The notes beneath the pieces were generated by a model. It had not been told where the DNA came from, ran no database searches, and was given only the letters and a program-made list of their open reading frames with translations. A stretch of 23,486 nucleotides of DNA from contig NZ_JAIHOM010000078.1 of the NCBI RefSeq assembly GCF_026130165.1, positions 1 through 23,486 of the forward strand, written 5' to 3'. This stretch comes from Spirulina subsalsa FACHB-351 (GTDB lineage: Bacteria > Cyanobacteriota > Cyanobacteriia > Cyanobacteriales > Spirulinaceae). The position numbers and the translations under genes are program-made. Of this stretch, positions 1 to 23,486 are shown piece after piece (position 1 is the stretch's first letter; every line of letters starts with the position of its first letter).

Positions 1-95
1 TTTGGCGCTAGACGCAAGTAACGCTTCAGGAGAATGGGCCTCTACTTTGGCTGGAGTAATCCTGTCAGGGCAAGCTGATTCGTTGAGTGAAGAAT

Positions 96-116
96 CCCCG
101 TGCCTTTAGGCCGGGG
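96..116 (-). terminator. Possible hairpin downstream of the substrate-binding-protein gene
   Basis: A GC stem, CCCCG (96-100) with CGGGG (112-116), plus inner GCC/GGC pairs around a TTTA loop. It lies about 10 nt past the stop at 127-129. The minus strand has no clean U-tract, so this is weak. Confidence 0.25.
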
Positions 117-126
117 AGTGTCAATT

Positions 127-1881
127 TTAGCTCCTTCGCCAGTTCATAATATCCCAAGTATTGGAATCCCAAGGAGAGGGTTCAACACCCGTTAAACGGT
201 TACTCACCCCATTCGTATTGGCACGGTCTACAATGGGAATCACCGCCACATCAGCCGCGAGTAACTCATCCATCTGCCGGAATAATGCCGCCCGTTGTTG
301 GGGATTTAGTTCCGTTGCCGACGCTTGCCATAACTGATCATACTCGGGGTTACAGTAGCGGGCATAATTGGGACGCTGCCACTGATTCGCTTTTTGGGAG
401 GCTTCCCCACAAGTCCACCATTTCATGTGAGCGCCGGGGTCTGGGCTATCATTCCCTGTGTTGAACATTTGTAAGTCTGCATAAAAGGCATTAATGGTGT
501 CGGTGCTGGCAGGATCTCCAGAGAAGAAAATGCCCGCGTCAATACTTTTAAGTTCAACACCGACCCCAATCTGTTCTAACCCTTGTTTGACGATTTCTTG
601 GGTCTTTTGTCGCACGGGATTGACAGAGGTTTGGAACAAAACTCGCATTTCTACGCCGTCTTTATCCCTTGTGCCGTTGCCATTGGTATCGCTCCATCCG
701 GCCTCTTCTAACAGTTGGGCGGCTTTTTCGAGGTTAAATTCATAGGAAATCTGGTCAGATTTAAACTGGGTGGGACTCACTAATAATTGGGCAGTTGCTC
801 GTCCGGTGGGGCCATAGAGTTGGTCGGCGATCGCATCTCGGTCAATAGCTAGGTTAAACGCCTGACGCACCTTGAGATCGGAGAAAAAGGGATGGGGAAA
901 TTCCAGACTCGAACGCTCTCCGTCAGCTGTAGCCCGGTTGGGGTCGGTAAAATTCACCATAATCCGCTCTACATAAGGACCAAAAGTCGCCACAACGCGC
1001 CCTTGTCCCGCCGCTTCCAACTGTCTTAAAACATTGGCCTCCACCTGTAAATTATAGGCATAGTCCACATCTCCGGTTTGTAATACTGCGATCGCCGCCG
1101 AATTCGCATCACCCCCCCCTTTCAACTCCACCCGAGAAAACAGCGCCTTTTCCTCCTTATCCCGGAAATTGGGGTTTTGTTCATAAACCACAATATCCCC
1201 CGGTTTAAACTCCACCACCTGATAAGGCCCGGTTCCCACAGGCATTAAATTAGCAGGTGCTTCCCGCGCCTGCTCATTGTTAAACCCCTCAAAAATATGT
1301 TTCGGCAAAATCATCCCATTCTGTCCCGTAAACGGCACAGACCACCCCGGAGTCACTTCCTTAAACGTGATCTTCACCCTATGCTCATCCACCGCTTCCA
1401 CCGTCTCCACCGTGGCATAATTTTCTAAACTGGTGGCCGCTACAGCCGGATTCGACAAATATTCATAGGTGAACACCACATCCTCAGCCGTAAACGGTTC
1501 CCCATCCGACCACTGGACATTCTCTTTTAACTTCCAAGTCACCGACCGACCATCTGCGGCTAAACCCCCATTTTCCACCGTCGGCACCTCAGCCGCCAGA
1601 AATAAAACCAGTTCATCATTACTATCATAACTGGCCAAAGGTTCATAGACAATGCGCGCCGCATCAAAATCCTTAAATCCCGAGGCAAGATGGGGGTTTA
1701 AAATAGTCGGAGCCTGCCAATAGAGCAGGCGTAGTGTATCATCTCCCGTCCCTTGTTCCGTAGAGGGAGAACCTCCCGTCTGAGGGGGTTGACCGGGATT
1801 ACAAGCCGCAAACGTTAAGCTACAGAACAACGATAGCAACACCAACGGGAGAAAAAACCGACGACTGGGCAATTTGAACAA
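127..1881 (-). CDS. ABC transporter substrate-binding lipoprotein, family 5 (peptide/nickel, OppA/DppA-like)
   Basis: Long ORF 127..1926 whose overall pattern resembles SBP_bac_5 proteins. The maximal ORF starts at a TTG at 1926. A TTG at 1881 is preceded by AAAGGAG with 7-nt spacing and gives a textbook lipoprotein signal peptide, MFKLPSRRFFLPLVLLSLFCSLTFAAC. The start is uncertain; the stop is firm. Confidence 0.88.
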   Translation of the reverse strand: MFKLPSRRFFLPLVLLSLFCSLTFAACNPGQPPQTGGSPSTEQGTGDDTLRLLYWQAPTILNPHLASGFKDFDAARIVYEPLASYDSNDELVLFLAAEVPTVENGGLAADGRSVTWKLKENVQWSDGEPFTAEDVVFTYEYLSNPAVAATSLENYATVETVEAVDEHRVKITFKEVTPGWSVPFTGQNGMILPKHIFEGFNNEQAREAPANLMPVGTGPYQVVEFKPGDIVVYEQNPNFRDKEEKALFSRVELKGGGDANSAAIAVLQTGDVDYAYNLQVEANVLRQLEAAGQGRVVATFGPYVERIMVNFTDPNRATADGERSSLEFPHPFFSDLKVRQAFNLAIDRDAIADQLYGPTGRATAQLLVSPTQFKSDQISYEFNLEKAAQLLEEAGWSDTNGNGTRDKDGVEMRVLFQTSVNPVRQKTQEIVKQGLEQIGVGVELKSIDAGIFFSGDPASTDTINAFYADLQMFNTGNDSPDPGAHMKWWTCGEASQKANQWQRPNYARYCNPEYDQLWQASATELNPQQRAALFRQMDELLAADVAVIPIVDRANTNGVSNRLTGVEPSPWDSNTWDIMNWRRS

Positions 1882-2048
1882 CTGAACACTCCTTTTTCTG
1901 ATCAACCTTCTGTTGTTGGTGATCAATTATCGGGGATTCTATCGAATTCTTTTCACTCCGAGCAAAATCAGGGGATGTTTCGCGAAAATTTCTCCCCTTG
2001 TCCCATTTTGTCCCCAGGTTTGCTAGGATAGAGAACGGTAAAAACAAC

Positions 2049-2129
2049 GCGGACGTGGCGGAATTGGTAGACGCGCTAGATTTAGGTTCTAGTATCTTTG
2101 ATGTGAGAGTTCGAGTCTCTCCGTCCGCA
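2049..2129 (+). tRNA. tRNA-Leu, anticodon UAG
   Basis: Cloverleaf read by eye. Acceptor stem GCGGACG/CGTCCGC with discriminator A. D arm GCG-GAATTGGTAGA-CGC. Anticodon stem CTAGA/TCTAG with loop TT-TAG-GT. Long class-II variable arm. T arm GAGAG-TTCGAGT-CTCTC. CCA is not encoded. Confidence 0.93.
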
Positions 2130-2177
2130 TTCACTTGAAACCCTTGCCCTATGTAGGGTCTGCTGACCTGAACAAAC

Positions 2178-2663
2178 ATGGATATTGACCAACAGATTCA
2201 ACGACTGATTGATAAAGCTCCTCCTGATGGAACAGGTGTCCTGATTCAACAAGTGATCGGCCCCGTTTTGCGTGCCTTTGCCGCACAGGTGCAGCATTTG
2301 GAATATTATGTCATGCAAAGCCTAACCCAAGAGTGGGTATTAACCACTCTCAGCAACCGCGCTCAACCCCAACAACAGAAAAAGGTGATCTATGCGTTTG
2401 CTACCCTCAAAGATGCCCGTCAGTTTCAAGAAACCCCGGATCCCAGTTTAATTGCAGTCTGCCTGCCTGTGACTCATATCTTGTTTCAACTGCTGGCAAT
2501 GGAACCGGTGGATAGTGTGGTGTTTATGGATGTTCCCAAAGATTTAAGTCAAGGCAAGGAAGTGAAGCGCCAAGATTTACAAAACTTAGTAACGTCCCAA
2601 ATGGAACAGGTTAAACCTGCGCCCGGTAAGGGATCTCGTTCCATTCCGCCCGATTTGGCTTAG
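2178..2663 (+). CDS. Hypothetical protein (161 aa)
   Basis: Uninterrupted ORF with an ATG start and protein-like composition. The overlapping alternative ORFs look non-coding. I recognise no motif. Confidence 0.6.
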   Translation: MDIDQQIQRLIDKAPPDGTGVLIQQVIGPVLRAFAAQVQHLEYYVMQSLTQEWVLTTLSNRAQPQQQKKVIYAFATLKDARQFQETPDPSLIAVCLPVTHILFQLLAMEPVDSVVFMDVPKDLSQGKEVKRQDLQNLVTSQMEQVKPAPGKGSRSIPPDLA

Positions 2664-2831
2664 GGGGTAATGGTAAGGAGAAGACAAAGAAGCGTGAAGG
2701 CGGAGGGTTGCTCGCGCTAACATGGCTGCATTATGGACAGATAGGAGAGCGACAGTTCTCGCCTCGCTTTCCTCTCCCGTTTCACCCTAAATTGATCTTG
2801 TTTGGCGGGAGTTCTTAGCGAGTTTTATTTG

Positions 2832-3179
2832 ATGGAGCAAGATTCACTACCGACTGATATTATTTTGACCCACCCCCTTGAACATTTAGGTCAAATTCAA
2901 CTAGATTGGACTCCACAACCCGGAAATTATCTCAATTTGTACGGGAAAACCTACGCCATTTTGGAGCGCCATCACCATTATCAGTATCGGTTAGGGGGGT
3001 ATCGTTTACACAGGATTTCTGTGTATGTGCAGGCTGCCCAAAAACCCCAAGAAAAGAGTTGGGTAGAGGGGCGTTGGGTGATTGGCGATGCTAATTGTCG
3101 CCTCAATGCGCGGTCAGAACTCCTACGCTGTGCGGTGAATCCGACGGGGCCCTGTGATGGTTGTCGGTATTTTGAATAA
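2832..3179 (+). CDS. Hypothetical Cys/His-containing small protein (115 aa from the ATG)
   Basis: The track ORF 2802..3179 starts at a TTG; the first ATG is at 2832 (MEQDSLPTD...). It has a His cluster (ERHHHYQY) and a C-terminal Cys pattern, C-x9-C...C-x2-C. Its stop codon lies inside the conserved 29-nt repeat-element arm GAATAACTC... Confidence 0.6.
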   Translation: MEQDSLPTDIILTHPLEHLGQIQLDWTPQPGNYLNLYGKTYAILERHHHYQYRLGGYRLHRISVYVQAAQKPQEKSWVEGRWVIGDANCRLNARSELLRCAVNPTGPCDGCRYFE

Positions 3180-3350
3180 CTCTACTCGTGGGGCTAGGGA
3201 ATAGGGAATAGGGAATAGGGAATTGATAATTGATAATTGTTCCCCCTCTCCCCTGCTCCCCTGCCCCCCTGCTCCCCTGCTCCCCTGCTCCCCCTCTCCC
3301 CTGCTCCCCCTCTCCCCCGCTCCCCTGCTCCTATTCCCGATTCCCGATCA
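3174..3350. repeat. Composite short tandem repeat element between convergent genes
   Basis: A 29-nt arm, GAATAACTCTACTCGTGGGGCTAGGGAAT (3174-3202), is identical to 7048-7076. It is followed by GGGAATA x about 3.9 (3197-3223), TGATAAT x2 (3224-3237), and the octamer TCCCCTGC and variants x11 (3241-3328). Inverted GGGAAT units, TATTCCCGATTCCC (3332-3345), overlap the 3' end of fmt. Confidence 0.9.
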
Positions 3351-4332
3351 ACTGTTCTCCGACGGTTAACCGTTGGCCGTTGACGAAATCCCAACCGGAT
3401 TGGGGCTTTTTCCCGGCAGGTTGTACGGATTGAATCAGTAGTGGGCCGTCTCCGGTTTGGAGGACGAAACCCTGTTTTTTGACGAGGTGCAGGATTGCGC
3501 CCGGTGACTCATTAGAGGGGGTGAGCAGGGTGGAGGCGAGATCCCCTAGGGCGGGGGGGAGTTGGGGGGTGTATGGCTCTCCTAGGGGGGTTGTGGCGAG
3601 GATTTTTAAGGGGGTGCCTCGGAATTGGGTGATGCTGTTGGGGTAAAAGGCGCGGATTTGATTGTGCAGGGCGATCGCGGATTTGGACCAATCTAGCTCA
3701 TAATCCCCTTTCTCAATCAAGGGCGCATAGGTGGCTTCTGCATCATTTTGATCCGTCGGGGTAATTCGCCCTGCGTCTAACTGCTCGACGGTTTCCAGCA
3801 ATAAATCAGCACATTGTTGAGCGAGGATCTCCCCTAAGTCTTGGGCATTATCCCACAAACCAATCGGGACGGATGATTTCAGCAACATGGCCCCGGTGTC
3901 CATGCCTGCATCCATCAGCATAGTAGTCATCCCAGTTTCCTGTTCCCCGTGATACAAACACCACTGAATCGGGGCGGCTCCGCGATATTTGGGCAGTAGG
4001 GAACCATGACCGTTAATACAGCCTAAGCGAGGCAGGGCGAGGATTTCCGGGGATAAGATTTGACCATAAGCTACCACAATAAAGGCGTCGGCTTGACTCT
4101 GGCGCAAAAAATCAAGGGTGTCTCGGTCTTTTTTGACCCGTTTTGGTTGCCAGACGGGGAGATTATGCTCTAAGGCGACTTGTTTCACTGGGGAGGGGAT
4201 TAATTTTTTCCCCCGCCCTCTGGGTTTATCGGGTTGGGTGACGACGGCTAAAACCTCAAAATCTGGGGCGTTGAGGAAACGTTCTAAACTGGGAAGGGCA
4301 AATTGTGGGGTGCCAAAAAAGATGATTTTCAT
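3331..4332 (-). CDS. fmt: Methionyl-tRNA formyltransferase
   Basis: 333 aa. The N-terminus [20 protein letters not shown], the motifs [21 protein letters not shown] and MDAGMDTG, and a C-terminal beta-barrel domain are typical of Fmt. The last five codons, G-N-R-E-stop, are encoded by GGGAAT(C/A) repeat units. Confidence 0.95.
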
Positions 4333-4409
4333 AAAGGGGTCAATATGTTGATGTTATAATCAATATCTAGTGTTTTGTGGCTGAAAACCGAGATTAAGGG
4401 GGCGAAATT

Positions 4410-5174
4410 ATGGCGATTATCGCACTACGAGCGTGGTATGTAGAAGATTATGAACCGATTCGGGAAATTGTGAAACGTCCCCATGATTTGCGGCTCAGTC
4501 GCAATAGTTTGTTAAAGTCGGGACTGCGGGCGGATTTCCTTGATGATCGGGTGGAGGTGGAAACGTCGGACTGGTTTGGGCGTTATTTGGCGGGGGAGAC
4601 GGTGGAGTTTTACCTTGAGGGGAGTGGATGTTATGCCATTTCTAACATTGATTTGATTTCTCAGGAAATTTATTTTACTAAGCTGGACAGTACGACGGCG
4701 TTAGATCCGGTGATTTTTTTCAGTTACCAACGGGAGTATCCCCCCGCGAGTGAGATGATTCGGGAAGCGTTGGAGGAGGCGATCGCAAAACTCAATGAGC
4801 GATCGCGCCATCCCCTCATCCTACAACTCGCCCAACGCCCCACCGAGGCTCCCCTCCGTTTAAGTTCTCAACAATTACGGCAAATTCGCAAAAGTTTATT
4901 AGTGATCTTTGATGGCAGCCCAGTTTCTTCCTTGGCAGGAGACAAAACCCCTCAACTCCTCCTCAGTCCAGTCGTCTGCGCAGAATTGGGCTATGCCTTA
5001 AACCATAAGCGTTCTGGCCAGATGTTGCTCCTCCAACAAGAGCGCTTAGAGGGTCAAATGCCCTTTGACCTAATGAACCTGCAACAGGTATCATTTAAGA
5101 CTGCCCATGAACTTAAAAAAACCCTCCCTCCTCTGTTGCAAACCCTGCTACAGCCTTTGCATCTTGTGGGCTGA
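4410..5174 (+). CDS. Hypothetical two-domain protein (254 aa); the C-terminal half shows a TIR/nucleoside-deoxyribosyltransferase-like strand-helix pattern
   Basis: ATG start with AAGGGGG 7 nt upstream. The C-terminal half carries VIFFSYQRE..., ...SLLVIFDGSP... and ...SPVVCAELGYALNHKRSGQMLLL. The fold assignment is pattern-based only. Confidence 0.7.
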   Translation: MAIIALRAWYVEDYEPIREIVKRPHDLRLSRNSLLKSGLRADFLDDRVEVETSDWFGRYLAGETVEFYLEGSGCYAISNIDLISQEIYFTKLDSTTALDPVIFFSYQREYPPASEMIREALEEAIAKLNERSRHPLILQLAQRPTEAPLRLSSQQLRQIRKSLLVIFDGSPVSSLAGDKTPQLLLSPVVCAELGYALNHKRSGQMLLLQQERLEGQMPFDLMNLQQVSFKTAHELKKTLPPLLQTLLQPLHLVG

Positions 5175-5251
5175 ATGGGTCGCTTTCCCATTATTCTGTC
5201 CCGAGAGAATCAACATCCGCTAGACTGGGGAGGGAACAAGGAGAAATCTTT

Positions 5252-5503
5252 ATGCCAAGAAAACCAGACGAATATGTCGTCTTTATTTTATTGTCCACGG
5301 GACACCGTGAAGAGGTTCGTTTTAACAGTATTCAGGAGTTCCAGAAATGGTACAGTGGGGAGTTTATCCCTAAAGCGAATGATGATACCTTCATCAGTGT
5401 CCCTATTAAAAACCTACAAGGGGAATACATGGTGCTGCGTCCCAACTGTGTAGCTGCCATCCGTGTTGAACCCGTGTTTGGAGGCAGTGTGGAACGGTAT
5501 TAA
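5252..5503 (+). CDS. Hypothetical small protein (83 aa)
   Basis: ATG preceded by AAGGAG (5238-5243) at 8-nt spacing, with protein-like composition. I prefer it to the overlapping ORF 5175..5453. A strong terminator follows. Confidence 0.6.
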   Translation: MPRKPDEYVVFILLSTGHREEVRFNSIQEFQKWYSGEFIPKANDDTFISVPIKNLQGEYMVLRPNCVAAIRVEPVFGGSVERY

Positions 5504-5567
5504 TTAATAGTTAATTATCAATTAATTATTAAAAGTTGTCACTTCTTCCCTTAATCAGCAAGGACTA

Positions 5568-5592
5568 CCCCCCCAAGCTCGGGGGGGTTTTT
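5568..5592 (+). terminator. Rho-independent terminator
   Basis: C7 (5568-5574) / AAGCTC loop / G7 (5581-5587), followed by T5 (5588-5592), 65 nt after the stop at 5503. The 3' half plus U-tract is then repeated as a perfect 19-bp tandem duplication (5584-5602 and 5603-5621). Confidence 0.8.
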
Positions 5593-5868
5593 GTTCTGCT
5601 TAGGGGTTTTTGTTCTGCTTAATTGGTTTGCATTATCACAAAAAAAATTTTTGTCAAGGGATACAAAGAGGATAAACTCTTGTATAGTTTCGTATAGTTT
5701 TGTAGCACAAGATTTCCCCGAAGTAATATCTCATCCTTGTGGGTCTATTGCTGGAGTGGGAGGATGAAATTCCCCAATTTTGGAACAATCTCAGAAGTTT
5801 GCGGATCAAATACCCCTACTGTCTGAACAATGATTCTGAACACCAACTAAAGATTATTGAACTCACCG

Positions 5869-7038
5869 ATGAAAAAAACACTCACACTATTTGCGTTAGG
5901 TTTGGGGCTGGCGATGGGAATGCCCCAAGTGCCACTCCAAGCCCAACAAGCCCCTCTTACTTGGTCAAATCCCCATCGTCAAGCTCCCAATTTAGCGTTA
6001 GATGAGCAACTGTGGGGCAGTTTAGGACAACCGGGGGATAAACAGGCGTTGATTCGATCCATTGACCACAGTTTGCGTTATTTAGACACCCCGGCCGCTG
6101 CCCGAGCGTATCAAAATTATCCCATTCGTTGGATTACTCGCGATCGCGTCCGTCGATCCCTGCAACGCTTCCGCCATCTGGTACTCACCAGCAACAGTCC
6201 TCAAGAATTACAAGCAGCCGTTAAACGGGAATTTGTCTTTTACAAATCTATAGGCAGTCCGCGCTACGGTGGACAAGTATTCTTTACAGGCTATTACGAA
6301 CCCACTTATCCAGCGAGTCGTGTTCGGACTCCCGAGTATCGTTATCCCCTCTATCGTCGTCCCAGCAGCTTAGAAAGCTGGAAAGCTCCCCATCCCAGTC
6401 GCGCTCAACTCGAAGGGGCCGATGGCACGGGGAAAGATAGCATTTTAGCGGGTTATGAATTGGTTTGGTTGCGCGATCGCCTTCAAGCTTTCCTCGTTCA
6501 AGTTCAAGGTTCCGCCCGTCTGCAATTAACCGATGGTAGCACCATGACCGTAGGTTTTCACGGCAGCACCGATTATCCCTACGTCAGCGTAGGACAAGAA
6601 ATGATCAAAGATGGGCTACACCCGGCTGATGGCTTCACCCTGCCCAAAATGATCAACATCTTCCAACAAAACCCCGACCTGCTCAACGTTTATATTCCCC
6701 GGAACAACCGCTTTATTTTCTTCCGAGAAACCCACGGCGCACCGGCCACCGGGAGCATTAGCGTCCCCGTAACCCCCGACCGTTCCATTGCCACCGATAA
6801 ATCCCTGATGCCCCCGGGAGCTCTCGCCCTCATCCACACCCGTATCCCCTTCCCCGATGGTCAAGGAGGTATGATTACCCCCGAGGTGAGCCGCTTCGTG
6901 TTAGACCAAGACACCGGAAGCGCCATCAGAACCCCCGGTCGAGTGGATGTGTTCATGGGAACTGGCCCAGTAGCAGGCGATCGCGCTGGTGTCATGGGAT
7001 ATCGCGGAGCCCTGTACTATCTCATGTTAAAAGAATAA
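5869..7038 (+). CDS. mltA: Membrane-bound lytic murein transglycosylase A family protein (MltA + 3D domains)
   Basis: The track ORF starts at a TTG at 5857. The ATG at 5869 gives the signal peptide MKKTLTLFALGLGLAMGMPQVPLQAQ. Motifs FFTGYYEP, LVQVQGSARLQLTDGS and DQDTGSAIRTPGRVDVFMGTG match the MltA/3D family. Confidence 0.85.
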   Translation: MKKTLTLFALGLGLAMGMPQVPLQAQQAPLTWSNPHRQAPNLALDEQLWGSLGQPGDKQALIRSIDHSLRYLDTPAAARAYQNYPIRWITRDRVRRSLQRFRHLVLTSNSPQELQAAVKREFVFYKSIGSPRYGGQVFFTGYYEPTYPASRVRTPEYRYPLYRRPSSLESWKAPHPSRAQLEGADGTGKDSILAGYELVWLRDRLQAFLVQVQGSARLQLTDGSTMTVGFHGSTDYPYVSVGQEMIKDGLHPADGFTLPKMINIFQQNPDLLNVYIPRNNRFIFFRETHGAPATGSISVPVTPDRSIATDKSLMPPGALALIHTRIPFPDGQGGMITPEVSRFVLDQDTGSAIRTPGRVDVFMGTGPVAGDRAGVMGYRGALYYLMLKE

Positions 7039-7175
7039 GGGCTTGCGGAATAACTCTACTCGTGGGGCTAGGGAATTGATAATTGATAATTGATAATTGT
7101 CAATTATCAATTGTCAATTGATAATTTCTCCCCCGCTCCCCTACTCCCCTACTCCCCGAGTTATTGAGTAAGCCC
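7039..7175. repeat. 137-bp imperfect palindromic (MITE-like) copy of the composite repeat element
   Basis: The left end is GGGCTTGCGGAATAACTC...GGGG. The reverse complement of the right end is GGGCTTACTCAATAACTCGGGG. The interior holds GGGAAT, TGATAAT x3, the central palindrome GATAATTG-T-CAATTATC, and then C-rich CTCCCCTA units. Confidence 0.85.
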
Positions 7176-7359
7176 TAGGTATTTTTTGGGGCGTAAATTT
7201 TGGAGGATTAATTGTTTCCGAGAGAATCTCCTACCATTAACATTGAGGGATAAACGGGTGCTACCTTTAACAAAATGTTGCGGAATTCCCCTTCCTCGCC
7301 AACGGCAGGGTGGGGTAGTTCACACCGATCCCCAACCTAACGAACCAGTTGATGTGGTA

Positions 7360-8652
7360 ATGCGTGATTCTTACGGTACACGGCGCGGAAGTGCCTTCCT
7401 ACTCTTGTTGCTCTCCCTAACCTTGGGTGAAGTGATCCTTGGGGCTAGTCGCCTTGAGGTCATTTCTGGTTCTAGGATCGCGATCGCCCAAACGCCTAGC
7501 CCAGAAACTAGTCCCACTGAAGATTCCGAGGCCGCCAATGAGCCGAAAATTGAACCAGGAAGTGAGGGGGTCATTGTCCGAGAATTACAACAACATCTGA
7601 AGGAATTAGGGTATTACGAAGAAGAACCCGACGGTGTTTATGGGGCTTCCACAGAGGCCGCCGTGCGAGCCTTCCAAGAAGCCGAAGGCCTAGAACCTAC
7701 TGGCGTGTTTGATGCTCAAGCTTGGATTCGGATGCAAGAAATCCGCAATCCCAGACCGGAACCCCAGCCCCAGGAACGAGGACGCATTAGCCGCCGGGCG
7801 TTAGCTGTAATTGGTTTGGGCGGCTTAACCACATTGATTGGGATGGCCATTGGCATTTTTCTGATCCTCAAATTTTTAGCCCAACGCGCTCAAGACCAAG
7901 AATTTGCGGTGCAAACAGAGATCGGTTCAGAACGTTACCCCGATTACGAACAAGACCCCTCCAATAATCATTCTAAATTTGTCACCCTACAACCCGAGTC
8001 CCCCCCCACTCAACCCTTAAATTTAGATCCTCCGATCCTTTCAGAATCCCTCTTAGAGGATGCTTGGTTAGCGGATTCTGTTCTGCCTCCCCCTCCAGCA
8101 AAACCAGAACCTTTAGAAGAAGTCGCCCTAGAAGAAGTAGCCGAGGCAGAAAACCCCTTACCCACCAATCCTCCCATCACAGCATCCCCTCCGGAAATGA
8201 CCATTAAACCCGCCGGACGTTTAGTTAAACTGGATTTGATTGAGGAATTAATCGGAGATTTGCGATCGCCCAATCTCGAAAAACGCCACAAAGCCATCTG
8301 GGAACTCGCCCAACGCGCCGACTCTCGCGCCGTGAAACCCCTCGTCGGCCTGTTAATTGAATCCGACTCCCAACAACAAACCCTCATCCTCGAAGCCCTG
8401 TCTCAAATTGGCACCCGCACCCTCAAACCCATGAACCGTGCTTTAGCCCTATCCCTACAAGACGACAACGCCCAAGTGCGGAAAAATGCCATTCGTGACC
8501 TCACACGAATGTACGAATTAGTCGCCCAACTGAGTCAGTTAGTCTACTATGCCACCGATGATCCAGATCCCGAAGTGCAAAACACCGCCAAATGGGCCCT
8601 GAAACAACTCAACCAAATTCGAGTCTTACCTGATGATCAGCCCTCTAGCTAA
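7360..8652 (+). CDS. Peptidoglycan-binding-domain / TM / Pro-rich / HEAT-repeat protein
   Basis: The track ORF starts at a TTG at 7186. The ATG at 7360 gives MRDSYGTRRGSAFLLLLLSLTLG, a signal or anchor sequence. A PG_binding_1-like segment follows (VRELQQHLKELGYYEEEPDGVYGASTEAAVRAFQEAEGLEPTGVFD). Next are a TM segment (ALAVIGLGGLTTLIGMAIGIFLILKFL) and a Pro/Glu-rich linker (PPPPAKPEPLEE...). The C-terminus has PBS-lyase-type HEAT repeats (LRSPNLEKRHKAIWELAQRADSRAVKPLVGLL..., DDNAQVRKNAIRDL..., DPDPEVQNTAKWALKQL). Confidence 0.8.
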   Translation: MRDSYGTRRGSAFLLLLLSLTLGEVILGASRLEVISGSRIAIAQTPSPETSPTEDSEAANEPKIEPGSEGVIVRELQQHLKELGYYEEEPDGVYGASTEAAVRAFQEAEGLEPTGVFDAQAWIRMQEIRNPRPEPQPQERGRISRRALAVIGLGGLTTLIGMAIGIFLILKFLAQRAQDQEFAVQTEIGSERYPDYEQDPSNNHSKFVTLQPESPPTQPLNLDPPILSESLLEDAWLADSVLPPPPAKPEPLEEVALEEVAEAENPLPTNPPITASPPEMTIKPAGRLVKLDLIEELIGDLRSPNLEKRHKAIWELAQRADSRAVKPLVGLLIESDSQQQTLILEALSQIGTRTLKPMNRALALSLQDDNAQVRKNAIRDLTRMYELVAQLSQLVYYATDDPDPEVQNTAKWALKQLNQIRVLPDDQPSS

Positions 8653-8677
8653 TTTCGTCCTCTATTGTCATTAATCC

Positions 8678-10072
8678 ATGTCCCTGTCCAGAAAAGCCAG
8701 CTACGAACGCCAAGAACTTGATGTTCCCTTTTTCCTTGTTATTTTTGCCGCCCTTTCTCTACTTATTGGGATTTACCTGTTAGCTTTACCCTTTCAGGAG
8801 ACGTATTTAGGCAGTTTGATTTACGATCGAGGATTCACCCAACCCCTCACCCTCTTTCTGGCCGGAATGGTGATTAGTGTGGTGATCTTCAAATACCTTA
8901 AACTGACCGCAGAATCCAGCGCCATCGGCAAAAATTGGATTCCCGATGGCATTGATTTAGAAGATCCCAACGGACGTTCAATTAATAACCTCATCGCCAG
9001 TTTAACCAACTCGCGGAAACTGATCGCGGTGCGTTGTTGCCGCGTTCTTTATGCCTATACCCAATCCGGTAGTCGCAAAACCGCCAGCGAATTAGCTTTA
9101 GATGATTCCGCCTTTTATCTCAGTGCCTCAGAAAGTTCCTATACAATCCCTCGGATTTTGGTCTGGGCGATTCCTCTATTGGGGTTTATTGGGACTGTAA
9201 TCGGCATTAGTCAGGCCGTGAGTGGGTTTTCCGGTTTTCTGGAGCAAGCGGGGGAAATTGACCAAATTCGTACAGGAATCGGCACCGTCACCAGTGGGTT
9301 AGCGGTGGCCTTTGATACCACTTTGTTGGCTTTGTTTTTGAGTGTGGTGGTGATGATTCCCTTGGTGTTGGTGGAACGGTGGGAGTCTCGTTTGTTGTTG
9401 TCTATTGATGTGTATATCAATGATCGTCTTTTACCAAAATTTAGAGATTCCGAGACTTCTGGGGGATTTTTGTCTGAAACGGCGATCGCCCAAGCCGTAG
9501 AAAAATCCCTCAAAGAAAACCTACCCCAACCCAAAGACCTCATCGAACCTGCCCATATTTACGCCCAGAAATTAGTGGAAGCTTTAACCCAAAAATTTGT
9601 CCAAGAAATGGGGTCAATTCAAACCGCGAATAGTCAACTCATCCAGCAAGTAAGTCAAGTAAATCAGGCGACTTTACAAGACCGTCAAGACTTTCTAACT
9701 GTTTTTAATCAACAACAAGAACAGCAGAAAGATATTGTCGAGTTAATTAAAAATAGCGTAGAAGAAATTAAGCAGGGTAACTTAATTGTGGCTCATGGTT
9801 TAGCCCAACAAGCCCACGAAATCACCCAACAACTCAATCAAGCGGCTGTCTTATTAGGGGATAGGGTGGAAGCTTTAGAACAATCAACCTTACAAGTTTC
9901 CCAAATTATTGAACTGCAAAAAAGTTTAGATCAAATGTTAAACTCTTTGGAGAAAACAGCACAGTTAGAGCAATCTTTAGCCGGGTTAAGGGTTGCCCTA
10001 ACTCAATTACAGCCCATCTTAACCCAGTTACAAAAGCCTCGTAAAATTATGTTATTGGAGCAAGATAATTGA
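8678..10072 (+). CDS. MotA/TolQ/ExbB proton-channel family protein with a long C-terminal coiled-coil tail
   Basis: 464 aa, starting 25 nt after the upstream gene. Two N-terminal TM helices are followed by the family signature pair PLLGFIGTVIGISQAV and GLAVAFDTTLLALFLSVVVMIPLVLV. Residues from about 255 to 464 are Gln/Leu/Glu-rich with heptad-like spacing (QLIQQVSQVNQATLQDRQ..., ALEQSTLQVSQIIELQKSLDQMLNSLEKTAQLEQSL). Confidence 0.85.
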   Translation: MSLSRKASYERQELDVPFFLVIFAALSLLIGIYLLALPFQETYLGSLIYDRGFTQPLTLFLAGMVISVVIFKYLKLTAESSAIGKNWIPDGIDLEDPNGRSINNLIASLTNSRKLIAVRCCRVLYAYTQSGSRKTASELALDDSAFYLSASESSYTIPRILVWAIPLLGFIGTVIGISQAVSGFSGFLEQAGEIDQIRTGIGTVTSGLAVAFDTTLLALFLSVVVMIPLVLVERWESRLLLSIDVYINDRLLPKFRDSETSGGFLSETAIAQAVEKSLKENLPQPKDLIEPAHIYAQKLVEALTQKFVQEMGSIQTANSQLIQQVSQVNQATLQDRQDFLTVFNQQQEQQKDIVELIKNSVEEIKQGNLIVAHGLAQQAHEITQQLNQAAVLLGDRVEALEQSTLQVSQIIELQKSLDQMLNSLEKTAQLEQSLAGLRVALTQLQPILTQLQKPRKIMLLEQDN

Positions 10073-10087
10073 ATTTTTCCCCGTTCG

Positions 10088-10207
10088 TTGTTGGTTCGTT
10101 GTTGGGCTTTAGCCCTTAAATGCGCGCTGAAGCGCAACTACAAACGGTTGTTGGTTCGTTGTTGGGCTTTAGCCTTTAAATTCGCGCTGAAGCGCAACTA
10201 CAAACGG
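10088..10207. repeat. Two tandem copies of a 60-bp hairpin-containing unit in the intergenic spacer
   Basis: 10088-10147 and 10148-10207 differ at 2 positions. Each unit holds the hairpins GGGC-TTTA-GCCC and GCGC-TGAA-GCGC. Each is bounded by the imperfect inverted repeats CCGTTCGTTGTTG and CAACTACAAACGG. Confidence 0.9.
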
Positions 10208-10248
10208 CAACGACAAACAAACTTGTGCTGAACTATTAAGTTTTTAAA

Positions 10249-10710
10249 ATGTCCCGTCGCTCAACCTTACATCGTAAATCCTATGAAGTGGAATTATTTC
10301 CCTTCTTGTCCGTTTTAGCCTGTACCATTGGCACCCTGATTTTACTGATTATTGTCATCACTACCCAAACCTTTAGCGAAGACAAAGAAGTAAGAATTAT
10401 TGCCCGCACCGAAGACGGACAAAATCAACGGAAAATTCCCCGCTATATTGACTGTCGGGGAGATGGCATTGTATTACATCCTCAAGAAACCTTTATCCCT
10501 GCCAATGAAATTAATCAACGTAATCGTGAACTAGCACAATTATTGTCAGAAGTCAAGGCAAATCAAGAACGGGAATATTTAATTGTTGCCGTGCGACCCA
10601 GTGGCATTCAAGTTTTTAATCAGGTGCGGGATTTAGTAGAAGCGCAAGGGATAGATTTAGGCTACGAACCCATCGAAGAAAACTGGACATTACGCATTGA
10701 AACCCCATGA
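10249..10710 (+). CDS. Divergent ExbD/TolR-like single-pass membrane protein (TM Asp replaced by Ser)
   Basis: 153 aa. The N-terminal segment VELFPFLSVLACTIGTLILLIIV aligns by eye to the ExbD motif INVTPFIDVMLVLLIIF, with Ser at the Asp position. The C-terminal domain follows an ExbD-like pattern (DGIVLHPQ...EYLIVAVRPSGIQVFNQVRDLVEAQGIDLGYEPI). Confidence 0.65.
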   Translation: MSRRSTLHRKSYEVELFPFLSVLACTIGTLILLIIVITTQTFSEDKEVRIIARTEDGQNQRKIPRYIDCRGDGIVLHPQETFIPANEINQRNRELAQLLSEVKANQEREYLIVAVRPSGIQVFNQVRDLVEAQGIDLGYEPIEENWTLRIETP

Positions 10711-11414
10711 GACATAGACGCAAAGTAGGGACTCGTCAAAGCCCCCAACAAAACCTAGATTCATTCTTAGATATTCTCACCAATACCGTGGGCGTGTTGA
10801 TGTTTATTGGGCTATTTGTGGCTTTGCTTTCTGTGGAATCTGGCAATATTATCCGCACTCCTTTAGTTTCAGCCAGTGTGAAAAATGCCCAGTTTTTTGA
10901 AGTGCGCAATAATCAAGTTTTTTATCTCGATAATCCCCGAGTAGAAAATCAACTCACTTGGATGATTGAAAACTTACCCCCCTGTTATGAACCGGATCTT
11001 CCCCGCACAATGGACTCGGTAGAGTTTGATTTTTATTATCGTCAACTCCAAGAATATGAGCGCTGTCAACGGTCGCGTTTACAACAACTTCAAGGCTATC
11101 AAGTGAGTACCGATTATTATGAGGCTCATTTTGATGTAGAGGGTTTTGTCACGATTTATCAACCTCGTCCTAATGTTACCGGATCCACCCTCAGCGCCAT
11201 TGGCAGCGATGAATCAGCATTCAAACGGACTCTAACCCGTTTAGATAACCAACAGGATTATTTAGCCTTTTTAGTGCGTCCTGATAGTTTTGCGGCGTTC
11301 CGACAAGCGCGTAAAGTGGCTTGGGAACAGGGGTTTGATGTGGGGTGGGAACCCTTATCTCAACAACGGACTATTGCTTTCGGCTCACGAGGTCGTTCTA
11401 TTGGAGTACAGTAA
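10707..11414 (+). CDS. Divergent ExbD/TolR-like single-pass membrane protein (TM Asp retained), paralog of the upstream gene
   Basis: 235 aa with an ATGA start/stop overlap on the upstream gene. QNLDSFLDILTNTVGVLMFIGLF aligns to the ExbD motif with the Asp conserved. The C-terminal DYLAFLVRPDSFAAFRQARKVAWEQGFDVGWEPL parallels EYLIVAVRPSGIQVFNQVRDLVEAQGIDLGYEPI in the neighbour. Confidence 0.65.
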   Translation: MRHRRKVGTRQSPQQNLDSFLDILTNTVGVLMFIGLFVALLSVESGNIIRTPLVSASVKNAQFFEVRNNQVFYLDNPRVENQLTWMIENLPPCYEPDLPRTMDSVEFDFYYRQLQEYERCQRSRLQQLQGYQVSTDYYEAHFDVEGFVTIYQPRPNVTGSTLSAIGSDESAFKRTLTRLDNQQDYLAFLVRPDSFAAFRQARKVAWEQGFDVGWEPLSQQRTIAFGSRGRSIGVQ

Positions 11415-11564
11415 TCCGTGACTGTTAACCGCTCCCCGCTCTTGCCTACTTTCGGCAGGAAGCCCGCGCTGTACTGGTTGGCGAGGCCTGCCGGAAGGCA
11501 TAGAGTCAGCGTCGGGTACTTCACTCTTGATTTAAGTGCCGGTCCTGAGAAGGGGGGAATTGCT

Positions 11565-11672
11565 TTACAGGGAGCGGGCAAACACTTGCCACATGACGAA
11601 AAATGCAAAGGCGAGATAGCCTAAAACTGCACATAAGTCAAGCCATTGGGGGTTAATTGCGATGATATTCAT
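11565..11672 (-). CDS. Candidate 35-aa hydrophobic small protein (MNIIAINPQWLDLCAVLGYLAFAFFVMWQVFARSL)
   Basis: Hand-translated and below the ORF-track length cutoff. The ATG at 11672 is preceded by GGAGGA (plus-strand TCCTCC, 11682-11687) at 9-nt spacing. It predicts one TM helix and ends at a TAA at 11565-11567. I recognise no homology. Confidence 0.35.
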   Translation of the reverse strand: MNIIAINPQWLDLCAVLGYLAFAFFVMWQVFARSL

Positions 11673-12115
11673 AGGGAGTCATCCTCCATTGTGCTTTGCA
11701 GATCACGAGCGGGCAAAGGGGCAAGGGAAAAATTCAAGGGATTTCAAACTTTCCAAACCATCTCAACCCATTTCAAATTTTTACAAGGTAGTTGTTTGAG
11801 TGTCACCACACACCGTCAGTCTATCCTTTGTGTGGCAGATTCCAAAAAGAAATTTCTCGTCGGAATGAGAACGGGTGAAAGCCGAAGGAGAGGAATTGTA
11901 ACAGTTACAGTTAGAATGCTCAAGAATTCGCCATTTTTAACGTTAGATTGAAACCCAACGGGGGTGAACGACTAACAGAGCAACCACTTATTGTACCACA
12001 AAGGGTAAGTTTTTGTCCGTCTACTATTCAAGATACAACAGGGAAAGGGAAAGTTCCGGTTATTTAGAAAATTTTGGGTTTTTCTGCTCCTATCCTGGGG
12101 GGAATGGGGAACTGT

Positions 12116-14680
12116 TTACGGTTTAGGGGAGGGTTGACCGATGGCGATTTTACTGTGTTTCTCAATTTCTCCCATGACTTGACGAGCGCGGTCAATGACG
12201 ACGGAGGGTAAACCGGCCAGTCTTCCGGCTTCGATGCCATAGGAACGGTCAGCGCCTCCGGGTCGGACTTGGTGTAAAAAGAGGATACGGTCGGGGAGTT
12301 CTTTGACGGTGACTTGATAGTTGGCGACGTTGTTGAGGAGGGATTCTAGTTCGTTGAGTTCGTGGTAGTGGGTGGCGAAAATGGTGCGTGCTTGGATTTC
12401 GGTGGCTAGGTATTCGGCGACGGCCCAGGCGATGGATAAACCGTCAAAGGTGGCGGTTCCCCGCCCAATTTCGTCGAGTAGGATGAGGGATTGGGGGGTG
12501 GCATGGTTGAGGATGTTGGCGGTTTCGTTCATTTCGACCATGAAGGTGGATTGTCCGGTGGCTAGGTCATCGACGGCCCCCACTCGGGTAAAAATGCGAT
12601 CGCAAATGGCCAAGGTTGCCGATTCGGCTGGAACAAAGCTACCAATTTGGGCTAACAGTTGAATGAGTCCGACTTGCCGCAAATAACAGCTTTTTCCACT
12701 GGCATTGGGTCCGGTGAGAATAATTAAATCGGGATGATTATTCTGGGTTCCACTGCCGAGGGTGGTGGAGTTGGGAACAAAAAAGTTTAACCCCAAGGCT
12801 TTTTCTACTACGGGATGGCGACCATCTCGGATGGTGATTTCCCGGTTTTCGGTCATCATTGGACAGCAATAGTTCTGTTCTACGGCAATTTCGGCCAGTC
12901 CGGCTAACACATCAATGGCGGCGACGGCTTTGGCGATTTGTCGGATTTCTTGCCCTTTTTCGGCCATTTCTGCCCGCAATTCGCTAAAGATTTCATACTC
13001 TAATTGATGAAGATCATCTTTGGCGGTTAGGATGCGGGTTTCTCGTTCTTTGAGTTCTGAGGTAATGTAGCGTTCTTCGTTGGTTAAGGTTTGTTTACGG
13101 GTGTAATTATCGGGGGCTTGTGCGGCTTTGGCACGGGGCAAACTAATATAATAACCAAAGGTTTTATTATATCCGACTTTTAAGTTAGAAACTCCGGTTC
13201 TTTCTCGTTCGGTCACTTCTAAGTTAGCTAGCCATTGTTGATCGAGTTCCAATTGTTGGCGGCGTTCATCTAAGAGGGGGTGAATCCCATCCCGAATTAG
13301 GCCCCCTTCTTTGAGGTGTTGGGGGGGAGATTCGACTAAATGGCGCAGGATGTGCTGTCCGAGTTGTTCTAATTCCGGGGGGACTTTTTGCAGGGCTTTG
13401 AGATAAAGTGATTTGCCTTTCTGAACTAATTCGCTCAGGACGGAAAGACGACAAAGGGAGTCGGCTAAATACACTAAATCTCGGGCGTTGGCTGTGCCTG
13501 CTCCCACGCGGCCACTGAGTCGTTCTAGGTCGTAAAATTGCCGTAATAATTGCCGTAATTCGTTGCGTAAATAGGCGTTATTTATTAACTCTTGAATGGT
13601 GTCTTGACGGGCGCGAATGCCTTTGATGTCGAGGAGGGGCTGTAATAACCAACGCCGTAGGGCGCGCCCTCCCATGGCGGTGACGGTTTGATCAATGGCC
13701 CAAAGTAGGGAACCGTTTAGGGTGCCGTCGCGCACGGTTTGCAGAATTTCTAAATTGCGCCGGGTTTGGGGGTCTAGGATTAGGTAATCGGTGAGGGTAT
13801 AGGTGCGGAGGGGTTGGAGGGGGACTTGATTGGCTTTTTGGGTGTCTTCGAGATACTCTAATAGCCCCCCAGCTGCGCGAATGGCAAGGGTTAGGTCGGC
13901 ACAGCCCATTCCCTCTAAGGACTTGACGTTAAATGTCTCTATGAGCCGATTTTGGGCTTCTGAGGCGCGAAAATACTGCTGGGGACGGAGGGAGTAACAG
14001 AAGCAGTCGGGGAGGTAGTTGGGGAGGTCTTGGCGGGCTTCTCCGGGGCGCAGGAGTCCGCCTAAATCCGGTGCGTCGGTGGGGAGTAGGATCTCGGAAG
14101 GCTGGAGACGCATGAGTTCTAGGGTGAGGGCTTCGAGGTCTTGGGATTGGGTGGTGTAGAATTCTCCGGTGGAGATGTCGGCATAGGCGAGGCCCCAATG
14201 TTCTTTGGCGACGACGACGGAGGCTAAAAAGTTATTGCGACGGGCGGCTAACATTCCATCGTCGGTGAGGGTGCCGGGGGTGAGGAGGCGGGTGACTTGG
14301 CGTTCTACCATGCGACGTTCGGCGGCGGCTTGGGAGGCTTCTTCGACTTGATCACAAATGGCGATCGCATACCCTTTTTCGACTAAGGTGGCAACATAGC
14401 GATCTAAGGCGTGGTGCGGCACTCCGGTCATACAAACGCGACCGATTTCTTTGCCCCCTTCTTTACTGGTTAACACTAATTCCAATTCTTGGGAGATGGT
14501 GACGGCATCCTGAAAGAAGCACTCAAAAAAGTCCCCACAACGGTACAAAACTAAGGCGTTGGGATATTGTTCTTTGACCTCAATGTAGTGCTGCATCATG
14601 GGGGACAGTTTATCCCGGTCTAGGGGACGGTAATCACGTTGAGGGGCATTTTTCGATCCGGTTTTGGCAGTCTCACTCAT
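12116..14680 (-). CDS. mutS: DNA mismatch repair protein MutS
   Basis: All MutS domains are recognisable, including the mismatch-binding N-terminus ([30 protein letters not shown]), the Walker A motif GPNASGKS, and [12 protein letters not shown]. The track ORF extends to 14743 with a non-ATG start. The first ATG, at 14680, gives MSETAKTG... Confidence 0.97.
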
Positions 14681-14816
14681 GAGGGATTGTAGGCAGGTGC
14701 AATTAAGGAAGATTTTAGGAGGGCTGGGGGATCTGGGCAACAAACCCTAGGGGGTATGCGTCTAAAATCACAGAAAACCCGTTAAGATTCAAAGGGAATC
14801 GGTGGATAGGGAGATC

Positions 14817-15329
14817 ATGTACAACTTCGTTCGTTTATACAGGAAATATCGTGGGAGAGTCAAAGGAGGTTTAGGTGTAGGTGCGATCGCCACTTTACTC
14901 ACCCTGACCTTGCCTGGGCCTGTTTTTTCCCAATTTACGCCTATGTTTGAAAGTGTCACCCTTACCCCCCGCTCAAATTTTGGGGAAGTGGTGATGCGCG
15001 GTATTAGTGGGGGAGAGCTACCGGCCCGGTCTGTGAGCAATCGCCCGGAAACTCCCACTGGCCCCTGTGTGGGCTTTGTCGATCAACAACCGGATCATAT
15101 TGTAACCCTGACGGATTATTTTGATTTCCTCAATATTCGGGTCAAAAGTTCGGGGGATACCACTCTAGTCATTCAAGGCCCCGGAGGGGTGTGGTGTAAT
15201 GATGATGCTTTTGAAGATGACCCGGCTATTGCCGGAGAATGGTTAGCGGGAACCTATCAGATTTGGGTGGGCTCCTATGAACGCAATGAGTTTCACCCCT
15301 ATATCATGCGAATTACTAGGCAACCGTAG
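14817..15329 (+). CDS. Hypothetical exported protein (about 170 aa)
   Basis: The track ORF starts at a GTG at 14802. The ATG at 14817 follows GGGAG. It has a hydrophobic signal-like segment (GLGVGAIATLLTLTLPGPVFSQ) and a conserved-looking core (TGPCVGF...PDH...DTTLVIQGPGGVWCNDD...GTYQIWVGSY). Function is unknown. Confidence 0.7.
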   Translation: MYNFVRLYRKYRGRVKGGLGVGAIATLLTLTLPGPVFSQFTPMFESVTLTPRSNFGEVVMRGISGGELPARSVSNRPETPTGPCVGFVDQQPDHIVTLTDYFDFLNIRVKSSGDTTLVIQGPGGVWCNDDAFEDDPAIAGEWLAGTYQIWVGSYERNEFHPYIMRITRQP

Positions 15330-15421
15330 TTTAACCGTGAAGTTCTCCCCCGCTAACCCTTCGGGTATAACGGGCGACCCCTGCTGACTTGTGGTCAAGG
15401 TTTGGGGGTCGGGTTTCCAAG

Positions 15422-15723
15422 TTAGGGTAATTTCGAGCATGGTTTTATTCGGCGCTGATTCACGATGTTTTTTCCTGGGTCTGGTAAGGGCGATCGCGGA
15501 TGTCTGATCCGAACGTTGGTGAATATGTTCAGGTTTTGTGGTGATTCTAACAAATTTAGAGACTGTAGTTTTTGCCCATGTTGGGAAATTGAGCAAACTG
15601 ACGGCACTTATCCCGAACTTTTTCAAAAAATCTAATCGCTACGTCTGGGTTTATTGCTGACAGGGATGCACAAATTTCGTCTAAGTCGGTTAGGGCAGCA
15701 TCAGAGAATGAATAATTTCCCAT
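15422..15723 (-). pseudogene. Decayed ParE/RelE-family toxin gene
   Basis: Hand translation from the ATG at 15723 gives MGNYSFSDAALTDLDEICASLSAINPDVAIRFFEKVRDKCRQFAQFPNMGKNYSL, a typical ParE N-terminal pattern. It then hits a TAA at 15556-15558. A weakly ParE-like continuation (LLESPQNLNIFTNV, compare LRxFPVxNYxIFYR) sits in another frame. No antitoxin ORF lies upstream. Confidence 0.45.
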
Positions 15724-15905
15724 CAGGAATCTTCAGTTTGTTGCTTAATGCTCCAGTGACTATGGCACCTATGCCTAGGATGGCTGTTCCCGCTAGGAGT
15801 CTTTGGTTCAGTCTGAGCAGGTGAGAGGGGTTCATGGAGGTTTGAAAAATCGGGCAACAGGACGATTCAAGTTGTTCTCAAGATACCAAAAAAATTGGGT
15901 CACGG

Positions 15906-16172
15906 AGAAACCGGGTTTCTTGCACTCCTTGGTTGTCTCGCTACTTCTGAACAGAAACCCGGTTTCTGGGTTGGGGAGGTCAGGGTTTATCTCTTGATTA
16001 GGGGTGTTGGGTTGCGCTTCGCTTCACCCAACCTACGGATGGTTAGTTACTTATTTCTGGGTTGGGGAGGTGAAGGTTTATCTCTTGATTAGGGGTGTTG
16101 GGTTGCGCTTCGCTTCACCCAACCTACGGATGGTTAGTTACTTAGAAACCGGGTTTCTTGGTTGGGGGGTGA
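15906..16172. repeat. Left repeat block: GAAACC(C)GGGTTTC hairpins plus two 91-bp tandem units and a truncated third
   Basis: The hairpin word AGAAACCGGGTTTCT occurs at 15906-15920, 15952-15966 (variant) and 16144-16158. The 91-bp units start at 15964 and 16055. Each holds the 32-nt core GTTGGGTTGCGCTTCGCTTCACCCAACCTACG (16006-16037 and 16097-16128). A third unit begins at 16155 and breaks off after GGTGA at 16172. Confidence 0.9.
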
Positions 16173-16231
16173 CTGTTCAGGCACAATGCTTAATGGAGCA
16201 TAGTCACTTAGCCATTGATAATTATTTGTTT

Positions 16232-16588
16232 TTATTTGTCATTAGTTTGATTTTCATTATTTATCATAATCAGGATCACTTTGTACAACGGCTCAAGTTC
16301 AACCTGAATAACATCCCAAGCTATTTGAAAATTAACCCTAAAATAAGTATGGACAATTACATCCCTTAGTCCTGCTATTTGCCGCCAGGGAATTTCAGGA
16401 TACTGCTGTCTCAGAGAATCTGGAATCTGTTTAGTTGCCTCGCCAATAATTAGCAAATTATGGATAACTGCATCTAATGTTTTTGGATCTTGAATGAAGT
16501 CAAAGTAATCCATATCCTCTATATAGTCTCTGATCTTATCAATACAAATACAAATATCCTGTAAATATAGATTTAGATCACGAGACAT
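16232..16588 (-). CDS. hepT: HEPN-domain (DUF86) toxin, HepT-like
   Basis: 118 aa with the Rx4H motif in AGLRDVIVHTYF. It overlaps the upstream nucleotidyltransferase gene by 11 nt, which is the classic MNT-HEPN pair order. The region is AT-rich. Confidence 0.85.
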   Translation of the reverse strand: MSRDLNLYLQDICICIDKIRDYIEDMDYFDFIQDPKTLDAVIHNLLIIGEATKQIPDSLRQQYPEIPWRQIAGLRDVIVHTYFRVNFQIAWDVIQVELEPLYKVILIMINNENQTNDK

Positions 16589-16910
16589 AAACGACTTCCC
16601 TCAGAATCTGTTCTCGAATCTGAGGTTTAATATCACTTTGAATCACTAAATCTACCCGCCGACTAAATAAATCTTCTAAAAAAAACTTTAAGTCCATATA
16701 CTTACGAAATGTGGGTACATCCTCAAACTCAACCAGAATATCTAGGTCGCTATGTTCTGTTGCCTCTTCTCGGACAAAAGAACCAAAAACCCCAAGGGAC
16801 TTAACACCATAACGTAGCTTAATTTGGCGAAGATTCTGCTTTAAAACGCTACAAATATTCACCAAATTACAATCATTGGACTGGATATTAGTCGTCATTA
16901 ACGGTTTCAT
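16578..16910 (-). CDS. mntA: Nucleotidyltransferase-domain (MNT) antitoxin, MntA-like
   Basis: It carries the motif GVFGSFVREEATEHSDLDILVEF (GS...DxD). The track ORF runs to 16985 with a non-ATG start. ATGs at 16910 (MKPLMTTN...) and 16898 are more plausible starts. Confidence 0.85.
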   Translation of the reverse strand: MKPLMTTNIQSNDCNLVNICSVLKQNLRQIKLRYGVKSLGVFGSFVREEATEHSDLDILVEFEDVPTFRKYMDLKFFLEDLFSRRVDLVIQSDIKPQIREQILREVVYVS

Positions 16911-16988
16911 CGTGCTAAGGAATCCTCCAACTCTTTTAACTGTTAGTCTAACTCGGAAATATGGTCTCAAATATCCTCTACACAAAAA

Positions 16989-17223
16989 TTGGGGGAGGTG
17001 AGGGTTTATCTCTTGATTAGGGGTGTTGGGTTGCGCTTCGCTTCACCCAACCTACGGATGGTTAGTTACTTATTTCTGGGTTGGGGAGGTGAGGGTTTAT
17101 CTCTTGATGGGGGGTGTTGGGTTGCGCTTCGCTTCACCCAACCTACGAATCGCGAAACAATTATCAATTATTAAGTCTCAATTGTTTTGTTGGGTTGCGC
17201 TTCGCTTCACCCAACCTACGGAT
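16989..17223. repeat. Right repeat block: two 91-bp units plus one solitary core, in the same orientation as the left block
   Basis: The 32-nt cores lie at 17025-17056, 17116-17147 and 17189-17220. The first unit starts with TTGGGGGAGGTGAGGGTTTATC at 16989, i.e. the same unit 5' end that is interrupted at 16162-16172. Confidence 0.9.
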
Positions 17224-17434
17224 TCTGTTGGATTTGTTACAATAAATGAATAGGACTTGACAAAAGCACAAAATCTTGAAAAGTGAAGCGTCACGAAACC
17301 GGAAGGTCTAGCCCTTGGCCGGGTGAGTTTTTGCTCTAGCAAAGGGTTCCCATTTATGAGACGATGGCGAATTATGACTCTGTGCTGCGTCGAAGGCCTA
17401 GTCTGCCCTAAATCATGATTGTTATTGGTTAACT

Positions 17435-19291
17435 ATGCAAGTGCCGCTTCCCCAAGCTGAACGTTTCGGATTTCCGGTTCATCCTCAACCTTTGGTGCGA
17501 TCGCCTGAGAATGATCGTCGTACCAAAATTGTCGCCACCGTTGGACCGGCTACCCTCCATCCCCCAGTTCTCCGGAATCTCATTGAAGCAGGAGCCACGA
17601 CGCTACGGTTAAACTTCTCCCACGGCACCCATGAAGACCATCAAAAGGCTATTCGTTTAATCCGTCAGACGGCCTTTGAACTCGATCAACCTGTGGGCAT
17701 TTTACAAGACTTGCAAGGGCCGAAAATCCGCCTCGGACGCTTTGAAACCGGGTCGGTCGTAGTGGAAAAAGGCGATCGCTTCATCCTCACCAGTCGCAAA
17801 ATTCCCTGCACCCAACAACGGGGATACGTCAGCTATGCCAAACTCGCCCAAGAAATCACCCCCGGCGCCCTCATCCTCATTGATGACGGCAAAGTAGAAA
17901 TGGCCGTCGAATCCGTCGATCTCGAACAAGAAGAACTCCACTGTCGCGTCGTAGTCGGCGGCACCCTCTCCAACAACAAAGGCGTTAACTTCCCCAACAC
18001 CACCCTCTCCATTAGCGCCCTCACCGCCAAAGACCGAGAAGATTTAATGTTCGGACTAGATCAAGGCGTGGATTGGGTCGCCCTCAGTTTTGTCTGCAAT
18101 CCCCACGACATCCTCGAAATTAAAGAAATTATCGCCAGCGCCGGAAAATCCGTCCCCGTCATCGCCAAAATTGAAAAACACGAAGCCATCGAACAGATGG
18201 AAGCCATTCTCTCCCTCTGTGATGGCGTAATGGTCGCCCGAGGCGACTTAGGCGTTGAACTCCCAGCCGAACAAGTCCCCCTCCTGCAAAAACGCCTCAT
18301 TGCCACCGCCAACCAATTGGGAATCCCCGTCATTACGGCCACCCAAATGTTAGACAGCATGGTAAACAATCCCCGTCCCACCCGGGCCGAAGTCTCCGAT
18401 GTCGCCAACGCCATCCTCGATGGCACCGATGCCGTCATGCTCTCCAACGAGACAGCCGTGGGCAACTTCCCCGTCGAAGCTGTCGCAACAATGGCTAAAA
18501 TTGCCGCCTGTGTCGAACATCAACTAGCCGACCCTAATCACGTCAATCTCCCCACCCGGTCAATTCCTAACGCCATTTCCGGGGCCGTCAGCCACATCGC
18601 CAAACAACTCGACGCGGCCGCCATCATGACCCTGACCAAAACCGGGGCCACCGCCCGCAATGTCTCCAAATTCCGCCCCCAGACCCCCATTTTAGCCATT
18701 ACCCCCCATGTGGATGTCGCCCGGCAGTTACAGTTAGTTTGGGGTGTCAAACCCTTGTTAGTGTTAGATTTGCCCTCCACTAGCCAAACCTTCCAAGCCG
18801 CCATCAATGTCGCCCAAGAAAAACAACTGCTCTTTGATGGGGATTTAGTCATCCTCACGGCCGGCACCCTCCAAGGCATTTCCGGCTCCACCGACTTAAT
18901 TAAAGTCGAAGTCGTGACCGCCGTCCTCGGTCAGGGGATTGGCATTGGAGAACAGTCCATTACCGGACGGGCGAGAGTCATTCGCAATGCCAAAGAAATC
19001 GCCAATTTTCGACCAGGGGATATTTTAGTCGCCCCTTCCACTAATGCCGACTATGTGGACATTATTCGCAAAGCGTCAGGTATTATTACCGAAGAATCCA
19101 GTTTAACCAGCCATGCGGCCGTGATTGGTTTACGTCTAGGCGTTCCCGTCATTGTCGGCCTAAAAAATGCCACCGATGTCATTCGCGATGGAGCCATTTT
19201 AACCCTCGATTCTCAACGGGGATTAGTCTATTTCGGCTCAAAACCCACCGCTCAAAATAATGGCGTTGGGGTGTCCTTACCTCTGTTTTAA
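17435..19291 (+). CDS. pyk: Pyruvate kinase with a C-terminal PEP-utilizing-enzyme mobile (swivel) domain
   Basis: PK core motifs are present: RRTKIVATVGPA, MVARGDLGVE and the NETAVG region. A roughly 100-aa C-terminal extension carries GDILVAPSTNADYVDIIRKASGIITEESSLTSHAAVIGLRLGVPVIVG. The approximately 27-aa N-terminal leader before RRTKIV makes the exact start uncertain. Confidence 0.95.
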   Translation: MQVPLPQAERFGFPVHPQPLVRSPENDRRTKIVATVGPATLHPPVLRNLIEAGATTLRLNFSHGTHEDHQKAIRLIRQTAFELDQPVGILQDLQGPKIRLGRFETGSVVVEKGDRFILTSRKIPCTQQRGYVSYAKLAQEITPGALILIDDGKVEMAVESVDLEQEELHCRVVVGGTLSNNKGVNFPNTTLSISALTAKDREDLMFGLDQGVDWVALSFVCNPHDILEIKEIIASAGKSVPVIAKIEKHEAIEQMEAILSLCDGVMVARGDLGVELPAEQVPLLQKRLIATANQLGIPVITATQMLDSMVNNPRPTRAEVSDVANAILDGTDAVMLSNETAVGNFPVEAVATMAKIAACVEHQLADPNHVNLPTRSIPNAISGAVSHIAKQLDAAAIMTLTKTGATARNVSKFRPQTPILAITPHVDVARQLQLVWGVKPLLVLDLPSTSQTFQAAINVAQEKQLLFDGDLVILTAGTLQGISGSTDLIKVEVVTAVLGQGIGIGEQSITGRARVIRNAKEIANFRPGDILVAPSTNADYVDIIRKASGIITEESSLTSHAAVIGLRLGVPVIVGLKNATDVIRDGAILTLDSQRGLVYFGSKPTAQNNGVGVSLPLF

Positions 19292-19297
19292 CAAACC

Positions 19298-20287
19298 ATG
19301 AAAACCATATTAGTCACGGGGGCGGCGGGGTTTATTGGCTTTCACCTTAGCCGTCGTTTGTTGGCGGAGGGTCATCAGGTAATTGGCGTAGATAACCTCA
19401 ATCCCTACTATGACGTAGCCTTGAAAGAAGCCCGCAAAGCTCAACTCGACACCCACCCAGCCTTTCAATTCTACCCCCTCGACCTCGCCCAACGAGCAGC
19501 CACCCAGCAACTCTTTCAAAACCACAAATTTGATCAAGTTGTCCATCTCGCCGCTCAAGCCGGAGTCCGTTACTCCCTCGAAAATCCCCACGCCTATGTT
19601 GATAGTAACCTCGTGGGATTTGTTAACATTTTAGAAGGCTGTAGACAAAGCCAAATTAACCATTTCGTCTTTGCCTCCTCCAGTTCCGTTTATGGAGTTA
19701 ATCAAAAAATTCCCTTTGCCGTAACCGACTCCGTAGACCATCCCGTAAGCCTCTATGCCGCCACCAAAAAAGCCAACGAATTAATCGCCCACAGCTACAG
19801 TCATCTCTATCAAATCCCCACCACCGGCCTCCGCTTTTTCACTGTTTACGGCCCCTGGGGAAGACCGGATATGGCCTACTGGAAATTTACCCAAGCCATC
19901 TTAGAAAACCAGCCCATTAATGTCTTTAATCAAGGGCAAATGAAGCGAGATTTTACCTACATTGATGATGTCGTAGAAGGCATTATCCGCGTGATGGCTA
20001 AAATTCCAGACCCCCAAGGCCCCAGCCATGCTCCCTATAAAATTTATAACATTGGCAACAATAAGCCCGTCGAACTGCTCACCATGATTGAAATCTTAGA
20101 AACCTGTCTCAGCAAGACGGCCATTAAAAATATGCTCCCCATGCAGCCCGGAGATGTGCCGATTACCTATGCCGATGTAGATGATTTAATGCAGGATGTC
20201 GGCTTTCAACCTTCCACTCCTCTCTTAGCAGGTTTAAGAGAATTTGTCAACTGGTATTGTGATTATTTTAAATGGAAATTATCCTAA
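19298..20287 (+). CDS. NAD-dependent epimerase/dehydratase, UDP-glucuronate 4-epimerase-like
   Basis: 329 aa with TGAAGFIGFHL (Rossmann GxxGxxG) and YAATKKANE (the YxxxK catalytic motif). VIGVDNLNPYYDVALKEAR is typical of the UDP-glucuronate 4-epimerase subgroup. It starts 6 nt after the pyk stop. Confidence 0.85.
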   Translation: MKTILVTGAAGFIGFHLSRRLLAEGHQVIGVDNLNPYYDVALKEARKAQLDTHPAFQFYPLDLAQRAATQQLFQNHKFDQVVHLAAQAGVRYSLENPHAYVDSNLVGFVNILEGCRQSQINHFVFASSSSVYGVNQKIPFAVTDSVDHPVSLYAATKKANELIAHSYSHLYQIPTTGLRFFTVYGPWGRPDMAYWKFTQAILENQPINVFNQGQMKRDFTYIDDVVEGIIRVMAKIPDPQGPSHAPYKIYNIGNNKPVELLTMIEILETCLSKTAIKNMLPMQPGDVPITYADVDDLMQDVGFQPSTPLLAGLREFVNWYCDYFKWKLS

Positions 20288-22068
20288 CGGTTCTGGTAAT
20301 TATCGGGGCATTAATTGGCTTTATTAGCGAAGTTTTACCCGTTGATCTCATCGCTATCATTGTGACTATTGTCCTGATGATTTTGGGACTTGTTACCCCA
20401 GAAGAAGGGATTTCTGGCTTTGGCAACACGGCCACCATTACCGTCATGGCCATGTTTATTTTAAGTGCAGGCATTGCCAAAACCGGAGTTATTCAAATTA
20501 TCCGCGATTGGCTGATTAAATGGTCTGGAGATAACCCCAGACAGCAGATATTTGTCATGGGGATGTTAGTGGGGCCGATTAGTGCTTTTATTAACAATAC
20601 CGCCGTCGTTGCTGTGTTTCTGCCCATTGTTGAAACTTGGTGTCGTCAACAAAAAATTCCCGTTTCTAAGATATTAATTCCCCTCTCCTACTGCACAATT
20701 TTGGGAGGAACATTAACCTTAATCGGCACATCAACTAATGTATTAGCCAGTGGTTTATCAGCCCAATTGGGCTATCAAGAGTTTAGCATTTTTCAATTTA
20801 CCCCCATTAGTATTATCACCTTTTTAGTCGGGTTAAGTTACATTATCTTCATCAGTCCCTACCTATTGCCTGATCGAGATAATCAACCGATGGGTAGTAT
20901 TGCCCAAGATTATCAACTGAAAGAATATGTCAGTGAGTTAGTTTTAACTCCTCGTTCTAGTTTAATTGGTCAAACTTTACGGGAAAGCGAAATTCAGCGC
21001 AAATTTGATTTAGATGTGTTAGAACTCATCCGCAATAAAACCCGCTTTCCTCAACCCTTAGCTGATAAGGTACTAGATGCCGGGGATATTTTGGTCGTGC
21101 GAAGTACCAAAGCCGATTTATTAAAAATTCGCGATGAACGAGGGTTAGAAATCTTAGCCGATGTACAGTTTAACAACGAAGAAATTGAGTCTACACTCAG
21201 TTCCGGGGAGGAAAAAATTGCCGAGGTTTTGATTCTTTCTAACTCCCGTTTAGTGGGAACAACCTTGAAAGATATGCGCTTCCGACAACGTTATAATGCT
21301 ACAGTTTTAGCCATTCGTCGCGGGGCGGAATTGGTGCAAGGTCGTTTGGGCAAAGTTCCTTTAAAGTTTGGGGATTTGCTGTTAGTGCAAGGGCCGAAAG
21401 AAAGTTTTATCGGGTTACAAACAACGCGGGAATTATTGGTACTCGAAGAACGAGATGTCGATATGTTACGGCCGGATAAAGCAGCTATTTCTGTGGCGAT
21501 TGGTGTGGCGGTTGTTTTGGTGGCCGCATTGGGAATAATGCCAATTTTAGTGAGTTCCTTAGCGGGAGTCATTTTAATGGTTTTAACGGGCTGTTTAAAA
21601 CCCGGTGAAATTTATGGGGCGGTGCGGTGGGATATTATCTTTTTATTAGCTGGTTTAATTCCTTTGGGAATTGCAATGGATAAGTCAGGAACAACCCAAT
21701 GGTTAGCGGATCATTTAGTTAGTTTAGGGGGCAGTTTATCAGGTTACTGGATTTTGGTTTTCTTCTTTTTAGTGACCTCTATCCTAACGGAAATTTTGTC
21801 AAATAATGCCTCTGTGGTTCTCATGTTACCTGTGGCGGTTAAAGTTGCTCAGACTTTAAGTTTAAACCCTTTTGCTTTTATGTTTGCCGTCATGTTGGCC
21901 GCCTCAAATAGTTTTGCGACTCCCATTGGTTATCAAACTAATACAATGGTTTACGGTCCAGGGGGGTATAAGTTTTTAGATTTCTTGCGGGTGGGAGGCC
22001 CTTTAAATTTGCTCATGGTACTTGTGGCTCCAGCCGTGATTGTTTTAGTTTGTGGTTTGTCTGAATAA
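20272..22068 (+). CDS. SLC13/DASS-type permease with two central TrkA-C (RCK_C) domains
   Basis: 598 aa. Multi-TM N- and C-terminal halves flank two repeats of the TrkA-C pattern (LVLTPRSSLIGQTLRESEI...GDILVVRS and VLILSNSRLVGTTLKDMRF...GDLLLVQG). The start overlaps the epimerase stop by 16 nt. Confidence 0.85.
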   Translation: MEIILTVLVIIGALIGFISEVLPVDLIAIIVTIVLMILGLVTPEEGISGFGNTATITVMAMFILSAGIAKTGVIQIIRDWLIKWSGDNPRQQIFVMGMLVGPISAFINNTAVVAVFLPIVETWCRQQKIPVSKILIPLSYCTILGGTLTLIGTSTNVLASGLSAQLGYQEFSIFQFTPISIITFLVGLSYIIFISPYLLPDRDNQPMGSIAQDYQLKEYVSELVLTPRSSLIGQTLRESEIQRKFDLDVLELIRNKTRFPQPLADKVLDAGDILVVRSTKADLLKIRDERGLEILADVQFNNEEIESTLSSGEEKIAEVLILSNSRLVGTTLKDMRFRQRYNATVLAIRRGAELVQGRLGKVPLKFGDLLLVQGPKESFIGLQTTRELLVLEERDVDMLRPDKAAISVAIGVAVVLVAALGIMPILVSSLAGVILMVLTGCLKPGEIYGAVRWDIIFLLAGLIPLGIAMDKSGTTQWLADHLVSLGGSLSGYWILVFFFLVTSILTEILSNNASVVLMLPVAVKVAQTLSLNPFAFMFAVMLAASNSFATPIGYQTNTMVYGPGGYKFLDFLRVGGPLNLLMVLVAPAVIVLVCGLSE

Positions 22069-22238
22069 GCTATGGCGTTTCTATTTGAGTTTTGTAATCC
22101 ACAAGGGAACAGGAAACAGTAGACAAGGGTTACAAGGAGCTTATGGAGGGAGCATTCCTGCACCATCCTTCTGGTAAGCTGTTAAAAGCCCACAGCAGCG
22201 AGAAGCGGTGAGCGTTCAATTTAGTAGTAATAGCACCT

Positions 22239-23486
22239 ATGGCAACGGTTAACGAAAATTACCTTAAACTGAAAGCCGGATATCTGTTTCCGGAAATTGC
22301 TCGTCGTGTCAATGCGTTTGCGGCAGCGAATCCCAAGGCACCCATCATTAAGTTGGGGATTGGGGATGTGACAGAACCCTTACCGGAAGCCTGTCGCCGT
22401 GCTATGATCCAAGCGGTTGAGGAAATGGGCGATCGCAACACCTTCAAAGGCTACGGCCCAGAACAAGGCTATGGCTGGCTACGGGAGAAAATCGCTCACC
22501 ATGATTTTCAAGCCAGAGGCTGTGATATAGAGCCGGACGAAATCTTCATCTCTGACGGTTCTAAGTGCGATACAGGCAACATTCTAGACATTTTTGGCAA
22601 AAACAATAAAATTGCTGTCACCGACCCCGTATATCCCGTTTATGTGGATACCAACGTCATGGCCGGACACACCGGAGAAGCCAACGACCAAGGAGAATAT
22701 GGTGGCTTAGTCTATCTTCCTATCAGCGCGGACAATCACTTTACAGCCCAAATTCCCTCGGAGGCCGTTGATTTAATCTACCTCTGTTTCCCTAACAACC
22801 CCACCGGGGCTACAGCGACCAAGGAACACCTAGCGGCTTGGGTCAACTACGCCAGAAGCCACAACGCCATCATTTTCTTTGATGCTGCCTACGAGGCCTT
22901 TATTACCGATGCTAGCCTCCCTCACTCCATCTATGAAATCGAAGGCGCTCGGGACTGTGCCATTGAGTTCCGTTCCTTCTCCAAAAATGCCGGATTTACC
23001 GGAACTCGTTGCGCTTTCACCGTTGTCCCCAAAACCCTCACCGCTCAAGCCTCAGATGGGTCTAAAGTGGAATTGTGGAAACTCTGGAATCGTCGTCAGT
23101 CCACCAAATTTAATGGGGTCTCCTACATTGTCCAACGGGGAGCCGAGGCCGTTTATTCCGATGCCGGACAAGAGCAAATTAAAGCCTTAGTCAGTTTTTA
23201 TCTGGAAAATGCCCGCATTATCCGCGAACAACTGACAGCCGCCGGAATCCAAGTTTATGGGGGGGTGAATGCGCCCTATGTGTGGGTGAAAACCCCGGAT
23301 AATCTTTCGAGTTGGGATTTCTTTGATAAGTTGCTGCAAACCTGCCATGTTGTGGGAACGCCCGGTTCCGGTTTTGGGGCGGCCGGAGAGGGCTATTTCC
23401 GCATTTCTGCCTTTAATAGTCGGGCTAATGTGGAAGAGGCGATGAAACGGATTACAGGACAGTTCACAGTAGGGAATAGGGAATAG
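22239..23486 (+). CDS. dapL: LL-diaminopimelate aminotransferase
   Basis: The N-terminus [24 protein letters not shown], together with [10 protein letters not shown], the [16 protein letters not shown]-lysine region and [13 protein letters not shown], is characteristic of DapL. The final codons V-G-N-R-E-stop are encoded by GGGAATAGGGAATAG at the window edge. Confidence 0.93.
23470..23486. repeat. GGGAATA heptamer repeat (at least 2 units, truncated by the window end)
   Basis: GTAGGGAATAGGGAATAG uses the same heptamer as 3197-3223. The array probably continues beyond the window. Confidence 0.7.

Follow-up and report, generated by a model that had tools for sequence, protein, structure and literature searches.

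A conserved gene trio, found in Spirulina and other cyanobacteria, predicted to encode a MotA/ExbB-type motor with a tailed A subunit and two divergent B subunits

Three consecutive genes of Spirulina subsalsa FACHB-351 (g2, g3 and g4, for subunits A, B1 and B2) probably form a self-contained cassette, to which we give a likelihood of roughly 60%, encoding an ion-driven and probably proton-driven motor of the MotA/ExbB 5:2 type, with the neighbouring g1 and mltA not among its components. Comparison of loci shows that the A-B1-B2 gene order is conserved in cyanobacteria and beyond. No description of the trio family was found in the searchable literature, and the opinion of an earlier note on this DNA that the set matches no named system is borne out, since A has no equivalog-level NCBIfam match to ExbB, TolQ, MotA or ZorA and the trio has no TonB, OmpA or Pal gene as neighbour.

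The window, that is, the whole stretch of DNA analysed, spans 23,486 nt (contig NZ_JAIHOM010000078.1, positions 1 to 23,486), with g1 to g4 as same-strand ORFs and mltA upstream of g1 (Table 1). The four genes and their spacings are exactly as the earlier note had given them (25 nt between g1 and g2, 176 nt between g2 and g3 and a 4-nt overlap of g3 with g4), the g1 frame being already open from 7186. Housekeeping genes lie around the trio in this window (fmt, mltA, mutS and that for pyruvate kinase).

Table 1. Features at the trio locus of S. subsalsa FACHB-351 (window coordinates).
Feature	Description	Position	Strand	Basis
mltA	Membrane-bound lytic murein transglycosylase A	5857..7038	+	Pfam MltA and 3D
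g1	430 aa	7360..8652	+	Pfam domains, hydrophobic segments
g2	A subunit, MotA/TolQ/ExbB-family channel, 464 aa	8678..10072	+	Pfam, AF2, Foldseek, conservation
Tandem repeat	Two 60-nt units, 97% identical; most of g2-g3 gap	10087..10206	.	
g3	B1 subunit, 153 aa	10249..10710	+	Alignment, AF2, Foldseek, synteny
g4	B2 subunit, 235 aa	10707..11414	+	hhalign to B1 family, alignments, synteny

Family membership and fold of A are shown by several concordant analyses. The g2 product matches PF01618 (MotA_ExbB) with 31.3 bits (Pfam cut-off 22.9), has four hydrophobic segments (aa 19-37, 53-74, 160-178 and 214-232) and, among 41 homologs, invariant P166, G169, G172, T173 and D213-T214-T215, which upholds its first assignment to the MotA/TolQ/ExbB family. 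In Foldseek searches of the PDB, the best 50 matches of its AF2 model (pLDDT 77) were all A subunits of 5:2 motors (ExbB, TolQ, MotA, PomA and ZorA), the closest among these 50 being ExbB/TolQ with TM on target up to 0.57. The long tail noticed earlier is also real: the model and a periodicity of 3.4-3.6 residues define a cytoplasmic helical tail of ~230 residues, with an unbroken helix at 286-448, which ends in a conserved L.P.L..L.KPR.I.L.E motif.

The B1 and B2 genes are shown by family-versus-family hhalign to be end-to-end paralogs (probability 97.9%, E 4e-13), and the C-terminal motif VRP..F..R...G.D.G(Y/W)EP that the earlier note had seen in both is real. B1 is predicted to be an N-in single-pass protein with a TolR/ExbD-like periplasmic alpha/beta domain. 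Its AF2 model (pLDDT 76) found as best Foldseek match, a weak one, 5by4, the periplasmic domain of TolR from E. coli (E 1.9e-3; TM 0.38 on query, 0.51 on target). In the alignment it has an invariant LFPFLSxLACTIG, with Ser in place of the canonical Asp; a weak hhalign match (E 0.004) to an approximate TolR sequence sets B1 Ser21 opposite TolR Asp23, and across 128 superfamily representatives this position is occupied by Ala in 46, Ser in 40, Asp in 17 and Asn in 5. B2 has an invariant QNLDSFLDILTNTVGVLMF in its membrane helix, a periplasmic insert of ~75 residues that contains two invariant Cys, and at its C-terminus a conserved G.xxGVQ; D18, D22, N26 and G29 are invariant, also across phyla in the ~30%-identical non-cyanobacterial relatives. 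Neither B protein matches any Pfam model (hence not PF02472) or NCBIfam model, and sequence searches linked neither of them significantly to ExbD, TolR or MotB and gave no PDB profile match. Their proposed ExbD/TolR-likeness therefore rests on the membrane-helix motif, the position 3' of a MotA/ExbB gene and the TolR fold match of B1, whereas profile matches and the Asp of B1 are missing.

Among the 71 cyanobacterial genome loci with room for the comparison, B1 follows A in 70 and B2 follows B1 in 64, the full g2-g3-g4 order thus being kept in 64/71; at six genome loci B1 has no adjoining B2. B2 is preceded by A and B1 at 41 of the 53 metagenome loci that offer enough room, a count that takes in two loci below the identity filter (L169 and L170; 39 by the filter alone), and B2-like orphan genes occur at ~8 metagenome loci. 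Trios of ~30% identity lie on contigs that are apparently non-cyanobacterial. No further gene is conserved beside the trio. Chemotaxis-like genes (CheW, MCP and Hpt) were seen near it at 4-5 loci.

In the motor that we favour, five copies of the tailed A subunit would surround an axle consisting of a B1/B2 heterodimer. Xanthomonas-type tonB-exbB-exbD1-exbD2 operons likewise have one A gene followed by two different B genes, a pattern that makes B heteromers possible; unlike those operons, with their canonical ExbD proteins and tonB, the trio has B proteins that are not canonical ExbD and no tonB. The carboxylates of the ion path would be on B2 only, as an Asp18-Asp22-Asn26 stripe, with B1 as the non-protonatable partner, and the periplasmic end would be formed by the TolR-like domains of both. 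The tail of A may serve as an output or input lever and, because this lever would be cytoplasmic, the layout appears closer to that of Zorya ZorAB than to Ton/Tol motors with their periplasmic output.

Ton and Tol motors nonetheless share much with the trio: an A subunit in the Pfam MotA_ExbB family with ExbB/TolQ as nearest folds, an acidic residue (D213) and Thr residues in its last membrane helix, and small N-in single-pass B proteins encoded directly 3' of A, the B1 model being nearest in fold to TolR. The trio might be a divergent ExbB-ExbD-ExbD set which, by way of a TonB from another locus, drives outer-membrane (iron) uptake, as a counterpart of Synechocystis sll0477-sll0478-sll0479, a reading that we regard as unlikely. 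Those three genes are transcribed as a single unit, which carries the annotation 'ExbB-like protein | HP | HP' and is induced 6.7-fold under iron limitation (PMC4195498). They have been named exbB, exbD3 and exbD4, and for PCC 6803 a Fur box has been reported (PMC8634477). The trio, with one A and two un-nameable B genes, repeats their pattern at the level of annotation, and the nearest folds of A fit this reading as well. However, the A homolog (635 aa) of a Synechocystis-like MAG has no B genes alongside. TonB_C and TonB-dependent receptors are missing from the commonest neighbour families at ~150 loci, and neither TonB, TolA, Pal nor a TonB-dependent transporter occurs in trio neighbourhoods. 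Upstream of g2 homologs, matches resembling a Fur box are no commoner than in random windows, and an AT-rich palindrome at 7074-7125 is strain-specific. Moreover, unlike Ton/Tol A subunits, the trio A lacks an NCBIfam ExbB or TolQ match and has four hydrophobic segments, not three, plus the tail, and the B subunits are two divergent paralogs outside PF02472, B1 without the Asp and B2 with the Asp-Asp-Asn stripe. The copies carried by plasmids, which are placed in defence islands, also speak against it.

These plasmid copies bear on another reading, which we consider doubtful, that the trio would serve anti-phage defence or envelope surveillance in the manner of Zorya, its tailed 5:2 motor sensing envelope perturbation and the tail signalling to effectors nearby or elsewhere. 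Like ZorA, A is MotA-like with a long cytoplasmic helical tail, and ZorA models are the sole PADLOC families matching it, here and in the ~30%-identical relatives (E 1e-8 to 1e-5), with some alignments extending into the tail. This match is partly a default outcome, since PADLOC has no other MotA-like model, and the NCBIfam ZorA_2 match (E 4e-5) scores 22.7 against a cut-off of 100. On both plasmids the trio is set in a defence island: on A. cylindrica pANACY.03 right after a Cmr operon (type III-B) and a Csx1 gene of the CARF-HEPN kind, with a viperin gene nearby, and on Microcystis p1 between an HKD-Snf2 helicase (a weak ZorD match) and a DUF559 nuclease, where a methylase and an NTase-SLATT pair also adjoin. 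Csx1-like genes lie upstream of the trio at at least six Nostocales loci, and the 88% identity between the A subunits of Microcystis and Cylindrospermopsis indicates horizontal transfer. Nevertheless, one or two mobile islands may account for these contexts; most trio loci, the FACHB-351 window included, lie outside defence islands, with housekeeping neighbours and no conserved effector (ZorC, ZorD or ZorE). The fold of A is nearer to ExbB/TolQ than to ZorA, its tail is much shorter (ZorA models have 505-1063 positions), and the trio has two different B genes instead of one, neither product with the ZorB-type peptidoglycan-binding domain.

More improbable still is the four-gene arrangement put forward in the earlier note, in which g1 and the trio, together with MltA, would make a peptidoglycan-anchored motor for gliding, septum or envelope remodelling. 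The parts ascribed to g1 are confirmed, with a signal/TM segment (hydrophobic aa 11-29) in addition: a periplasmic PG_binding_1 domain (E 2e-20, aa 72-124), a TM helix (aa 156-174), a Pro-rich linker and cytoplasmic HEAT repeats (HEAT_2, E 5e-12, aa 365-424), of which the PG_binding_1 domain and the repeats could in principle anchor the motor and bind the tail. The same-strand mltA upstream is there too (MltA domain E 8e-46, 3D domain E 1e-18; NCBIfam PRK11162, E 4e-36, under the model's cut-off). Given the 25-nt gap, in which no terminator-like site was found, g1 is possibly co-transcribed with the trio, and the five-gene block that starts with mltA (5641-11413) is the sole stretch shared in blastn with S. 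subsalsa PCC 9445 (g1 homolog 87% identical), both flanks differing, so that in Spirulina g1 may have a local functional link with the trio. This block was found in these two strains only, and linkage from two strains of one species is weak. In the suggested synteny check g1 and mltA fail, with neither upstream of the trio at any of the 61 other cyanobacterial genome loci where the upstream sequence reaches at least 3 kb; g1 is beside it at none of 79 metagenome loci, where mltA occurs near it once, 3 kb downstream. By gene neighbourhood, g1 and mltA are lineage-specific Spirulina neighbours outside the conserved module, and peptidoglycan anchoring through g1 is therefore no general feature. 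PG_binding, OmpA, LysM and SPOR are likewise not among the commonest neighbour families.

The gliding role once suggested by AglR-AglQ-AglS of Myxococcus, which also comprise one TolQ-like A and two TolR-like B genes, is not supported, given the non-gliding unicellular hosts (Microcystis, Crocosphaera, Gloeothece and Geminocystis, beside baeocyte formers), the plasmid-borne copies and the lack of Glt-type families among the commonest neighbours. AglR is not known to have a long tail, AglQ and AglS are typical members of the ExbD/TolR family, unlike the trio B proteins without PF02472, and the Myxococcus system is partnered by Glt gliding proteins.

The repeat insertion noticed in the g2-g3 gap corresponds to the two tandem 60-nt units, which on this comparison are no conserved element of the module: PCC 9445 has three units, and in other lineages the gap is short or holds unrelated simple repeats.

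ORF calling placed four plus-strand genes, namely the PG-binding/HEAT gene (g1), the A subunit gene (g2) and two B subunit genes (g3 for B1 and g4 for B2), exactly where the earlier note had them, with the same spacings of 25 nt (g1–g2) and 176 nt (g2–g3) and a 4-nt overlap (g3–g4), and domain matches confirmed mltA upstream of g1. The module proposed there, comprising all four genes and mltA, did not withstand a synteny check. Among 80 cyanobacterial genome loci around g2 homologs, analysed by tblastn and ORF clustering, g3-like and g4-like genes followed in the same order and on the same strand in 64 of the 71 loci with room downstream, and a g3-like gene alone followed in six; neither g1 nor mltA lay upstream in any of the 61 loci with at least 3 kb of upstream sequence. 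In 79 metagenome loci anchored on g4 homologs, A and B1 genes were found upstream in 41 of the 53 with room (including L169 and L170, two loci below the identity filter of our script, which alone gave 39), g1 was absent from all, and mltA occurred once, 3 kb downstream. No other gene was conserved beside g2-g3-g4 in the genome or metagenome loci. Thus, the unit at this locus is the trio g2-g3-g4, and not four genes plus mltA.

Features of the trio locus and its surroundings in the window
Feature	Position	Strand	Remark
ORF, 254 aa	4410-5174	+	upstream of mltA
ORF, 83 aa	5252-5503	+	upstream of mltA
mltA	5857-7038	+	Pfam MltA and 3D domains; upstream of g1
AT-rich array	7074-7125		between mltA and g1
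g1	7360-8652	+	ORF; PG-binding/HEAT protein
g2	8678-10072	+	ORF; A subunit, 464 aa
Two tandem 60-nt repeat units	10087-10206		most of the 176-nt g2–g3 gap
g3	10249-10710	+	ORF; B1, 153 aa
g4	10707-11414	+	ORF; B2, 235 aa
g4 stop to mutS stop	11415-12115		~700 nt
mutS	12116-14743	-	

The five-gene order mltA-g1-g2-g3-g4 recurred only in S. subsalsa PCC 9445. The two strains are homologous at the DNA level (5641–11413 in the window versus 3090–8797 in the PCC 9445 locus, L081; 87–92% identity) from ~216 nt before mltA to the g4 stop codon, and the flanks are unrelated, with fmt and mutS in the window and a FecR-domain gene and ndhF/ndhD-like genes in PCC 9445. A homology block with such differing flanks indicates that the five genes travel together within S. 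subsalsa, which speaks mildly for a local link but not for a conserved module. The architecture earlier read for g1 was borne out by Pfam and hydrophobicity: a periplasmic PG_binding_1 domain (E 2e-20), a second hydrophobic segment (aa 156–174) as TM helix, a Pro-rich linker and C-terminal HEAT repeats (E 5e-12).

g2 scores above the Pfam cut-off for MotA_ExbB (PF01618; 31.3 bits versus 22.9, over aa 148–229) and has the signature residues and fold of a 5:2 A subunit, as the earlier note had proposed in assigning it to the MotA/TolQ/ExbB family. The best 50 Foldseek matches of its AF2 model (pLDDT 77) in the PDB were all 5:2 A subunits (ExbB, TolQ, MotA, PomA, ZorA), with ExbB and TolQ fitting best (TM up to 0.57 on target) and ZorA less well, and a profile of the A family found no motor proteins among PDB sequences, the tail yielding coiled-coil noise only. 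Four hydrophobic segments precede a ~230-residue tail (aa 233–464), modelled as a single helix at aa 286–448 and showing a hydrophobic periodicity of 3.4–3.6 residues. Invariant among 41 homologs are P166, G169, G172, T173 and D213-T214-T215, and likewise the C-terminal tip, L.P.L..L.KPR.I.L.E. An NCBIfam scan (E up to 1) gave no equivalog-level ExbB/TolQ match, the hits being ZorA_2, at 22.7 bits far under its cut-off of 100, and noise; in PADLOC, g2 matched ZorA1 (E 1.4e-8, 31.9 bits).

The B subunits are invisible to current Pfam and NCBIfam models (no match for g3 or g4 at E up to 1), and genomes therefore annotate them as hypothetical. The ExbD/TolR likeness suggested for both extends tentatively to the predicted fold of g3 but not to the profile level: the best PDB match of the g3 AF2 model (pLDDT 76) was the periplasmic domain of E. 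coli TolR (E 1.9e-3, probability 1.0), with runners-up tenfold weaker and unrelated, whereas neither protein matched PF02472 and searches of the PDB with B1 and B2 profiles returned no ExbD/TolR chain or other motor protein. Each has one hydrophobic segment, and the two are paralogous over their full length (hhalign probability 97.9%, E 4e-13), g4 carrying in addition a ~75-residue insert with two invariant cysteines. The g4 membrane helix is invariant at QNLDSFLDILTNTVGVLMF, and its D18, D22 (in the invariant FLD), N26 and G29 are preserved even in ~30%-identical relatives. The invariant LFPFLSxLACTIG of g3 has Ser at the canonical Asp position, which we take to be that of the essential Asp of ExbD, TolR and MotB. 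With provisional E. coli TolR and ExbD sequences, hhalign aligned only the membrane helix of the B1 family (a weak alignment, E 0.004, with the g3 Ser opposite TolR Asp23) and gave no significant alignment for B2. Across 128 superfamily representatives, this B1 position is Ala in 46, Ser in 40, Asp in 17 and Asn in 5, and both Asp of B2 are always retained.

With a profile of g3 homologs, 1,101 representative clusters (50% identity) were reached at a threshold of E 1e-10 and 2,886 when it was relaxed to 0.001. Many members are proteins of 450–970 residues in which the periplasmic domain occurs two or three times, and ten that we sampled had no Pfam match. Three distant members (P0253, P0277 and P0264) lie directly after a gene for a tailed MotA_ExbB protein of 448–628 aa and before a g4-like gene, on contigs (L085, L086 and L087, respectively) that do not look cyanobacterial. 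The proteins of these trios share ~30% identity with those of Spirulina, and the tail tip in L085 (..L.QLSRPR..RLIEE) is the same as that of g2. For a fourth (P0250), on the 1.3-kb contig L084, the sole other gene visible is a g4-like one that comes next. Among cyanobacteria the family has a patchy distribution (roughly 500–600 clusters of 90% identity) and shows signs of mobility: the trio is plasmid-borne in Anabaena cylindrica PCC 7122 and Microcystis aeruginosa NIES-2481, and the A subunits of Microcystis and Cylindrospermopsis raciborskii share 88% identity although the two genera are in different orders, indicating inter-order transfer.

Ion-driven 5:2 motors power flagella, Ton/Tol transport, gliding, type IX secretion and Zorya defence, and to our knowledge every new branch so far has put this common rotary core to use in a new way. 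The trio differs from each of these systems. We assigned the neighbours of the trio, 132 upstream and 124 downstream, to Pfam families. The 25 commonest are headed by response regulators (12), ABC_ATPase (7), Uma2 (7), histidine kinases (6) and peptidase M16 (5) and include no TonB, TonB-dependent receptor, OmpA, PG-binding, Glt-type gliding or flagellar family. Chemotaxis-like, response-regulator, histidine-kinase and Uma2 genes were rejected as partners, since they recur in subsets of related genomes and not across lineages. The lack of an NCBIfam ExbB match and of TonB among the commonest neighbours agrees with the earlier view that this is not a canonical ExbB-TonB system, and g3 and g4 lack the OmpA domain of MotB and any OmpA or PG-binding domain such as that of ZorB (Pfam). 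Surveys of 5:2 motors (PMC12505986) report numerous non-flagellar homologs that bear various extensions and whose function is unknown, but contain no description of the trio, on which our literature searches found nothing.

The A-subunit family and fold, the B1/B2 paralogy, the residue conservation and the trio synteny are established here, and the stoichiometry, ion use, signalling direction and function of the putative motor are at most predictions. By analogy with the solved ExbBD, TolQR, MotAB and ZorAB structures, A would most probably form a pentamer, within which B1 and B2 may pair as a heterodimeric axle, asymmetric in having one carboxylate-bearing B2 and one carboxylate-free B1. The ion path would be the Asp-Asp-Asn stripe of B2 facing Thr and Asp of the A helices, and the A tail, coming after the last TM segment, would by family topology be on the cytoplasmic side, as in ZorA. 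Such a device would link TolR-like periplasmic domains to a cytoplasmic lever ~160 residues long, a layout closer to Zorya than to Ton or Tol; with the coiled-coil tail as working end, it would couple envelope and cytoplasm rather than energise the outer membrane. A bolder reading, at a probability of roughly 0.3, is that the trio represents a widespread, undescribed 5:2 class with these properties, possibly serving in phage defence. The trio combines three unusual traits: a tailed A, two obligately different B subunits of which only one keeps the ion-binding carboxylates, and B subunits that escape Pfam and NCBIfam. The trio merits specialist attention for its putative asymmetric axle and its tail, although a new functional system is not thereby established; the axle, if real, would offer a natural way of asking whether rotation requires the carboxylates of both B subunits.

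It is rather unlikely, but worth weighing, that the trio is instead a Ton-like motor for iron uptake, the counterpart of Synechocystis sll0477-79, with Anabaena alr4587 (exbB2) as a further candidate ortholog. The iron-induced sll0477-79 genes, called exbB, exbD3 and exbD4, show the same pattern of one ExbB-like gene with two hypothetical ones (PMC4195498, PMC8634477). A true link would put a new label on one of three "ExbBD" systems to which iron uptake in the model cyanobacterium Synechocystis is attributed. A search seeded with the Microcystis A subunit had as its only Synechocystis match a homolog from a 'Synechocystis sp.' MAG. The A gene of such a Synechocystis-like MAG (L092), however, has no adjoining B1 or B2 gene. 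Evidence for iron control also failed. The AT-rich array between mltA and g1, built of the 7-nt units TGATAAT, TGTCAAT and TATCAAT, is a 20-bp inverted repeat (19/20 positions matching) that overlaps a promoter-like TTGTCA-17-GATAAT, but as tandem Fur boxes it matches only 11/19 positions of the 19-mer consensus and 9/14 of the 7-1-7 motif and is missing from the equivalent region of PCC 9445. Moreover, regions upstream of g2 homologs (n=75) scored for Fur sites no better than random windows, at 11.7 versus 11.5.

That the trio is a Zorya-like defence system seems to us similarly improbable. The tail of A is in its favour, as are PADLOC matches of A, in the window and in distant relatives, to ZorA models only (E 1e-8 to 1e-5), a weak pointer since PADLOC has no other MotA-like model. 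Both plasmid trios, moreover, sit among defence genes: that of pANACY.03 (A. cylindrica; L091) after a type III-B Cmr operon and CARF-HEPN Csx1, with viperin nearby, and that of Microcystis plasmid p1 (L090) between an HKD-Snf2 helicase and a DUF559 nuclease and beside a methylase and an NTase-SLATT pair, in an island with HNH and GIY-YIG genes. In at least six Nostocales loci, Csx1-like genes are found upstream of the trio. Nonetheless, none of the effectors ZorC/D, ZorE or ZorF/G is conserved beside the trio in ~150 loci, the HKD-Snf2 helicase adjoins only the Microcystis plasmid trio, most other loci, the window included, have ordinary neighbours, and no relative was found in IMG/VR viral contigs. 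Least well placed is the four-gene, peptidoglycan-anchored gliding motor likened earlier to AglRQS, a possibility for Spirulina only, given the mild evidence of joint travel in two S. subsalsa strains but g1/mltA upstream of the trio in 0/61 other genome loci, trios in unicellular Microcystis, Crocosphaera, Gloeothece and Geminocystis, no Glt-type families among the commonest neighbours and chemotaxis-like genes in just 4–5 loci.

Elsewhere in the window, the remaining genes are housekeeping (peptide-binding protein, tRNA-Leu, fmt, mutS, pyruvate kinase, epimerase, CitMHS transporter and aminotransferase). The two ORFs upstream of mltA had no match in Pfam, NCBIfam or PADLOC and fall outside the block common to PCC 9445, and no convincing ORF or Rfam match was found between the g4 and mutS stop codons. 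The 60-nt repeat unit in the g2–g3 gap contains two small GC hairpins and varies in copy number, with two copies in the window and three in PCC 9445 (L081 7396–7632); the idea of a conserved RNA or regulatory element in this gap was rejected, as the simple repeats at this place in other lineages are unrelated and of a heptamer type, and a comparison with Rfam returned no match.

Orphan B2-like genes, 36–49% identical to g4 and lacking both A and B1 genes in the 7 kb upstream, occur in L155–L157 (7001–7657), L137, L143, L147 and L150; that of L155, checked against Pfam, comes after cofD and a DUF3177 gene, with identical ORF lengths in L156. The L092 A homolog (8001–9908; 635 aa) has a tail that is duplicated internally, like that of Gloeothece PCC 7424 (627 aa). 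Giant B1-type proteins of 450–970 aa (P0260, P0277 and ~60 others) share the N-terminal membrane helix of B1, here with Ala where the Asp would be, and contain a long coiled coil, two or three TolR-like domain copies and low-complexity linkers of Pro/Gly/Ser; one of them, P0277 (L086 6001–8370), follows a tailed MotA_ExbB gene on its apparently non-cyanobacterial contig. One of the L085, L086 and L087 contigs also carries large multihaem cytochromes.
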